IMG/VR virus record: IMGVR_UViG_3300047445_000186
Span: 1-64,000 of that record
Direction: 5' to 3' (one strand)
DNA: 64,000 bases
This document shows, in pieces, positions 1-64,000 of this stretch. The position numbers were made by a program, and so were the translations under genes. Numbering within the stretch: the stretch's first letter is position 1; every line of letters starts with the position of its first letter. Below the pieces are notes generated by a model, which worked only from the letters and a program-made list of their open reading frames with translations, was not told the origin of the DNA and searched no databases.

Positions 1-141
1 GTAGTACACACCGCCATTCGAGCTGAACCGCAGATCGCCGAGATTGCACTTCCCTTTCATGCTCTTCACGTAAGCAGTGACCTTACGCTGAATTGCTTCG
101 AAGTCCTTCTCGTTCCGGGCTTTGACATCAACCAATTTCAT
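1..141 (-). CDS. hypothetical protein, 3' end runs off the window
   Basis: ATG at 141-139 with GGAGAA RBS on minus strand; MKLVDVKARNEKDFEAIQRKV... open to window edge. Confidence 0.6.
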   Translation of the reverse strand, partial: MKLVDVKARNEKDFEAIQRKVTAYVKSMKGKCNLGDLRFSSNGGVYY

Positions 142-170
142 GTGTTCTCCTAGTCGGGATCAGGATTGTA

Positions 171-401
171 TCACAACCCGAGACCGCCGAACGGGCTCTT
201 CGATGCTGCCTCAATCCGCTTGTTGATACTTTCGATCACCAGGTCACGTTCGAACGCAGACATGTTCAAGGCCGTCTCGTACGGCACGCCACCACGGGTG
301 TACGTAGCGATGTCGATCGCGGCCTGAATCAGGCCCTTGATTTCAATCTGCATTCGATCGATCATCTGAACGATTCTGGTGTGATCGCCAGTCAGAATCA
401 T
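171..401 (-). CDS. small baseplate/tail assembly protein (gp51-like or frameshift extension of upstream chaperone)
   Basis: 76 aa; YTRGGVPYETALNMSAFER motif; ATGA overlap with upstream gp26-like gene. Confidence 0.55.
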   Translation of the reverse strand: MILTGDHTRIVQMIDRMQIEIKGLIQAAIDIATYTRGGVPYETALNMSAFERDLVIESINKRIEAASKSPFGGLGL

Positions 402-1186
402 TCGGAGAAAAAAGATACAGGATTGAGCGGGAGCTCAACCTTCATCTCACCACCACAGTCCTTGCACTTCAGCGGCACGGTCTGCTCTGGTCCCCAACCG
501 TTCAACTCAGCCGCAGCTTCGTTGATTCGATTCACCATTGGCGATGTGAGCTTCCGGATCCATTCTTCGATGAACTTCGGATCAGTGACATCGTCAACCT
601 TCTCGACCATCGATACGAGATTGATCACGGCCATTTCCTTCACGTCTTCAGCCGTGAATTCCTTCTTGTTCGCTGAGCGATGGAACAGCTCGATCACGTC
701 CTTGAACTTCATCGGACGAGTGTACACCTTCTGACCGGTCACGAGCTCAACGACACGCTTCTCTTCGATCAGGGTTGGATCAAGCAGAACCATCTTCTGA
801 GCGAGCGCTTCGAGATCAACGACGTACGAGTGCTGCTTCGCTTCAGCACAGTCGTGCTTCACTTCAATTCGATACTCCGAACCGTACGTCACGAGGCGTA
901 GGAAGAACAGGAGCGCGTCGATGTCGCGGCCAAAGAGCTCAAGCGGCTTCTTGATCGACGGAACGCAATCAGCCATCACGGCCTCGAGCGCCTTCCCGTT
1001 GAACAGCAAGTCAGGATTCTTCAAATTGATTTCAGCCAGTGCAGTCATTGGGTGCACATGGATTTCGCCGTTCTTGGTAGACGAATCAAGCTCGCCGTTC
1101 ACGTACAGCGCTGCTCGGGATGGGAGCTGGAACGTTCTGCCTGGCAGTTTGATCTTTGCCAGGAGTGGATTTGTGGTGTCGGACAT
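398..1186 (-). CDS. T4 gp26-like baseplate hub / tail assembly chaperone
   Basis: 262 aa; LPSRAALY, DIDALLFFLRLVTYG, C-terminal CKDC...LNPVSFF typical of gp26 family. Confidence 0.75.
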   Translation of the reverse strand: MSDTTNPLLAKIKLPGRTFQLPSRAALYVNGELDSSTKNGEIHVHPMTALAEINLKNPDLLFNGKALEAVMADCVPSIKKPLELFGRDIDALLFFLRLVTYGSEYRIEVKHDCAEAKQHSYVVDLEALAQKMVLLDPTLIEEKRVVELVTGQKVYTRPMKFKDVIELFHRSANKKEFTAEDVKEMAVINLVSMVEKVDDVTDPKFIEEWIRKLTSPMVNRINEAAAELNGWGPEQTVPLKCKDCGGEMKVELPLNPVSFFSE

Positions 1187-1203
1187 CAGTGTCGCCTTCG
1201 ATC

Positions 1204-1226
1204 TAAATATGGAACCTACCTATTTA
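1204..1226. promoter_or_regulatory. divergent pair of T4-like late promoters
   Basis: TAAATA on + at 1204-1209 and on - at 1221-1226 between the divergent genes. Confidence 0.65.
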
Positions 1227-1260
1227 CGGGCTTTAGAAAAGCCCCTCTCGGGACCACTGG

Positions 1261-4119
1261 ATGGCAATCGACAACGACATTCTTAAAACACTGCAGAGCA
1301 TTGAGAAGCTTCTCAAGAGCACGTCGTCTGCTGCTTCCGGTAAGTCAACGTTCTCTCAGAAATTCGACAAGATCCGCGGGAAGAAACAAGACGATAACTC
1401 TGGCGACGGTAAGACCTTCCAAGCTTTCACGAAGAGCATGGATAAGGCTGATGACGCTCTGCTTGGACTGTCAAGCAATCTGTCTGGCTTGAACAAGGAA
1501 GTCGGCAGAACGACGTCTGGATTCAGCGCTCTGAATGCGCAGATGTCGAAGTTCATGTCGGCTCTGCAAGTCACGCCACCAGGTGTGACACAAGCTGCAG
1601 GCGCTCCGAGAACTCGTATCCCTGGTAAGAACGGGCTTGGCGGTGTCGCACCAGGTATCACGATTCCAGCTCCAGCGGCAGGTGTAGGCGCTGCCTCGCC
1701 AATGAAGCAAGTCATGGGGCGGATGCTTCAGAACTTCGGTCAAGCATCTGTTGGTTCTGGCGGCCTTGCACTCGCATTCGGCGCTCTGATTGACGCAACG
1801 AAGCGTGTCACTGGCGAGTACTTTAATTTGGCTGAAATGGGCATGGGCTCAGTCAGCAATCTGGCGACACTCTCTAAGAACGCGCTGATGTCGGGCATGG
1901 CTCTGAAAGAGTACACGGCCCTGATCGGTTCGAGCATTAATGTCGCTTCCCGCGCCGGCAATCTTGAGAACTTCCAGAAGATCATCTCGGCGCAGGATGC
2001 CCAGCTCGCAGCAATGGGCGTGTTCGGTGCTGAAGCCCGCGCGATGCAGGCTTCGCTGGCCCAGAGCTCGGCGCAGCTTGGCGTTCCGATCGGTGATCTG
2101 ACGAAGGCAACTTCATCGCAGATCGACATCTTTGATAAGCTCCGCAAGTCGTCGAACATGACGGCTTCTGAGTTCGCAAGCATGACTCGTTCTGTTGCGA
2201 ACAGTGAAGAAGCTCAGAAGGAGCTGCTTGGACTGGCGCCATCAGAACGTATCGCTCGCATGAATCAGCTCGTGCAGCTGAACAGCATCGGTACGAAGAT
2301 GGGTATGGCTGCTGACGCTTCCGCGAAGCTCGGCCAGGCTCTGATGGCGGCACGTCAATCGACCGTCAAGGAACGTATCGACACTTCCGGCCTGATGTTG
2401 CAGATGGGTGCGTTCACTGGGAACGGCGCCGCTGGCCAACGTGGCATGGAACTTCAAATGAAGGGCCGCCGCCGCACAGAGGCTGAAGACGAAGAACTGC
2501 TGCAGATCTCGCAGACCTTTGAGCGTTCTGCTCAGACGATGTACCAGCAGGGTTCGCTTGGCGTTCAGAATGTTCTTGATCAGTTCGAAGAACAATCCTC
2601 AAAGGGTGCGTACGGCCAGATGGTCAAGGCTGGCCGAGGAAAGTCGCTCGCTGAAGATACTGGCACGGTAAATCAAGTTGCGTTCGGACAGCACGTTGGT
2701 GAATTCGGCCAGGCAGTTGGTAAGCTCACTTCACTGTTCAACGGTTTCGAACAGAGTGTTCTCGGCCCACTCGTCGCAGGTCTTGGTGGTGGTCTGCTCA
2801 CGATGTTCCGCGGTCCAATCGTGAACATCCTGTCTAAGGCACTTGGATTCGGTGGTGGAGCAGCAAAGGCTGCAGGCGCAGTTGCTTCGGCCGCTGGAGG
2901 TGGTGGAGCTTCAGCTGCGTACGGCGCTGGCCAGGCAGTCGGTAAGACGATGTCTTATTTGTCAAATGCATTCTCGACAGGTAAGAGCGCAATTGCTGGA
3001 TACATCCAGAACGTAAGACTCTCGAGCGCAATCATCAAGGATGCTGGCGGCACGACAATGGAAGTCGTCGGTCAGGTCTTCAAGGATGGTATTACCGCAG
3101 TGAAGGGTAGCGGCACGATGATGGCGGACGGCATGAAGTCATTCACCTCAGTCCTGAAGGCATCCGCACCTGAAATGAAGGCAGCGTTCGTGGGTGGTCT
3201 TGATGTGCTCAAAGGTGGCGCGGGAATGCTCTGGACCGGTTTGAAGGGTATCACGAAGATCTTCGGCCCACTGAGCGGTCTGATTGATGCTGCGATCGAA
3301 ATGTTCACTGGCGATATGTCGGATGCGCTGAACCCAAGTGGCGGCGTATTCAACCGCATGGGCGGGATGATCACGGCATTCTTCACAGCAATTCCGAACA
3401 TGCTCATTGACGCGCTTGCGTTCGTGTTCGGTGATGAGAACATCCAGCCTCTGAAGCGCGGTTTTGACCTGATCGTCGGGTACATGAACTTCGCGATCAA
3501 GGACTTCCTCGCTCGTCTCGCAGGTGGTGCTGCTGACTTGATGGAATCGCTGCCATTCGTTGGCAAAGACTCTCGCATGGTCAAGATGCTGCGCGGTTGG
3601 CAGGATGGTCTGGTTGACTCGGCGACTGAGAACGTCGCGATGGTCGAGAAGCTTTGGGACAACAACAGCGCGACGATGGCCTCGATCTCGAAGGAGAACA
3701 AGGCAGTCGCTGACAAGCAATCAGCTACCTCAGAGCAAGCTGCCACGAAGGTCGTCGCTTCTCAGAGCAAGTTCAACAACGTGATGGAGGCCGGTGCAGT
3801 GACGGCCGCTTCTGTCTATGCCGACGCTGCAGCACTTGCTGCACCACAGGTTCAGGTTGCAAAACAGGTCAGCACGGCCCCTGTAAATACTGCTGATCAG
3901 CAGACCGCTCAGGCACAGGCCGCGGCTGCAACCCAACAACAGCAAGCTGCAACAGTGACGTCCGATCTGGCGTCGGTGATGCAGTCCATTCTACAAGTTC
4001 TACGTGAGAATCTGCCTCGTCAAACTGACAGCTCTGAAGCGCTGGTCAAGCTCGTTAAACCGCAGACCTCTTTCCAATCAGCAGAAGACGCCGCAAATCA
4101 ACTCTTGCGCCGCAGGTAA
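1261..4119 (+). CDS. putative tape measure protein
   Basis: 952 aa, Ala/Gly/Ser-rich helical low-complexity protein next to the tail chaperone gene. Confidence 0.65.
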   Translation: MAIDNDILKTLQSIEKLLKSTSSAASGKSTFSQKFDKIRGKKQDDNSGDGKTFQAFTKSMDKADDALLGLSSNLSGLNKEVGRTTSGFSALNAQMSKFMSALQVTPPGVTQAAGAPRTRIPGKNGLGGVAPGITIPAPAAGVGAASPMKQVMGRMLQNFGQASVGSGGLALAFGALIDATKRVTGEYFNLAEMGMGSVSNLATLSKNALMSGMALKEYTALIGSSINVASRAGNLENFQKIISAQDAQLAAMGVFGAEARAMQASLAQSSAQLGVPIGDLTKATSSQIDIFDKLRKSSNMTASEFASMTRSVANSEEAQKELLGLAPSERIARMNQLVQLNSIGTKMGMAADASAKLGQALMAARQSTVKERIDTSGLMLQMGAFTGNGAAGQRGMELQMKGRRRTEAEDEELLQISQTFERSAQTMYQQGSLGVQNVLDQFEEQSSKGAYGQMVKAGRGKSLAEDTGTVNQVAFGQHVGEFGQAVGKLTSLFNGFEQSVLGPLVAGLGGGLLTMFRGPIVNILSKALGFGGGAAKAAGAVASAAGGGGASAAYGAGQAVGKTMSYLSNAFSTGKSAIAGYIQNVRLSSAIIKDAGGTTMEVVGQVFKDGITAVKGSGTMMADGMKSFTSVLKASAPEMKAAFVGGLDVLKGGAGMLWTGLKGITKIFGPLSGLIDAAIEMFTGDMSDALNPSGGVFNRMGGMITAFFTAIPNMLIDALAFVFGDENIQPLKRGFDLIVGYMNFAIKDFLARLAGGAADLMESLPFVGKDSRMVKMLRGWQDGLVDSATENVAMVEKLWDNNSATMASISKENKAVADKQSATSEQAATKVVASQSKFNNVMEAGAVTAASVYADAAALAAPQVQVAKQVSTAPVNTADQQTAQAQAAAATQQQQAATVTSDLASVMQSILQVLRENLPRQTDSSEALVKLVKPQTSFQSAEDAANQLLRRR
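3884..3889 (+). promoter_or_regulatory. late promoter TAAATA (portal)
   Basis: motif 240 nt upstream of the portal start, inside the tape measure CDS. Confidence 0.4.
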
Positions 4120-4128
4120 GGATATTTC

Positions 4129-5847
4129 ATGTCTCAAATGACTTCGTTCTGGCGCATCGTTGCTCCTAAGACACGTAAGCAACTGTACACAACGCTCAGC
4201 ACGGATGCGTACGATCCACGCTCGACAGATATGTCGTCCATGGCTGCAGTTACTTGGTACTCGCAGATCATGCGCGGGCCAGGTACTCGGATGGCTTCGT
4301 ACAAGCAGTACGACACAATGGATACCGACATCGACATCTCGCGTTCCCTCGACATTATCGCCGAAGAAATGTCCGGCAAGGATGACAAGACTGATCTGCC
4401 GTTCGTGATCAAGTGGCAGAAGGAAGACAACCAAGACGTGTCTGACACGACAGTTGTGACAGTTCGTGCTGCTCTTCGTCAGTGGGCGCAGATGCAGGAT
4501 CTGAAGAAGCGCGTGTTCAGCACGGCTCGAACGATGATCAAGTACGGTGATTGCTTCTTCCGCAAGGGTTCTGACACGCGTAAGTGGACGTACGTCGATC
4601 CATCGCTCGTGATTGGTATCGAGGTTGACGAGCTCGGCACGAAGGTCGCTTATCATGTGAAGCGTCCAGCTCAACAGCAACAGCAATCGCAGATGTACAC
4701 GACCCAGCGTATGGATGACGTTGACGTCGTTCCAGCGGCTGCGATGATTCACTTCTCGATGTGTGACGACATGGGCGACTCTGCTCCGTTCGGTCACTCA
4801 GTGCTGAAGCCAATCTTCCGTGTCTACCGTCAACTTTCGATGCTTGAAGATGCGGTGATCATTTACCGTATCGTTCGTGCTCCAGAACGCCGTGTGTTCT
4901 ACATCGACGTCGGGAACATGAACCAACAACAGGTCAAGCGTTACCTCGAGTCGGTCAAGAACGAAATCCGTCAGAAGCGCGCGCCAGGAACGACTGCTGG
5001 CGGCAAGGCTGAAGTTGACGGCCAATTCGATCCTACGTCGCTCCAAGAAGATTACTTCTTCCCAGTCACGGCTGCCGGTAAGGGTTCACGTGTTGAAACC
5101 CTGCCAGGCGGCACTGAAGACTTCGGTACGAATCTACTCCGCTCGTTCGCTGAGAAGATCTTCCGCGGTCTGCGTATTCCGACCTCGTACCTTGGCGGTC
5201 AAGAGGGTGCTGGCGCTCAGACGAACGACGGCAAGGTCGGTATCGCGTACATCGAAGAACTTCGGTTCGCGAACTTCATCACGCGTCTGCAAGACCGGAT
5301 GAACGAAATCTATGACCAAGAATTCAAGATCTACTTGAAGGTCTGTGGTCTCCGCATTGACGATGAAGTGTTCCAGGTCCGTCTGCCAGATCCAGCGAAC
5401 TTCGCGCTGTACCGTCAGGCTGCGCTCGATGCCGATCTGATTGCATCGTTCCAGAACATTCAGGAAGTTAAGTTCCTGTCGCGTCGCTTCATCTTGAAGC
5501 GTTACCTCGGTCTGACGGATGACGAAATCCAGATGAACGAAGTGATGATCAAGGAAGAGAAGAACATGTCTGACAACGCGATTGTGCCGATCATGCAGCA
5601 GATGTATGACGATGCAGTGTACGCGAATCGTGCCGAGATCACGGTTGACGGTGAGAACGTTGATCAAGGTGGCGGTGGTACTGACGAAGCTGGCGATCCA
5701 GGAGCAGGTCTCTTGGATAACGACTTCGAAGACAAGCCATTCGCATCAGCGCCTGATGAGTCTCCAGAGGCAGCTCCACCTGAAGGTGCTGATGAAACTG
5801 GTGCAGAACCACCAGCGGCAGGTGAAGAACCGCCAGCAGCCGGCTAA
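4129..5847 (+). CDS. portal protein (T4 gp20-like)
   Basis: LSMLEDAVIIYRIVRAPERRVFYIDVGNM, EDYFFP, VETLPGG signature motifs. Confidence 0.95.
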   Translation: MSQMTSFWRIVAPKTRKQLYTTLSTDAYDPRSTDMSSMAAVTWYSQIMRGPGTRMASYKQYDTMDTDIDISRSLDIIAEEMSGKDDKTDLPFVIKWQKEDNQDVSDTTVVTVRAALRQWAQMQDLKKRVFSTARTMIKYGDCFFRKGSDTRKWTYVDPSLVIGIEVDELGTKVAYHVKRPAQQQQQSQMYTTQRMDDVDVVPAAAMIHFSMCDDMGDSAPFGHSVLKPIFRVYRQLSMLEDAVIIYRIVRAPERRVFYIDVGNMNQQQVKRYLESVKNEIRQKRAPGTTAGGKAEVDGQFDPTSLQEDYFFPVTAAGKGSRVETLPGGTEDFGTNLLRSFAEKIFRGLRIPTSYLGGQEGAGAQTNDGKVGIAYIEELRFANFITRLQDRMNEIYDQEFKIYLKVCGLRIDDEVFQVRLPDPANFALYRQAALDADLIASFQNIQEVKFLSRRFILKRYLGLTDDEIQMNEVMIKEEKNMSDNAIVPIMQQMYDDAVYANRAEITVDGENVDQGGGGTDEAGDPGAGLLDNDFEDKPFASAPDESPEAAPPEGADETGAEPPAAGEEPPAAG

Positions 5848-5850
5848 ATA
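5845..5850 (+). promoter_or_regulatory. late promoter TAAATA
   Basis: overlaps portal stop, 27 nt before gp21. Confidence 0.6.
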
Positions 5851-5876
5851 CAGGACTATTAGGCTAAGGAGCACTC

Positions 5877-6485
5877 ATGCAGCTGTTGAAAGAATACCTC
5901 GATCCAAGCACCACCAATCTGACCGAAATGAAGAAGGTTGGCGGCGATCTCTACCTGTCTGGCATCATGATGCAAGCAGCACTGAAGAACGGCAATGGCC
6001 GCGTCTATCCAGTGAATGAAATCGCCCGTGCAGTTCAAGAGTGTCAAGACAAGATCACCAAGGGTAACTTCATCCTTGGCGAACTGAATCACCCAGACTC
6101 GTTGAGCATCAATCTCGCGAACGTTTCGCACGCTATCACTGAGATCCGCATGGACGGTAATAACGCTGTTGGCAAGATGAAGCTCTTGAACACGCCAGCT
6201 GGTAACATCGCAAAGGCTATCATCGAAGGCGGCGTTCGTCTTGGTGTTTCCTCGCGCGGTACCGGTAACGTGAACGAAGGCGGCGAAGTTGGTGACTTCT
6301 CGTTCGTCACAATGGACATCGTTTCTACTCCATCGGCTCCAGATGCATTCCCATCGGTAGTGCAAGAAGCTATGGGCTCGAAGAAGATTCTCTCGCTCGC
6401 TGAAGCTGTTGTTGTCGATCCAAAGGCACAGAAGTTCTTTGCGGCTGAGATCAAGAACCTGATCGCATCCCTCACAAAGAAGTAA
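5877..6485 (+). CDS. prohead core protease (T4 gp21-like)
   Basis: NGNGRVY, GELNHP (catalytic His), VSH, NTPAG, GVSSRG (catalytic Ser), DIVSTPSAP. Confidence 0.93.
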   Translation: MQLLKEYLDPSTTNLTEMKKVGGDLYLSGIMMQAALKNGNGRVYPVNEIARAVQECQDKITKGNFILGELNHPDSLSINLANVSHAITEIRMDGNNAVGKMKLLNTPAGNIAKAIIEGGVRLGVSSRGTGNVNEGGEVGDFSFVTMDIVSTPSAPDAFPSVVQEAMGSKKILSLAEAVVVDPKAQKFFAAEIKNLIASLTKK

Positions 6486-6488
6486 TCC

Positions 6489-7322
6489 ATGAAGCTCCTT
6501 CAAGAAATGCTGGGGCTGCTTGAAGCCTCGGCTAAGTTCGCAACTGATGCGGACGGTAATCTGATTCCAGCAAAGCTGCCTAAGCTCAGCCTTGGCGCGA
6601 TCAATGCAGCAATCTATCGTGTCGCAATCGCTTCGGTGAAGCTTCCAGCTGACGTGAAGGCTGACGCTCAGTTCACTGCAAAAGAAACAGATCGTTTCTT
6701 CAGCTCCCAGAACGACGAAGTGCTTTCGCAACTCGAGAAGTTCGCAGACGGCCGCGGGAACTATCAAGACGACGTGCTTGAAGCGTTCTACCGAGCGCTC
6801 GAAGATGTGGGTAACGAGATCATCGAGTACTACTCGAACAAAATGAATCACGCTCCAGGCTATCAAGCGCCAAAGATCGCTGCCTTCGATGCTGAAAAGG
6901 TTCCATCGTCCCGCGTGATCGCTGAGCTGAAGAAGTTCCCACACTGGGAAGAAGGTGTTCGCATTGAGAAGTGGACCGAGCAGAATCAAAAGAATGCGCG
7001 TAAAGCAAAGCACGCTTCTATGGTCTCTCCAGCGCTGATCGACAAGGTCGTGAAGGAATTCGACGCTCGCTTTGATGGCGAATTCACTGACAAGATCGCG
7101 AAAGAAATCACGCGCGATCCAGGCATGTTCGGCCTTCCAAATGGGTACGCTCCAAAGACTGGTGCAGAAGTTCGCGCCAAGATTCTTACATGGAAGCCAC
7201 GTGACATCATCGAGTGGATCATCGAGAACTCACGCAAGCTCAGCCACGATGAAATTTCTGCAGCCTTGAGCAGCAAGAAAACAGTCGACGCGATCTGGGC
7301 TAAGGTCTCCAAGGGTAAGTGA
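6489..7322 (+). CDS. hypothetical virion internal head protein
   Basis: 277 aa in head operon; N-terminus MKLLQEMLGLLEA resembles capsid-targeting/cleavage leader. Confidence 0.6.
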   Translation: MKLLQEMLGLLEASAKFATDADGNLIPAKLPKLSLGAINAAIYRVAIASVKLPADVKADAQFTAKETDRFFSSQNDEVLSQLEKFADGRGNYQDDVLEAFYRALEDVGNEIIEYYSNKMNHAPGYQAPKIAAFDAEKVPSSRVIAELKKFPHWEEGVRIEKWTEQNQKNARKAKHASMVSPALIDKVVKEFDARFDGEFTDKIAKEITRDPGMFGLPNGYAPKTGAEVRAKILTWKPRDIIEWIIENSRKLSHDEISAALSSKKTVDAIWAKVSKGK

Positions 7323-7337
7323 CCCAACCGGCCCCGG

Positions 7338-7343
7338 TAAATA
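7338..7343 (+). promoter_or_regulatory. late promoter TAAATA
   Basis: intergenic, upstream of small prohead core gene. Confidence 0.6.
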
Positions 7344-7375
7344 CTAACTTCATACAACAGACGAAAGGTACCGCT

Positions 7376-7543
7376 ATGAGCGATCCACGCGAACAACTGA
7401 AATCAATGCTTCAAGACCTGATCAATGATCGTCCAGAGCAAGCTTCTGCCACCATCCACGATTACATCGTGGCGAAGACGCAAGCCCTCGCAGGCTTTGC
7501 AGCTCCAGAAGCTGACGTTGATACTGAAGTCACCCCAGAGTGA
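7376..7543 (+). CDS. small acidic prohead core protein (gp67/gp68-like position)
   Basis: 55 aa MSDPREQLKSML..., GAAAGG RBS, sits between protease and scaffold. Confidence 0.55.
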   Translation: MSDPREQLKSMLQDLINDRPEQASATIHDYIVAKTQALAGFAAPEADVDTEVTPE

Positions 7544-7548
7544 TCACT

Positions 7549-7584
7549 ATGTGCTGAAAACATCCCCGTTTTCAGCACATTTTC
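7549..7584 (+). terminator. intrinsic terminator
   Basis: ATGTGCTGAAAAC-loop-GTTTTCAGCACAT followed by TTT. Confidence 0.65.
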
Positions 7585-7596
7585 CGAACTGCGCGC

Positions 7597-7602
7597 TAAA
7601 TA
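7597..7602 (+). promoter_or_regulatory. late promoter TAAATA (scaffold-capsid)
   Basis: intergenic, about 90 nt upstream of scaffold start. Confidence 0.65.
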
Positions 7603-7692
7603 CCACCACATGATAAAGAGTTGGTAACAACTTTAGTCACGCAGAAATTCAAATGTGGTAGCTTCATGCTACCGAAACTTAGGAGAAAGCTA

Positions 7693-8577
7693 ATGGACGA
7701 AATCCTGCAGAAACTGCTTCAGTCCGAGCTGCTCAGCGAAGAAACCAAAACTGAACTCTCCGAGCAATGGACCACTTCGGTCGAAGCCTACAAGACGCAA
7801 GTCCGTGAAGAAACTTCGCTCCAAGTTCGTTCGGAACTCGCAGAACAGTGGATCGGCGAACGCGACGAACTCGTCGCCAAGGTCGATGGTTTTGTGTCTG
7901 AAGCACTCATGAACGAAGTTGCTGAACTGAAGGCTGACATCGAGCGCTTCCGTGATCTCGAAGCTGAATACGCTGAAAAGATTGTTGAAGAGAAGCACAA
8001 GCTCGCAGAAGAAGTCGCATCTGAACTCGACCAACTGGTTGACAAGATCGATGCATTCTTCGAAGCACGCCTGAACGACGAACTCGATGAGCTCAAGGAA
8101 GACCTCGAAGTCGTGAAGCAAAACGAATTCGGTCGCAAGATCTACGAAGCATTCGCAAACACGTTCGCTGGCGCTCACATCGACGAATCGTCGATCGCTG
8201 GTAAGCTCAAGATTGCTGAAGCTAAGCTCGCAGATGCTACCTCCGCTCTTGCTGATTCGGAAGAATCCCGCTCGACGATGGTTCGCGAAGCAAAGATGAA
8301 CACGCTCCTCGCTAGCCTCACAGGCAAGAAGCGCGAAGCGATGGAAATGGTTCTCAAGAATGTCGAAACCGGCCGTCTTGAAGAGTCGTACAAGTTCTTT
8401 ATCGGTCGTGTCCTGAAGGAAGATGCTGCACCAGCTGCTGCTCTGACTGAAGGTAAGACGGTCGACAAGAAGACAACGGTTGTGACTGGTGACACGCAAG
8501 TCGAACAAGTCGCAAAACAACCTGCAGCCCTCAGTGAAAGCCTGCTCCAGCTGCAGCGCCTCGCCGGTATCAAGTAA
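7693..8577 (+). CDS. prohead scaffolding protein (T4 gp22-like)
   Basis: acidic coiled coil directly before MCP; AGGAGA RBS supports start 7693 rather than 7621. Confidence 0.85.
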   Translation: MDEILQKLLQSELLSEETKTELSEQWTTSVEAYKTQVREETSLQVRSELAEQWIGERDELVAKVDGFVSEALMNEVAELKADIERFRDLEAEYAEKIVEEKHKLAEEVASELDQLVDKIDAFFEARLNDELDELKEDLEVVKQNEFGRKIYEAFANTFAGAHIDESSIAGKLKIAEAKLADATSALADSEESRSTMVREAKMNTLLASLTGKKREAMEMVLKNVETGRLEESYKFFIGRVLKEDAAPAAALTEGKTVDKKTTVVTGDTQVEQVAKQPAALSESLLQLQRLAGIK

Positions 8578-8602
8578 CCCCTGTCCCCATTAGGAGATAA
8601 AA

Positions 8603-9856
8603 ATGCAACTCAATGAAAACTGGACCGAAACCAAAGAGGCTCTGCTCGAAGGCCTGACCGGTTCGAAGAAGACTCTCGCTTCGACGCTGATGGATAACCA
8701 GCGTCGCCACCTCCTGGAAACTGCAGGCGCCACTCAAAACGGCACCGGCGACATCCAAGGCTTCCAGAAGATCGCGATCCCAATGATCCGTCGTATCATC
8801 CCAGGTACGATCGGTACGGAACTCGTCGGTGTTCAGCCACTCACCGGCCCAGTCGGTCTGGCTTACTCCCTGCGCTTCGCTTTCGCTGAAGCCCTCGACG
8901 TCGCTGGCACAGGCAACGACATCGGTGTGAACGACGAAGCATTCTCGAACAACGTTTCGAAGATGAAGCGCTTCTACTCGGCAAACCTGCTCACCGGTTC
9001 GGTTGGTACGTCTGATGGTTCCACGACCAATGACTCCACTGGTCTGGAAGCTCAAGGTGGCCGCACGATGCGCCTGCAAGTTCTGAAGCAAACCATCTCC
9101 GCTGGCTCGCGTAAGCTGCAAGCGAAGTGGACTGTTGAAGCTCAGCAAGACATCGGTTCGCAACACGGTCTGAACCTCGAAAACGAACTGGTCGCTGCTC
9201 TGTCGGCCCAGATCGCGCACGAAATCGACAACGAAATCCTGACCGACCTCGTCGCTCTGGCTTCGACCGTCGCTACGTACGACTTCGCAGCTCCAGTCGC
9301 TGGCATGGCTCCAGCATTCATCGGTGATCGTTACGCTGAACTCGGCGTTCTCGTGAACAAGATGGCAAACGAAATCGGTGTGAAGACACGCCGTGGCCCA
9401 GCTAACTGGCTGGTCGGTTCCCACCTGACGACGTCCCTCCTGCAGTCCGCTGCAAAGTCGGTGTTCGCTCCAGCAGTCCAAGGCTCGTTCGCTGACCCAG
9501 TCGGCAACAAGATGGTTGGTACTCTGAACGGCCAACTGAAGGTGTACTCGTACCAGTGGGGTCTGGGTGATGCATGGACGATCGGTTCCGGCGCTGCTAC
9601 GGCAGACTCCGCAGCTGGTGAGCAGATTCTGCTCGGCTACAAGGGCGGTTCTTCGGAACTCGACTCCGGCTACTTCTACTGCCCATACGTGCCACTCATG
9701 TCCTCGGGCGTGATCATGGACCCAGCAACGTTCTCGCCAGCAGTTTCGCTGATGACCCGTTACGGCAAGGCAACGTTCACGAACGCTGCTACGTCGCTCG
9801 GTAACTCGGCTGACTACTACGCACGTATCCTCGTCAAGAACGTTGCATTCAGCTAA
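8603..9856 (+). CDS. major capsid protein (T4 gp23-like)
   Basis: IRRIIP..VGVQPLTGPVG, SRKLQAKWTVEAQQD, EIDNEIL, GYFYCPYVPL, LMTRYG. Confidence 0.96.
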   Translation: MQLNENWTETKEALLEGLTGSKKTLASTLMDNQRRHLLETAGATQNGTGDIQGFQKIAIPMIRRIIPGTIGTELVGVQPLTGPVGLAYSLRFAFAEALDVAGTGNDIGVNDEAFSNNVSKMKRFYSANLLTGSVGTSDGSTTNDSTGLEAQGGRTMRLQVLKQTISAGSRKLQAKWTVEAQQDIGSQHGLNLENELVAALSAQIAHEIDNEILTDLVALASTVATYDFAAPVAGMAPAFIGDRYAELGVLVNKMANEIGVKTRRGPANWLVGSHLTTSLLQSAAKSVFAPAVQGSFADPVGNKMVGTLNGQLKVYSYQWGLGDAWTIGSGAATADSAAGEQILLGYKGGSSELDSGYFYCPYVPLMSSGVIMDPATFSPAVSLMTRYGKATFTNAATSLGNSADYYARILVKNVAFS

Positions 9857-9894
9857 TCAAACGCAGCTTCGGCTGCTTTGACAAAGCCTCGAAC

Positions 9895-9923
9895 AAGGGA
9901 CTCTTCGGAGTCCCTTTTCTTTT
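9895..9923 (+). terminator. intrinsic terminator with UUCG loop
   Basis: AAGGGACTC-TTCG-GAGTCCCTT followed by T-tract. Confidence 0.85.
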
Positions 9924-9955
9924 GTGTGTCATCTTGCCCATTGAAAATTTCGATC

Positions 9956-9961
9956 TAAATA
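9956..9961 (+). promoter_or_regulatory. late promoter TAAATA
   Basis: upstream of 10029 gene. Confidence 0.55.
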
Positions 9962-10028
9962 GAGTTCCACCGTTGCTTTTGACTGTGGTAATTTGACCAC
10001 TTTGGTCTTTATTCTTTTAGGAAAATTT

Positions 10029-10505
10029 ATGTCTAATCAAACTTGGGTAACTGGCGTCATTGAATACAAGGATGTTCTCCTTCCACTTGACACCGAGGTT
10101 CTCCATCACAACATCGTTATCTCTGATCCAGAAGACGCTGATCACACCTTCAATGTTCAGCTAATGACCGGCCAAAGCGCTGGCGGTTTTATCGGACCAG
10201 CCAATACCTACCCGTACACTGTACTTTCAGATCGATCTATCTTCCAAGCTCAAGGCCTGTGGGGTACTGACTACCCACCTGCGCGTTTTCTGCCAGGCAA
10301 AACATACAACGTCACAGTAACCACAATGGTCAGAGATCCAATGAATCAATACAACTATGAAGGCATCGTGCTTGAAGGTGCGCCGGTTCTAACATCCTCG
10401 TTCACGGTTCCTGAGACGCTGACCGCTCCTGTGAATCTTAAGGTTGTGCGCATGCCCGGCACCATTGAGTTCATGTTTGACAATGTGACGAACGCCTCAG
10501 ATTAA
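10029..10505 (+). CDS. hypothetical beta-rich late protein, possible head decoration protein
   Basis: follows MCP with own late promoter; beta-strand-rich composition. Confidence 0.45.
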   Translation: MSNQTWVTGVIEYKDVLLPLDTEVLHHNIVISDPEDADHTFNVQLMTGQSAGGFIGPANTYPYTVLSDRSIFQAQGLWGTDYPPARFLPGKTYNVTVTTMVRDPMNQYNYEGIVLEGAPVLTSSFTVPETLTAPVNLKVVRMPGTIEFMFDNVTNASD

Positions 10506-10526
10506 AACTCTAGCATCTTCGCAATC

Positions 10527-10547
10527 AAAGGGCCCATAGGGCCCTTT
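10527..10547. terminator. hairpin terminator
   Basis: AAAGGGCCC-ATA-GGGCCCTTT. Confidence 0.6.
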
Positions 10548-10596
10548 CTGGTATCCGGAATTTGGTGTATAATCCACCCATCAACCTGGAGGCCGT

Positions 10597-10878
10597 ATGA
10601 AGTACATCGTCGAAATTCGTTCCCGCGATCGGAAGTGGTCTGATTGGGAGGAGCTCTGCGAAGAGCGCCTGGAACGTGATGAGGTTCTCGAGTTCTTCAA
10701 GGACTGCGATGACGGAATCAACGTCCAGTACCGAGCTCGCCTGCTCCCACAGTTCGGATACGAGGTCCTCACCCCGTGCAAGACATTCGTTGACGAGCCT
10801 GATCAGCGGCTCTCGCGCGAGATGCCAGCGTCTGTGCACCGCTTGAACGACCAGATCCTCTCCGCCCTCGGCGTGTAA
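10597..10878 (+). CDS. hypothetical early protein
   Basis: 93 aa, GGAGG RBS, TATAAT upstream. Confidence 0.7.
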   Translation: MKYIVEIRSRDRKWSDWEELCEERLERDEVLEFFKDCDDGINVQYRARLLPQFGYEVLTPCKTFVDEPDQRLSREMPASVHRLNDQILSALGV

Positions 10879-11006
10879 TGCCGCCGTAATTGCGTGTCAG
10901 AGATTTCGGGTTCACGGGCGTTACAATTGTTACAACCTACGACCCGAAATCAGGTTAAGATCCACTCAACGTTAAACCTTTTGTATTACTCTGAAGGAAC
11001 TTTGAG

Positions 11007-11240
11007 ATGAACGCCAAGCTGACCGCAATGCACACTCGGACGATCGAGAAGCACCCCGGCTTCGCAGTCGAGATCGAGGTGCTGAAGCATCAACTCGACG
11101 GCCGCGCTCCGTACGTTTCCAATCGCGTCACGTCCGCTCCGGTGTTCACCACGAAGTTCGCTGCCGATTCCGCTGCCGTTCGAGCTGTGATGCAGTTCAA
11201 CAGCGGTGGGAACCTGCCGAACATGTGCGAACTTTTCTAA
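11007..11240 (+). CDS. hypothetical early protein
   Basis: 77 aa, GAAGGA RBS. Confidence 0.65.
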   Translation: MNAKLTAMHTRTIEKHPGFAVEIEVLKHQLDGRAPYVSNRVTSAPVFTTKFAADSAAVRAVMQFNSGGNLPNMCELF

Positions 11241-11255
11241 CCACCGGAGAAGACC

Positions 11256-11438
11256 ATGAAGCGTTTCCAAGCGAAGGCATTCGTTCCTCACCCTGGTTCG
11301 ATGCCTCTCCCGAAGCCGGCGAAGCCGTACGACGCAACAACGAGCACCCGGATAATTCTGCTTCGCGAGCAGAGCGACCTGTCGTACAGCTTCGCCGCGG
11401 CCCGCCGCGCTGGAGCGAAGATTCACACCCTGCACTGA
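11256..11438 (+). CDS. hypothetical protein
   Basis: 60 aa, GGAGA RBS. Confidence 0.6.
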   Translation: MKRFQAKAFVPHPGSMPLPKPAKPYDATTSTRIILLREQSDLSYSFAAARRAGAKIHTLH

Positions 11439-11507
11439 GCGACCCAGAGCGTCAGCTCTAACCTGATCTGTGCTACCGACATGGTAGTGCAAGCGTTACA
11501 ATGAAGC

Positions 11508-12722
11508 ATGAAAATTGCTGTCATTGGGGCTGGAATCGCTGGTACGCTTTCCGCCTATTTCTTGGCCGAGGATGGCCACCAAGTTACTGTCATTGATCGA
11601 GAACCTGAGCCCGCGATGGCTTGCACTCGAGCGAATGGCGGTCAAATCTCTGTCTGCAACGCCAGCACCTGGAACACGTGGTTGAACGTGCGCAAGGGTT
11701 TGAAGTGGCTCACACAAGCAGACGCCCCTCTCCTGATTCGTCCGAAGCCTGAACTCGCGAAGCTGAAATGGCTCGCTGGTTTCATGCGGCACGTCGTGAA
11801 CGGCACGCACGAGGCGAACACGATCGAGACGATCGGTCTCGGCCTGACATCACGTTCCTTGTACGAGAAGATCGCTGAGCGCGAAGGTCTGCAGTTCGAC
11901 AAGTCGAGCACTGGCCTGCTGAATGTGTACACGAGCGACAAGTCGTTCGAAGACGCGCTCGATGAGAACTGGATGTTCGCGTACGCTGGTCTTGAGCGGA
12001 AAGAGCTCACTACTGAGGAGGTGATAGCGCTTGATCCAGGTCTGAAGAACTTCAAACATCTCGTTGGCGGCATCCTGACCGAGTCCGATTGGACGGGCGA
12101 TCCGCACAAGTTCTGCCAGCAGCTCAGAACGATTCTCGAGTCACGCGGTACCCAGTTCCAATTCAATCAAGAGATCGAGCTTGGAACCGTGCACGATGCG
12201 AACACATTCACGCAGAACGGCCATGACTTGCTCGGCCTGTATGATCTGGTCGTCGTCTCGAACGGTCATGAGATCAGCCAGTTCGCATCGCACCTTGGCG
12301 ACTCGATGAATGTGTACCCTGTGAAGGGGTACTCGATTACGATCGATGTGGAAGGTGATGAAGCTCCTCAGTTCTCGCTCCTTGATGACGATCGCAAGAT
12401 CGTCTCCTCGCGTCTTGGCGATCGCTTCCGCATTGCCGGAACTGCTGAGCTCACTGGTGTGAATTACGACATCCGCCGAGATCGAATCGATCCGCTTTTG
12501 AACTGGGTCCGTGAGAACTTCCCGAACGTTCGAACAAGCACGTACAACCCGTGGGCCTGCCTCCGCCCAATGAACTCGAACATGATGCCAATCGTTCGTC
12601 GTTCCAAGAACCCGCGCGTCTGGTACCATGGCGGTCACGGCCATCTGGGCTGGACCCTTGGTGCGGCAACTGCGAATCAGCTCGCCGAGAAGATTCAAAT
12701 CGCCGTGACAGTGGGTGGCTAG
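11508..12722 (+). CDS. dadA: D-amino acid dehydrogenase (FAD-dependent, DAO family)
   Basis: IAVIGAGIAG FAD motif, RANGGQIS, YPVKGYSIT, RIAGTAEL, WACLRPM, GHGHLGWTLG. Confidence 0.85.
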   Translation: MKIAVIGAGIAGTLSAYFLAEDGHQVTVIDREPEPAMACTRANGGQISVCNASTWNTWLNVRKGLKWLTQADAPLLIRPKPELAKLKWLAGFMRHVVNGTHEANTIETIGLGLTSRSLYEKIAEREGLQFDKSSTGLLNVYTSDKSFEDALDENWMFAYAGLERKELTTEEVIALDPGLKNFKHLVGGILTESDWTGDPHKFCQQLRTILESRGTQFQFNQEIELGTVHDANTFTQNGHDLLGLYDLVVVSNGHEISQFASHLGDSMNVYPVKGYSITIDVEGDEAPQFSLLDDDRKIVSSRLGDRFRIAGTAELTGVNYDIRRDRIDPLLNWVRENFPNVRTSTYNPWACLRPMNSNMMPIVRRSKNPRVWYHGGHGHLGWTLGAATANQLAEKIQIAVTVGG

Positions 12723-12731
12723 CACGTAGGC

Positions 12732-12772
12732 TCGGCTCACTCAGAACACCCGAGGGACCTTTGCGTCCCTCG
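12732..12772 (+). repeat. 16-nt repeat TCGGCTCACTCAGAAC plus hairpin
   Basis: identical 16-mer at 50486-50501; both lie between a stop codon and a GGGAC/GTCCC stem. Confidence 0.7.
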
Positions 12773-12851
12773 TTCAGTATGCTCTGCATCCTAGAACTCG
12801 GGTGCACCCTGCGCACTGATCGTTACAATTGATCTTTCAAGGAGAACAAGA

Positions 12852-13052
12852 ATGACAACTTACGCACGGAAGGTGCTCGACGTAGCAGTCCACAATCTGG
12901 ATCGCTCGATCGAAGTACAAGAAGCGTCTATCAAAGAGCTGCGGAATGATCTTGGCATCGCAGAGAACGATCTGCAGAACAGCTACAACCACCGCGTCGA
13001 GCTGATCAACTCGATCATCGCGCTCGACGCTCTGAAGCGAGATGCTGTCTAA
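12852..13052 (+). CDS. hypothetical coiled-coil protein
   Basis: 66 aa, AGGAGA RBS. Confidence 0.65.
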   Translation: MTTYARKVLDVAVHNLDRSIEVQEASIKELRNDLGIAENDLQNSYNHRVELINSIIALDALKRDAV

Positions 13053-13596
13053 GATCACGATCCCGTTCATTAGGAAGATCATTCCTAGTGTGATCGCGTC
13101 TGAACTTGTCAGTGTTCAACCGCTGACAGGCCCCGTAGGCGAGATCTTTTCGATCCGCCATAATTTAGAACTTTACTTTGGACCAGGAACAAACCAAGCC
13201 ATGATGAATATCCGCCAACGCTCTGTGAACGTCAATCGTCTCGAGCTGCTCGAGAAGCTCCGCGCCAATCTCGCTGTACATCGCGCCGAGTACGAAACCG
13301 CTCTGAGCGAGTACAAGCAACGTCTGATCGACGACCTGAAGCTTGCTGTGAAGAAGGTCGGCAAGGTCGAGAATCCACTCGAGCTGAAGAGCTTCCGATT
13401 CGCTCTGCCATTCCCACAGGATTACTCCTCGCAGTACGAGGAAGTGATCGACATGCTCGAGATGTCGGTTGATGAGAACATCAATCTCGACTCCGAATCG
13501 TTCAAGGCGTACCTGAAGAACGAGTGGTCGTGGAAGGGTAACTTCGAAGCTTCCGCCGCGATGTACAAGTCGGTCGGCTCTTCGCTCTCGCTGTAA
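13042..13596 (+). CDS. major-capsid (Gol-region) peptide fused to a 132-aa conserved phage domain; possible internal start at 13201
   Basis: residues 4-39 are 24/36 identical to MCP 8768-8875; CAGGA RBS before ATG 13201. Confidence 0.7.
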   Translation: MLSKITIPFIRKIIPSVIASELVSVQPLTGPVGEIFSIRHNLELYFGPGTNQAMMNIRQRSVNVNRLELLEKLRANLAVHRAEYETALSEYKQRLIDDLKLAVKKVGKVENPLELKSFRFALPFPQDYSSQYEEVIDMLEMSVDENINLDSESFKAYLKNEWSWKGNFEASAAMYKSVGSSLSL

Positions 13597-13832
13597 TGGC
13601 ACAGACCCAAGGATACTGGATTTCTTGGGTCCCCCAGAACACTGGTTGGTCTGGGGGAATCTCCTGGTTTGACACCAAGTCAGGGCCGATCTCGCGGTAC
13701 AAAGCGACCGTATGCGCCTCGAAAGAGGAAGCTCAGAGGGTGAACGCTGAGCTGAAGGAAGCGATGAAGACATCCGAGGTTCTGTACCGCGTTGTGAAGC
13801 GAACCGTGACTGAGGAATACTTCTATGACTGA
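13596..13832 (+). CDS. hypothetical protein
   Basis: 78 aa, TAATG coupling. Confidence 0.65.
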   Translation: MAQTQGYWISWVPQNTGWSGGISWFDTKSGPISRYKATVCASKEEAQRVNAELKEAMKTSEVLYRVVKRTVTEEYFYD

Positions 13833-14112
13833 TGACGAACGTCGCGCGAAGACGAAGGAAATCCAGGCAGAGCTCGCTCGACTGTCGGCTGAGACGAAGA
13901 TCATGGAGCTTCGTCGGAAGGCGCTTAACGCCAGGTACGATGCTGCTGAGACCGAATTGCAGCTGTTCTGCCTGCATGAGGACATTGAGAACAAGGTCGA
14001 GCACTATGAAGGCGGCTACTACGATCGAGCCAGCACCGAGCGGTGGCGTCGTTGCAAGACCTGCGGAACAACCTCGGAGCGAGTGACTGAAACGCACTCG
14101 TGGTACGGATGA
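13825..14112 (+). CDS. hypothetical protein with Zn-ribbon motif
   Basis: CLH...CKTC motif, 95 aa. Confidence 0.6.
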   Translation: MTDDERRAKTKEIQAELARLSAETKIMELRRKALNARYDAAETELQLFCLHEDIENKVEHYEGGYYDRASTERWRRCKTCGTTSERVTETHSWYG

Positions 14113-14615
14113 TCCGCAATGATTGGATTGACCTCTGGCGTCGATTCACTTTCAATCTCGACGATCCGCATATTCTTGCTGAGGCGCACGAAATTTTGAT
14201 CCATGGAGCTCGTGGTGAACGATCTGATGACGTTCGGCTTGAGGACTCCAAGCGTGGATTAGCAGTGCAGTACGCAGTGGCCGATCATCTCTTCAAGCAA
14301 GGGAACGCAGTCTGTCGTCCAGAGGATGGGGTGTATCATTACGACTTGATAGTGAACGGATATTTCGTTGACGTGAAGTGTCGTTTCACTGGCAAGTTCT
14401 GGCAACAGACGAAGTACGAAGCAAAGAAGGTTCCTGAGTCAGGTGACCGGGTTCTCTATCTCTGCATTGACGCATTTCCAGAGACTCGCCCTGAAGATCA
14501 GCGCTTCAAGTACATGGGCGGGTGCTGGTCAGAAAACCTCTCGCCAAGTGATTACGGGTGTCCGTACGTTGATCAGAAGAACTTCATTGATCTGGATGAA
14601 CTGATGGTAATCTGA
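14109..14615 (+). CDS. PD-(D/E)xK nuclease-like protein
   Basis: GLAVQYAV...YDLIVNGYFVDVK pattern. Confidence 0.5.
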   Translation: MIRNDWIDLWRRFTFNLDDPHILAEAHEILIHGARGERSDDVRLEDSKRGLAVQYAVADHLFKQGNAVCRPEDGVYHYDLIVNGYFVDVKCRFTGKFWQQTKYEAKKVPESGDRVLYLCIDAFPETRPEDQRFKYMGGCWSENLSPSDYGCPYVDQKNFIDLDELMVI

Positions 14616-14701
14616 CCCACGTTAGGGACTACCGATCGTAACACCCGACTTAGAATAGTCATTCCTCTCCAGTGTCTCAAGACACATTTATTGGAGAGAA
14701 A

Positions 14702-15133
14702 ATGACTGAAAATACTTTAAAGACTGATTGGGTTCAAGACATCGCAGCAATGCACACCAAGTTCGGTGTGAACACCGTTGTTCGAGGTCTGGACAAAGAG
14801 AAGCTCTCGAAGTTCCTGCAGTTCCGCCTGGATTTCCTTCAGGAAGAACTGGACGAAGCGAAAGAAGCTCTGGCATCCGGTGAAGTCGATCGTGCAGAAG
14901 ACGTGGTTGACGCCATGATCGATCTGTGTGTCGTCGCAATCGGTACGCTCGATGCTTTCGACGTGAATGCGTATGAAGCTTGGAATCGCGTGCACGGCAA
15001 GAACATGGAAAAGACTCCTGGCATCAAGCCAGAACGTCCGAATCCGCTGGGTCTGCCAGATCTGATCAAACCAGCTGGCTGGACAGCTCCTACACACGCG
15101 GACAACGTCGGGATTCTTGCACGGGTTTTCTAA
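14702..15133 (+). CDS. MazG-like / PRA-PH family nucleoside triphosphate pyrophosphohydrolase
   Basis: LQEELDE...EDVVDAMIDL acidic helices, VHGKNMEK, LIKPAGW. Confidence 0.8.
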   Translation: MTENTLKTDWVQDIAAMHTKFGVNTVVRGLDKEKLSKFLQFRLDFLQEELDEAKEALASGEVDRAEDVVDAMIDLCVVAIGTLDAFDVNAYEAWNRVHGKNMEKTPGIKPERPNPLGLPDLIKPAGWTAPTHADNVGILARVF

Positions 15134-15156
15134 ACCTGAGGGTTCCGTCGGCGATG

Positions 15157-15162
15157 TAAATA
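15157..15162 (+). promoter_or_regulatory. late promoter TAAATA
   Basis: upstream of fibre genes. Confidence 0.6.
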
Positions 15163-15192
15163 GGCCTGTACTTACGTATAGGCCTTTTTCGC

Positions 15193-16044
15193 ATGCGCCA
15201 GCTTGACATCATCACCATCACACCCAGCACTAACCCGGCCGTCCCATCGACGTTCGAGGTTGCTGGCGACTTCACTTCAATTTTCCACGGTAAAGAGTGG
15301 ATCGACGAGGATGGAGTACGCTTCCCGTTCTACGACACTGTGGCTGGAGGTACGCTTCTTGTCGCAACTACGTTCGATGTAATCGGAAATCCAAAGTACG
15401 CAGGTCGGTACACGGTTTACACGAAGCCGACTCTTGGCGGTCTGGATTCCTCAACGTACCAATCTGGTCCTAATCGCACGATTGTTCGTGTGAATGAGGC
15501 GATGCCAGCCGGTACCTCAGGTGAACTGATCATCGGGAAGATCACGCGCGTTTCGACGTACCTGCTCTCGATCGCTGGTGAGTCAGACTTCGTTCTCACT
15601 GAACAGCAGAGCGTCACTGATCGTCCGATCGAACTCTCTGGTCGTTTGACCGTCGGTTGGGGTGAGTCGATGATGCAGAACATGCTTCGTCAAGCTCAGT
15701 CGTTCGCAGGTCCTACAGCTCCTGAGAATCCTTTCCTTGGTCAGCTCTGGCTTGACACAACGACCAGCGTTCTGATGATCCGTGGCGCTTCGGCTTGGAG
15801 CATCGTGAATGCTCAAGTGTTCGGTGCTTCGTACCGTTTCACACAAGGCGCAGCATCAACGACTTGGACCGTGAATCACGGTCTTGCTTTGCCAGCTCCA
15901 TTCCACGCGGGCTTCGAGTTCTTCGTTGATACTCCAGGCGGGCTGAAGCCGATTCTTCCTCTTGACGTGACGTTCAACTCTGCGAATCAGCTCACCGCTA
16001 CGTTCTCGAACGCCAGCACCGGGTACGCGATCGTTCGCGCATAA
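15193..16044 (+). CDS. virion structural / fibre-associated protein
   Basis: WGESMMQNMLRQAQSFAGPTAPENPFLGQLWLDT, TTWTVNHGL motifs. Confidence 0.65.
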   Translation: MRQLDIITITPSTNPAVPSTFEVAGDFTSIFHGKEWIDEDGVRFPFYDTVAGGTLLVATTFDVIGNPKYAGRYTVYTKPTLGGLDSSTYQSGPNRTIVRVNEAMPAGTSGELIIGKITRVSTYLLSIAGESDFVLTEQQSVTDRPIELSGRLTVGWGESMMQNMLRQAQSFAGPTAPENPFLGQLWLDTTTSVLMIRGASAWSIVNAQVFGASYRFTQGAASTTWTVNHGLALPAPFHAGFEFFVDTPGGLKPILPLDVTFNSANQLTATFSNASTGYAIVRA

Positions 16045-16052
16045 GGAATAAC

Positions 16053-17495
16053 ATGCTGTACGATGGTATCAATCTAGCCGAGCACGCGTCGATCTTGAAC
16101 ATCACCGTGCAGTCTGGCACGGTGTTCCCGACAAATGCAAACGTCGCTGAGCTGTTCTATCGAACAGATTCGTCCACGCTGTACGCGCACGATGGCACCA
16201 CTTGGCAGGCCCTCGGCGGAGGCGGTTCTGGTGGTGGATCGGTTGCTGCTGAAGCTGCGAAACTGAGCACGCCTCGATTGATCAACGGCGTCGCGTTCGA
16301 CGGTACAGCGAACATCACAATCACAGATAGCTCGGCACTGCCACTCGCTGGTGGCACACTCACTGGCTTGCTCGTTACACGCGCTTCAAATGGAACCACC
16401 GCTGGTCTGCGTCTTCCAGTAGGAACAGGTCCAGCAGCTCCAGTGAATGGCGATCTGTGGAACAGCGGATCGGCACTACAGCTCCGCGTCTCTGGGAACA
16501 CGAAGACGATCGCGTTCACTGACTCGAATATGGCATCAGCAGACAAATGGTCTGCTGCTCGAACGATTACTCTCGCTGGTGATGTCACTGGCTCGACATC
16601 GATTGACGGTTCGGCGAACGTTTCGCTAACGGCTGTTCTGTCTCCATCTGCCGTTCTTGCTGCGTTCATTGCCTCTGGCGGTGGTGGTGAAGCAAGCACG
16701 TTGAATGGCCAGCCTGGTTCGTTCTATACGAACATCACTGCTCGCCTTGGCTATACTCCGCTGAACGCATCAGCGTACACCGCAGCCGATGTGCTGTCGA
16801 AGCTGATCACAGTGGATGGTGCTGCTTCCGGTCTTGACGCTGATCTGCTTGATGGTCAGCACGGTGCGTACTATCGTGACTTGGCGAACATGAGCGGTAC
16901 GCTCGCTGTGAATCAAGGCGGCACAGGTGTCGGAACGATTACTGGTTTGATCAAGGGAAATGGCACAAGCCCGGTGACTGCTGCAGTTGCTGGCACTGAC
17001 TACGTTCTTCCAACAGGCTCGATCACAGGGAACGCAAGCACGGCCTCGCGGATCAACGTTGGTGGCACTGCGTACCAGACGTACCGCATGAACAGCACAG
17101 GAACAACTCAAGAGTGGGGTGGAGCGATCCAGCCAATCTTGATTGCAGCCAGCGATGAGACAACTGATCTCACGGTTGGAGATGCGAAGGTCACGTTCAG
17201 AATGCCATTTGCGTTCACGCTGACTCAGCTTCCGCGAATTAGTCTTGCGGCCGCCGCCGTAGGTGAAGGTGACTTTGAAGTGGACATCAAGAAGAATGGC
17301 GTCTCGATTTTCAGCACGAATTTGACGATCAACTCAAGTGACACAACAAGCAAAACTGCTTCAACTCCTGCGGTGCTTGTAAGCAATCCAACGGTATTTG
17401 CAGACGACGATGAAGTGACGATTGATGTTATTCACGTTGGTATCAGCGTTGCTGGTGCAGGTCTGAAGGTTGCATTGGTGGGGTACCCATCATGA
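16053..17495 (+). CDS. tail fibre protein
   Basis: TPRLINGVAFDGTANIT, ARTITLAGDVTGS, SGLDADLLDG fibre repeats. Confidence 0.8.
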   Translation: MLYDGINLAEHASILNITVQSGTVFPTNANVAELFYRTDSSTLYAHDGTTWQALGGGGSGGGSVAAEAAKLSTPRLINGVAFDGTANITITDSSALPLAGGTLTGLLVTRASNGTTAGLRLPVGTGPAAPVNGDLWNSGSALQLRVSGNTKTIAFTDSNMASADKWSAARTITLAGDVTGSTSIDGSANVSLTAVLSPSAVLAAFIASGGGGEASTLNGQPGSFYTNITARLGYTPLNASAYTAADVLSKLITVDGAASGLDADLLDGQHGAYYRDLANMSGTLAVNQGGTGVGTITGLIKGNGTSPVTAAVAGTDYVLPTGSITGNASTASRINVGGTAYQTYRMNSTGTTQEWGGAIQPILIAASDETTDLTVGDAKVTFRMPFAFTLTQLPRISLAAAAVGEGDFEVDIKKNGVSIFSTNLTINSSDTTSKTASTPAVLVSNPTVFADDDEVTIDVIHVGISVAGAGLKVALVGYPS

Positions 17496-20230
17496 GCAGA
17501 GGTTGGATGAACGGAGAGGTGATCGCTCCAGAAGATGCAGTGACCAGTGGTCGTTATCGAGTGATGAACTACCGTTTGTACGGGCATCCTGAAATGTTCC
17601 TGAACCCTTACCGGTTCGGTGGAGGCACGATCACTCCTCCTCCATCATCGCCGTACTTCATTTACGACACGTTCACTGGTGCGGACGGCACGTACATCTT
17701 CGATCACGTTGGTGACAGTGGTGTGGTCTGGACTATGAAGGCTGCTGCCCGCGAGTACAAGATCACGGATAACATCGGCATTAAGCTGTCGGGGAATACA
17801 CTTCTCACAGACGGTTACTACGGTGGGTACACCACAATCCTGCCGACGATTGCACTTCCAGCAGATACGCCATACTACGTTGAGTTCGATCTGACCTTCA
17901 TTGAGGGAGCAGGTAACGGCCCGAACATTACGTTGTACCGCGCGAGTGGCACTGACGATACCTCCATGGACAACGCGGACTGGATCGGTCAGGTGATCCA
18001 CACAGGGACTACCGGTGAACTGTTCATTAGCAGCAACATGCTTTCATCGGACACTTTGCCTGCGGCTGCTGAAACGCCTCACACATTTCGGTTCATCTTC
18101 GACGGGCTGAGCATGACGGTTAGAATGAATGGCACGACCATTCTCACCGATACCGATTCGTATTACGTGGGTCTCCCTGGCGGGTACATGGGCTTTGCTG
18201 TTGAGGATCGAGATGTACCGCCACAAATGTCGCTTGACAACTACAAGGTTGTCGTTCCTTCAACTGGTCTCGTGATCTTCAGAGATGATTTCACTGACAG
18301 TTCAGGCACGGTCCTTGAAGGCCGCGTTCCTAACATCCGCGAAGCTGGATCGACCGCGACTTGGAGCGACACCTCGAAGTTGTCTGATACGTCTCCTGAG
18401 TTCCAACTCACTGGTGCCGGTGAGGTGGGCGTCGTTCTTTCATCTGGGGCGCCAAGCGATACGGTAGCATGGACGTTCGCGTATCTGCCATTGGGCGGTG
18501 AAGTCTTGCGCTTCGAGACGTCTATTCGTAATGCTAACGGAACGAGCGCGCTCGTGCGCAGCAGCGACGAAGAAATTTTCTCTGTTGAGTTGAATCAAAC
18601 CGACACTGGCGAGAATGTCAAGTTCGGTATCTTGAACGTTGGGTGGGTGTACATCGGCTCATCGGCAGACGGAGATGGTAGCGTCGCGTACGAACCTATT
18701 TTGGGTGTTGGCGGCGCGGCAGTTAAGTTCGCAGCAGAATGGGGTGGTGGATTCCTTCGGATCTTCATTGATGATGTTCAGATTTCAGAGATGGTCTGCA
18801 CGACAGAGACACTGTCATCCGGTTCGCCAGGGTACATGTACTTCGAGTTCGCTAATGGGAACGTAGTTGACTATGTTGAGCTTAAGCGATTCGGATCTTC
18901 GACACCGCCTCCTGCTCCTCCAGCCCCACCAGTACCAATGTTCACGGTGAGTGCTTCATCTGGAATTCCACCGCTGACTGTGACCTTCACAGACACCTCG
19001 ACAGGTGGACCGACCTCTTGGGCATGGGACTTCCAAAATGATGGTACTGTAGACAGCACTGCGCAGAATCAAATTTTCACGTTCACCGATCCTGGAACGT
19101 ACGATGTGAAGCTCACGGTGACGAACAGCGGTGGTTCAAGCAACGTAGTTCAAACGGCAGCGGTCACCGTCGCTTACCCAGCGTATACGATTTACGATTC
19201 GTTCAGCGGTGCGCCGCAAGATCAGCAATTGACCGCTCACACTGGTGAAATCAATGCGTCTTGGACTTCGCCTTCTGGGTATCATCCAGTGGTGAATCCA
19301 TCGTATCCGTATCCACCAGGTACCGGCTATGCGCAGTTCACGTATGCCACTGGTAAGTCAGTCGGAACCATGACCTCAGCGACAGGTTTTGTTGAGGTTG
19401 GTTTTTCAGTGTTGAATTCGAACGATAGCTTCATGCTCACGTTCTGCGACTCTCCTGCAATTGACAACTTCTTTACGCCTACGAATCGGAACGCGCCGAC
19501 TGTGTTGTTCGTGAATGCCGATCCGCCAAGGCTTGAGTTCACCAAGAGCGGTGAAGGCCCTGCGTACACGTACATGACGTACAACTCCGAAGTCAAGATC
19601 GATGGAACACTGAACAGATTCCGTCTGCAAGTGACGGCCAGTACGATCGACGTGATCATCAACGGCAGTACAGTGTACACGATGGCAAGCACATTCGATT
19701 TGACAGGGAAGCACGTCAGTATTCGAAGCGACAGCGTCACGTCTTACAACGCATTGTTCTTCGACTACATCGTCGCAGGTCCTGGCAATCTGCCGTCACC
19801 ACCTCCGACACCAATGGCAGCGCCACCGGCTCCGCCTCCACCGCCTCCTCCACCACCACCTCCGGCACCGCCTCCAGGAGCTGCACCATCTGCTACGCTG
19901 ATCACGCTGCCGTACTCGGCATCGGTTCCGCTGGACAGCAATCTGAAGTGGTACAAGTTCGTCCTGTCTGCGACAGCTACTGTCACAATGTCTACATTGA
20001 ATTCGCCAGACACGAACGGTGATACGTTCTTGGCGCTGTACGACAGTGCTGGCAACGGGCTCCAGGAGAATGACGATTCTGGCGCCAGGTACCTCAGTGA
20101 GATCGTTACTTCACTGAGTGCAGGCACGTACTACCTCGGCCTCACGTACTGGCCTGGCAATGTGAACTCTGGTTGGAATCTCACTGGTGGCTCTGTTGCT
20201 GGCTCTGATATTCTGCTGGAAGTGTCTTAA
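17492..20230 (+). CDS. large multidomain adhesin-like virion protein (three lectin-like domains, PKD, PPC-like)
   Basis: three (Y/R)D(T/D/S)F(T/S) domain openers; PKD VTFTDTSTGGPTSWAWDF; C-terminal DTFLALYDSAG..ENDDSG; poly-Pro linkers. Confidence 0.7.
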   Translation: MSRGWMNGEVIAPEDAVTSGRYRVMNYRLYGHPEMFLNPYRFGGGTITPPPSSPYFIYDTFTGADGTYIFDHVGDSGVVWTMKAAAREYKITDNIGIKLSGNTLLTDGYYGGYTTILPTIALPADTPYYVEFDLTFIEGAGNGPNITLYRASGTDDTSMDNADWIGQVIHTGTTGELFISSNMLSSDTLPAAAETPHTFRFIFDGLSMTVRMNGTTILTDTDSYYVGLPGGYMGFAVEDRDVPPQMSLDNYKVVVPSTGLVIFRDDFTDSSGTVLEGRVPNIREAGSTATWSDTSKLSDTSPEFQLTGAGEVGVVLSSGAPSDTVAWTFAYLPLGGEVLRFETSIRNANGTSALVRSSDEEIFSVELNQTDTGENVKFGILNVGWVYIGSSADGDGSVAYEPILGVGGAAVKFAAEWGGGFLRIFIDDVQISEMVCTTETLSSGSPGYMYFEFANGNVVDYVELKRFGSSTPPPAPPAPPVPMFTVSASSGIPPLTVTFTDTSTGGPTSWAWDFQNDGTVDSTAQNQIFTFTDPGTYDVKLTVTNSGGSSNVVQTAAVTVAYPAYTIYDSFSGAPQDQQLTAHTGEINASWTSPSGYHPVVNPSYPYPPGTGYAQFTYATGKSVGTMTSATGFVEVGFSVLNSNDSFMLTFCDSPAIDNFFTPTNRNAPTVLFVNADPPRLEFTKSGEGPAYTYMTYNSEVKIDGTLNRFRLQVTASTIDVIINGSTVYTMASTFDLTGKHVSIRSDSVTSYNALFFDYIVAGPGNLPSPPPTPMAAPPAPPPPPPPPPPPAPPPGAAPSATLITLPYSASVPLDSNLKWYKFVLSATATVTMSTLNSPDTNGDTFLALYDSAGNGLQENDDSGARYLSEIVTSLSAGTYYLGLTYWPGNVNSGWNLTGGSVAGSDILLEVS

Positions 20231-20282
20231 GCTGACCTGATTTGAAGGCCTTGCAGGTTCATAGATTCGGTACAATAGGCCG

Positions 20283-20585
20283 ATGAAGAAGTTCCTGCAG
20301 GCCTTGACCAATCAAAGGCTCGAAAAACCGATCAGCGAAATTCCCGCCGAAAAACCGGCGCAAATTTTTTCGCCGATTAGTTTCGAGCGCACGGTCTTCC
20401 TGAGGGAACGCATTCAGGTTCTGCAGTCGATGTACAACGAATTCCTGCAGAAACCTGCGAAGTACGTTGTTGGGGGTCAGCACGAGCTCCAACGATCGGT
20501 CCTGAGCACGATCATGGCCGAGAAACTTCAGCTCATGGTCGAGCTGAACGTCTTGAGCGAGCATCTGGAGAAGACTAATGTTTAA
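20283..20585 (+). CDS. hypothetical protein
   Basis: 100 aa, TACAAT upstream. Confidence 0.6.
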   Translation: MKKFLQALTNQRLEKPISEIPAEKPAQIFSPISFERTVFLRERIQVLQSMYNEFLQKPAKYVVGGQHELQRSVLSTIMAEKLQLMVELNVLSEHLEKTNV

Positions 20586-20793
20586 GCTGATCAAGTGTTC
20601 TGCGCCTGGGTGGGAGAAGGAATTCCAAACCAGTGAAGAGATGAAAGCCGCGCTGTACAGTCACATCTGCGGCCTCTGCCGAGATGGGGCTGAGTCGTCG
20701 TACTGCGATCCAGTCCACGAGGGTTCCTCGTTCGGCGAACTGCTCAGCACCGGTTGCGGTTGCGAATTCGACGTGGAGCCTTACCCTCTGTAA
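20578..20793 (+). CDS. hypothetical Cys-rich protein
   Basis: 71 aa, CGLC..C..CGC. Confidence 0.6.
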   Translation: MFKLIKCSAPGWEKEFQTSEEMKAALYSHICGLCRDGAESSYCDPVHEGSSFGELLSTGCGCEFDVEPYPL

Positions 20794-20845
20794 CACGTTA
20801 CAGATTAGTTGTGTACGTCATCCTGTGGTGGAGTAGAATTCACCC

Positions 20846-21220
20846 ATGAACTTGAACGAAGCAACTGAACTGGATATCCGCTCCGACATCGTCGTGACCG
20901 GGTACAACGGTGAAATGGCTGATTTCGATAATCCGCGCGGAGAAATCCACGGATTCCGCGCCTACCTGACGATCACCGCCGAAGACGGTTCTCGTTGGGC
21001 ACACTTCGCGCACTGCACCAAACACTGGGAGCAGGAGGCGATCGCAGAGGTCGAGAAGCTGAAAGCTCGTGTTCAAGCATTCCTTGATCACGGTGCGCAA
21101 CCCCTCGATCCTGCGTGTTGGACCCCGATTCAGCCGTGCTACGGTTCCGATGCGTACCAGTCCGGCGGTTGGGAAGCAGAAACGGTCGCGTGGGAACGCG
21201 AAATGGACGAAAGATTCTGA
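20846..21220 (+). CDS. hypothetical early protein
   Basis: 124 aa, TAGAAT upstream. Confidence 0.65.
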   Translation: MNLNEATELDIRSDIVVTGYNGEMADFDNPRGEIHGFRAYLTITAEDGSRWAHFAHCTKHWEQEAIAEVEKLKARVQAFLDHGAQPLDPACWTPIQPCYGSDAYQSGGWEAETVAWEREMDERF

Positions 21221-21221
21221 C

Positions 21222-21422
21222 ATGCCCGATTTGAAAACCCAAGTCTTCGAGGCGCTCGACACCGCCACGAAGGAGAACGATTTCTCGTACTTCGGCATGA
21301 CGCCGCTCGAAGTAGCCGATGACATCGTCGAGTTCAACGCCACATTCGAGAACGTGCAGCCCGAAGAACTCGTGCCGCACATCGAGGCCTGGCTCGAAGG
21401 CAATCCGCAGGAGGACAAATGA
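21222..21422 (+). CDS. hypothetical acidic protein
   Basis: 66 aa MPDLKTQVFEALD... Confidence 0.6.
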   Translation: MPDLKTQVFEALDTATKENDFSYFGMTPLEVADDIVEFNATFENVQPEELVPHIEAWLEGNPQEDK

Positions 21423-21550
21423 TCAGACCAATCGGCCCGTCGATGGCGTACCTGGATTTCCGTGCAATGAAGATGCACTGGGAAGCGATCTGGGAAGCGA
21501 ACGACATGCGCTGGAACTACACGCTCCTGCCACCGGAGAAATTCCTGTGA
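21419..21550 (+). CDS. small hypothetical protein (missed by ORF track)
   Basis: 43 aa MIRPIGPSMAYLDFRAMK..., GAGGA RBS, ATGA and GTGA overlaps with both neighbours. Confidence 0.5.
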   Translation: MIRPIGPSMAYLDFRAMKMHWEAIWEANDMRWNYTLLPPEKFL

Positions 21551-22047
21551 ACAAGATCATCGAACGAGCCTTGGAGCTCGTGAAACCCCAATTTCGCCTG
21601 GACCTCCACCATGGCTGGCATGGGATCGGCCACTGGTCTCGCGTCTGGCATAACGCCCGGTTTCTGTGCAGCGAGTTGAAGCTCGATCCGACGGTTCCCT
21701 GTTGGTTCGCGTTCACGCACGACTCGCAGCGGTTCAACGAGGACAAGGACGAGGAGCATGGCCATCGAGCCGCGGCCTGGATCGAAAGTCTGGACGGCCA
21801 TCAGCTCCGCTTGAACACGTTCGATCTGCACCTCCTGAAGACCGCGATGCGTGGTCACTCTGACGGAAAGACAGAAGCGCACCCGATCATCCAGGTCTGC
21901 TGGGACGCCGATCGCCTCGATCTCGGCCGAGTGGGGATCATGCCGCACAAGTCTTACCTCTGCACCGAACCAGCGAAGCGGCCAGAGGTGATCGCGCTAG
22001 CGTGGGAACGATCAACCAGTCCTCCCGCCAGACGACTGGTTCGCTGA
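21547..22047 (+). CDS. HD-domain phosphohydrolase
   Basis: HGIGHWSRV, FTHD, EHGHRAA, CWDADRLDL; GTG start. Confidence 0.8.
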   Translation: MNKIIERALELVKPQFRLDLHHGWHGIGHWSRVWHNARFLCSELKLDPTVPCWFAFTHDSQRFNEDKDEEHGHRAAAWIESLDGHQLRLNTFDLHLLKTAMRGHSDGKTEAHPIIQVCWDADRLDLGRVGIMPHKSYLCTEPAKRPEVIALAWERSTSPPARRLVR

Positions 22048-22067
22048 CCCTCTGTCAGACTCCTTAA

Positions 22068-22090
22068 GAAAGGGCCTTCGGGCCCTTTTC
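22068..22090 (+). terminator. intrinsic terminator with UUCG loop
   Basis: AAAGGGCC-TTCG-GGCCCTTTT. Confidence 0.8.
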
Positions 22091-22187
22091 CGTTTCCGGA
22101 ATTAGACTCTTCACCGACGCCGGTCAGGTGTCTCCGGTGTCGCCTCGTGTCGCCGATCGGTGCCGGGTCTTTGGTGCTGGCATGACG

Positions 22188-22193
22188 TAAATA
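22188..22193 (+). promoter_or_regulatory. late promoter TAAATA
   Basis: upstream of neck gene. Confidence 0.6.
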
Positions 22194-22219
22194 GGTCTCT
22201 ACTCCTATGAGCGTCATTC

Positions 22220-24094
22220 ATGTCAGAAAATCTAAACACCGCTTCTACGCACGATCTCTGGGTTGAAGCGCGGCAGTTCAAGCTGGACCTCAATCGTCCA
22301 ACGCCGACCTCAATTGAAATTACGATCACGCGGCCAGTCGGTCTGAAGATCGCGGACGGAGCGGTCGTTCTGCTCGGCGAGCAGGCAATCGACGCGTCGA
22401 GCTGGCCAGAAGACGGTAAGAAGTATCTCGCCTCGACCACGTGGAATGACCAGAGCGAAGGCGCTGGATCGCTTATCAACACGTTCCAGGTCGTTGGGTT
22501 CTACAGCGGAATCATGGGTCAGCCTCTGCCTGAAGGCACGGTCACTGGCACTGAGACCACATGGACGATCACCGTCGAAGGCACGGATCCAGACACGCTG
22601 TACTACGCGTCGATCCACCCTGCAACGAAGGTCTTGCAGTACTACCCGATTGGCGTCCAATCGTACCCACTTGACGGTTCGCAGATCGAGAAGAGCTCGA
22701 ACTCGTACACTGGTTCGATCCCATCGCTTCCTGCTGCTCCAACCTCGCCAACTCCTGGCATGGTCTACTTCGATCAGGCGCTGAAGTTCGTTCAGTACTG
22801 GGACGCAACGCGGAACGTCTGGATCCCAACGCGCTCTGACACCATCCAAGCAGGTGAAACAAATCCTGGCGTGATCGGTCATGTGTTCATGATCGGCGGA
22901 TCGCTGAAGGTGTTCGATGGTCTGAACTGGATTTCAGTCACGGCAGCGAACATGCAGTTCTCAGCAGCTGGATCGTGGGTGCCGTTCAACTCGGTCTCTG
23001 GCGCGACGAAGCTCCCTGATGCTCCAGTTGCTGGTGACCTCGTGTACAACTACACGTCGCAACAAGTTCAGTACTTTGACGGTACAAGCTGGCAAATCCC
23101 TGGCCCAGCTACGGCTCTGCTCACAACGAGCACCGCAACGGTTCCTGCGTTCACGGTTCCATTCGCTGTTGAGTACGAAGACCTCGTCACGCCGTACATC
23201 GGAATGTTGTTCTACAACACGAAGAACCATCAGCTGAACGTGTTCAATGGCACGACATGGGAGCGCGCAAATACAGCCCAAGCCGGCACGCCAACATCCG
23301 ACAAGGTCGGTATCGGCAATGACGGTTCGTACGATCAACGCATTCGCCTTGTGAACATTTTGAAGGCTCAGCTTGGTTGGCCAGCGCAATGCGTTGAGCT
23401 CACTGAAGAGCAGTTCAACATCGCGATCGATAACGCGCTTGACACTTACCGTCAGCTCAGCATCGGTGCGTACGAGCCACGGTTCATGGTCATTCAGCTG
23501 ATCGCTGGACAGCAGACGTACTTCCTGAACTCGCCAACTGATCGCTCTGACGCAATTGTGTCGGTCCAGAAGATCAATCGCATGGGGTACGCCTCGATCG
23601 GCTCGACTGGCTCCGACAACATCTGGAACCAAGCGTTCATTCAACAGAACTTCACGCAGTCAATTACGAGCGGGCCGATGGTTGAGCTTCAACTGCTGTC
23701 GAACTGGACTGATGACATGACACGTATGTTCGCTGGTGACATTCCATTCGTTTGGAATGAAGCGCGCCGCGAGTTGTTCCTGAAGCGCATGATCCGCAAT
23801 CATGAGAAGGTTGTGCTTGAAGTTGAACTTGAGCGCACCGAGCAAGAAATCATGATGGACCGTTGGTGCAAGCAGTGGATTCAAGGTTGGGCTATTGCCG
23901 AGTGCAAGGAAAATCTCGGCTTGATCCGTTCGAAGTTCAGCTCCGGTACTCCTGGTCCCGCTGGCACGATCACCCTGAACGGTGACACACTGCTCTCCGA
24001 AGCTCGCCAAGACTTCACGGACCTGCGCCAGCAGATCTTTGATTACGAGGTTCAGAACGCCGAGCACGGGAACGTCGCGTTCCTGATGGGCTGA
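22220..24094 (+). CDS. neck protein gp13-like with about 370-aa N-terminal extension
   Basis: C-terminal ILKAQLGWP..VELTEEQ..AIDNAL, ITLNGDTLLSEA; N-terminal fibre-type repeats. Confidence 0.75.
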   Translation: MSENLNTASTHDLWVEARQFKLDLNRPTPTSIEITITRPVGLKIADGAVVLLGEQAIDASSWPEDGKKYLASTTWNDQSEGAGSLINTFQVVGFYSGIMGQPLPEGTVTGTETTWTITVEGTDPDTLYYASIHPATKVLQYYPIGVQSYPLDGSQIEKSSNSYTGSIPSLPAAPTSPTPGMVYFDQALKFVQYWDATRNVWIPTRSDTIQAGETNPGVIGHVFMIGGSLKVFDGLNWISVTAANMQFSAAGSWVPFNSVSGATKLPDAPVAGDLVYNYTSQQVQYFDGTSWQIPGPATALLTTSTATVPAFTVPFAVEYEDLVTPYIGMLFYNTKNHQLNVFNGTTWERANTAQAGTPTSDKVGIGNDGSYDQRIRLVNILKAQLGWPAQCVELTEEQFNIAIDNALDTYRQLSIGAYEPRFMVIQLIAGQQTYFLNSPTDRSDAIVSVQKINRMGYASIGSTGSDNIWNQAFIQQNFTQSITSGPMVELQLLSNWTDDMTRMFAGDIPFVWNEARRELFLKRMIRNHEKVVLEVELERTEQEIMMDRWCKQWIQGWAIAECKENLGLIRSKFSSGTPGPAGTITLNGDTLLSEARQDFTDLRQQIFDYEVQNAEHGNVAFLMG

Positions 24095-24133
24095 TCGCTA
24101 TTTGTCACCTAATGCCTGTATAACTCTCACCCT

Positions 24134-25957
24134 ATGAGCTCTCTCCCTATCACCACATGTCCAGACGGCGCAGGTTCAGTGAACACGACCGGAAATGGAC
24201 TCGCCCCTGTACAGACGTACATCCAACCTGACATTTGCGTCGGTGAGTGGGAAATTCCGGCGTGCTCGGATTCGTATCAAGAGCAGCTCGCAGCAGAGAA
24301 CCTGAACATCAGTGGGGCGCCACTGAATGTGTTCAAGCTCCTGGGTGTGCACGAGCAAGGGAAGTTGATTGACCTTGTCGGTCTTGGGCAAGCGCTGAAC
24401 AGCTCGGCAGATGCGTTCGATCTGCTCGGAAACAATTGGCTGTCAGCAGAGACGGGCATGGCCGTGCTCACGACCCCTGCTTGGATGGGGTACGATTTTG
24501 GAACGACTAAGACGTCGTTCGGTCAGGACGTGAACGCAAAGGGCCAACCTGCCGCGCAGCACATCACATCGTTCCGAATTACGCAACCGACTGAGGGTCG
24601 CAGAGCACTTCAAGTGCGAATTGAACGATCGACGGGCGGGTACAAGGTTGACCCTCTGAAGATCCGCTTTACCGGATCTGGGAATGGTTCAGTGCAAGGT
24701 TACACTCCGGGCGTTCAGGCGGTTCCGGGCACCTTCATGCTTGCTGCAAGTAGCGCTACAAACTTCTCGGTTCTTTTCACCGGGGCCACCACGGAGGTGG
24801 TCGGTGTTTGCACGGTAGGAGTACGCTTCAATAGTCTGCACGGTTCTTTCACGATCATTCCTGGTTCGATTCCATTCGAGGCTGGCGACATGTTCTCCCT
24901 TCCGGTTGAACTTGATTGGTACCGAGTAGATGTCTTGAACTTGCCAGACGTCGCAGGTGCGGTCCTTGCCCGCATCAAGCAATCCTCAGCTTCCCGTTAC
25001 TGGCGAATCGTCCCTACTTCCTTCAGTGGAGTTCATGACGATCAACCTTGGGAGGTTGAGAAGTTGGAGCTGTTCGACTACCAGACAACTCGTCTGGATG
25101 ACGTTCAAGACCAACTGTACCTGGAGAATCGCGATCGGGACTATGCTAAGCAATCAGTCCAGTTCAAAGTTTCGTACCAGCCGTTCGACGCCATTTCTGA
25201 CCTGTCGAAGTTTGGTTTCCAAGTTTCTGACATGTACTCGTTCACAACTGTATTCTCTACCATGATCGCGGCTTTGGGCCGTCCGATCGTGGTTGGGGAC
25301 GTGCTTGAAGTACCGTCTGAGATGCAGTACGACCAGAACCTGAAACCAGTCCGGAAGTTCCTTGAAGTCACAGACACTTCGTGGGGCTCTGACGGGTACA
25401 CCACTTCGTGGCGCCCAATCACGTTCAAGTTCCAAGCGACTCAATTGATCCCGAGCCAGGAAACACGCGACATTCTCGGCACCGTTGATACCCAGAAGTA
25501 TGTGGTCGACGATGGTAACTTCTTCGCTGGCATCGAGCAGATCAGCACCGGTCCTCTGACATCCTCCGAAGCTGTGAAGGCCGAGGCTGAGCTGGCAGTT
25601 CCTGAGACTGGCGCGAATGTCCGTGAAGTCGCTTCCGGTATGAATCGCTTCAATCAACCTGGCAGCTACGACGGCACTGGTTTGTACGTTGAAGATGGTC
25701 TGCCGCCAGATGCGCAGCCATACACCGAAGGCTTCAAGCTTCCAGACGTCGCTGGAGTTCAGGATGGCGCGTTCTTCCGTTTGAACTACGACCCAAAACT
25801 AAATATCGCTGCACGCCTGTACAAGTTCAGCAACGTGAAGAACCAGTGGATGTACGTTGAGACCGATCGTCGGAACGAACGCTCTGCACTGAAGCCATCA
25901 CAGCGCGAAATGTTCAATCAGACGAAGACAATCTCTCTCACATCTAAGACCGTCTAA
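24134..25957 (+). CDS. neck/head-completion protein gp14-like with inserted domains
   Basis: ENLNISGAPLNVFKLL ... QDQLYLENRDRDY, LSKFG, IVVGDVLEVP, YVEDG. Confidence 0.7.
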   Translation: MSSLPITTCPDGAGSVNTTGNGLAPVQTYIQPDICVGEWEIPACSDSYQEQLAAENLNISGAPLNVFKLLGVHEQGKLIDLVGLGQALNSSADAFDLLGNNWLSAETGMAVLTTPAWMGYDFGTTKTSFGQDVNAKGQPAAQHITSFRITQPTEGRRALQVRIERSTGGYKVDPLKIRFTGSGNGSVQGYTPGVQAVPGTFMLAASSATNFSVLFTGATTEVVGVCTVGVRFNSLHGSFTIIPGSIPFEAGDMFSLPVELDWYRVDVLNLPDVAGAVLARIKQSSASRYWRIVPTSFSGVHDDQPWEVEKLELFDYQTTRLDDVQDQLYLENRDRDYAKQSVQFKVSYQPFDAISDLSKFGFQVSDMYSFTTVFSTMIAALGRPIVVGDVLEVPSEMQYDQNLKPVRKFLEVTDTSWGSDGYTTSWRPITFKFQATQLIPSQETRDILGTVDTQKYVVDDGNFFAGIEQISTGPLTSSEAVKAEAELAVPETGANVREVASGMNRFNQPGSYDGTGLYVEDGLPPDAQPYTEGFKLPDVAGVQDGAFFRLNYDPKLNIAARLYKFSNVKNQWMYVETDRRNERSALKPSQREMFNQTKTISLTSKTV

Positions 25958-26835
25958 TGAAGCTCCTCGATCTTTTTGAATCAGCGAAATACACCCTCGA
26001 GCAGGAGTTTATCATCCGCTCGTGGGGTCAGGTCTTGTACCTTGACTACTTCGATTTGCCTGCTGGCCGCAGCACTATTGGCACCTATGATTTGGCTGTT
26101 CTCGTTCGTGAGTACAACGAGGCAATCAAGTCTGGCGATGAAGACAAGATCACCGAGCTGGATGAGTGGATCGCTGAAGGCGCGCCATTGAAGAACGGTA
26201 AGCACGTGCTCACAAAGGAAACTGTTGACGTTCTGCTCACGCGAGCGCAACATAAAGCTGGCAAGGAGATCACGCTCTATCGGTTCGATGAACGAGACAA
26301 TCCATTGAAGCCAGATGCGTGGATCAGCATGACCACGAAAGATAACGGATACGCAGGCGCACGTCGTGAATACCATCTGAAGGCAGATGACCTGATCATT
26401 GACGCACATGGTCTTGCTGATGACCAGGAAGTGATCGTGAATACGAACGTGCTTCTTAAGTCTACAAACGAAGCGTACCAGCCAGAGTGGGAGAAGCCAT
26501 GCTGGATCGTCGCAATCAAGAACACCCTTGGCGTCTCTGAAGAGAAGATCAAGGAGCTTGCTCTGAAGCATGACTGGGACGGAAAGAGCGATGGTCTTGC
26601 TGTCAAGAACGTGATCATGATCGTGTGGGATTTGATCGGCCATATGCCTGATCTGTCGCTCACGAAGGACTCGAGAGGCATGACACCAAAGGAGTTCTCT
26701 GGCACTCAAGGCAAGACTGGTCTCGTGTTCACGAAGGCGCACGTGATGCCGATGATCAATGGCAAGGTATCAAATTTCAACGGGCACGGCGAAGAAGAAA
26801 TCGCGGCGGTCGCCACGTACAAAGGTAAGAAATGA
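25957..26835 (+). CDS. putative packaged protein: ADP-ribosyltransferase-like domain plus papain-like peptidase-like domain
   Basis: LYR..WISMT..DQEVIV (R-S-E pattern); CWIVAI...HVMPMINGKVSN (Cys-His-Asn pattern). Confidence 0.45.
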   Translation: MKLLDLFESAKYTLEQEFIIRSWGQVLYLDYFDLPAGRSTIGTYDLAVLVREYNEAIKSGDEDKITELDEWIAEGAPLKNGKHVLTKETVDVLLTRAQHKAGKEITLYRFDERDNPLKPDAWISMTTKDNGYAGARREYHLKADDLIIDAHGLADDQEVIVNTNVLLKSTNEAYQPEWEKPCWIVAIKNTLGVSEEKIKELALKHDWDGKSDGLAVKNVIMIVWDLIGHMPDLSLTKDSRGMTPKEFSGTQGKTGLVFTKAHVMPMINGKVSNFNGHGEEEIAAVATYKGKK

Positions 26836-27302
26836 TTCTGCAGGAGATCCTTGACAGCGTATATCCGTTCAAGCTGAAGAAGCATGCTGACGGTATGTCG
26901 GCGTCGTTCGTGAATGCGAACAAGAAGCGCGTCTCGGTCTCCTTGGTTGGGTACCACATTCCAGAAACTGGTTGGTCGTACGAGATCCAGTTCGCGATCA
27001 AGAACAGCACTGAGTTAACAGGTGATGGTGATCAGTTCAAAATCTTTGCGACTGTTTCTGCAATCGTGCAGGAGTTCTTGAAGGTCAAGAGCGATTGGCG
27101 AGCATCAGGAGTTCCTGTGCTACTGTTCTGCACGGCAGATTCAGGTGGCCGTCATGGACTGTACAGGAAGCTTGTTCAGCGAGTAATCGCTGGTACGAAA
27201 TTCAAAATCAAAGAACCAACCGCTCTGCCGAAGAACGTGCAAGAGTGGTGGTCGCAGCTGGAGTTCTCCGGCGACTCATACATTATGGCAACAACACTAT
27301 GA
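26832..27302 (+). CDS. hypothetical virion-associated protein
   Basis: MILQEILD leader; LTGDGDQFKIFATV motif recurrent in T4-like phages. Confidence 0.55.
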   Translation: MILQEILDSVYPFKLKKHADGMSASFVNANKKRVSVSLVGYHIPETGWSYEIQFAIKNSTELTGDGDQFKIFATVSAIVQEFLKVKSDWRASGVPVLLFCTADSGGRHGLYRKLVQRVIAGTKFKIKEPTALPKNVQEWWSQLEFSGDSYIMATTL

Positions 27303-28084
27303 TCAATAACTACTGGTTCGATAATCAACTGCGGAGCTACATCCTGCAGTTCGTCTCGATCTTCCAAGGTCTGCAAGTACAGACTGGTTCTGGCGAGTGC
27401 GATGAGGTTCAGCGAATCACCGTACCATGCGTGATCGGTAACAAGGACCGTGTCGTCGCAGCTCTGCACACTGGGAATACAGACAATCGCGTGTTCAGCC
27501 TGCCAACAATGTCCGTGCACATGCAAGGTCTGCAGCTCGCTCCTGAACGTCGGAAGGTTCAAGCATTCGTGGATCAGCGAGTGACCATGAAGGCTGGTGG
27601 CGTGTTCCCGCAAGACTTGACGACCGTTAAGCGCGCGATGCCAATCCCGTACAACATGACGATCGAACTGAGCATCTACGCGTCGAACACTCTGCAACGC
27701 GATCAGATCCTAGAGCAAATCCTCGTGCTGTTCAATCCGGATCTGCAGATCCAGAAGTCTGATGGTGCATTCGACTGGACACGTCTGACAAAGGTTGAAC
27801 TGACTGACATCGCGAACGAAGAGAACTATCCATCGGCGACTGATCGCCGCATGATCGTCTGGACTCTGTCGTTCGAGCTGCCGATCTTCCTGAGCGTTCC
27901 GATGGGCGTGAAGGATGACTTGGTCCGGAAGGTCATTATCCAGATTGGTTCGCTAGATACTCTAGTAGTGAATGAAGTTGACGAGAATGGAGAACTGACT
28001 CCGTTCGGCACTCCAATTGCTCGTATCGAGTACGACACCCGCGACCCTGTAGGTCCAATTCCTGACGGCCCAGTCCAAGTATGA
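27299..28084 (+). CDS. tail sheath stabiliser/terminator (T4 gp15-like)
   Basis: YWFDNQLRSYILQF, PIPYNMTIELSIY, QILEQILVLFNP. Confidence 0.85.
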   Translation: MINNYWFDNQLRSYILQFVSIFQGLQVQTGSGECDEVQRITVPCVIGNKDRVVAALHTGNTDNRVFSLPTMSVHMQGLQLAPERRKVQAFVDQRVTMKAGGVFPQDLTTVKRAMPIPYNMTIELSIYASNTLQRDQILEQILVLFNPDLQIQKSDGAFDWTRLTKVELTDIANEENYPSATDRRMIVWTLSFELPIFLSVPMGVKDDLVRKVIIQIGSLDTLVVNEVDENGELTPFGTPIARIEYDTRDPVGPIPDGPVQV

Positions 28085-29667
28085 TTTCATTCAAGCAATT
28101 CCTCGCCGAAAAGGCAATGAACAAAGGCGCGTACGCTAAGGCTGCGGCCCGCGTAGGCGGAGACGCACGTATCGGTTTTGAGATCGAAGTCGTTGTTCCA
28201 GCAAAAACCGCAATGCACGTCGGTCCTTCTGAAACGAAGGACGATCCGTCGAACATCGAAGACATCCGTAAGTACGACTCTCTGAGCGAGTTCGAGGTCA
28301 CGTTCTATGTGACGCAGAATGATCGTGCAAAGATCAATCGTGACTTCGGAGACTGGGTGGCAGCCCAGGAAGATGACTGGGTTGAGGGGAACTGGCACTC
28401 ATTCGTTGATGACGACGAGCATGAAGACAATCCAGATCGCGCTGAGAAGAATGCGCGCCGTGAAGCCGCACGTGAGTACGACAAGTCTGACGACACCTTT
28501 GATGTCTGGGTTGATCGTGAATTCAGAACCTCAAAGTCATTCGTTGATTTCTACGATCTTGAGCCAAACTACGGCTGGCACAACGACTACACGGTGTACA
28601 CGTCTGATCCACAAGGCGAGTCCGAGATGTACATGAACGGCTGGGGTGAGACAGCAAAGTACATGGCACAGCAGCTCGAGCTGATCGTAAAGAACAAGGT
28701 CGTCGTGAACGGTTCCGGCTATTCAAGCTGGAACCTTACCCATGACACCTCGATCAAAGACGATCAAGGCACTGATTACGAATCAGGCATGAACGGGTAC
28801 GGTATTGAAATCGTCTCTCCTCCGCTGAAGTTCGAAACCGCGTTCACTCTCCTTGAAGCTGTTCTCCGTTGGGTAGATCGGAACGGCATGAACACGAATG
28901 AGACGACTGGCATTCACATGAACATGTCTCTGAACGACATGGCTGATTTCGATCCATTGAAGCTCGTGCTGTTCATGGGTGACAAGCACATCCTTGAGAA
29001 GTTCAATCGTCTTTCGAACACGTTCACTCGCTCGCAGATTCAGCTTGCTGCTGACGGCGTCGAGATGACTGGCACTCTGCCAAAGGGCGTGGCTGAGATT
29101 GAGAAGGCTGCTCGTGAATCGCTGAAGACTTCAGGTAAGTACTTCTCGGTTAATCTGAACCACATGCCGAAGTACCTCGAGTTCCGCGCTGCTGGCGGTC
29201 CAGGATACCACAAGCGAATCGCTGATCTGCACGAATTGATGGGCCGTTGGCTGACCGCCATGGAGATCGCAACCGATCCGGCACGTGAACGGAAAGAGTA
29301 CCTGAAAAAGATCGCGAAGCTCGCAGGGCTGACATCGATCGGTAAGGCGCAACAAGGCGATTCAGTCGAGAAGTCATTCAAGGACGCAGTTCTTGGTCCA
29401 CGCGGTCGTCGCTGGCTCTGGGACGGCGTCCAAAAGGCTCTTGAGTCTGGTGATGCAGCAAAGATCAAGACGGCTCTGAAGTCGCTCGTGATGGAGATCA
29501 TTTCCGATTACGAAGACGGATCGCCAAAGAAGCCGACCTTTAAACAGGTAAAAGAAGCCCGTGCAATGTTCAAGCAGGCCGGAGTGAAACTGAATGATTT
29601 GCAGGGAGACGACAAAGAACTGCGCGGCGCGTACGCAAAATTCAATCACATTTGGAGTGTCGACTGA
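28081..29667 (+). CDS. putative amidoligase (COOH-NH2 ligase superfamily)
   Basis: IGFEIE, GIEIVSPPL, TGIHMNMS, KYFSVN, YLEFR motifs. Confidence 0.75.
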   Translation: MISFKQFLAEKAMNKGAYAKAAARVGGDARIGFEIEVVVPAKTAMHVGPSETKDDPSNIEDIRKYDSLSEFEVTFYVTQNDRAKINRDFGDWVAAQEDDWVEGNWHSFVDDDEHEDNPDRAEKNARREAAREYDKSDDTFDVWVDREFRTSKSFVDFYDLEPNYGWHNDYTVYTSDPQGESEMYMNGWGETAKYMAQQLELIVKNKVVVNGSGYSSWNLTHDTSIKDDQGTDYESGMNGYGIEIVSPPLKFETAFTLLEAVLRWVDRNGMNTNETTGIHMNMSLNDMADFDPLKLVLFMGDKHILEKFNRLSNTFTRSQIQLAADGVEMTGTLPKGVAEIEKAARESLKTSGKYFSVNLNHMPKYLEFRAAGGPGYHKRIADLHELMGRWLTAMEIATDPARERKEYLKKIAKLAGLTSIGKAQQGDSVEKSFKDAVLGPRGRRWLWDGVQKALESGDAAKIKTALKSLVMEIISDYEDGSPKKPTFKQVKEARAMFKQAGVKLNDLQGDDKELRGAYAKFNHIWSVD

Positions 29668-29705
29668 AAGTGCACTGGTTCTCGAAGCACTTTCCGGCAC
29701 GGTCC

Positions 29706-29711
29706 TAAATA
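29706..29711 (+). promoter_or_regulatory. late promoter TAAATA
   Basis: upstream of sheath. Confidence 0.6.
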
Positions 29712-29771
29712 CCTAGAACCAAAACCCAGCAGTCAGAATTCTGACTCTTAACCCCTCGTAGGAGATCTAAC

Positions 29772-31613
29772 ATGCCATCCCTCGTTTCTCCAGGTGTATC
29801 CGTATCGGTCACCAACGAAGCGCTCTACTTCGCAGCTGCAGCACCGACTGTCCCGCTGTTCTTCATCGCCACCAAGGCCGGCAAGACCCAACCAAATGGC
29901 GTTACCCCAGCCGCCGGTACACTTGAATCTGGTGTTGTCCGCACTGTCACGTCGCTTCAGCAATCGCTCGAGCTGTACGGTGTGCCATCGTTCCGCAAGG
30001 ACTCGTCCGGCAATGAATTCCACGGCGATTCCCGCAATGAATACGGCCTGTTCGCTCTGAACCAAGCTCTCGGCGCTCTGTCGCGTGCTTATGTTGTCCG
30101 CGCTGACGTTGACCTCTCTGACGCTCCAGACACGTTCATCTCGTTCGGCACTCCAGTCGTTCTCGCAGGCTCGACCCTGTACAACGGTATCGGCAATGGC
30201 ACGATCGCAACGATCACCGCAACCGACAGCAAGGTGAAGCCACAAACGATCTCGATTCTGTTCACGTCCGCAACGACGTTCGCAGTATCCGGTTCGGTCT
30301 CCGGCTACATCGGTGCTGGTGTCGTTGGTACGCCTTTTGCTTCGTCGAAGGTGAACTTCACGATCACAGCAGGCGTTGTTCCATTCGTCGCTGGTGACGC
30401 ATACCTGTTCGATCTGGTTTACACCTCGGTCTTCACCGGCACCGGTAACGGCAAGCTGGTTTCCCTGGTTCCAGACACGCTCGCAGTTCCAGAAACTGTC
30501 ACGATCAAGTTCACTTCGCCAACGGCATTCACGGTCGTCGGTTCGGTCTCCGGCTCCGGTACTCCAGGCACTGTTGGTACTCCGTACGACAACATGCGCA
30601 TGCAGTTCACTGTGAACGCAGGCACGACTCCATTCGCAGTGGATGACCAGTTCGTTGTGACCGTCACGGAAGTTACTGTCGCTGCTCAACTCGGTTCGAA
30701 CGATGCTGCAAAGCGCGTCACGATCGTTACGGCTCTCCAAGCTGCAATCAACGGCAATCTGGATGTTCGCTCGGAACGCTACGAGTACAACATCATCGCT
30801 GCTCCTGGTTACCCAGAAGTTTCCGATGAACTGGCTGCTCTCGCATCCGACGTTCTGTACGAAGCAGTTGTTATCGCTGACACCCCAATGAACAAGACGC
30901 CTGACCAAGTCGCTCAATGGGCACTGACTTCGTCGCGTACTTCGAACGAAAGCGTCGCGTACTACTACCCATGGGGTCTCGCATCGAACCTCGACGGTCG
31001 TGATGTCCTGATCGCTCCATCGGGTATCGCTATCCGTACGATCGCTGTGTCTGATCAACAAGGTTACGTCTGGTCTGCAGCCGCAGGTGCTCAGCGTGGT
31101 GTTGTTACTGGTGTCTCGAAGGTTGGTTATGTTTCCGGCATGCTCGGTACCGCTACCACGTTCGTTGAAGCCAATCTGAACAACGGTCAGCGCGACAATC
31201 TGTACGAAGCACAGAAGAACATCAACCCAATCACGTTCTTCCCAGGTCGCGGTATCTTGGTTTGGGGTCAGAAGACTTCCGCTCCAGCAAACTCGGCAAT
31301 GGACCGCCTGAACGTTGTTCGTCTGGTTGCTTACCTCCGTCGTGTTCTCCGTAAGGGTGGCATGCCGTTCGTGTTCGAACCAAATGACCAGATCACTCGC
31401 GACAACTTGAAGGCAGCTGCCGATGGCATGCTGAACGACATCATGTCGAAGCGCGGTCTGTACGACTACGCAACGAAGTGCGATGCATCGAACAACACCG
31501 GCACTCGTATCGACAACAACGAGCTCTGGCTCGACGTTGGTATCAAGCCAGTGAAGACGGCGGAATTCTTGTACATTCCTATCCGTCTGGTTAGCACTGA
31601 CACTAGCTTCTAA
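29772..31613 (+). CDS. tail sheath protein (T4 gp18-like)
   Basis: LVSPGVSVSV, YYYPW, IAPSG, WSAAAGAQRG, RDNLY, WGQKT, DRLNVVRL, FVFEPND. Confidence 0.95.
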   Translation: MPSLVSPGVSVSVTNEALYFAAAAPTVPLFFIATKAGKTQPNGVTPAAGTLESGVVRTVTSLQQSLELYGVPSFRKDSSGNEFHGDSRNEYGLFALNQALGALSRAYVVRADVDLSDAPDTFISFGTPVVLAGSTLYNGIGNGTIATITATDSKVKPQTISILFTSATTFAVSGSVSGYIGAGVVGTPFASSKVNFTITAGVVPFVAGDAYLFDLVYTSVFTGTGNGKLVSLVPDTLAVPETVTIKFTSPTAFTVVGSVSGSGTPGTVGTPYDNMRMQFTVNAGTTPFAVDDQFVVTVTEVTVAAQLGSNDAAKRVTIVTALQAAINGNLDVRSERYEYNIIAAPGYPEVSDELAALASDVLYEAVVIADTPMNKTPDQVAQWALTSSRTSNESVAYYYPWGLASNLDGRDVLIAPSGIAIRTIAVSDQQGYVWSAAAGAQRGVVTGVSKVGYVSGMLGTATTFVEANLNNGQRDNLYEAQKNINPITFFPGRGILVWGQKTSAPANSAMDRLNVVRLVAYLRRVLRKGGMPFVFEPNDQITRDNLKAAADGMLNDIMSKRGLYDYATKCDASNNTGTRIDNNELWLDVGIKPVKTAEFLYIPIRLVSTDTSF

Positions 31614-31630
31614 TCCAAGCTAACTGTACA

Positions 31631-31657
31631 AAGGGTCCGGCTTTGCTGGGCCCTTTT
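31631..31657 (+). terminator. intrinsic terminator
   Basis: AAGGGTCCGGC-TTT-GCTGGGCCCTTTT. Confidence 0.65.
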
Positions 31658-31688
31658 CCATTTCTGCTATCGGAAATGGCTTACGCAC

Positions 31689-31694
31689 TAAATA
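31689..31694 (+). promoter_or_regulatory. late promoter TAAATA
   Basis: upstream of tail tube. Confidence 0.6.
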
Positions 31695-31727
31695 AGGCTG
31701 TAAAGCTTATCTCAACTGGAGTCAATT

Positions 31728-32321
31728 ATGGCAACACTTTCGAATTTCGGTATCCCAGGCGCTGGCTCTGGCGTGCTGCATCCGAAGCTCAAGAACAAGT
31801 GGCGCATCACGTTCCAAGACATTGGCCGTTTGGTTGCTGGGCATAACAGCCGCAATCTGACGATGCAGTCTACCACCGTGTCGCGCCCTCAAGTAGAATT
31901 TGAAGAAGTCGCAATCCATCGCTACAACTCGACGGCATACGTCGCTGGGAAGCACACATGGTCGCCAATGAGCCTGACGCTCGAAGACGACATCGGTGGT
32001 CTCGCTTCGAAGGTCGTGAAGGCACAACTTGAAACGCAACAGCGTCTCGTTGGTGTGGATCTCGACGGTCGTTGGTTGAACACCGCTGCTACCGGTTCCG
32101 ACTACAAGTTCGGCGTTAAGCTCGAACAACTGGATGGTGACGAAGGCGTTGTTGAAACGTGGATTCTGGAAGGCGTGTTCATTCAGTCCGCAGAATTCGG
32201 CGATCTGGATTACTCCGCTTCGGAAGCTGCTACGATTCAGCTCTCCCTGCGCTTTGACCACGCTCGCTCGGTCGATAGCGGTGAAGGTTACGGTACGGCT
32301 CTGGGCGGTAACGTCGCTTAA
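31728..32321 (+). CDS. tail tube protein (gp19-like)
   Basis: PKLKNKWRITF, AYVAGKHTW, GDLDYS..IQLSLRFD; follows sheath. Confidence 0.9.
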   Translation: MATLSNFGIPGAGSGVLHPKLKNKWRITFQDIGRLVAGHNSRNLTMQSTTVSRPQVEFEEVAIHRYNSTAYVAGKHTWSPMSLTLEDDIGGLASKVVKAQLETQQRLVGVDLDGRWLNTAATGSDYKFGVKLEQLDGDEGVVETWILEGVFIQSAEFGDLDYSASEAATIQLSLRFDHARSVDSGEGYGTALGGNVA

Positions 32322-32572
32322 TTAGTCGCGCTGTCTGACAGATTTAGAGGACCTTTCGAGGTCCTCTTTTGTTTTGCCTTCGAGCATGCATTTCGCTCTG
32401 CCTCCTCCCAGGTTTCACCATATCCCCAGGCGCAGGTCCCGTCTTTGAGCTCCACGTACACGCCACACGTTTGGTGATGGTGGTGATTTTGCAGCATCGC
32501 GGCAGGCAAGAACGCACGCTGATGGACCTCGTGATCTACATCACCGCCGAATAGGTAGCTCAATAGTGTCAT
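32318..32572 (-). CDS. hypothetical protein
   Basis: 84 aa filling the tube-ATPase gap on the minus strand; stop overlaps tube stop (TTAA). Confidence 0.45.
   Translation of the reverse strand: MTLLSYLFGGDVDHEVHQRAFLPAAMLQNHHHHQTCGVYVELKDGTCAWGYGETWEEAERNACSKAKQKRTSKGPLNLSDSATN
32346..32372 (+). terminator. intrinsic terminator
   Basis: GAGGACC-TTTCGA-GGTCCTC-TTTTT. Confidence 0.7.
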
Positions 32573-32651
32573 GAACCGATTTTAACCCGAACCCCTGTAT
32601 CGGACTTGTTATCAGTTGTAAAACCGGTACAGACTGCTTGGCACTGTTCGC

Positions 32652-32657
32652 TAAATA
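32652..32657 (+). promoter_or_regulatory. late promoter TAAATA
   Basis: upstream of AAA+ ATPase. Confidence 0.6.
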
Positions 32658-32688
32658 CATGACATCATAATTCACTAAAAAGTGTCAC

Positions 32689-34242
32689 ATGCTTTCCTTC
32701 ATTGATTTCCTGGCAGAAGCCCAGTTCAGCGACGACGATTTTGCTCGCGTTCTGAGCGTCTTCGAACGCCGTCTCCCAAAGCTCCTTGGCGCTAAGCTGT
32801 ACCGTTACGGTGGTAAAAACCACGTTGAAAAGGTCGGCTCCGCTTCCCGGATCGTGTACATTTTCAATGACCGCGCATTCGGTGTTCGCTTCAAGGGCGG
32901 TCACGTTATTGGCATCGACGTCTGGTCCTCGTTCAAGGGTGGTCCAAGCCACTTCATCGACGTGCACACGCTCGCCGCTTCTTCCCTGATTGCTTCGATC
33001 AGCAAGCTCGCTGCTCTGATCAAGAATCCAAAGGAAGGTACGCACGAAGTGAACGCGGTGAATGAATCCGTTCAGCTCGATGAGATGGCACGTCGCGTTG
33101 ACGACAGCGCTTTCTACAAGTTCATGGTCGCTGCGTACGGTGAAGACGGTGCACAGAAGGTTACTTGGGCTCAGATCAAGACTGTCGCTGACGACAATGA
33201 CGTTCTGATTCCACGCTACATCCGTGACCAGAAGATTGGCCGCGGTCTCTGGACCTCGAAGCCAGGTGCTGGTGGTTCTTCCGAAGGTGGTGACGCCGCT
33301 GCTCCAGAAGCTGCTCCAAAGGCCGCTAAGAAGGAACCAATCCTGTACATCAAGGTCACGGCTCAGGACCCTGACACGAAGCGCTTCATCCCTGCTGGTG
33401 AAGTGAAGCAAGCCCAAGCTCTGTACAAGCAGATCGCTTCTGGCATGGCTGATCACAAGCCTTCCGAAAAGGAAATGCGCGATCCAGACACTCTGTACGG
33501 TCACTTGTCGCAACTCGTCGACATGACTTGTAAGGGTACGCTCCGCTCGCTGCTGATCTACGGTGGTCCAGGTACCGGTAAGACGTACACGATTATGCAG
33601 ACGATCAAGCAAGCTGGCATGACGTCTGGTAAAGAGTACATCAAGATGTCGGGTAAGGCATCTCCACTGTCGATCTACCAAACACTGTTCATGTTCCGCG
33701 AAGGCGGTCTCGTTGTGTTCGACGACTTGGACTCGATGTGGGGTAATGAAGACGCAACGAACATCTTGAAGGGTGCTCTCGATACGTCACCAGTCCGCGA
33801 AATCACATGGGGTTCTTCGAGCACTGTGAACGTTTCGAAGATGGACAAGGAAGAGCGCGAGCAATTCAATCGTCAAGTGGACGACAAGCTCGAAACGAAC
33901 CCAGAGAAGGTCAAGCTGCCTAATCAGTTCGAATTCAAGGGCCGCGTTGTGTTCATCTCGAACCTGAAGAAGGACGAGTTCGACACCGCGATCATGTCGC
34001 GTTCCGCAAAGATCTGTATGGACCTGACTCCAGAGGAAATTCTGAAGCGCATGCGTTCCGTTCTGCCAGGTCTCGGTGGTGACGACGTTCCACTGAAGGA
34101 TAAGGAAGCTCTGCTTGATCACCTGATCAAGATGCACGGTAATGGCGAACTCGATGCTGTCACAATGCGTGAGTTCGTTAAGGGTCTGAACATCTTCCGC
34201 TCGGGTGCTCCGAACTGGAAGGACCTGATCCAGTATTCCTAA
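32689..34242 (+). CDS. AAA+ ATPase with N-terminal domains
   Basis: Walker A GGPGTGKT, Walker B VVFDDLD, VFISN sensor, MSRS arginine finger. Confidence 0.85.
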   Translation: MLSFIDFLAEAQFSDDDFARVLSVFERRLPKLLGAKLYRYGGKNHVEKVGSASRIVYIFNDRAFGVRFKGGHVIGIDVWSSFKGGPSHFIDVHTLAASSLIASISKLAALIKNPKEGTHEVNAVNESVQLDEMARRVDDSAFYKFMVAAYGEDGAQKVTWAQIKTVADDNDVLIPRYIRDQKIGRGLWTSKPGAGGSSEGGDAAAPEAAPKAAKKEPILYIKVTAQDPDTKRFIPAGEVKQAQALYKQIASGMADHKPSEKEMRDPDTLYGHLSQLVDMTCKGTLRSLLIYGGPGTGKTYTIMQTIKQAGMTSGKEYIKMSGKASPLSIYQTLFMFREGGLVVFDDLDSMWGNEDATNILKGALDTSPVREITWGSSSTVNVSKMDKEEREQFNRQVDDKLETNPEKVKLPNQFEFKGRVVFISNLKKDEFDTAIMSRSAKICMDLTPEEILKRMRSVLPGLGGDDVPLKDKEALLDHLIKMHGNGELDAVTMREFVKGLNIFRSGAPNWKDLIQYS

Positions 34243-34262
34243 TCCTTGATTTAAGGATTATG

Positions 34263-34293
34263 ATAGCCGATCCTTTATGGGTCGGCTATTTTT
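34263..34293 (+). terminator. intrinsic terminator
   Basis: ATAGCCGATCC-TTTAT-GGGTCGGCTAT-TTTT. Confidence 0.75.
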
Positions 34294-34312
34294 GCATCTG
34301 CTCGCTCCGCTC

Positions 34313-34318
34313 TAAATA
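34313..34318 (+). promoter_or_regulatory. late promoter TAAATA
   Basis: intergenic. Confidence 0.6.
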
Positions 34319-34342
34319 AGCGTACATCCGATCGGAATCACC

Positions 34343-35371
34343 ATGAAACTCATCCAAGAAATTCAAACCATTGTTGAAGCCAAGGGCGTCAAAGACTCGC
34401 TCTCTGATACTCAACTGAAGTATGTTCTCCGTGGCGCAGCCACTGGTAGCCGTATCGAAGCTGATGGAAAGATCGTTTGGCCAGGCACTGCGTCGACAAT
34501 CTTCAATTCACGTGAAGCTAAAGAAAAGTATGCTCGTAAGGGTGATGCATTTGCCGAGAAGATGAAGACCGGCAAGTTCAACAAGGTCGTGATCAAGGAT
34601 TACCAAGCACGTGGCGCCGGCGGTCAATGGCTGACTGCTGAAACGTACGAACTGACGATCAACGAATCGTTCACGCTTGGCTCGAAGCAACACGCTGAAC
34701 TCGCAGCAGCTGCAAAGGGTCTGGACAAGATGACCGTTCGTCGCTTCAAGACGATCGTCAAGTACTCGACCATGAGCCAGCACGATTGCACTGAAATCAC
34801 CGACATGTTGAACACTGTCGACGCTGACAAGGTTCTGACGCGTCATGACATCGAGCAAATTGCAGCTTCAACGAACACTGATCTTGGCGAACTGCTTGAT
34901 CTTTCGAATCTGAATGAGGCGGAAGAGAAGAAGACAGCAAACCCAGAATTTGCCAAGGGTCTCGAAGCAGGTATGAAGGCGCTCAAGAAGCTTCGTCCCC
35001 AAGGCAAGATCATCCCAGGTTTCGTTCATAACATCGGCAGTGCGAGCCACGAACGTCATGATGCATCGTTCGAGTACGATTTCGAATATGACGGCAAAAC
35101 ATACGAAGCTGCGATCCGTGTAGATTACTCGAAGTCTGGTGGCGTCAGCCGCCCACCACAGTACCACTACTCGTACTACAGCTTCAAGGACAAGAACGAA
35201 AAGAACGCTCGTATGTTCAACCCACAAGCTGACTCCGGCCCGTTCATCACGGATCTGAGCGAGCTCGGCAAGGAACTGAACTCCTGGGAAAAGCACATTG
35301 CTGATGGCTTGATCGCTCAGAAGAAGCGTTGGGAAGCTGATCTCGAAAAGATGCGTCCAAAGAAGAAGTAA
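34343..35371 (+). CDS. hypothetical internal head protein (probable polyprotein)
   Basis: MKLIQEIQTIVEA leader; internal TINE/S and LNE/A junctions. Confidence 0.55.
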   Translation: MKLIQEIQTIVEAKGVKDSLSDTQLKYVLRGAATGSRIEADGKIVWPGTASTIFNSREAKEKYARKGDAFAEKMKTGKFNKVVIKDYQARGAGGQWLTAETYELTINESFTLGSKQHAELAAAAKGLDKMTVRRFKTIVKYSTMSQHDCTEITDMLNTVDADKVLTRHDIEQIAASTNTDLGELLDLSNLNEAEEKKTANPEFAKGLEAGMKALKKLRPQGKIIPGFVHNIGSASHERHDASFEYDFEYDGKTYEAAIRVDYSKSGGVSRPPQYHYSYYSFKDKNEKNARMFNPQADSGPFITDLSELGKELNSWEKHIADGLIAQKKRWEADLEKMRPKKK

Positions 35372-36661
35372 ATGGCCGATATTTCGCAACTCCTGAGATC
35401 CTCAGGCATTGACGCTCAGCGCACTGCGACTGATCTGTTCGGTGCCGCTGTTGAGGACTTCGCGGCAAAGCCACTGAACGGCTTGCTGAACTCCGTCACT
35501 GGACGGAACGGCACGGCGGCTCAGGGGCGAAATGATCCAGGTACATGGTACGCAACATCGTACGCTGCCTCTTTGGCGAACTCGCAGTACCGTCCGAAGT
35601 TGAAGTTCATGTTCCGCGTGGAGTTCTTGTTCGAGCCAAAGGTGCTCGAGACATTCGGCCGCGCCGAATGGCAAAAGAACTTCACCTTCCTCGTGAAGAC
35701 TGTAGATCGTCCAAAGGTCGACTTCGAGTACGAGGACGTGAATCAGTACAACTTTAGAACGAAGGTCTTGAAGCAGATCAAGCACCGTGAACTGACGCTC
35801 TCATTCACTGACGACGTCGGCAATCACGTGTACGAGTTCTTCCGTTTCATGATGATGGTTCACTCACCAATTACCCGTCGCTCTGCTTACGCATCAAGTG
35901 ACATCTCGGCTGCGTACGCAACGTACACCGCTGGTTCGGGCATGGAGTTCACGAAGGGTCTCGGTCCTATCAATGACTTCGCGCACCGTGGTGCTGTTGA
36001 CACCGATCTTGGCAATGCGATCCGCGCAATCAAGATCACTCAGATCTTCATCAACCCTTCCGATACGCCGCCAAATGCAGCGAAGGAAGTGTCGTTCTTC
36101 TTCATCAATCCACGCGTAACCTCGTTCGACTTGGATGATGTGTCGCATGAAGCATCTGATCCGAATCTGTTCACGATGCAGTTCGATTATGACTTCATGG
36201 TCATGAGCAAGCAAGAACTCTTGAAGCCACTGAGCGCTGACAAGTCTCTCCCACCAGTTGGCACTGCTCCAGGTGAAGCTGCTCCTACACCAGGTTCTGG
36301 CACTAGCACTGGGTACGGTTCTGGCGCAATGGATCCGTACATTGGAATGCTCGCTGGTATTGGTGGCCGTGCTGTACAGAAGATCACCTCAGATACCGTT
36401 GGCAAAGCTCTGCGAACCATTCCTGGTCTCGGTTCTGTCGCTGACAACATCGGTGGTATCACGCAAGGTATTGCGCGTGACCAGCTTGCAGGGATCGGTC
36501 AAACTGTGAACCAAGCGTTCGCTCGACCAGGTCGCGACATCGTGACTGATTTGTCGACTGCTGGCCGTGATGCAGCGTCGTACATCACTTCTATTGGTTC
36601 AGGTGGATTCGGCTCAGGCCAACCATCCGTGAACGTAACTGATCTTGGCGGATATCTCTAA
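35372..36661 (+). CDS. baseplate tail-tube initiator (gp48/gp54-like tube fold)
   Basis: RPKLKFMFRVEF, VDRPKVDF, NQYNFR, LSFTDD, FTMQFDYD. Confidence 0.7.
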   Translation: MADISQLLRSSGIDAQRTATDLFGAAVEDFAAKPLNGLLNSVTGRNGTAAQGRNDPGTWYATSYAASLANSQYRPKLKFMFRVEFLFEPKVLETFGRAEWQKNFTFLVKTVDRPKVDFEYEDVNQYNFRTKVLKQIKHRELTLSFTDDVGNHVYEFFRFMMMVHSPITRRSAYASSDISAAYATYTAGSGMEFTKGLGPINDFAHRGAVDTDLGNAIRAIKITQIFINPSDTPPNAAKEVSFFFINPRVTSFDLDDVSHEASDPNLFTMQFDYDFMVMSKQELLKPLSADKSLPPVGTAPGEAAPTPGSGTSTGYGSGAMDPYIGMLAGIGGRAVQKITSDTVGKALRTIPGLGSVADNIGGITQGIARDQLAGIGQTVNQAFARPGRDIVTDLSTAGRDAASYITSIGSGGFGSGQPSVNVTDLGGYL

Positions 36662-37146
36662 TGCTTCTCACTGAACTCCTGGCCTATCATGGCACTGGTA
36701 AGAAACCAACAACGAAGCTGAAGCCGCCTATCTTCGTGACAACTCAACGTGAAGGCGCTGAGTGGTATGCTGCTGAGCGCGGGAACGGCGAGAATGGTGT
36801 TATCCTCGTTGGCGATCTTCAAGTGAAGAAGCCGTTCGATCTGCGTAGGTTCGATGGGTACGAGAAATACCTAGAGTTGGCTAAGTCTGCGGGGATCGAG
36901 TTCGAGGGCATGGATGTCCATAACGAGCAGTTCTTCTGCAAGGAAATTCAAGATCACTCGCCATACGATGGCACGAACTCCTCTGACCTCGTGTACATTC
37001 CGAAGTTTCAAGCGGCACTGAAGGCCGCTGGATATGATTCATTGCACATGAGTGACGTGCTCACGAATGATGAGATCGACACGTACGTGATCTTTGATCC
37101 ATCACTGTTCAAGATTAAGCGCGCTGAGAAGCATCTGTACTACTAA
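36661..37146 (+). CDS. ADP-ribosyltransferase-fold protein (ART-PolyVal-like), copy 1
   Basis: YHGT, IFVT, AEWYA, GYDS, EIDTYVIFDP. Confidence 0.6.
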   Translation: MLLTELLAYHGTGKKPTTKLKPPIFVTTQREGAEWYAAERGNGENGVILVGDLQVKKPFDLRRFDGYEKYLELAKSAGIEFEGMDVHNEQFFCKEIQDHSPYDGTNSSDLVYIPKFQAALKAAGYDSLHMSDVLTNDEIDTYVIFDPSLFKIKRAEKHLYY

Positions 37147-37153
37147 GAACGCA

Positions 37154-37642
37154 ATGCTTCTCTCTGAAATCACCGTCTATCACGGCTCTGAAGCTGCTCC
37201 TAAGGGGAAGTTCAAGATGCCTCTGTTCTTGACACCAAACAAGAATGGTGCTTCGTGGTATGCTCGCGAGCATGCTGGCGCCGGCAGAACTGGTGTCCTC
37301 GTGACTGGTGAGCTGAACGTGAAGAAGCCGCTTGAGGCTTATGGATACGGTCTGTGGAAGAAGATGCTTGACGTCGCTCAGTACGCAGGCATTCGTTTCA
37401 AGAACGATCCGTACTTCCAGTGCGATGAGATCAGCGACGCTGGACACTCTGGTTCGAACATCGGTGATCTCGTCTATCTTCCGAAGTTCCAGCAAGAGCT
37501 GAAGAGACAGGGATACGACTCAGTGCACATGAGTGACGAGCTAGTCGGTAGCTCGATCGAAGTGTACGTGATCTTCAAACCATCACAATTCAAAATCACC
37601 AGCATCGGCGATCCAATTTCGACCGATGACGCTTGGAAATAA
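37154..37642 (+). CDS. ADP-ribosyltransferase-fold protein (ART-PolyVal-like), copy 2
   Basis: YHGS, LFLT, ASWYA, GYDS, SIEVYVIFKP; tandem paralog of copy 1. Confidence 0.6.
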   Translation: MLLSEITVYHGSEAAPKGKFKMPLFLTPNKNGASWYAREHAGAGRTGVLVTGELNVKKPLEAYGYGLWKKMLDVAQYAGIRFKNDPYFQCDEISDAGHSGSNIGDLVYLPKFQQELKRQGYDSVHMSDELVGSSIEVYVIFKPSQFKITSIGDPISTDDAWK

Positions 37643-37643
37643 T

Positions 37644-38087
37644 ATGGCAGCATCACGTGGCACAATGAAGGGTCGGTTCATTCCGAAGAACCCACAGAAA
37701 TACCTTGGGAACTCCGATCGAATCATCGGTCGCTCGAGCTGGGAATTCCGCCTGTTCCAATGGTGTGACAGCACTCCAGCAGTTCTGCAATGGGCTAGTG
37801 AAGAGTTCTCCGTTCCGTACCTGTCGCCAATTGACAACAAGGTTCATCAGTACTACCCTGACGCGCTCGTTGTTTACCGTGACAAGTTCGGGAACATCAA
37901 GAAAGAAATCGTTGAAGTGAAGCCGTACAAAGAGACGGTCAGAACTCCAAAGTCAACTGAACGGGATCTGATCGCTCTTGCAATCAATGAAGCTAAGTGG
38001 AAAGCCGCTGTGCGTTTCGCTGAGCAGCAAGGCATGACGTTCCGAATCATCACTGAAAAGACAATGTTCAAGCAGGCTGGCAAATGA
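37644..38087 (+). CDS. head completion nuclease (T4 gp4-like, TnsA-type fold)
   Basis: KGRFIPKNPQKYLG, RSSWE, WASEE, YYPD, VEVKP, NEAKWKAA. Confidence 0.9.
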   Translation: MAASRGTMKGRFIPKNPQKYLGNSDRIIGRSSWEFRLFQWCDSTPAVLQWASEEFSVPYLSPIDNKVHQYYPDALVVYRDKFGNIKKEIVEVKPYKETVRTPKSTERDLIALAINEAKWKAAVRFAEQQGMTFRIITEKTMFKQAGK

Positions 38088-39241
38088 AACAGACCTTTAA
38101 ACAATTCAACGAATCGACTGAGCTGAACACCATTCATGTCCGCCCACTGAAGTCGGTCGAGCTTCATCGTGCAAAGGAAGCCGTTCAAGCCGCCTTGCTC
38201 GGTCACCAGCTCGCAAAAGAAAAGAAGCCAACACTCGATCAGATCAAGGCTGTTCATGATCAGCTCGCGAAGTTCAAGCTCCCGTTCGTGCAGGCGATCG
38301 TGAAGGAGCTTGATGAGGTGTTCGAGAAGTACCGCGCAATGATGAACGCTGGCACAAAGCTGTTCAGCCACGGCGCCGCAGTCGGCTCGTTGAACAAGGC
38401 GATGAAGGCCGCGTTCCTGTCAGGCGACAAGGCGAAGTTCAAGGAACTGAAGGCTCAGGCAGACTCCAAGATTGCAGACCTGGACCACCACGTGGACGCC
38501 GAGGCCACCGCGCATCGCAAGGTGAAGAACTCCTTTACGGCTGAAGCAAGCATCTTCGGCACCACCCGGCTCCTGTCAACGGTCGGGGATCATGAGTACG
38601 ACAAGCTGAAGGCTCTGGACTTCAGCCAGCCGCTGTACACAGGCCTCGATTTCCCGACGAAGCAAGCACATGACTTCCATTACGTCCTGTACTTCCTGAC
38701 GAATCTCACTAACTCTCCGAAGCCGATCCGGATGACGAGCGCGAATGAGTTCAGAACGCACACTCGTGTGAAGTACGCGAATGATGGTAAGCTCGAGAAG
38801 CTCTTGAAGATCACGGATGATTACCTGCACTCGAACGACAAGACACTGATCCCGCAGATCATGGCGCTTGTGAACGACATTCCTTCGATCAAGTCAGCGA
38901 ACGACTCAGCCAAGAAGAAGATCAAGACGGTTTATCGAGGGATCGGGATTGGTGAAGATGATGAGGGAGATCCGTCTCGCGATCAGATTATCGCCCAAGA
39001 CCGCGAGAGTAAATACGTTGCAACGTCTGATTCACGGCACGCCGCAAAGAACTTCGCATTGCAGAAGGGTCACTTAGAAGACAGTGAAGAGCGCCGTTCC
39101 GCTCTCGGATACATCATCGAGTACCGAGTAACTCCAGATGCGATCCTGTTCGACACGAAGGTGATCGACACCGTGTACAACGAGTCAGAAATTTTGATTG
39201 ACGCCACGAAGGCGGAAGTCGTAGAAATCAAGGAAGTATAA
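38084..39241 (+). CDS. putative packaged ADP-ribosyltransferase (Alt-like, R-S-E class)
   Basis: MKQTFKQFNE leader; VYRG, VATS..AAKNFA, NESEIL. Confidence 0.6.
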   Translation: MKQTFKQFNESTELNTIHVRPLKSVELHRAKEAVQAALLGHQLAKEKKPTLDQIKAVHDQLAKFKLPFVQAIVKELDEVFEKYRAMMNAGTKLFSHGAAVGSLNKAMKAAFLSGDKAKFKELKAQADSKIADLDHHVDAEATAHRKVKNSFTAEASIFGTTRLLSTVGDHEYDKLKALDFSQPLYTGLDFPTKQAHDFHYVLYFLTNLTNSPKPIRMTSANEFRTHTRVKYANDGKLEKLLKITDDYLHSNDKTLIPQIMALVNDIPSIKSANDSAKKKIKTVYRGIGIGEDDEGDPSRDQIIAQDRESKYVATSDSRHAAKNFALQKGHLEDSEERRSALGYIIEYRVTPDAILFDTKVIDTVYNESEILIDATKAEVVEIKEV

Positions 39242-39760
39242 ATGTCAGCAGATCATAAAGCGTTCGACCTGCGGTTGAACAACGGCGGATACGGCGAAAA
39301 GGTTGACGTGAACACCAGCTTCTCTGGTGACGAGTTCACGCTCCGTCTTGGTGGTGTTCTGACCGAGGTGAAGTACAAGATCCCTCCTAATCTGACAACA
39401 GGTTGGGATCTTGTGATGCAGAGCTCGAAAGAGATCAAGACGGTTCTGGAACCGATCTTCCACGCCCATGGGATGAAGACCTATGAGAAGGCGCAGCAAT
39501 CGTTTGAGAAGCGACTGTACAAAGATCCTCCAACGAACGTTGATCTGAAGAAAGAACTTGCTAATGAACTCGGCGAGCTGATTGATCACTTTGAAACACT
39601 GGTGAAGTCTCATCTGCTTGAGTTCGCCACTAAGTACGTGAAGTACGAGATCGACTACCGTAAGTCGATCGTTCAAGATGCTCGTGATCAGGTTGCTCAC
39701 ATTGTGAAGGATCCGAGCGAGTTCAAGACAGAAGAAGAGCCAGAAGATGCAAGCACCTAA
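39242..39760 (+). CDS. hypothetical protein
   Basis: 172 aa, coupled to neighbours. Confidence 0.65.
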   Translation: MSADHKAFDLRLNNGGYGEKVDVNTSFSGDEFTLRLGGVLTEVKYKIPPNLTTGWDLVMQSSKEIKTVLEPIFHAHGMKTYEKAQQSFEKRLYKDPPTNVDLKKELANELGELIDHFETLVKSHLLEFATKYVKYEIDYRKSIVQDARDQVAHIVKDPSEFKTEEEPEDAST

Positions 39761-40217
39761 GCCAACAGTGAACATGGTCAATCCGTTGGATGACCTGTTC
39801 GACATCGATCCAGATGATCGTGACAATGAGCTCACCGAGTACCAGCAAGCCTCTGAAGGCGAAATTGCTGCGCTCGCTGCTCCGACCGAACCTGCTGAGA
39901 AGGACGAAGACGACATTGAGACCGACAAGCGTTTCGATGCCGTGTACGACGAAGCGATCGGCACGTTCAAGAATCAGATGGCGTACACCGAAATCATTGA
40001 GCCGCGTTATGCAGCTCGGAATGCTGAAGTCGCTTCGACGTTCCTGAATCTCGCTCTGCAAGCTGCAACAGCGAAGGCACGCGTGAAGACTGATCGTAAG
40101 CGTGTTGGCCAGTTCATTCCAGGCATGGGGAACAAGGTCACGAACAACACGATCGTTGCGACCCGCGAAGAGATCATGCGAATGATTTCCGTAGACGCAG
40201 ACACGAAGCCGCTCTAA
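39747..40217 (+). CDS. terminase small subunit (gp16-like)
   Basis: PLDDLFDI, RNAEVA, C-terminal VTNNTIVATREEIMRM. Confidence 0.65.
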   Translation: MQAPKPTVNMVNPLDDLFDIDPDDRDNELTEYQQASEGEIAALAAPTEPAEKDEDDIETDKRFDAVYDEAIGTFKNQMAYTEIIEPRYAARNAEVASTFLNLALQAATAKARVKTDRKRVGQFIPGMGNKVTNNTIVATREEIMRMISVDADTKPL

Positions 40218-40220
40218 ATA
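40215..40220 (+). promoter_or_regulatory. late promoter TAAATA
   Basis: overlaps stop codon. Confidence 0.55.
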
Positions 40221-40242
40221 CAGCTGCACAACAGAGATTATC

Positions 40243-40449
40243 ATGCGTAAACTGATTGAAGACAAAGAAACGATTTCCGTTCCTACACTGAAGCCACGTG
40301 ATCCTAATCAGCAAATTCTTGCGAACAAGAAGAATGCTGGCGGTCCTATGCGTGACAAGAAGAAGGAAATGAAGCGCGGCAAGGAAAAGTTCAAGGGCTC
40401 TTTCAAGCAGTTCATGGAAGCGCTTGACGCAGCTGAGCAGGCTGAATAA
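40243..40449 (+). CDS. small basic late protein
   Basis: 68 aa, Lys-rich, ends SFKQFMEALD. Confidence 0.65.
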   Translation: MRKLIEDKETISVPTLKPRDPNQQILANKKNAGGPMRDKKKEMKRGKEKFKGSFKQFMEALDAAEQAE

Positions 40450-40853
40450 TGGCCGGGAATCCTTTCGATTTCGCAAAGCCGATCATCAAGTTCAAGAAGC
40501 TTGACGACGACGGTAAGGGCAAAGAGAACAAGCCGTACACGCACGACGAAGTGATGGCGGCTCTGGCTGTCCTGCACAAGATGATTCACGCCCAAGCGGA
40601 ACACTACGGTGGCTCGCATGGTAAGCTCCTCCAAGCAGGTGTCGTAGAAGGTTCACTCCTTCAGCAAGTATCGTCTGCTGAGTTCATCGTTGAAAGCGGT
40701 GACGAGCTCGAGGACAAGCTCCAAGAGATGTACAAAGCTGCAAATAATCTGCTCCGCCGCATTGCCGGACTGGAAGATCGTGGTGCAATTCAGATGCTCG
40801 TTAAGTTGATCAATTCGATCACGAACGCAGTACAACTGGCACAAAAGACCTAA
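40449..40853 (+). CDS. hypothetical protein
   Basis: 134 aa helical. Confidence 0.6.
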   Translation: MAGNPFDFAKPIIKFKKLDDDGKGKENKPYTHDEVMAALAVLHKMIHAQAEHYGGSHGKLLQAGVVEGSLLQQVSSAEFIVESGDELEDKLQEMYKAANNLLRRIAGLEDRGAIQMLVKLINSITNAVQLAQKT

Positions 40854-40870
40854 CAGCAGGCGGTGAAGTG

Positions 40871-40876
40871 TAAATA
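40871..40876 (+). promoter_or_regulatory. late promoter TAAATA
   Basis: immediately before hydrolase ATG (near-leaderless). Confidence 0.5.
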
Positions 40877-40880
40877 GGGG

Positions 40881-41450
40881 ATGGCCCCTACACTTCACTT
40901 CATTCACGGTTTCAATTCGAGCCACTACTCATTCGCCTACCTGGCGAAGGAGCTTGGTGCCGTCTCGAATATCGACTACAAGTCATACCAGCCGTTGGAG
41001 AAGTCGGTTCTCGACGTAGGTCTCCATCTCCCTCACAAAGAACCGGTCATCCTGATCGGGCACTCCCTTGGTGGAGTCCTTGCGATGATGCTTGCTCTGA
41101 AGGGTCAGCATAACGTCCAAGGTGTCGTCACGATCAGCTCTCCACTTGGTGGATCAAAGGCTGCATCGCTCACTCGGTGGTTCATGAACCTGCCGATCCT
41201 GAATGACATCACTCCATCTTCGGATGCAATGAAGCTTTTCAAGTCGAAGCCAGCACCATGCTCTGTGCTTTCGATCATCAGCACTGGCGGTCATCTCCCC
41301 GCCGCAGGCGAAGCGAACGACTCGATCGTTTCCGTTCAGAGCCAATCAGCTCTGAAGTACGCCCAGAAAGTGGAGATCCCAGCGAATCACTTCGAGATCC
41401 TGATGCATGATCAGACGATCGAAGCTGTACGCGCGTTCACTCAAACATAA
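40881..41450 (+). CDS. alpha/beta hydrolase
   Basis: FIHGFNS, GHSLGG nucleophile elbow, NDSIV, NHFEIL. Confidence 0.85.
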   Translation: MAPTLHFIHGFNSSHYSFAYLAKELGAVSNIDYKSYQPLEKSVLDVGLHLPHKEPVILIGHSLGGVLAMMLALKGQHNVQGVVTISSPLGGSKAASLTRWFMNLPILNDITPSSDAMKLFKSKPAPCSVLSIISTGGHLPAAGEANDSIVSVQSQSALKYAQKVEIPANHFEILMHDQTIEAVRAFTQT

Positions 41451-41453
41451 TCT

Positions 41454-42197
41454 ATGCTATCAAAAGAACAGATTGCGGAGCTTCATCGCTGCGCAACAGA
41501 CCCCCTGCACTTCATTGAGCAGTACATCAAGATTGAACACCCATCCCTTGGTGCTGTTCCATTTGAGCTGTACGAGTACCAGCGCGATTACATCCGTGAG
41601 ATTCACACGGGGAACGTGATCGCTGCATTCGGCCGTCAGATGGGTAAGACCTCGCTGACATGTGCGTACGCGCTCTGGCACTCGATCTTCAATCCAAATC
41701 AGAACATTCTGTTTGTCTCGCAGAAGGTCGTGATCGCGCAAGAGATCATGAGCAAGATTCACTTCATGCGCTCGCATCTCGCATGGATCAGCGATCTTGT
41801 TCGCGCGAACAAGAATGAGCTCCAGTTTGACAACGGTTCGAGGATCATGTCTGTAGTTGGAAATAGAAATACTGCTCGTGGAATGTCGCTGAACATGATC
41901 GTGCTTGATGAGCTTGCGTACTGGCCGGAAAAGCAAGTCACTGAGTGCCTTGAAACGATCGTGCCATGCTTGGTCTCAACGAACGCGAAGATCGTGATCC
42001 CATCGACTCCAGGTCCAAATGGCAATCAGTTCATCGAGCTGTTCAAGCTTGGCGAAGCAGGACCACTGAAGCTCAAGCCTATCAGATACTCGTACGAGCT
42101 GCACCCACATCGTGGCGCTGAGTGGATGCAAAATCAGCGCGCTATGCTTGGCTCAATTCGATTTGAGCAGGAATATGGAGCCATCGTAAATGGCTAA
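41454..42197 (+). CDS. terminase ATPase-domain-only paralog
   Basis: YEYQ, RQMGKT, RGMS, VLDE, STPG; ends at FEQEY with no nuclease domain. Confidence 0.85.
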   Translation: MLSKEQIAELHRCATDPLHFIEQYIKIEHPSLGAVPFELYEYQRDYIREIHTGNVIAAFGRQMGKTSLTCAYALWHSIFNPNQNILFVSQKVVIAQEIMSKIHFMRSHLAWISDLVRANKNELQFDNGSRIMSVVGNRNTARGMSLNMIVLDELAYWPEKQVTECLETIVPCLVSTNAKIVIPSTPGPNGNQFIELFKLGEAGPLKLKPIRYSYELHPHRGAEWMQNQRAMLGSIRFEQEYGAIVNG

Positions 42198-43722
42198 GAA
42201 TCCGAATCTGAAGCGAGCTCACGAAACCAGTGAGTTCCTGCCAGAGAACGTCCTTGAGCTTTCACGCTGCATGGCCGATCCGATTTACTTCATGACGCAC
42301 TTCGTGAAGGTCACTCACCCTACCAAGGGTTCTGTGCCGTTCATCTTGTACGACTACCAGAAGGAAATGGTCCTTGCTATTCATGAGAACAAGGACACGA
42401 TTTTGCTTTGCTCGCGTCAGATGGGTAAAACCACTGTTGCGGCTATGTACATCCTGTGGTACGCTCTGTTCAACAAGGACAAGCGATGCGTGATTGCATC
42501 GAAGGCGATGGCGCACGCGGTTGAAATTCAATCTCGCGTTAAGTTCGCGTACGAAGAGCTGCCGCACTGGCTGAAAGCTGGTTGTAAGTTCTACAACCGT
42601 ACCTCGATCGAATTCGACAACGGTTCGAAGATCATCTGTGAAGCTACGTCTGAAAAGACTGGTCGCGGTTCCTCGCCATCGATCATTTTTCTTGACGAAA
42701 TCGCGTTCATCTCGCGCCGCATCCAAGAAGAAATGTGGGCATCGCTCACGCCCGCTCTGTCCACTGGTGGTAAGTTCATTATCACCTCGACTCCGAACGG
42801 TGACGGTGACTTGTTCGCTACGCTCTGGCGTGGCGCAAAGTCTGGCATGAACAACTTCAAACCACTCGAGTTCTTGTGGTGGCGCCACCCTGATCGTGAT
42901 CAGTCGTACTACGACGAAATGAAGGGTAAGCTCGGTCCCGTGAAGGCAAAGCAGGAATTGGATTGTGAGTTCCTGTCGTCTGATGCTCTGCTTGTGAGCT
43001 CACTCCGCCTTGCGCAGTTGAAGTGGGAAGTGCCGATCTTCCAAACGCTTGGTATCAACTTCTGGATTCCAGAGGAAGAGATTGGTGGGCGGAACAAGAC
43101 GTACTTGGTCTCCATGGATCCTGCAACAGGCTCTGGGAATGACTACTCGACGATCGAAGTGTTCGACTTCCCAGGGCTGAATCAAATCGCCGAGTTCAGA
43201 TCGAATGAGATCAACATCCCGTTGATGTACGGTAAGCTGATGTGGCTTCTCAGAAAACTCGCGCAACCGGTGAACGGTGGTCGAGCCGAAATTCTGTGGA
43301 CGTTCGAACGGAACGGTATTGGTGAAGCGGTCTCTGCGTTGTACTACAACGACGATAAGCAGGTCGAAGAAGCTGAGCTCGTGAACGATCACCCACTGAA
43401 GTTCGGTGTGTTCACGACCGGTAAGCAGAAGATTCTGTCTTGCTTGCAACTCAAGAGTCTGATCGAGAAGATCAACGGCGGCTTGAACGTGAAGTCTGAG
43501 CACCTCGTGTTCGAGCTGAAGAACTTCGTCTCGAAGGGTCAGAGTTACGAAGCGAAGACTGGTTCGACTGATGACTGCGTGATGGCAACAGTCGGTATCA
43601 TGCGTCTGCTGAAGCGTCTCTCTGAGTACAACGACGGCGCATTCAAGGTCGTGAACGAGTACGTTGACCCAGAAGCAGCGATCGACGAGAACAACGACTA
43701 CGTTCCGTTCGCGATCATGTGA
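42190..43722 (+). CDS. terminase large subunit (T4 gp17-like)
   Basis: YDYQ, SRQMGKT, FLDE, TSTPNG, QELDCEF, SMDPATG, FERN, TDDCVMA. Confidence 0.95.
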   Translation: MAKNPNLKRAHETSEFLPENVLELSRCMADPIYFMTHFVKVTHPTKGSVPFILYDYQKEMVLAIHENKDTILLCSRQMGKTTVAAMYILWYALFNKDKRCVIASKAMAHAVEIQSRVKFAYEELPHWLKAGCKFYNRTSIEFDNGSKIICEATSEKTGRGSSPSIIFLDEIAFISRRIQEEMWASLTPALSTGGKFIITSTPNGDGDLFATLWRGAKSGMNNFKPLEFLWWRHPDRDQSYYDEMKGKLGPVKAKQELDCEFLSSDALLVSSLRLAQLKWEVPIFQTLGINFWIPEEEIGGRNKTYLVSMDPATGSGNDYSTIEVFDFPGLNQIAEFRSNEINIPLMYGKLMWLLRKLAQPVNGGRAEILWTFERNGIGEAVSALYYNDDKQVEEAELVNDHPLKFGVFTTGKQKILSCLQLKSLIEKINGGLNVKSEHLVFELKNFVSKGQSYEAKTGSTDDCVMATVGIMRLLKRLSEYNDGAFKVVNEYVDPEAAIDENNDYVPFAIM

Positions 43723-43773
43723 TCCTGAAAACCCAGGTTCCTTCCCTGGAGCCTGGGTGGTACAATCACGTCT

Positions 43774-44049
43774 ATGATTGCACCTGACTTGGCGAACGCC
43801 ACATTCGAAGCGCTCGCCGCCCTGTTCATCCTTAATCACTGCCGCGCAGTGTGGGGCTCGAAGCAGGCGCACGGCATTTCCATTCTGAGCACAATGTTCT
43901 TCGCGTCTTGGGGCGTGTGGAACATCTGGTACTATCCGCATCTCGGCCAGTGGTTGAGCTTCTACGCCGGCATTCTCGTCACATTCGCGAATCTGTTCTG
44001 GATCTATTCGATCTGGCTCATTCGCCGTAAGTACCCGTTGGAGGCCTGA
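43774..44049 (+). CDS. PQ-loop/SemiSWEET-like small membrane protein
   Basis: three hydrophobic segments, GIS..WGVWNIWYY. Confidence 0.55.
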   Translation: MIAPDLANATFEALAALFILNHCRAVWGSKQAHGISILSTMFFASWGVWNIWYYPHLGQWLSFYAGILVTFANLFWIYSIWLIRRKYPLEA

Positions 44050-44339
44050 TGCCAGTCATCTCCGACACGATCGCGGCGCACGGCGCAAAGCTGCCAGATG
44101 GTTCCACGACACACGATGCCGCCGTGTACTACGCTGGGTGGGAAGAGATTCAGGACAAGCTCACCTTGCTGTTCGGCGCAAAGTGCTGGACTGATGGGAT
44201 GTTCAGCGGAATGTACTTTCAGTCACCAAAAGAGTTCGTGTTCCAAGAAGGAAACGTCGGCGAAACCGAGTACAGCTACAAACCAGGATTCAGAATGTCA
44301 CTATGGGCAGGTCTGCGTCTTCTAGGATACCCAATATGA
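44049..44339 (+). CDS. hypothetical protein
   Basis: 96 aa, coupled. Confidence 0.6.
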   Translation: MPVISDTIAAHGAKLPDGSTTHDAAVYYAGWEEIQDKLTLLFGAKCWTDGMFSGMYFQSPKEFVFQEGNVGETEYSYKPGFRMSLWAGLRLLGYPI

Positions 44340-44608
44340 GCATCGTTGTTTTCTATTTGCGACCAGACCCGATCGTTGAGGGTTGGTTGCCGCGCCACGA
44401 GGCATTCGAGTCCAGCGAGTTCGGCGAAGCAATGCGCCGCATTCAAGAGCTGCGCGACAAGGGATACCAGCACGTCGTGATGTCGTCCCAGTTCGATGGC
44501 GCGGTCGGAAAGCCAGGAGTCGATGCTGTCGAGAACGGCAAGACTCCAGACGGTCACGACTACGAGTGGACGAAGAAGCACCGCGGTGCTGGGCCGGAGT
44601 CGTCATGA
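44336..44608 (+). CDS. hypothetical protein
   Basis: 90 aa, ATGA overlap. Confidence 0.65.
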   Translation: MSIVVFYLRPDPIVEGWLPRHEAFESSEFGEAMRRIQELRDKGYQHVVMSSQFDGAVGKPGVDAVENGKTPDGHDYEWTKKHRGAGPESS

Positions 44609-44871
44609 TCGTCTGCGTCGTGATTTCATCTGCACTCTGCGGCAGGCCGTACGGCGTCGTGATGATCGACAAGAAATACCCGACCTGTTATGACGTAATG
44701 GATGGCGTCACGGCGTGGCTTGAAGAGCATATGTCAGCGAAGGACATTACGTTCAAGCAAGGTTATTACGGCAAGGACAGCTCCGAAGTCACATGCACAC
44801 TCGGTGGTGCTGCTCCGTACACTGCTACTTTCAAGAATACCAGCATTGAAAATTGCACGAGAATCACATGA
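44605..44871 (+). CDS. hypothetical protein
   Basis: 88 aa, ATGA overlaps. Confidence 0.55.
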   Translation: MIVCVVISSALCGRPYGVVMIDKKYPTCYDVMDGVTAWLEEHMSAKDITFKQGYYGKDSSEVTCTLGGAAPYTATFKNTSIENCTRIT

Positions 44872-45098
44872 CTGAAGACACTTGGGAAGCGACCCTTGAA
44901 GACCTTGCCGATCTGCGTGTCGAGATCAACGCAGTGCAGCATCAGTTTCCTGGCAAGGAGGATCGGGATAATCTTGAAGCAGCTTTGAAGCCGCTCCGCA
45001 AGCGGGGCGTTAAGATTCATGAACGGCGGATTGCGCTGAATGTGAAAGAGCTTCGGTTCACAAAGCGCGCCGCCGAACTTTTGGAGATCTTTGAATGA
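44868..45098 (+). CDS. hypothetical coiled-coil protein
   Basis: 76 aa. Confidence 0.6.
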   Translation: MTEDTWEATLEDLADLRVEINAVQHQFPGKEDRDNLEAALKPLRKRGVKIHERRIALNVKELRFTKRAAELLEIFE

Positions 45099-45304
45099 TC
45101 GAATGTGGACGTCCAGTATCCGTTCCAGGCTCAACGCCTGACTACGAGGCCGCGCTGCCAGAGCCGACGCAAGAGCTTTGCGGTGAGTACGGCGTGTACG
45201 CCCGGGTTGGCAATCTGATCTACCGCGGAACCTACAACGCGTTTGGCCGCGATCACCACAACACCGGTGGGCATGGTTCCTGGGCATGGGTGGCGCACGC
45301 ATGA
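45095..45304 (+). CDS. hypothetical protein
   Basis: 69 aa. Confidence 0.55.
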   Translation: MIECGRPVSVPGSTPDYEAALPEPTQELCGEYGVYARVGNLIYRGTYNAFGRDHHNTGGHGSWAWVAHA

Positions 45305-45648
45305 ATGAACGAGGCAAGATCAGGCGCTTCAAAGCACAGTTGATCAAGATCTCCGAGGCATTCAATTGTCCAGGTCTGCACATCAGCGAACACGTTGCCG
45401 AGCGAATCTTCGAGCGCCACATGGCCCGCGACATTCCGTTCATCGCCGCGATCGCGAAGAATTTCTACGAGAACGTGTTCACACAGACAACTTACTGCGA
45501 ACGTTCTTACAAGGTCGGGTTCCGCGGGCTGTTCGTTTGTTTTAGAGTTACGGTAGGCGCCGTTTCTGGCGAACGCCGAGCAGTCCTGACCACGACCTAC
45601 GAAGGTGAGCAGGATTACTTCACCGACGAAACCATCATCTTGAAATGA
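45301..45648 (+). CDS. hypothetical protein
   Basis: 115 aa, ATGA overlaps. Confidence 0.6.
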   Translation: MNERGKIRRFKAQLIKISEAFNCPGLHISEHVAERIFERHMARDIPFIAAIAKNFYENVFTQTTYCERSYKVGFRGLFVCFRVTVGAVSGERRAVLTTTYEGEQDYFTDETIILK

Positions 45649-46136
45649 ACATGAAACTCAAACTCTCCCTCCTCGCTCTGGCCGTTCTCTCGCTCTCCGC
45701 CTGCAATCACGACGCTGCGCCAGTCTCGTACCAGCAACCGCAACAGCAGTACGCTCCCCAACAAGCGCCCGTGGTCGTTCAACAAGACAGCGGCATGAGC
45801 GCTGGAACCGCAGCCGCAGTCGGCCTCGCCGCTGGCGCCGTGGGTGGATACCTGCTCGGCAATCGGAACACGCCTCAGCCTTCCCAAGTTCAACAACCTA
45901 CAACCGTGATCAACAAGACCGTCGTGAACAAGACGTACGTACAACAAGCCCCCACCGCTCCCGTGACCGCGCCCGTCGCGCCAGCCAAGCCTGCAGTCGT
46001 GACTGCTGTGACGCAGCCAACTCTGCCGAAGTACACGGCCGCCGTTCCTGCTGTGCCGGTGAAGAGCACTGGCACGAGCTTCGCGCAGAAGCCCGCGAGC
46101 TACGGCACGACCACGACCACGTTCAAGCGGAAATGA
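45645..46136 (+). CDS. lipoprotein with Pro/Gln/Thr-rich tail
   Basis: signal peptide with lipobox LSAC; AAVGLAAGAVGGYLLG glycine zipper. Confidence 0.75.
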   Translation: MNMKLKLSLLALAVLSLSACNHDAAPVSYQQPQQQYAPQQAPVVVQQDSGMSAGTAAAVGLAAGAVGGYLLGNRNTPQPSQVQQPTTVINKTVVNKTYVQQAPTAPVTAPVAPAKPAVVTAVTQPTLPKYTAAVPAVPVKSTGTSFAQKPASYGTTTTTFKRK

Positions 46137-46504
46137 GCGAACGCGACGCCTTCTGGCAGGGCGTCTTTGACGGTCAAACTCTGGCGAACTGCCATGGGTC
46201 TGACCGTCATGGCGTTGGGTACGGGAACCCATGTCAAACCTGCACGAACAGCTACATCAAGATGATGACGCACACGCCTGATCAGGGCCCATGGTCCGTG
46301 TACGAGCATAACGGCCAGTTCTCGATCGAGTCGCAAGATTTTCGTCATGACGTTCTGCTCCGCGTGACCGGTGATTTCTTCGATGACACCGTTCGACGCG
46401 AGTACGCGCAGCATATCGTCGAGATCTTGAATGCGGCTCCGCAGACACTGCCGCTCTGGTGGATCCCACATCAGTTCAAGCAGCTTCGTTTGTTCGAAGA
46501 ATGA
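46133..46504 (+). CDS. hypothetical protein
   Basis: 123 aa. Confidence 0.6.
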   Translation: MSERDAFWQGVFDGQTLANCHGSDRHGVGYGNPCQTCTNSYIKMMTHTPDQGPWSVYEHNGQFSIESQDFRHDVLLRVTGDFFDDTVRREYAQHIVEILNAAPQTLPLWWIPHQFKQLRLFEE

Positions 46505-46590
46505 AGTTGTAACGGCCGCCGATACTGTTACACATTCACCCGCAGGATGTAGTACAATCACTCATCGACAACGAAACGAGGTGATGCAAG

Positions 46591-47043
46591 ATGTTCTACG
46601 TTCTGTTTCTCAAAGGTGAAGTGGTTGCAGTCACGGCCGAATCCCCGTACACCGGCACCCCCGCTCTGAAGAAGTTCGACGGCATCGAATACGACGCAGC
46701 CCAGAGCCGCTGGGACTGGGAGAGCCTGGAGGAAGTCGAGAACCTCGCCGCAAAGCTGACCGAGATCACCGGCAAGCTCCACATGGGCGAAGACAGCGGC
46801 CCGAACGTTTCGCCTCGCTTCGACATCTTCTGCCCGCCGGCTGTCGGCGACAAGGTCTCGTACGCCTTCAACGGCGACTACCACCCCGATGGTGAGATCG
46901 TCCGAATCACCCCGAGCTGGATGGTGATCACCTCCACTGGCAGCAAGTACAACCGCAAGAAGAACTCCGGCACCTGGAAGAAGGTCGGCGGAACCTGGTC
47001 GCTCGTGAGCGGTCACATCAGTCGCCAAAACCCCGAAGTCTGA
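46591..47043 (+). CDS. hypothetical early protein
   Basis: 150 aa, GAGGTG RBS, TACAAT promoter. Confidence 0.7.
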   Translation: MFYVLFLKGEVVAVTAESPYTGTPALKKFDGIEYDAAQSRWDWESLEEVENLAAKLTEITGKLHMGEDSGPNVSPRFDIFCPPAVGDKVSYAFNGDYHPDGEIVRITPSWMVITSTGSKYNRKKNSGTWKKVGGTWSLVSGHISRQNPEV

Positions 47044-47084
47044 GATAGAATCAAGAATCAACAACCTCGAAAACTGGAGCACTC

Positions 47085-47267
47085 ATGTCGAACAACTTCA
47101 ACCCGTACGCCCCGTTCAACAACACGCCCGAGCACAAGAACCGCCTCGAGAAGATCGCCAATCGCCCTTCGCAACGCCAGCGCGATCTGCTCAAGCCGGG
47201 CCGAGTCACGATCATTGACTATGGCACCTCCGGCGAAGGTCCCCGCGTCGCAGTGAAGGCGAAGTAA
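47085..47267 (+). CDS. hypothetical protein
   Basis: 60 aa, GGAG RBS. Confidence 0.65.
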   Translation: MSNNFNPYAPFNNTPEHKNRLEKIANRPSQRQRDLLKPGRVTIIDYGTSGEGPRVAVKAK

Positions 47268-47551
47268 TGAACTTCGTCGACATCTCGGTGAAGGACTTCA
47301 GTGGGAACTTCACGCACAAGGCGAAAGCCTTCGACGTGAAGACCCAAATCCTGCTGAAGACCCCGGCCTGGAGCTTGACGACCGTGCGCCTGCTCGGAAC
47401 GACCGATGCGATCACGCAGTTCCTGCGCACGCTCCCAACGTTCACTGAAGCTCTCGTGCAGATGCACGTCGGCGCTGCAAAGACCCTGACCGAGGATTCG
47501 ATCTCGCCTGGCTGGAAGAATCGCTCGCTCGTCGAGAACAGGAGAAAATGA
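47267..47551 (+). CDS. hypothetical protein
   Basis: 94 aa. Confidence 0.6.
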   Translation: MNFVDISVKDFSGNFTHKAKAFDVKTQILLKTPAWSLTTVRLLGTTDAITQFLRTLPTFTEALVQMHVGAAKTLTEDSISPGWKNRSLVENRRK

Positions 47552-47769
47552 TGGCAAAATACTGGTCGTCCGAACCGCCCTCGCGCTGCGATGCGTGTGA
47601 CACCCCGATCACGAACGTGTTCACCGACGGAAAGACCACGTACGGGCCGTGGGCTTGCATGTGCCCGAGCTGTGCGACCCTCGGCCCTGGCATCGGGAAG
47701 TGGGGTATGGGCCTCGGCCAAGAATACACGAAGCAGCCCGATGGCAAGTGGTTGAAGACGAAAGGTTGA
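47548..47769 (+). CDS. small Zn-finger protein
   Basis: CDAC..WACMCPSC..GLGQEY. Confidence 0.7.
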   Translation: MMAKYWSSEPPSRCDACDTPITNVFTDGKTTYGPWACMCPSCATLGPGIGKWGMGLGQEYTKQPDGKWLKTKG

Positions 47770-47771
47770 TC

Positions 47772-47939
47772 ATGACATTCCTCGCAATTCTCCTGGGGCT
47801 GATCGTTGGTGGACTGTTCGGCTGCCTGCTTGGTTGGGTGTGGGCGCATAACACCGTGCTGAACGAAGCCAAAAAGCTTGGACGCTTCTACGTCGGGCCC
47901 GACGTGGTCGAGTGCACCGTGCATGAAGGAGCTCGATGA
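47772..47939 (+). CDS. small membrane protein
   Basis: 55 aa, N-terminal hydrophobic helix. Confidence 0.55.
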   Translation: MTFLAILLGLIVGGLFGCLLGWVWAHNTVLNEAKKLGRFYVGPDVVECTVHEGAR

Positions 47940-48535
47940 TGGAGTACGAGTGCTACCTCCTCAATCCGGACATGGAGCTCTGCCACATGGGCGAGAAGCT
48001 CTTCGAGACGGATGATTTGGCCGAAGCCTGCTCGTTCGTGTACAACTGGTACCAAGAGAAGAACGTGGATGTTTGCGTCTGGCAACCACGCACCAGCGGG
48101 TATCGCGAGTACTACAAGGTCGGCGAATGGCCGCCCTCGGCCGCGGCTCCCAAGGATCAAGTGACCGCGCCAGAGCCCGTGGATGCGGATGATCAGATCA
48201 AGCTCGATCACCCGCGCGCGATGTGGGAAATCCTCGTGCCAACGGAAAAGCGCCAACAACCAGGCGCGTTCTATCGGACTCGGTACCATCGCGTGTGGGA
48301 CGCGAAAGTCCGTGAAATTACTGGTGGTCTCACGATCCTCACGCCTGCCAAGGGGCAGTGGGTCAGCCCGAAAGGCGAGACGTTCACTGAGCGCATGATC
48401 CCCGTGCGGATCGTCGCCACCGAACCACAGATCAGCGAGATCATCGATCACACGCTGGAATACTATGACCAACTGGCAGTGCTCTGCTACAAGGTCAGCG
48501 ATCACGTCATTATTCGTCACAAGTCGGAGGTTTGA
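47936..48535 (+). CDS. two-domain hypothetical protein
   Basis: 199 aa; C-terminal GGLTILTPAKGQW..ERMIPVRI. Confidence 0.65.
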   Translation: MMEYECYLLNPDMELCHMGEKLFETDDLAEACSFVYNWYQEKNVDVCVWQPRTSGYREYYKVGEWPPSAAAPKDQVTAPEPVDADDQIKLDHPRAMWEILVPTEKRQQPGAFYRTRYHRVWDAKVREITGGLTILTPAKGQWVSPKGETFTERMIPVRIVATEPQISEIIDHTLEYYDQLAVLCYKVSDHVIIRHKSEV

Positions 48536-48757
48536 ATGGCAGCTCAGTATGTGTTCATGGTGAAGGGCCGCGGCGAGTTCCCAGTGGACATGCTTCGTCG
48601 CGATCAGTGCTATCCGTACCGAACGGAAGATGCGCACGCCATTCTCGGCGATGCAACCACGAAGGAACGTGAAGGCGTGTTCGTCTCGCCCCGCCCTCCG
48701 AACATCGATCGTTGGGCAAGCTTCGGCTGGCAGGTTCAAAGGACCTGCACCGTCTAA
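48536..48757 (+). CDS. hypothetical protein
   Basis: FPVDMLRRDQCYP..RWASFGW small phage family pattern. Confidence 0.65.
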   Translation: MAAQYVFMVKGRGEFPVDMLRRDQCYPYRTEDAHAILGDATTKEREGVFVSPRPPNIDRWASFGWQVQRTCTV

Positions 48758-48787
48758 GAACCTGAATCAATTCCGCTGTCGCACTTT

Positions 48788-48815
48788 AAAGGGCCTACAA
48801 TGGCCCTTTCTTTTT
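48788..48815 (+). terminator. intrinsic terminator
   Basis: AAAGGGCC-TACAAT-GGCCCTTT-CTTTTT. Confidence 0.75.
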
Positions 48816-48827
48816 GCGGGGGTGCGC

Positions 48828-49001
48828 ATGTTCATTGCAATGGTACAGGTTAGCGGAGTGTGGGAAGTCACAAGGTTCGAGACGGAAGAGAAGCTCATGG
48901 CCTGGGCTGTGGCCCGACCAGGAAGTGTGGACGACTACCACATCTACGAGGCGAAGCAAATCCGCGTAGAGGTGCAGGCGACTGCGAGCATCAAACGATG
49001 A
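48828..49001 (+). CDS. hypothetical protein
   Basis: 57 aa. Confidence 0.55.
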   Translation: MFIAMVQVSGVWEVTRFETEEKLMAWAVARPGSVDDYHIYEAKQIRVEVQATASIKR

Positions 49002-49279
49002 AGTTCTCGATTTGGTATCACATCAGGTACTCGCTGCCTGTTCAGTACGTGGATCTTTGGGCTTGGCAGTTCAGCAATTGGTACACCAAGACCCGAAAGA
49101 AGTTCGGTCGCTGGCTCGGCACCCGCTCGCTCACGAAGCGTATCTGGGCGCGGGTCTATCGGAAGTGGCTCGATGAAGGCGATGTGATTGTTCGCGTGAT
49201 CAATTGGCGGACAGCTTTGCTCGATCGCAAGGGCTATCAACGCGTTGCAGTCTCAGCCTGCTTCTGGATTTTCGACTGA
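48998..49279 (+). CDS. hypothetical Trp/Arg-rich protein
   Basis: 93 aa, ATGA overlap. Confidence 0.5.
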   Translation: MKFSIWYHIRYSLPVQYVDLWAWQFSNWYTKTRKKFGRWLGTRSLTKRIWARVYRKWLDEGDVIVRVINWRTALLDRKGYQRVAVSACFWIFD

Positions 49280-49327
49280 TCCCACACTCTGGTTCAGCGG
49301 CTCTTGGTTGAGCCGTACAATCAGAGG

Positions 49328-50479
49328 ATGGAAAAATTCGAACAATTTCTCGCCGAGTTCAAGCTCACACCGTACTGGGCCACGATGGTCAACACGGTGG
49401 AGGACTCCCCATGGCACCGTGAAGCGAACGTTGCGCTCCATACGGAGATGTCGCTCGAGCAATTCGACACGCGCTTCGCCGCGAACTACTCGCGACGCGA
49501 AGCTCTCGTTGGTCGCGTGGCGATCTTGTTCCACGACACTGGCAAGCCTTCCGCTGAAGAAGTTCTCGAAAAGAAGGACGGCTCTGGTGAGAAGTACCGT
49601 CGGTACGCGGGGCACGAGCAAGATTCGGCCGTGGCATTCCAAGAGTGCTACTTGACGATGAGTTCACTTCGCGCGCTCTTGACGCCTGAAGAAGCTCGCG
49701 CAATCCGCTGGATCATCGAGCATCACTTGCCGTACGGGTACAAGGACAAGCAGAAGCGTCAAGGTCTCGCTGTCGCCACGTGGCACGCGCTTTACACCGC
49801 GAACTGCCGGTACGAGTTGTTCTTCGATTGCCTTCGCTCTGATGCGGCGGGTCGGATCAGTGACGACATGGAAACAAAGCTCCAGAACGTCGAGGATTGG
49901 GTCGAAGAGTTCAAGAAGATCCCGACTGCTCGCACTGCCGCGTACCGTGAACAGATCGCGTTCCTCTTGATCGGTCCTTCTGGATCGGGTAAGAGCACGT
50001 ACGTTCGGCATGCGTCTCAGAACGGCGATGAGATCATCTCGTACGATGACTTGAAGGAACAGTTCTGGTACCACAAGGGCCAGGCTGAGGGCTTTGGCTT
50101 CAGCGTTCCTACTCGTCAAGAGCAGTACGATCTTGCGTGGGCTTACGCGAACGAGAACGAGTCTGAGTTCAAGAAGTTCTCCGATGCGATCGTGGCGGCT
50201 CAGTTCGAAATGGCCTCGAAGTCTGGAGCGAACGTGTTCGTGGACATGGTGAACGCGTCCAAGAAGAAGCGTGCAAAGTTCGTGGATCTTGCGAACAGGT
50301 TCAAGTTCCGCGTCGTTGCAGTCGAGTTCTGGAACCCGCTCGATGAGTTGATCCGTCGTCAGAAGACGCGGCCTGACAAGTCGGTACCGCCAGGTGCGGT
50401 GAAGCAGCAGCTTTACGCGATCGGTGGAGCATGGCTCGGATCTGAAGTCGATCGTGTCGAGTTGGTACTGCCGACCTGA
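49328..50479 (+). CDS. HD-domain phosphoesterase / polynucleotide kinase fusion (HD-Pnk-like)
   Basis: WHRE..H, FHDTGKP, GHE, EHH, SDAAGR; P-loop GPSGSGKST, DMVN, RKT..DK. Confidence 0.8.
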   Translation: MEKFEQFLAEFKLTPYWATMVNTVEDSPWHREANVALHTEMSLEQFDTRFAANYSRREALVGRVAILFHDTGKPSAEEVLEKKDGSGEKYRRYAGHEQDSAVAFQECYLTMSSLRALLTPEEARAIRWIIEHHLPYGYKDKQKRQGLAVATWHALYTANCRYELFFDCLRSDAAGRISDDMETKLQNVEDWVEEFKKIPTARTAAYREQIAFLLIGPSGSGKSTYVRHASQNGDEIISYDDLKEQFWYHKGQAEGFGFSVPTRQEQYDLAWAYANENESEFKKFSDAIVAAQFEMASKSGANVFVDMVNASKKKRAKFVDLANRFKFRVVAVEFWNPLDELIRRQKTRPDKSVPPGAVKQQLYAIGGAWLGSEVDRVELVLPT

Positions 50480-50485
50480 CATCGT

Positions 50486-50533
50486 TCGGCTCACTCAGAA
50501 CGCACAGGGGACCCGAAGGTCCCCTTCTTGTTT
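50486..50533 (+). repeat. second copy of 16-nt repeat plus terminator
   Basis: TCGGCTCACTCAGAAC then AGGGGACC-CGAA-GGTCCCCTT-CTTGTTT. Confidence 0.7.
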
Positions 50534-50648
50534 AGCTAAACACCGATCCCTCTGCCTCGCACCGGCGCCCTCTCGTGTCGCCATGATTTCTGGCCAGACC
50601 GCGGATTCTCCGCGCTGGAAGTTCAACATCCTGATCCAAACACTCGGG

Positions 50649-50702
50649 TGTAACTTGTAACGATCTCTGTTACAATTACTACATCTTGTTGCAAATTGTA
50701 AC
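50649..50702. promoter_or_regulatory. cluster of four TGTAAC/GTTACA boxes upstream of gp32
   Basis: sites at 50649, 50656, 50669, 50697. Confidence 0.5.
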
Positions 50703-50736
50703 AGATACACGAAGTCAACCTGACGGCGGTTTCCGC

Positions 50737-50742
50737 TAAATA
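50737..50742 (+). promoter_or_regulatory. late promoter TAAATA
   Basis: upstream of gp32. Confidence 0.5.
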
Positions 50743-50810
50743 GACAGCCGAACATTCAGTTCGCAATCTTGTCACTTTGACTATTTGAATTTTTACGGAG
50801 TTTTGAAATC

Positions 50811-51731
50811 ATGGCAACCAAGCGTTCACTGGCCGATCTGGCCGCAGCATTCACATCCAAGACCAACGAAGGTGGTGGCGGAAACGCAACGTGGAAGCTG
50901 TTCTTCCCTTTCTGGAAGGCTGAAGTCGAGACCGTTTCTACGGTTCGTTTCCTCCCAGACAACGACGGTGAGAACCCAATGGGCTTCCTCGTCGAAAACC
51001 TCACCCACGAATTGAATATCAACGGCAAGCGCGAAAAGGTCGCATGCTTGAAGATGTTCGGCGAAGCCTGCCCAATCTGCGAACTGTCCTCGCGTTTCTA
51101 CGACAAGAACAGCGCAGAGCACAACGAAGAACTCGGCAAGCAGTTCTATCGCAAGAAGAGCTACATCGGCCAAGTCCTCGTTCTCGAAACCCCAATCGAG
51201 CACGATGCTGAGCAGATGGTGAAGCTCATCGAATTCGGTCCGCAAGTGTTCAAGCAAATCCAAGCTGCTTTCCAAAGCGGTGACCTGGAAGAAGCTCCTT
51301 ACGAACTGAAGGGTGGATACAACTTCCGCTTCCGCAAGACGAAGACCGGCTCTGGCCAGAATTCGTACACCACGTCGAACTTCGCTCCGAAGCAGACCGA
51401 CGTGTCGGACCAGATTCTGGAAAGCATCACGCTTTACAACCTGGCCGAGTACCGCACCGCAAAGGTCGATCGCGCTGCTGTTGAAGCAATGCTGATCGCT
51501 GCCCAAACCGGTGGCACGTACGAAGCAGCTGGTTCCGCAGCTCCTGCTGCTGGTCTCCAACTGAACAAGAAGTCGGCTGCAGCTCCTGCTCCTGCCGCTT
51601 CTGATGACGGTGATGTCGCAGCTCCTGCTGCCGCGCCAGCCGCTGCACCTGCTGAAGGTGGCGCGAAGCTCAGCGTAGTCGAACAACTGCGTGCACGTGC
51701 TGCCGCAGCCAAGGCCGCTCAACAAGCCTAA
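50811..51731 (+). CDS. single-stranded DNA-binding protein (T4 gp32-like)
   Basis: VRFLP, CPIC, KKSY, EFGPQVF, GYNF..K, YTTSNF, Ala-rich tail. Confidence 0.88.
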   Translation: MATKRSLADLAAAFTSKTNEGGGGNATWKLFFPFWKAEVETVSTVRFLPDNDGENPMGFLVENLTHELNINGKREKVACLKMFGEACPICELSSRFYDKNSAEHNEELGKQFYRKKSYIGQVLVLETPIEHDAEQMVKLIEFGPQVFKQIQAAFQSGDLEEAPYELKGGYNFRFRKTKTGSGQNSYTTSNFAPKQTDVSDQILESITLYNLAEYRTAKVDRAAVEAMLIAAQTGGTYEAAGSAAPAAGLQLNKKSAAAPAPAASDDGDVAAPAAAPAAAPAEGGAKLSVVEQLRARAAAAKAAQQA

Positions 51732-51798
51732 GCTTGTAAGTTGAATGTTCGGAAGGATCCTTCGTGGTCCTTCCGCTTTTTCATTTCCAAAGGAAAAT

Positions 51799-52863
51799 AT
51801 GGGACTCAAATTTCTTGCTCAGTTCAAGAAGGACGTCGCCAAGCTCGACACCGTAGGTGTTGGTATCAAGACCGTTGAAGAATGGTTGAGTACCGGCAAT
51901 TACGCGTTGAATCGAGCCTTGTCTGGCGACTTCATGAAGGGCGTGCCACTCAGCAAGCTCACTCTGTTCGCAGGTCCATCGGGCTCTGGTAAGTCGTTCA
52001 TCGCCTCGAATCTCGCTCTCCAAGCGCAGAAGGAAGGCTATCACGTTCTGTACCTCGACTCGGAACACGCGATTGACGTTGACTACCTGAGCAAAATCGG
52101 TGTTGACGTTTCGGAAGAAGCTCTCACGTACCTGTCGGTCACTACGATCGAAGACGTGAACAGCGTTCTGTCTGACTTCTTCAGTGCGTACAAGAAGGAA
52201 GTTGGCAAGGACAACATGACTGGTCAGAAGACCATGATCGTGCTGGACTCGCTCGCGATGCTTTCGTCTGCAACTGAAATCGAAAATTACGACAAGGGCG
52301 TGATCAAGGGTGACCAAGGTCAGCTCGCCAAGCGTCGTAAAGCAATGCTTCGTCTGGCCGTTGGTAACATCGGTCGTCTGCCAATCTCGATGATCATCAC
52401 CGATCACGTGTACCCGCAAGACATCATGATGGGCGATGGCGCATGGGCGATCACGAACTCTACGAAGTTCTCGGTCTCCATCATCGGCATCGTCACGAAG
52501 CTGAAGCTCAAGGAAGAAGGCGCCGTCACTGGTGTTCGCATGCGATTCGAAACGTACAAGAGCCGCTTTGCGAAGCTCGGTACGAAGGTCGAACTCGAAG
52601 TGCCGTACAACAAGGGGATGTCTCCTTTCTCTGGCCTGATTGAACTCCTCGAAGAGATGAGTGTGATCGCCAAGGGTACGCAGCCAGGTGAGAAGACGAA
52701 GTTCATCGGGAACGTGAACGGTGAACGGATCGTGTTCAAGGAAAGCGAGATCACAACTGAGATCGCTGAGAAGCTCTTGAAGCATCCATCGTGCCAGCCA
52801 ATGCTGACTCGTGGCGCTGAACCAGAGCCGACCGCTGAAGAGCTCGACAAGATCGAAGACTAA
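51799..52863 (+). CDS. uvsX: RecA-like recombinase
   Basis: STGNYALN..LSG, GPSGSGKS, YLDSE, VLDSL. Confidence 0.9.
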   Translation: MGLKFLAQFKKDVAKLDTVGVGIKTVEEWLSTGNYALNRALSGDFMKGVPLSKLTLFAGPSGSGKSFIASNLALQAQKEGYHVLYLDSEHAIDVDYLSKIGVDVSEEALTYLSVTTIEDVNSVLSDFFSAYKKEVGKDNMTGQKTMIVLDSLAMLSSATEIENYDKGVIKGDQGQLAKRRKAMLRLAVGNIGRLPISMIITDHVYPQDIMMGDGAWAITNSTKFSVSIIGIVTKLKLKEEGAVTGVRMRFETYKSRFAKLGTKVELEVPYNKGMSPFSGLIELLEEMSVIAKGTQPGEKTKFIGNVNGERIVFKESEITTEIAEKLLKHPSCQPMLTRGAEPEPTAEELDKIED

Positions 52864-52868
52864 ACCAA

Positions 52869-52891
52869 GGGAGGCTTCGGCCTCCCGCTTA
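52869..52891 (+). terminator. hairpin with UUCG loop
   Basis: GGGAGGC-TTCG-GCCTCCC. Confidence 0.6.
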
Positions 52892-52905
52892 AAAAGAGAA
52901 TTGAA

Positions 52906-53124
52906 ATGAACCCATCTGCAACACACAGCTACAACGCATCGATCACCGTTCAAATCGCCGTCGGCGGTTTCATCGTCTCGTACCCAAAGTACGAAGAAGG
53001 TGTGGAGTACCCAGTGTACGTCCAAGAAGTCGCGACCTCGATCGGCAAGGCAATGCGTCTCGTGAAGACCGCGGCTGAGCAATTCAGCCTGGTCAAGAAG
53101 ACGGCTGACGACGCTGCTGAGTAA
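52906..53124 (+). CDS. hypothetical protein
   Basis: 72 aa. Confidence 0.65.
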   Translation: MNPSATHSYNASITVQIAVGGFIVSYPKYEEGVEYPVYVQEVATSIGKAMRLVKTAAEQFSLVKKTADDAAE

Positions 53125-53318
53125 TGGAGCGCTATCAACTCCGGGTTATGGCTGAGAAAGCCGATCTGGACGTGCGTCTCGATCTACTCACGAAGTACAT
53201 CGACTCGAACCCACAGTACTTACGGATGGATGAGGAACAACAGGACCTTCTGGTGCGGCAACGCATGATCATGGAAGAGTACGCTGAAGTTCTCTCTGAG
53301 CGCATCAACACGTTCTGA
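53124..53318 (+). CDS. small helical-hairpin protein (crAss001_48-related pattern)
   Basis: YQLRVMAEKADLD.RL..L..YI...EEQQDLL..Q...M.EY..VL.ERI. Confidence 0.65.
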   Translation: MERYQLRVMAEKADLDVRLDLLTKYIDSNPQYLRMDEEQQDLLVRQRMIMEEYAEVLSERINTF

Positions 53319-53398
53319 TCCCACGGCTGATAGGCCGTTCCCTTAGGCATCGTTACAATTGAACTTCAACTTGTAACGGTGCCTTTCTCGTCTCTGCA

Positions 53399-53878
53399 AT
53401 GGAAAAACAAAGAATCAATCTGTTCGCTCTCGGAACAAAGAACGAGGAGTACATGGCTGAACTCCCGACGTTCTTCGAGCAGTGGGCACAGGAAATCGAA
53501 GAGGCGGCACCGATCTTTGAAATGGAAGGCGTGCGTCTCGAAAAGCTCGCATCTGCTCTTCCACATCATCAGTTCTTCTACGCAGGTCGTGCTCAAGAAG
53601 CTCGGGCTGTTGTGAAGTGGCTCGAAATCTCGAAGGCCCAGAAGGAATCTCGGCACGTCAAGAATTACAACAACCAACCTCGCGCTCTTGGCGTGAAGGA
53701 ACAGTCGCTGTACATCCAAGGCGAGAAGGACGTCGTCGAGCTGAATCAACTGATCGTTGAAGCGAATTTGAAACAACAACAATTTGACGAGATCGTCGAG
53801 GCCATCAAGCAGATGGGCTGGATGCTCGGTCACATCACAAAGCTTCGTGTCGCAGAAATGCAGGACGCGATCATTTAA
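53399..53878 (+). CDS. uvsY: recombination mediator (UvsY-like)
   Basis: helical; YIQGEKDV, EAIKQMGWML..ITKLR; between uvsX and uvsW. Confidence 0.7.
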   Translation: MEKQRINLFALGTKNEEYMAELPTFFEQWAQEIEEAAPIFEMEGVRLEKLASALPHHQFFYAGRAQEARAVVKWLEISKAQKESRHVKNYNNQPRALGVKEQSLYIQGEKDVVELNQLIVEANLKQQQFDEIVEAIKQMGWMLGHITKLRVAEMQDAII

Positions 53879-54165
53879 TGGCAACCATCTCTAACTTCGG
53901 CGCCAGCACAATGGCCGCTTCGTCAGATCCAATCGCAGTGATCGGGTACAAGGACGAAGACATTTATCTCGTTCTGAATCTGCATGAGAACGGACAAGCT
54001 GTGAAGCTAACGTTCGAGCCAGAATCGACGATCAGCAATCTCGAAACCGTTCGCGTGAACATGCTCATGATGATGCTTGCTGGTGCAGCAATCACGGCTG
54101 AGAGCACGATGAAATACATCCGTGCAAAGAACCTCGAGCGCCATTTCCGTTTCAGTGCTCCATGA
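53878..54165 (+). CDS. hypothetical protein
   Basis: 95 aa, starts MATISNFG. Confidence 0.6.
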   Translation: MATISNFGASTMAASSDPIAVIGYKDEDIYLVLNLHENGQAVKLTFEPESTISNLETVRVNMLMMMLAGAAITAESTMKYIRAKNLERHFRFSAP

Positions 54166-55565
54166 AGACGGCGCACATTTGGGTACGCGACGAAGTGTAC
54201 ATGACTGTCGCCGGCATTGAGCCGAGCGAGCACCAGTTCTTCTGGGTGAAGTACGGCATTGAGGTCGAAGGTTCGTTCTACATGCCAGCTCGCAAGCTCG
54301 GTCGCTGGGATGGCAAGCTTCGGTACTACGAGAAGACTGGGAAGGTCTTCCTGCGTTTCCTGGCCGACATCATTCCGTTCCTCGAGAAGTGGGGATACAC
54401 GGTCGAGCTCCATGATGAGCGTCGCCCAATGAAGCTCGTCGAAGGCCGTCTGCACAAGGACTGGTTCCAAGGGAAGTCACAGGTTCCGATCGAGATCCGA
54501 CCGTATCAAGTTGAAGCTGTGAATGCAGCGCTTGACGCAACATCTGGGTTCGTGATCGCGGCGACGGGTGCTGGCAAGACGATCATGGTTGCGGGTCTCT
54601 GTGACGTTGTCGGCTCTGAAGGGTTCCGCTCGATCACGATCGTTCCATCCGCCGACTTGGTTGAACAGACCTCAGCAACGTTCAAGCTGTGCAACATCGA
54701 GCATGGCACGTACTCTGGCGCGAAGAAAGAAATCTACGCACCACACGTGATCGCAACATGGCAATCGCTGCAGAACAATCCGCACGTGATGGAAGACTTT
54801 CAGGTCGCGATCGTTGACGAAGCGCATGGTGCGAAGGCGAACACGATTGGCGATCTGCTCACGAACCACGGGAAGCACATTGGTTATCGTTTCGGCTTCA
54901 CTGGAACATGGCCAAAGCCAGAGACCGATCAGTACACGCTGCGTGGAACGATTGGTGAGAAGCTCTTTGAGATCAGCGCAGCCGATCTGATTCAGATGGG
55001 TTACCTTGCGAATTTGGAAATTCAACCTGTTGAAATCCAAGAGAAGGTCGGCGAAGACTTCCCTGATTACGCATCTGAAAAGGCGTACACGTCGAAGAGC
55101 AAGGAGCGCCTCGAGTTCCTTGCTGACTTGGTGATCGCTCGTGCTGCAGAGCACGGGAACACTCTGGTCCTCGTGAACTCGATCAAGCAAGGTCAGCAGC
55201 TCCAGAAGCTCGTGAAAGATTCGATCTTCCTGTGTGGCTCAGATGAAACCGAAGTGCGAGCTGAATGGTACTCAACGTTCGATAAACGAGATGATCTGAT
55301 CGTCTTTGCGACAGCCGGAATTGCGTCCACGGGTATCTCGATCGATCGCGTGTTCCATCTGATGCTGATCGACTCGGGCAAGTCGTTCGTTCGCGCCATT
55401 CAGTCGATTGGCCGTGGTCTCCGCAAGGGCCGTGACAAGGACTTCGTGTACGTGACTGACGTTTACTCGTCGCTGAAGTGGGGCAAGAAGCATGCCAAGG
55501 AGCGCGCAAAGTTCTACAAGGAAGCGCACTATCCAATCAACAAGGTAATGAAAGCAAAACTGTAA
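54162..55565 (+). CDS. uvsW: SF2 DNA helicase
   Basis: WDGKLR, RPYQ, ATGAGKT, VDEAH, GFTGT, IQSIGRGLR. Confidence 0.92.
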   Translation: MKTAHIWVRDEVYMTVAGIEPSEHQFFWVKYGIEVEGSFYMPARKLGRWDGKLRYYEKTGKVFLRFLADIIPFLEKWGYTVELHDERRPMKLVEGRLHKDWFQGKSQVPIEIRPYQVEAVNAALDATSGFVIAATGAGKTIMVAGLCDVVGSEGFRSITIVPSADLVEQTSATFKLCNIEHGTYSGAKKEIYAPHVIATWQSLQNNPHVMEDFQVAIVDEAHGAKANTIGDLLTNHGKHIGYRFGFTGTWPKPETDQYTLRGTIGEKLFEISAADLIQMGYLANLEIQPVEIQEKVGEDFPDYASEKAYTSKSKERLEFLADLVIARAAEHGNTLVLVNSIKQGQQLQKLVKDSIFLCGSDETEVRAEWYSTFDKRDDLIVFATAGIASTGISIDRVFHLMLIDSGKSFVRAIQSIGRGLRKGRDKDFVYVTDVYSSLKWGKKHAKERAKFYKEAHYPINKVMKAKL

Positions 55566-55738
55566 TGGACCAAAATATTATTCACCACATTTTGAACACA
55601 TTTGACGAGGTGAAGGATGCGAGCAATGGCCGTCGTTTGAAGCTCAGTGATGAGGTTATCGCCACACTAACATCTGCAGCGATAATTCGAGAAACATATG
55701 GGTGGTATGAAGAACGTGACAACAATCGTGGTGCATAA
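55565..55738 (+). CDS. hypothetical protein
   Basis: 57 aa, TAATG couplings on both sides. Confidence 0.55.
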   Translation: MDQNIIHHILNTFDEVKDASNGRRLKLSDEVIATLTSAAIIRETYGWYEERDNNRGA

Positions 55739-56112
55739 TGCGAGCTAAAATTCTTGAACTGAACGTGCCGAACAAGAACGGCCGCATTTACACGACTGAG
55801 GCTGTCCAGGCCGCGATCGAGCAGACCAAGGGCCGTGACATCTTCGGCTCCATTGGATATCCCGATGACTTCAATGGCACGGTCAATCTGGAACGTGTCT
55901 CGCACCGCGCTGTGAATATCCGCATCGAAGACGGTGACGTGTTCGCTGACATCAAGATCATGAACACCCCGAACGGGAAGATCTTGAAGCAACTCGAAGG
56001 CGCTGATGTTCCTCTCCATTTCCGACCAGCCGGCTTTGCGAACATCGCAGCAGACGGCACGGTTTCCGATTACCAAATTATCAGCATCGATGTGGTGCAT
56101 GACCCAGCATGA
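55738..56112 (+). CDS. prohead protease paralog lacking catalytic residues
   Basis: NKNGRIY, VSH, NTPNG, IDVV..P align to 5877-6485; ELNH->SIGY and SSRG->RPAG. Confidence 0.8.
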   Translation: MRAKILELNVPNKNGRIYTTEAVQAAIEQTKGRDIFGSIGYPDDFNGTVNLERVSHRAVNIRIEDGDVFADIKIMNTPNGKILKQLEGADVPLHFRPAGFANIAADGTVSDYQIISIDVVHDPA

Positions 56113-56333
56113 CAGCTGATGAATTCTTTGAATGCCGGCCTGGCGATACGGTTCGCCTGAACTGTGAACTCTGGTTCGGCAACGGACATGATAAAGAGAA
56201 GACGGTTCTTGTAGAAAGTACTCCATTCACGGTTATCCGAGGACACCTCGGCTTTTACAACTATTACCTGTACGTCGAGACCGAAGACAAGGTTCCGTAC
56301 AAACTGCAATATCAATCTTTGGAACGCGTATGA
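56109..56333 (+). CDS. hypothetical protein
   Basis: 74 aa. Confidence 0.6.
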   Translation: MTADEFFECRPGDTVRLNCELWFGNGHDKEKTVLVESTPFTVIRGHLGFYNYYLYVETEDKVPYKLQYQSLERV

Positions 56334-56845
56334 TTATTCTGAACGAAGTAAACCGACCTTACATGGTCGACTCCCTGACCGCTCCACTGCCACAAGGTTC
56401 GCGCTTCCACTGGATCTTCAGTGGCCAGCAGCGTGACTTCACACTGAGCGACATCACGTACCTCGAGGAAACCGTCGGACCGACCGTGACTCTGATTATC
56501 GCTGGCGCCGAAGTCCGCGTTCCGGGTGCCTGGAACATCCTGATCGTTGACAGCGAGACGTACACGATCGATGCCGTGCCAGTTACCGCTTGCGCAGCAT
56601 TCGAACACCTCGCGTTCGTGTTCTCTCCAGACGACGGGAAGCTGATCACTGAGCCGATCCGTGCCAGCGGCTGGGAACCGAATAGTTCGTGCATCTACCC
56701 GGCCGTTGAAAAGGCGAACGCGGTTGTGCATGCTATTACTCCTGGCACGAGCCATGGAAAACAAGTGCAACGGGGTGTAATCGTTGGTCCGAATGACCTC
56801 TGGCGCTACATTTCTGGATGTACCGTGGGCGATATTCTCGGGTAA
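56330..56845 (+). CDS. conserved jumbo-phage hypothetical protein
   Basis: 171 aa; DFT..ITYLEE..P.V.L.I.G..V.VP..WNILI. Confidence 0.65.
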   Translation: MIILNEVNRPYMVDSLTAPLPQGSRFHWIFSGQQRDFTLSDITYLEETVGPTVTLIIAGAEVRVPGAWNILIVDSETYTIDAVPVTACAAFEHLAFVFSPDDGKLITEPIRASGWEPNSSCIYPAVEKANAVVHAITPGTSHGKQVQRGVIVGPNDLWRYISGCTVGDILG

Positions 56846-56895
56846 AGAAACTGTTCGTTTCCCAGAACGATCCAATTTCATTGAGCTGCCGTCTG

Positions 56896-56901
56896 TAAAT
56901 A
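56896..56901 (+). promoter_or_regulatory. late promoter TAAATA
   Basis: upstream of endolysin. Confidence 0.6.
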
Positions 56902-56925
56902 CCTCCCACATACAGGAGATTACAG

Positions 56926-57495
56926 ATGGCCTTGAAACGAGAAGACTGCCTTGATGATGCGCAGCAAATTGGATGTGAAGTAGAGGCCGTTATGGCCGTG
57001 GCGGCAGTGGAATCGCGTGGAGGCGGCTTCGATCCAGAAGGCTTCCCTAAGACCTTGTTTGAAGGTCAGTGGTTCTACAAGTTTACCAAGGGTAAGTTCG
57101 CAGAGTCACATCCAAATCTGTGCTTCCCTAAATGGGATAAGAAGTCGTACGGCAAGACGTGGCAAGAAGAGAAGGCTCGCCTCGCTACTGCTTGCACACT
57201 GGACCGTACCGCTGCGCTGATGTCCGCATCGTGGGGCATGTTCCAAATCATGGGTTTCAATTTCGCAACTTGCGGCTTCAAGACTGTCCAGCAGTACGTG
57301 TCCGCAGTTTGCAAGGACGAGAACGAGCAACTCGCTGCGTTCACTCAATTCATCATTCACTCCCGCTTGGATGATGAGCTGCGCGAAAAGCGCTGGGCAG
57401 ACTTTGCCCGCCTGTACAACGGTTCGGGTTACGCCCAGAACCAGTACGACGTGAAACTTGCGAAGGCCTACGAACAGGCCAAGAAGCAAGCTTAA
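56926..57495 (+). CDS. endolysin, N-acetylmuramidase (DUF3380-type)
   Basis: AVAAVESRGGGF, LFEGQWF, SASWGMFQIMGFN, FARLYNG..Y..N.YD.KL. Confidence 0.88.
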   Translation: MALKREDCLDDAQQIGCEVEAVMAVAAVESRGGGFDPEGFPKTLFEGQWFYKFTKGKFAESHPNLCFPKWDKKSYGKTWQEEKARLATACTLDRTAALMSASWGMFQIMGFNFATCGFKTVQQYVSAVCKDENEQLAAFTQFIIHSRLDDELREKRWADFARLYNGSGYAQNQYDVKLAKAYEQAKKQA

Positions 57496-57591
57496 CACAA
57501 AACACAATCCCGAATATTTCGTACCTGTAACGGGGACGCGCGCAAGCACGTCCCTTGTTACAATTGTCTCTATTGGTTACAGTTCAAAAGA

Positions 57592-59883
57592 ATGATTACT
57601 CACATTGAAAAGCGTAATGGCACGCAAGAAGATTTCTCACCTGCTAAGGTGAATGGTTGGGGTTCGTGGGCGTCAAAAACGCTTGGTTCGCATGTTGACT
57701 GGGCGAGCGTGGTCCTTGAGACCGTGAATCAGTGCCCAGCAGTCTGCACGTCGCTGCAGCTTCAGGAAACTCTGATCAACGTCTGCCTGAACAAGAAGAC
57801 TTGGGAATACAACCGGATGGCCGGTCGTCTGTACTCTTCGTTGCTCGATCGCATTCTCTATCCAGAAGGCCGCCCAACTGTTCAGGCTTTGCACAAGGAA
57901 CTCCTTGACGTCGGCATGATGGTCAAGCTCGATTACTCGGATGACGAGTACGCGCTCATTGAGAAGATCATCGATCACAAGACGAATCTGAAGTACCCAC
58001 ACTACCAGATCAATCAGATCCGTTTCAAGTACGCGCTGCGGAACAAGCAAAAGGGCGGCAAGGAATACGAGACTCCTCAGTTCGTTTACATGCGGATGGC
58101 GATGGCCCTCGCAGAGAACGAGCCGAAGGCCGAGCGTCTGATCCACGTCCAAAAGTGGTACGAGCATTTCAGCAACAATCGGATCAACCCACCGACTCCG
58201 AACTTCGTGAACCTCGGTACGCGTCTGAACGGGTATGCTTCGTGCTGCTTGTACACGACGGACGACACGGCTCCTTCGCTCGCTGCTGGTGATCACATCG
58301 CGTACATGATGACCGTGATGTCGGCTGGTATCGGTACGCACATCAAGACTCGTTCGCTCGGCGATCCGATTCGTGGTGGTCTGATTCAGCATCAGGGGAA
58401 GCTCCCGTACTACAAGGCGATGGTTGGCGCGATCGGCGCGAATCTGCAAAATGGCCGTGGTGGTGCTTCAACCGTGTACTACACGGCGTACGACCCAGAA
58501 GTCGAAGTGATCCAGAAGCTGCGCCATCCAATGACGCCAGCGAACAAGGCGATCAAGGGCTGCCATTACAACTTCGGTTCGAACAAGTTCCTGGCCCGCA
58601 AGGTCGCTCGGAAAGAAACGTTCGCTCCGTTCTCGTACGCTGATCAACCTGCTCTGTACAACGCACAATATGCGAAAGACCAGACAATCTTCGAACGTCT
58701 GTACACCGAGTACGAAAAGAACGCGAAGGTTTTCCTGAACGCTCGTGAAGTTGTTCTCGGTGCTCTGACCCAAGCGTACGAAACTGGCGTGCAGTACATG
58801 CACCAGACCGACACGATGAATCAACACACTCCTTTCAAGGATGTGATTCACTCGTCGAATCTCTGTGCAGAAATCGGCATTCCTACTTCGGCGTTCGAGA
58901 GCGTTGCCGCTCTGTACAAGGACGTGTACGAAGAAGGTGATGGCGAAATCGGTCTGTGCAGCCTTGGTGGTGCAATCGTTTCGAACATCGACTCCGATGC
59001 GCAGTACGCTGAAGTTGCGTACTACACGTTGAAGATGATTGACGTGTGTATCCACAAATCAGATTACGTGTTCCCGAATCTGAAGCACACCGCTCAAGCT
59101 CGCCTGTCCGCTGGTGTTGGTATCCTCGGTCTCGCGCATCTGATGGCAAAGGAAGGTCTGACGTACGACTCGCAAGAAGGTCGGAACTTCATCCATGAGC
59201 TGTACGAAACGCACATGTTCCACTTGGTGAGCGCATCGCTGCGTCTCGGCAAGGAACTCGGGAATGCGCCATGGATGCACAAGACCCGTTGGCCTGAAGG
59301 TTGGTTGCCAATCGACACGTACGAAAAGCGCGTTGACGAACTCGTGACCGTGCCGAACAAGCGTGATTGGGAAACTCTCCGCGGCAAGGTCATTGCGAAC
59401 GGTGGTATCCGTAATTCGGTTCTGGCAGCTCACATGCCTGGCGAATCTTCGACGATCGCTGCTGGTACAACGAACGGTCCTTACCCGATCCGCGAGCTGT
59501 ACATCATGAAGACGAATGACACGCAAGTGAATCATTGGGTCGCTCCTGACAGCACGCGTCTCGCGAAGAAGTACCAATCGGCTTGGGACGTCTCGACGAC
59601 TGACATGATCAAGGTTTACGCGATCATGCAGAAGTGGACCGATCAAGGTATCTCCGCTGACTTGTTCGTGAAGCTCATTGGCGATCAGAAGATCAGCTCG
59701 ACCGAGATCATCAACGACTACCTGAACATCGTGAAGTACGGCATGAAAACCCGGTACTACGTGAACAGCTTGACAAGTGACGGCATTGACCTGAACAAGT
59801 CCGAAAACGCAGTGACACAAGCTCCAGTCGCTGCACAAGAACCAGAGCAAGACGAAGCGTACTGCGAGTCTTGCGCACTTTAA
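57592..59883 (+). CDS. nrdA: ribonucleotide reductase class Ia alpha subunit
   Basis: ATP-cone IEKRNG, TPN..N, SCCL, SSNLCAEI, LCSLG, HMPGESS, KTRYY, C-terminal CESC. Confidence 0.95.
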   Translation: MITHIEKRNGTQEDFSPAKVNGWGSWASKTLGSHVDWASVVLETVNQCPAVCTSLQLQETLINVCLNKKTWEYNRMAGRLYSSLLDRILYPEGRPTVQALHKELLDVGMMVKLDYSDDEYALIEKIIDHKTNLKYPHYQINQIRFKYALRNKQKGGKEYETPQFVYMRMAMALAENEPKAERLIHVQKWYEHFSNNRINPPTPNFVNLGTRLNGYASCCLYTTDDTAPSLAAGDHIAYMMTVMSAGIGTHIKTRSLGDPIRGGLIQHQGKLPYYKAMVGAIGANLQNGRGGASTVYYTAYDPEVEVIQKLRHPMTPANKAIKGCHYNFGSNKFLARKVARKETFAPFSYADQPALYNAQYAKDQTIFERLYTEYEKNAKVFLNAREVVLGALTQAYETGVQYMHQTDTMNQHTPFKDVIHSSNLCAEIGIPTSAFESVAALYKDVYEEGDGEIGLCSLGGAIVSNIDSDAQYAEVAYYTLKMIDVCIHKSDYVFPNLKHTAQARLSAGVGILGLAHLMAKEGLTYDSQEGRNFIHELYETHMFHLVSASLRLGKELGNAPWMHKTRWPEGWLPIDTYEKRVDELVTVPNKRDWETLRGKVIANGGIRNSVLAAHMPGESSTIAAGTTNGPYPIRELYIMKTNDTQVNHWVAPDSTRLAKKYQSAWDVSTTDMIKVYAIMQKWTDQGISADLFVKLIGDQKISSTEIINDYLNIVKYGMKTRYYVNSLTSDGIDLNKSENAVTQAPVAAQEPEQDEAYCESCAL

Positions 59884-59889
59884 TTTCAC

Positions 59890-60990
59890 ATGACCTCCAA
59901 AGTTTTTAATACACTGAAGACGGCCGAGGAATACAGGGCGAAGGCGCCCTTGTTCTTCGGTCCAGACCCTGGCTTGTTCGATACAGTGAACAAGCACTAC
60001 CCAAAGATCTGGACGATCTACAAGACCATGAAGTCGCTTGACTGGTCTGAAGACGAATTCGATTACACCCAGTGCCGTCTGGATTTCCAGAACTGCCCGA
60101 AGTCGGTGTACGACATGATGATCCGAACTCTCGCATGGCAGTGGGAAGCTGACTCGATCGCCTCGCGTTCGATCGCTCCTCTGATGGCACCGTTCATCTC
60201 TGACAGCTCGCTCTGGGCAGCATGGCAACGGATCTCCGACAACGAGGTCGTGCACGCCGCGACGTACTCTGAAATCGTTCGTATGTCGTTCGATGACGGT
60301 GAGAAGGTCATGGCTGACGTGCTTGCCGTAAAAGAAAGCATTGAGCGTCTTGATGCAGTTCACGCTGTGTTCAAGGACCTGCATAACGCTTCGCACGAGT
60401 ACGCACTTGGTCGGATGACGATCGATGAAGCGTACGACTGCGTGTTCATGGCTGTTGTGGCTCTGTTGTTCCTCGAGCGCGTGCAGTTCATGGCATCGTT
60501 CGCGATCACGTTCACAATCTGCTCGTCGAATTTCTTCCAGCCAATCGGCAAGGCCGTGCAGAAGATCGCTCAAGACGAACTGGAAGTGCACGTTGAGCTC
60601 GACAAGGAAGTCCTTCGGGTTGAGCTCGCGACCGAGCGTGGTCAGGCCGCGTACAAGAGACTGAAGCCAAGGATCAAGGCCCTTGGGGATGCTGTGATCC
60701 AGACGGAACTGGACTGGACCGATTACGCGTTCTCAGAAGGACGTGAACTGGTCGGGACGAACGTGAAGCTCGTAAAGAACTTCGTGCTTTACAATGCTAG
60801 AGATCCATACGAATTTCTCGACATTGAAAGTGATCACAAGTTCCCGAAGACAAATCCAATGCCTCACATCGAGGACTGGATCAACATCGGGAAATCCCAA
60901 GCTGCTCCTCAAGAGCAGGACAACAACCAGTACAAGGTCGGCGCGATCGTTCGCGATGACGACGCTGTTGACTTTGATGTTGACTTCTAA
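59890..60990 (+). CDS. nrdB: ribonucleotide reductase beta subunit
   Basis: WSEDEF, EVVHAATY (radical Tyr), LERVQFMASF, DELEVH. Confidence 0.93.
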   Translation: MTSKVFNTLKTAEEYRAKAPLFFGPDPGLFDTVNKHYPKIWTIYKTMKSLDWSEDEFDYTQCRLDFQNCPKSVYDMMIRTLAWQWEADSIASRSIAPLMAPFISDSSLWAAWQRISDNEVVHAATYSEIVRMSFDDGEKVMADVLAVKESIERLDAVHAVFKDLHNASHEYALGRMTIDEAYDCVFMAVVALLFLERVQFMASFAITFTICSSNFFQPIGKAVQKIAQDELEVHVELDKEVLRVELATERGQAAYKRLKPRIKALGDAVIQTELDWTDYAFSEGRELVGTNVKLVKNFVLYNARDPYEFLDIESDHKFPKTNPMPHIEDWINIGKSQAAPQEQDNNQYKVGAIVRDDDAVDFDVDF

Positions 60991-60993
60991 TCC

Positions 60994-61542
60994 ATGACTG
61001 CCACAATCAATTCCCTCGGCCTCCCCGGCTTCACCGCTCTCGCGATCAGCGAAACCGCCCCTGGCGCAAAGATGACACGGAAATTCACCGTGAAGTTCTC
61101 TTGCGCTCTCGTTGGCGGTGATCGCAAAGAACGCGTTCTGATCAACGATCTGAGCACGCAAGTTCTGTCGGTGAAGATCCCTTCGCTGACGTTCGCACCT
61201 CGCATTCCGTCTGGTGAGAATGGTTTCCACAACGTGAGCGTCACCGGCGATCTCGCGATCCGCTTCAAAGACGACACGCAGAATGTTTTCGCTCGTGCGC
61301 TCGACTTCTTCACCTCTGACGAAGTGATCGATCAAACGATTACCTTGATCAAGTCTGAAGGTGACGTCGCTCTCGAGGCATACAAGTACTCGTCGCTCCG
61401 TTTCAATCAGGTCGATCACTCGATGCTGGACTATACGGATAACAGCGTGCAATCGCGTACCCTTATCCTGACGCCCGCTATCGTCGCCACTGCGATCTTC
61501 ATGCCAGAAGATCTTGTCCTTGTGAAAGACATTGTTCTCTGA
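60994..61542 (+). CDS. diverged tail-tube-fold paralog
   Basis: collinear motif match to tail tube 31728-32321 (ATINSLGLPG, KMTRKFTVKF, VKIPSLTF, FKDD, LDY). Confidence 0.6.
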   Translation: MTATINSLGLPGFTALAISETAPGAKMTRKFTVKFSCALVGGDRKERVLINDLSTQVLSVKIPSLTFAPRIPSGENGFHNVSVTGDLAIRFKDDTQNVFARALDFFTSDEVIDQTITLIKSEGDVALEAYKYSSLRFNQVDHSMLDYTDNSVQSRTLILTPAIVATAIFMPEDLVLVKDIVL

Positions 61543-61787
61543 TGTTCACCGTTTACTCCAAGCCAGCTTGCCCGTTCTGCGATCAAGCGAAGAATCTCCT
61601 CGTGGCAAAGGAGCTTGAATTCAACGTCGTGAATCTTGACGTTGGTCAGCCAAAGTTCGAAGATCAAGCGTACATCTCGCGCGATGAGCTCTTGACGATC
61701 GTTCCAGGTGCTCGCACGATGCCGCAGATTCTGCAGGACGGCGTGCTGGTCGGTGGGTTCACCGAACTGAAGAAGCTGCTGTCGTGA
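61542..61787 (+). CDS. glutaredoxin
   Basis: YSKPACPFC, TMPQI, VGGFTEL. Confidence 0.92.
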   Translation: MFTVYSKPACPFCDQAKNLLVAKELEFNVVNLDVGQPKFEDQAYISRDELLTIVPGARTMPQILQDGVLVGGFTELKKLLS

Positions 61788-62209
61788 AACTCTTCGAGCT
61801 AAAGACGAGGGGAACAGGAACGTACGTTGCCATGGTCCCAACCGAAGGAACTGTTCACCTGCTCAAAGCTTGGGCAGTCCAGAATCAGGTCCCTCTGGCG
61901 AACGATCTGCACGTGACGCTCCTGTACTCACGGAACGCTCTGTATGTGAAACCTAACACCAAAGAAATTTCGGTGCAACCGGGTGGCTTTGAGCGGTTCG
62001 GAGAGGCGCTCGTACTGAAGCTCGAGAGTTCTGAGCTCCATCACCGCCATCGGGAGTTCATCTCCTATGGCGGGACGCACGACTTTGACGAGTACCGTCC
62101 GCACATGACCCTCTGCACGAGAGTCCTGTCGATCGACGAGACGAAGCTCAGTCCGATTACGTTCAGCCTGACGTTCCACAAGGAATACAACGAACCGCTT
62201 GACCTGTAA
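61784..62209 (+). CDS. 2H phosphoesterase, Acb1/T4 57B-like
   Basis: LHVTLLYSR and YRPHMTL HxT motifs. Confidence 0.8.
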   Translation: MKLFELKTRGTGTYVAMVPTEGTVHLLKAWAVQNQVPLANDLHVTLLYSRNALYVKPNTKEISVQPGGFERFGEALVLKLESSELHHRHREFISYGGTHDFDEYRPHMTLCTRVLSIDETKLSPITFSLTFHKEYNEPLDL

Positions 62210-62243
62210 TGTGTTATGATGCTCATCCACAACGGAGAAAACC

Positions 62244-62402
62244 ATGGATGAGTACATCGTGAATTTCAGTATCAAGGTCGACGACAAGGCGACTGCCGAA
62301 GAACTGCAGAATCTCGTGAAGCAATTCATCTCTGAGAAAGCGCAGTTCGAACTCGGCCTCGAACTCGATGATCACATGAGTACGTCGATAGTGCGAGTTT
62401 AG
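62244..62402 (+). CDS. hypothetical protein
   Basis: 52 aa MDEYIVNFSIKVDD..., GGAGA RBS. Confidence 0.6.
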   Translation: MDEYIVNFSIKVDDKATAEELQNLVKQFISEKAQFELGLELDDHMSTSIVRV

Positions 62403-62424
62403 AGGCATTAGGTGACAGATAGCG

Positions 62425-62450
62425 GAGGACCTTAGGGTCCTCTTTTCGTT
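62425..62450 (+). terminator. intrinsic terminator
   Basis: GAGGACC-TTAG-GGTCCTC-TTTT. Confidence 0.75.
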
Positions 62451-62469
62451 TCCGGAGCCAGCGCAGCCC

Positions 62470-62475
62470 TAAATA
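62470..62475 (+). promoter_or_regulatory. late promoter TAAATA
   Basis: upstream of membrane protein. Confidence 0.6.
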
Positions 62476-62499
62476 TCAGGTTCACACAAGGAGAAAGAT

Positions 62500-62877
62500 A
62501 TGGACAAGCTGGCAACTGTAATCGAAGTCTTTGGCTTCAACATCAGCCTGATGAACGCGACGATCTTCATCGTCCTGATCGGCATGCTGATGCTCTTCCG
62601 TCGTATTCAAGCATCTGAGAAGCTCGACTTCGCGGACATGATCACCAAGGACGGGCGTGCTGTTTCCCTGACGAAGGTTCTGCAGCTCATTGGTGGTATC
62701 ACCGCCACATGGGTGATCGTGAAGCTCACACTTGCAGGTGGTCTGAACGAGGGCCTGTTCGGCGTGTACCTCGCGTACGTAGGCGCGATCGAAGGTTATA
62801 GCAAGTTCGTAGCTGCAAAGTACGGCTACACCGAGAAGTCGATCAAGGACGCTGATCAAGCGGCCAAGACAGAGTAA
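62500..62877 (+). CDS. putative holin-like membrane protein
   Basis: three hydrophobic segments, late promoter, charged C-terminus. Confidence 0.5.
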   Translation: MDKLATVIEVFGFNISLMNATIFIVLIGMLMLFRRIQASEKLDFADMITKDGRAVSLTKVLQLIGGITATWVIVKLTLAGGLNEGLFGVYLAYVGAIEGYSKFVAAKYGYTEKSIKDADQAAKTE

Positions 62878-63009
62878 TCTCTGTACACGCGGCCAGTGCA
62901 ATGCTGGCCGCGTTCTGTTACAAGTCCGGCGATCGTTACAGATTCGTTTACACGAACCTCGGGATCGATATAGAATTCACCTATCGACAAACAAACGTAG
63001 GAGCTGAAT

Positions 63010-63699
63010 ATGACCGGATTGTTCGCCAAGGCAAAGACCCTCACCAAGCCTGTTACCGCTGCCAAGAAGCAAGAGCGCCAAGAGATTCCGGTCGCGCAGC
63101 TCCAACAGCTTTGCGAAATCAAGGCGCTCATGCAGACCCTCGAGGGTGTGTACAAGTCGCTCGAAGGCGAAGTCAAGGAAGCCGGTTTCGCCGAGTTCCT
63201 CACGATGACCCAGAACACTGGTGTTCGCCCTGACTCCTTCCGCGGCATCGATGGTATGGCTTCTGCCTCCGTCGAAATGCGCAAGCGCGGTACGAACTCG
63301 GCCCTGAACGAAGACGAGTGCAAGCTCCTCCGCGAGCACAACATCGAGCCGTTCGAACAAGAAGTCCAGAAGCAACTGTTCGCGATCAACCCCGCGTACG
63401 CCGAGCAGGAAAACCTGATGGCGAAGGTCGAAGCCGCGCTGTCCAAGGTGAAGGACCTGCCGGAAGACTTCATCGTCCAACAAGCCGGCGTGACGAAGTT
63501 CGTCGTGACCGACGAGATGATGGACAAGGCGTTCAAGAACGGCGACGGCGAAGTCCTCCGGATCGTGAGCACGATGGCCCTGAAGCCGAAGCTGAACGAA
63601 GAATACCCGATGGCCGAGCTGTTCGACAACGTGAAGAAGATCGTCCAGCCCGAAGTGAAGGCCAAGAAGGCGGTCCTCCCCGGCAAGAAGGCAGCCTAA
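63010..63699 (+). CDS. hypothetical early protein
   Basis: 229 aa, TTTACA-18-TAGAAT promoter, TAGGAG RBS. Confidence 0.75.
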   Translation: MTGLFAKAKTLTKPVTAAKKQERQEIPVAQLQQLCEIKALMQTLEGVYKSLEGEVKEAGFAEFLTMTQNTGVRPDSFRGIDGMASASVEMRKRGTNSALNEDECKLLREHNIEPFEQEVQKQLFAINPAYAEQENLMAKVEAALSKVKDLPEDFIVQQAGVTKFVVTDEMMDKAFKNGDGEVLRIVSTMALKPKLNEEYPMAELFDNVKKIVQPEVKAKKAVLPGKKAA

Positions 63700-63722
63700 G
63701 TCGAGAGATCAAGGAGATCATC

Positions 63723-63923
63723 ATGATGTACCTTGTCTCTCGCACTCCGCGCCACGAGCTCCGCCTCTCGAAGTCCATCCGCGTGACGGTCGTGCACGCA
63801 GCTTCGAAGGCCGAGGCTCTCCGCACGGCAGCCCAGAACGACCCCGCGTTCTCCGATGAGAACGACAGCTTCAACGCGGCGAAAGCCGAGCCCCTGAAGT
63901 CCTCCACCACGTACACGTTCTGA
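63723..63923 (+). CDS. hypothetical protein
   Basis: 66 aa, AAGGAG RBS. Confidence 0.6.
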   Translation: MMYLVSRTPRHELRLSKSIRVTVVHAASKAEALRTAAQNDPAFSDENDSFNAAKAEPLKSSTTYTF

Positions 63924-64000
63924 TCATGCTCGCTCCACTCGCCACTGGTCTCCGGTACGAAAGCTACTCGTATCTCTGGGCTCCCCGCCCCGAAGTCAAG

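What the first reader, a model, noticed from the sequence alone, without database searches (positions are those of the whole stretch)
55738..56112. Pseudo-protease: gp21 paralog with both catalytic residues replaced
Seen: NGNGRVY/NKNGRIY, LGELNHPD/FGSIGYPD, INLANVSH/VNLERVSH, KLLNTPAG/KIMNTPNG, GVSSRGTG/HFRPAGFA and MDIVSTPS/IDVVHDPA align in order with the real protease (5877-6485). The catalytic His becomes Tyr and the Ser-Ser-Arg motif becomes Arg-Pro-Ala. The fold motifs are kept and the ORF is intact and coupled downstream of uvsW. Inference: non-catalytic binder, either an inhibitor of the phage's own protease oligomer or a decoy.
Basis: partly seen in the sequence, partly recalled or inferred. 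Interest (0 to 1): 0.7.

Follow-up and report, generated by a model that had tools for sequence, protein, structure and literature searches.

The report
Dead prohead-protease core, mobile accessory gene
A jumbo T4-type soil phage carries, besides its real capsid-maturation protease, a small intact copy of the protease core whose catalytic Ser and His are replaced; it belongs to a large, conserved, unnamed family of such "dead" cores that moves between phages, and its function is unknown.

Summary
ORF 55738-56112 (+, 124 aa) is a true homologue of the window's gp21 prohead protease (5877-6485): BLASTP E 7e-21, an AlphaFold model with pLDDT 96, and T4 gp21 (5JBL) as best PDB match. The catalytic His is Tyr41 and the nucleophile Ser is Arg96.

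It is not a private duplicate of this phage's gp21. It is 30% identical to its own gp21 but up to 47% identical to more than 140 distinct clusters of 110-140-aa metagenomic phage proteins. These split from active gp21s in a tree. They carry Arg at the Ser position in 109 of 151 sequences and a hydrophobic or aromatic residue at the His position in 108 of 151. Close pairs give pooled dN/dS of about 0.25.

The proteins lack gp21's N-terminal propeptide and C-terminal tail and never sit in the head module. In this window the gene lies in a 764-nt insertion between uvsW and a conserved 171-aa gene. A 98%-complete sister genome lacks both the insertion and any short copy.

The most likely role is a selected, non-catalytic binder acting in the protease pathway, either as a substrate-groove shield or decoy, or as a gp21 regulator. 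The mechanism is untested, and the complex prediction gave no verdict. The closest precedent is SPN3US gp117 in phiKZ-like phages, which is not detectably the same family.

The parts
55738..56112 (+). Gene for the 124-aa catalytically dead gp21-core homologue (Tyr41 at the His position, Arg96 at the Ser position, Asp118 kept)
5877..6485 (+). Canonical gp21 prohead protease (202 aa; H72, S125, D147). It has N-terminal L-x-E sites and a C-terminal tail with invariant L174-A175-E176, and lies between the portal and scaffold genes
   Evidence: (PF03420, 1.2e-26)
55566..56329 (+). 764-nt insertion relative to sister phages, carrying the possible 57-aa ORF, the dead protease core and a 74-aa ORF. 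In sister contig L034, uvsW's stop overlaps the start of the orf171 homologue
   Evidence: unitig 55563-56349 in run X4
55565..55738 (+). Uncertain 57-aa ORF or AT-richer leader (GC 43% against 54% for the genome; neutral codon score; no homologue found)
56109..56333 (+). 74-aa ORF overlapping the dead-protease stop (ATGA); small beta-barrel-like by Atlas structure matches, no family assigned
54162..55565 (+). UvsW-type helicase, upstream flank of the insertion
56330..56845 (+). Conserved 171-aa gene (phrog_11279), downstream flank of the insertion; 70-74% identical in sister phages
53352..53359 (+). GTTACAAT promoter-like motif, 47 nt before the UvsY-like gene that heads the co-directional run containing uvsW and the dead protease. 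The same motif precedes nrdA at 57557
5844..5851 (+). Late-type motif CTAAATAC, 33 nt before gp21. This motif class is absent between 50736 and 56895, so none lies directly before the dead-protease gene

Best explanation
The ORF is a functional, horizontally acquired accessory gene. It encodes the bare core of a T4-type (S77) prohead protease that can no longer act as a serine protease.

Shown: it has the gp21 fold. It starts where the gp21 core starts and stops where the core ends, so it lacks the N-terminal propeptide and the C-terminal tail. T4 literature ties those segments to auto-cleavage and to targeting into the prohead. The His is Tyr and the Ser is Arg. It belongs to a large conserved clade with the same changes. 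It sits in a variable slot of a recombination-gene run, not in the head module.

Inferred mechanism: a soluble cytoplasmic pseudo-enzyme that still uses the former active-site groove. The loop glycines and at least one Arg or Lys in the loop are kept, which fits binding of a carboxylate such as the P1 Glu of L/I-x-E sites. It would hold protease substrates or substrate-like loops without cutting them, competing with or shielding them from gp21.

The most plausible benefit is control of off-target or premature gp21 action in the cytoplasm. That includes cleavage of host 'tripwire' loops, which was recently shown to switch on CBASS immunity.
For: Homology and fold.

Dead site.

Family: at least 149 other representatives of 50%-identity clusters, mostly 110-140 aa. 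The Ser column is Arg in 109 of 151. The His column is hydrophobic or aromatic in 108 of 151. Arg or Lys is present at loop position 96 or 98 in 131 of 151. Only 1 of 151 keeps both His and Ser. The family has its own conserved residues (D9, P11, N60-L-R-I-E64, F95) alongside shared core motifs (N-x-N-G-R-x-Y, V-S-H, T-P-x-G).

Separate clade from active gp21s: SH-aLRT 95. With wider sampling, only 3 label changes are needed over 193 rows.

Purifying selection: dN/dS of 0.10, 0.25 and 0.64 in three independent close pairs, pooled about 0.25.

Co-occurrence with an intact gp21 in every complete genome checked: the window, Yersinia phage fHe-Yen9-03, LR756511 and LR756501.

Accessory and mobile: absent from the 98%-complete sister genome and from the same slot in relatives. 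Contexts elsewhere vary. No relative is above 47% identity, whereas gp21 has relatives at 70-89%.

Background: gp21 activity triggers CBASS by cutting a CD-NTase loop (PMC12991175). CBASS escape mutations map to prohead proteases (bioRxiv 10.1101/2023.05.21.541620).
Against: No binding partner, ligand or phenotype is shown for any family member.

The role of the loop Arg as a carboxylate or Glu binder is my inference. I could not inspect model coordinates.

The conserved gain of Arg and other family-specific residues could equally mark a new, unrelated ligand.

Pfam's S77 model does not reach threshold on this protein.

No expression data exist; only DNA runs hold the sequence.

The promoter class is inferred from motifs only.

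Whether the unknown rhizosphere host has a protease-sensing defence is not known.
Confidence: 0.38

Rival explanations
1. Regulatory or 'poison' subunit of the phage's own protease. The dead core would co-assemble with gp21, which is pentameric in T4. It would delay activation, keep gp21 out of proheads or inactive in the cytoplasm, or mimic the natural short gp21 isoform made from an internal start in T4.
For: It is a homologue of a self-associating enzyme; T4 gp21 is a pentamer (PMC9958956). T4 makes an N-terminally shortened gp21 that is reported as needed for head assembly (PMC9026906; RefSeq also annotates an internal start). The family's N-terminus lies close to that region. Every complete genome with a short copy also has an intact gp21. 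Pseudo-enzymes often regulate their active relatives (PMC11266112, abstract).
Against: It is only 30% identical to the resident gp21. The gene is mobile, and sister phages with 70-89% identical gp21 do without it. That fits poorly with a co-evolved interface. It has no tail to enter the prohead. I could not examine the pentamer interface residues.
Confidence: 0.2
2. The fold has been re-used for a job unrelated to proteolysis, for example binding an anionic ligand, nucleic acid or a replication or recombination protein. The newly fixed Arg and the family-specific surface would serve that job.
For: The family has its own conserved residues that active gp21s lack (D9, P11, N60, R62, E64, F95, R96). 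Genes of the family repeatedly lie among DNA-metabolism genes: UvsX/UvsY/UvsW here, and helicase, gp46/47-like nuclease, PD-(D/E)XK nuclease and ligase elsewhere. None lies in a head module.
Against: No neighbour is conserved across contexts. Phage variable slots commonly sit between replication genes regardless of cargo function. The active-site loop architecture (G-x-G, F/Y before the Arg) is kept, which suggests the old site is still the working site.
Confidence: 0.2
3. It is still a peptidase that uses other residues, for example the conserved Ser55-His56 pair or Thr77 with Asp118.
For: Ser55 (129 of 151), His56 (138 of 150), Thr77 (142 of 151) and often Asp118 are conserved.
Against: The same V-S-H and T-P-x-G motifs are conserved in active gp21s in addition to the real triad. 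T4 gp21 lacks that His altogether, so they are most simply structural. Asp118 is Asn, Ser or Ala in about half of the family.
Confidence: 0.04
4. It is a decaying remnant of a duplicated or captured protease gene with no function.
For: The catalytic residues are lost. The window copy has no close orthologue. It sits in a plastic region.
Against: The frame is intact and codon use is gene-like. The model is confident. More than 140 diverged clusters share the same length and the same non-random replacements. dN/dS is below 1 in all five pairs compared. The gene is 100% identical in a second assembly.
Confidence: 0.04

Closest known systems
T4 gp21 prohead core protease (MEROPS/Pfam S77, PF03420; structure 5JBL)
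   Same: Same fold and clear sequence homology over the whole core (T4 residues about 40-174). Shared motifs are N-x-N-G-R-x-Y, G-x-x-x-x-P, T-P-x-G, the G-x-G of the active-site loop, and the invariant Asp.
   Different: It lacks the catalytic His and Ser, the N-terminal propeptide and the C-terminal tail with L-x-E auto-cleavage sites. It is not in the head module, is not universal among relatives, and is about 124 aa instead of about 200-215 aa.
SPN3US gp117 and relatives (201phi2-1 gp206, PhiPA3 gp143): short diverged paralogs of the phiKZ-type (S80) prohead protease (Thomas et al. 2017, PMC5694885)
   Same: Same idea: a second, short (136-161 aa) protease-like gene in a giant phage, lacking the C-terminal targeting region, outside the role of the true protease, with function unknown.
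   Different: It is not detectably the same family (hhalign probability 0.2% against the family profile). gp117 is reported to keep the aligned Ser and Asp and to lack only an aligned His, whereas here the Ser is replaced by a conserved Arg. The two look like parallel events in two protease lineages.
Pseudo-proteases and pseudo-enzymes in general (e.g. iRhoms, FtsHi, inactive metallopeptidase homologues)
   Same: A catalytically dead relative of a protease is retained under selection, presumably for binding or regulation.
   Different: Those are cellular proteins with known partners. This is a phage accessory protein with no known partner.
Herpesvirus assemblin (S21)
   Same: Same superfold. 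These are the second-best structural matches.
   Different: Only remote structural similarity (TM about 0.5-0.6, 8-12% identity). Assemblins are active Ser-His-His proteases.

Membership tests
Peptidase S77 (active T4-type prohead protease) | Sequence and fold homology to gp21 | tested here: met
   BLASTP E 7e-21 to the window's gp21; phrog_207 at 4.7e-17; family profile against T4 gp21 at hhalign 95.7%; Foldseek top hit 5JBL with TM 0.78
Peptidase S77 (active T4-type prohead protease) | Reaches Pfam PF03420 gathering score | tested here: not met
   No Pfam hit at E up to 1 for the window protein. 60 of 135 family members match PF03420 at E up to 0.01
Peptidase S77 (active T4-type prohead protease) | Catalytic His (T4 H85) | tested here: not met
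   Tyr41. In the family this column is Met 55, Tyr 17, Phe 11, and His in only 4 of 151
Peptidase S77 (active T4-type prohead protease) | Nucleophile Ser (T4 S140) in G-V-S-S-R-G | tested here: not met
   Arg96 in H-F-R-P-A-G; Arg in 109 of 151 family members
Peptidase S77 (active T4-type prohead protease) | Invariant Asp of the core (window gp21 D147); an Asp is named as third triad member in PMC5694885 | tested here: met
   Asp118 is kept here. Across the family the column is Asp 70, Asn 45, Ser 15, Ala 8. That this is the triad Asp is inferred from invariance only
Peptidase S77 (active T4-type prohead protease) | N-terminal propeptide and C-terminal tail with L/I-x-E auto-cleavage sites | tested here: not met
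   The alignment starts at gp21 residue 27 and ends at residue 153. gp21's L4-x-E6 and L174-A175-E176, invariant among its close relatives, have no counterpart
Peptidase S77 (active T4-type prohead protease) | Gene placed between portal and scaffold genes of the head module | tested here: not met
   It lies 50 kb away, between uvsW and a conserved 171-aa gene
Peptidase S77 (active T4-type prohead protease) | Proteolytic activity after Glu | not testable with these tools
   Needs an enzyme assay
Unnamed clade of short dead gp21 cores (defined here) | About 110-140 aa, core only; F/Y-R (or an Arg two residues on) in the former nucleophile loop; non-His at the His position; groups apart from active gp21s | tested here: met
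   124 aa; F95-R96; Tyr41. Best identities of 44-48% are to clade members. The clade separates from 7 active gp21s with SH-aLRT 95
SPN3US gp117-type paralogs of the S80 protease | Detectable homology to gp117 | tested here: not met
   hhalign probability 0.24% for the family profile against SPN3US gp117. No match of the profile anywhere in the SPN3US genome
T4 gp68 prohead core protein (141 aa, next to gene 21) | Homology to gp68 | tested here: not met
   hhalign probability 0.14%

The most novel reading that the evidence does not exclude
The family is a phage counter-defence. It would be a dead protease core, made before or alongside gp21, that occupies L/I-x-E 'tripwire' loops of host immune sensors (such as the CD-NTase activation loops of CBASS) or captures free cytoplasmic gp21. 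Protease-sensing immunity would then not be triggered. This would be the first anti-defence protein derived from the very enzyme that the host senses.
Probability: 0.15. Interest if true: 0.85.

Novelty: new variant of a known kind. Interest (0 to 1): 0.55.

Why it matters
Prohead proteases are core, single-copy genes of tailed phages. Extra copies had been noted only once, in phiKZ-like phages, and their function was never determined.

This work shows that T4-type phages and huge phages from soil and other metagenomes share a large, selected family of free-standing, catalytically dead protease cores. These behave as mobile accessory genes. Automatic annotation either misses them or mislabels them as proteases: Pfam often gives no hit, and some are called 'prohead core protein serine protease'.

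Hosts are now known to sense prohead-protease activity, as in CBASS. A conserved dead copy of that enzyme is therefore a concrete, testable candidate for a regulator or counter-measure in that arms race. It can be cloned directly into the published T4/CBASS assay.

If it instead has an unrelated role, it would be a clean example of a viral protease fold re-used with an Arg in place of the nucleophile.

Tried and rejected
1. T4 gp68, a 141-aa prohead core protein adjacent to gene 21, as the true identity: rejected, hhalign probability 0.14%.

2. Same family as SPN3US gp117: rejected at this sensitivity.

3. Recent duplication of the resident gp21: rejected. It is 30% identical to its own gp21 but 44-48% identical to clade members, the tree splits the two groups, and the gene is absent from the sister genome.

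4. Complex prediction of gp21 with the short protein: no verdict (score 0.02, mark 0.32). This is not evidence either way. It was re-sent with only window and search-result sequences.

5. T4 late promoter TATAAATA: no match in the window. A variant motif was derived instead.

6. The generic sigma-70 and terminator scan was no better than shuffles.

7. The search for related loci with the family alignment failed because no conserved 7-10-column stretch was available.

8. Megablast of the locus against cultured phages gave no match.

9. RNA evidence: no RNA run holds the sequence.

10. Rfam on 55300-56500 gave only a 15.9-bit chance hit against a gathering score of 100.

11. Pfam scans of longer family members for telling domain fusions found nothing informative.

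12. NCBIfam gave nothing for the ORF or its small neighbours.

13. An early mis-framed reading of the small upstream ORF (55566 instead of 55565) was corrected.

Full report
THE SETTING

The window is the first 64 kb of a 331,776-bp IMG/VR virus record that is 94% complete. The phage occurs in rhizosphere metagenomes. It has T4-type core genes. Its nearest cultured relative by portal protein is Ralstonia jumbo phage RsoM2USA at 49% identity, followed by XacN1-, RaK2- and Atu_ph07-like jumbo phages.

The head module holds the portal gene (4129-5847), gp21 (5877-6485; Pfam Peptidase_S77 at 1.2e-26) and the scaffold gene (6489-7322).

The finding lies 50 kb away in a co-directional run of genes:
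- gp32-like SSB (50811)
- UvsX (51745)
- UvsY-like (53399)
- UvsW helicase (54162-55565)
- the ORF in question (55738-56112)
- a 74-aa ORF (56109-56333)
- a conserved 171-aa gene (56330-56845)
- endolysin (56926)
- nrdA (57592)

CHECK OF THE OBSERVATION

The ORF is intact at 124 aa. PHROG 207 (head maturation protease) matches at 4.7e-17. Pfam's S77 model does not match this protein.

An AlphaFold2 model built on a 135-sequence alignment has mean pLDDT 96.4. Foldseek places T4 gp21 (5JBL) first with TM 0.78 and E 5e-7, and herpesvirus assemblins next.

The T4 catalytic residues H85 and S140 were checked on the T4 sequence; both are Ala in the crystal construct. They align with gp21 H72 and S125, and with Tyr41 and Arg96 of the ORF. 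The Ser-Ser-Arg-Gly loop reads Arg-Pro-Ala-Gly. The invariant core Asp is kept as D118.

Codon usage is that of a real gene. The longer antisense ORF 55582-56226 is a shadow ORF.

A 172-nt, AT-richer stretch separates uvsW from the ORF. It may encode a 57-aa peptide (55565-55738) whose ends overlap uvsW's stop and the ORF's start as TAATG. Its codon score is neutral and it has no homologue.

WHAT IT REALLY IS: A MEMBER OF A LARGE FAMILY, NOT A PRIVATE PARALOG

An exhaustive phmmer search of 1.84 billion cluster representatives gave 2,248 hits at E up to 0.001 and 301 at E up to 1e-10. Apart from the protein itself, the best 149 are 33-50% identical, and nearly all are 110-140 aa long. None is closer than 47%.

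The window's gp21, in contrast, has many relatives at 70-89% identity.

Catalytic and loop positions, aligned with seven active gp21s (T4, S-PM2, Pelagibacter phage Mosig, PA5oct, XacN1, RsoM2USA, window):

| Position | Composition in the short proteins |
|---|---|
| Nucleophile Ser | Arg in 109 of 151 |
| Catalytic His | Met 55, Tyr 17, Phe 11; hydrophobic or aromatic in 108 of 151 |
| Both His and Ser kept | 1 of 151 |
| Arg or Lys at loop position 96 or 98 | 131 of 151 |

Conserved residues:
- Shared with active gp21s: N-x-N-G-R-x-Y, G37, P42, V-S-H, T-P-x-G, and G99 and G101 of the active-site loop.
- Specific to the short family: D9, P11, N60-L-R-I-E64 and F95.

In a maximum-likelihood tree the seven active gp21s separate from all 151 short proteins (SH-aLRT 95). 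With 30 active and 163 dead sequences, the label needs only three changes, against 28 expected by shuffling. The window's copy sits inside the short clade, not beside its own gp21.

Three independent close pairs within the family give dN/dS of 0.10, 0.25 and 0.64, pooled about 0.25, with no frame disruptions.

Homologues show conservation of a new state, not random decay.

ANATOMY COMPARED WITH gp21

The short proteins begin near T4 residue 40 (window gp21 residue 27) and end at the close of the core (gp21 residue 153). Two segments are therefore missing:
- the N-terminal segment, which in T4 blocks the active site until it is cut off (PMC9958956);
- the C-terminal tail, which carries an L-A-E motif invariant among the window gp21's relatives.

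[quoted passage not shown] By inference, the short protein is a free cytoplasmic core with an unplugged groove.

DISTRIBUTION AND MOBILITY

Members occur on T4-like metagenomic contigs in different neighbourhoods:
- after a helicase, AAA protein and epimerase;
- after gp47/gp46-like nuclease genes and before a PD-(D/E)XK nuclease;
- near a baseplate gene and the portal gene;
- among small genes near a ligase.

None lies in a head module.

Cultured phages almost entirely lack the family. The exceptions found were:
- two huge-phage assemblies, LR756501/503 and LR756511;
- Yersinia jumbo phages fHe-Yen9-03/04, whose g113/g109 is a 144-aa 'hypothetical protein' beside a PhoH-like gene. It keeps S-S-R-G but has no His.

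Each of these genomes, like the window, also encodes a canonical gp21 with His, Ser and Asp.

Sister phages were recovered through uvsW at 74-81% identity. In them the uvsW stop abuts or overlaps the start of the orf171 homologue (L034), or the slot holds other small ORFs (L030, L032, L033). Window 55566-56329 is therefore a 764-nt insertion. The 336-kb sister genome, 98% complete, has only its gp21 and no short copy anywhere.

Read-level hints agree with this. In one run a unitig spans exactly 55563-56349. In another, a low-depth contig carries the first 171 nt of the gene (2 differences) behind an unrelated upstream sequence, with the break exactly at the ATG. That upstream sequence is not in this genome. 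These are single contigs and only suggestive.

LIKELY TIMING (INFERENCE ONLY)

The motif [CG]TAAATA[CGA] is intergenic in 53 of 67 occurrences, usually 25-41 nt before a start codon. It precedes gp21, other structural genes and the endolysin, so it is probably this phage's late-promoter core. None lies between 50736 and 56895.

The run that contains uvsW and the ORF is headed by a different motif, GTTACAAT, at 53352. That motif is intergenic in 19 of 21 occurrences and also precedes nrdA.

The dead core may therefore be made with replication and recombination genes, before or independently of the head genes. No RNA data exist to test this.

HOW IT MOST LIKELY WORKS

Shown: it cannot be a canonical serine protease. 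It is folded, conserved and selected. It lacks the prohead-targeting parts. It is an optional, mobile gene.

Inferred: it acts by binding.

I favour a model (about 0.4) in which the old groove still binds substrate-like peptides. The active-site loop architecture is retained, and it almost always carries an Arg or Lys. This would let the protein shield or compete for L/I-x-E sites in the cytoplasm.

The model gains plausibility from two reports. gp21 activity is sufficient to switch on CBASS by cutting a CD-NTase loop (PMC12991175). CBASS escape mutations map to prohead proteases.

Rivals:
- A mixed-oligomer regulator of gp21 (0.2). T4 gp21 is pentameric and T4 also makes a shortened isoform. 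The gene's mobility and its 30% identity to the resident enzyme argue against a co-evolved interface.
- Re-use of the fold for an unrelated ligand (0.2). The family-specific residues and the DNA-metabolism neighbourhoods fit this.
- A non-canonical peptidase (0.04).
- A dead remnant (0.04).

The one complex prediction gave no verdict and is not counted either way.

COMPARISON WITH WHAT IS KNOWN

The nearest family is Peptidase S77, but the defining catalytic His and Ser, the propeptides and the genomic position were all tested and not met. It should not be annotated as a prohead protease.

The nearest precedent is the set of short paralogs of the phiKZ-type protease described in 2017 as 'unprecedented': SPN3US gp117, 201phi2-1 gp206 and PhiPA3 gp143. 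Their function is unknown, and they have a reported aligned Ser and Asp but no aligned His (PMC5694885). The family profile does not detect gp117, so the two look like parallel inventions.

T4 gp68 is unrelated.

Full-text searches of the held literature found no description of a dead S77-type family. Absence from that library is not proof.

Source names for family members are 'hypothetical protein' or, wrongly, 'Prohead core protein serine protease'.

VERDICT

The thing is a new, family-level variant of a known kind, a phage pseudo-protease or protease paralog. Its function is open and now directly testable.

Interest is 0.55.

Noticed in passing
L034:3689-5001 and L031 (sister phages' uvsW; window equivalent near 54570-54590): uvsW of two sister phages is split by an in-frame insert of about 1.3 kb, right after the Walker-A G-A-G-K. 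The insert ends in H-H-N followed by Thr, which looks like an intein. The window's uvsW is uninterrupted.
   Followed up: partly
window 5844, 7596, 9955, 15156, 22187, 29705, 31688, 32651, 34312, 40214, 40870, 50736, 56895 (+) and 1227 (-): [CG]TAAATA[CGA] is intergenic in 53 of 67 genome occurrences and mostly sits 25-41 nt before start codons of structural genes and the endolysin. It is probably this phage's version of the T4 late promoter. The canonical TATAAATA is absent from the window.
   Followed up: partly
window 50669/50702, 53352, 57557 (also 10920, 11495, 12822): GTTACAAT, often as part of a palindrome (GTTACAA...TTGTAAC), is intergenic in 19 of 21 genome occurrences. It precedes the UvsY-UvsW run and nrdA. 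A longer form, CGTTACA-N18-19-GTACAAT, occurs 12 times in the genome. It is a candidate early or middle promoter, or an operator.
   Followed up: partly
junction uvsW|orf171: window 55565/56330; L030:3815-4051; L032:6377-6686; L033:6299-6585: The same slot carries different small cargo in relatives: a Cys-rich ORF of about 73 aa in L030, an 82-aa ORF in L032 and L033, and nothing in L034. It is a hyperplastic site.
   Followed up: partly
window 55582-56226 (-) and 56312-56911 (-): Antisense shadow ORFs of 214 and 199 aa are longer than the real + strand genes they overlie and have negative codon scores. A longest-ORF gene caller would miss the dead protease gene.
   Followed up: yes
runs X4 and X5 laid on window 53300-57500: In X4 a unitig spans exactly 55563-56349, which is the insertion. 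In X5 a 204-nt low-depth contig has the gene's first 171 nt (2 differences) preceded by 33 unrelated, GC-rich nt, with the break exactly at ATG 55738. That 30-mer is absent from this genome. This hints that the gene also sits in another context in the same habitat.
   Followed up: partly
L027 (LR756501.1 near 74021): In this 735-kb phage assembly the active gp21-like domain is the N-terminus of an 811-aa open frame. The rest of the frame is rich in repeats of the type Y-I-A-E-x-x-D-x-x-I-x-Y, suggesting a protease-scaffold fusion.
   Followed up: no
P0078 (452 aa) and P0071, P0100, LR756511 copy (L015): Some family members carry two tandem dead domains or N- and C-terminal extensions without Pfam matches.
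   Followed up: partly
L016:2977-3411 (Yersinia phage fHe-Yen9-03 g113): This is the only cultured-phage member found. It keeps the S-S-R-G loop and the Asp but has no His at the catalytic position. It lies next to a PhoH-like ATPase. The phage's true gp21 is at about 181.7 kb.
   Followed up: partly
L004:6077-6604 (RsoM2USA_379): The deposited gp21 CDS of Ralstonia phage RsoM2USA starts at the internal Met (175 aa) and is labelled hypothetical, whereas the open frame extends about 35 codons further upstream, like other gp21s.
   Followed up: no
window 51750-51775 (+): A 10-bp-stem hairpin followed by a T-run lies just after the SSB gene and overlaps the predicted UvsX start. It is a possible terminator or attenuator after a highly expressed gene.
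   Followed up: no
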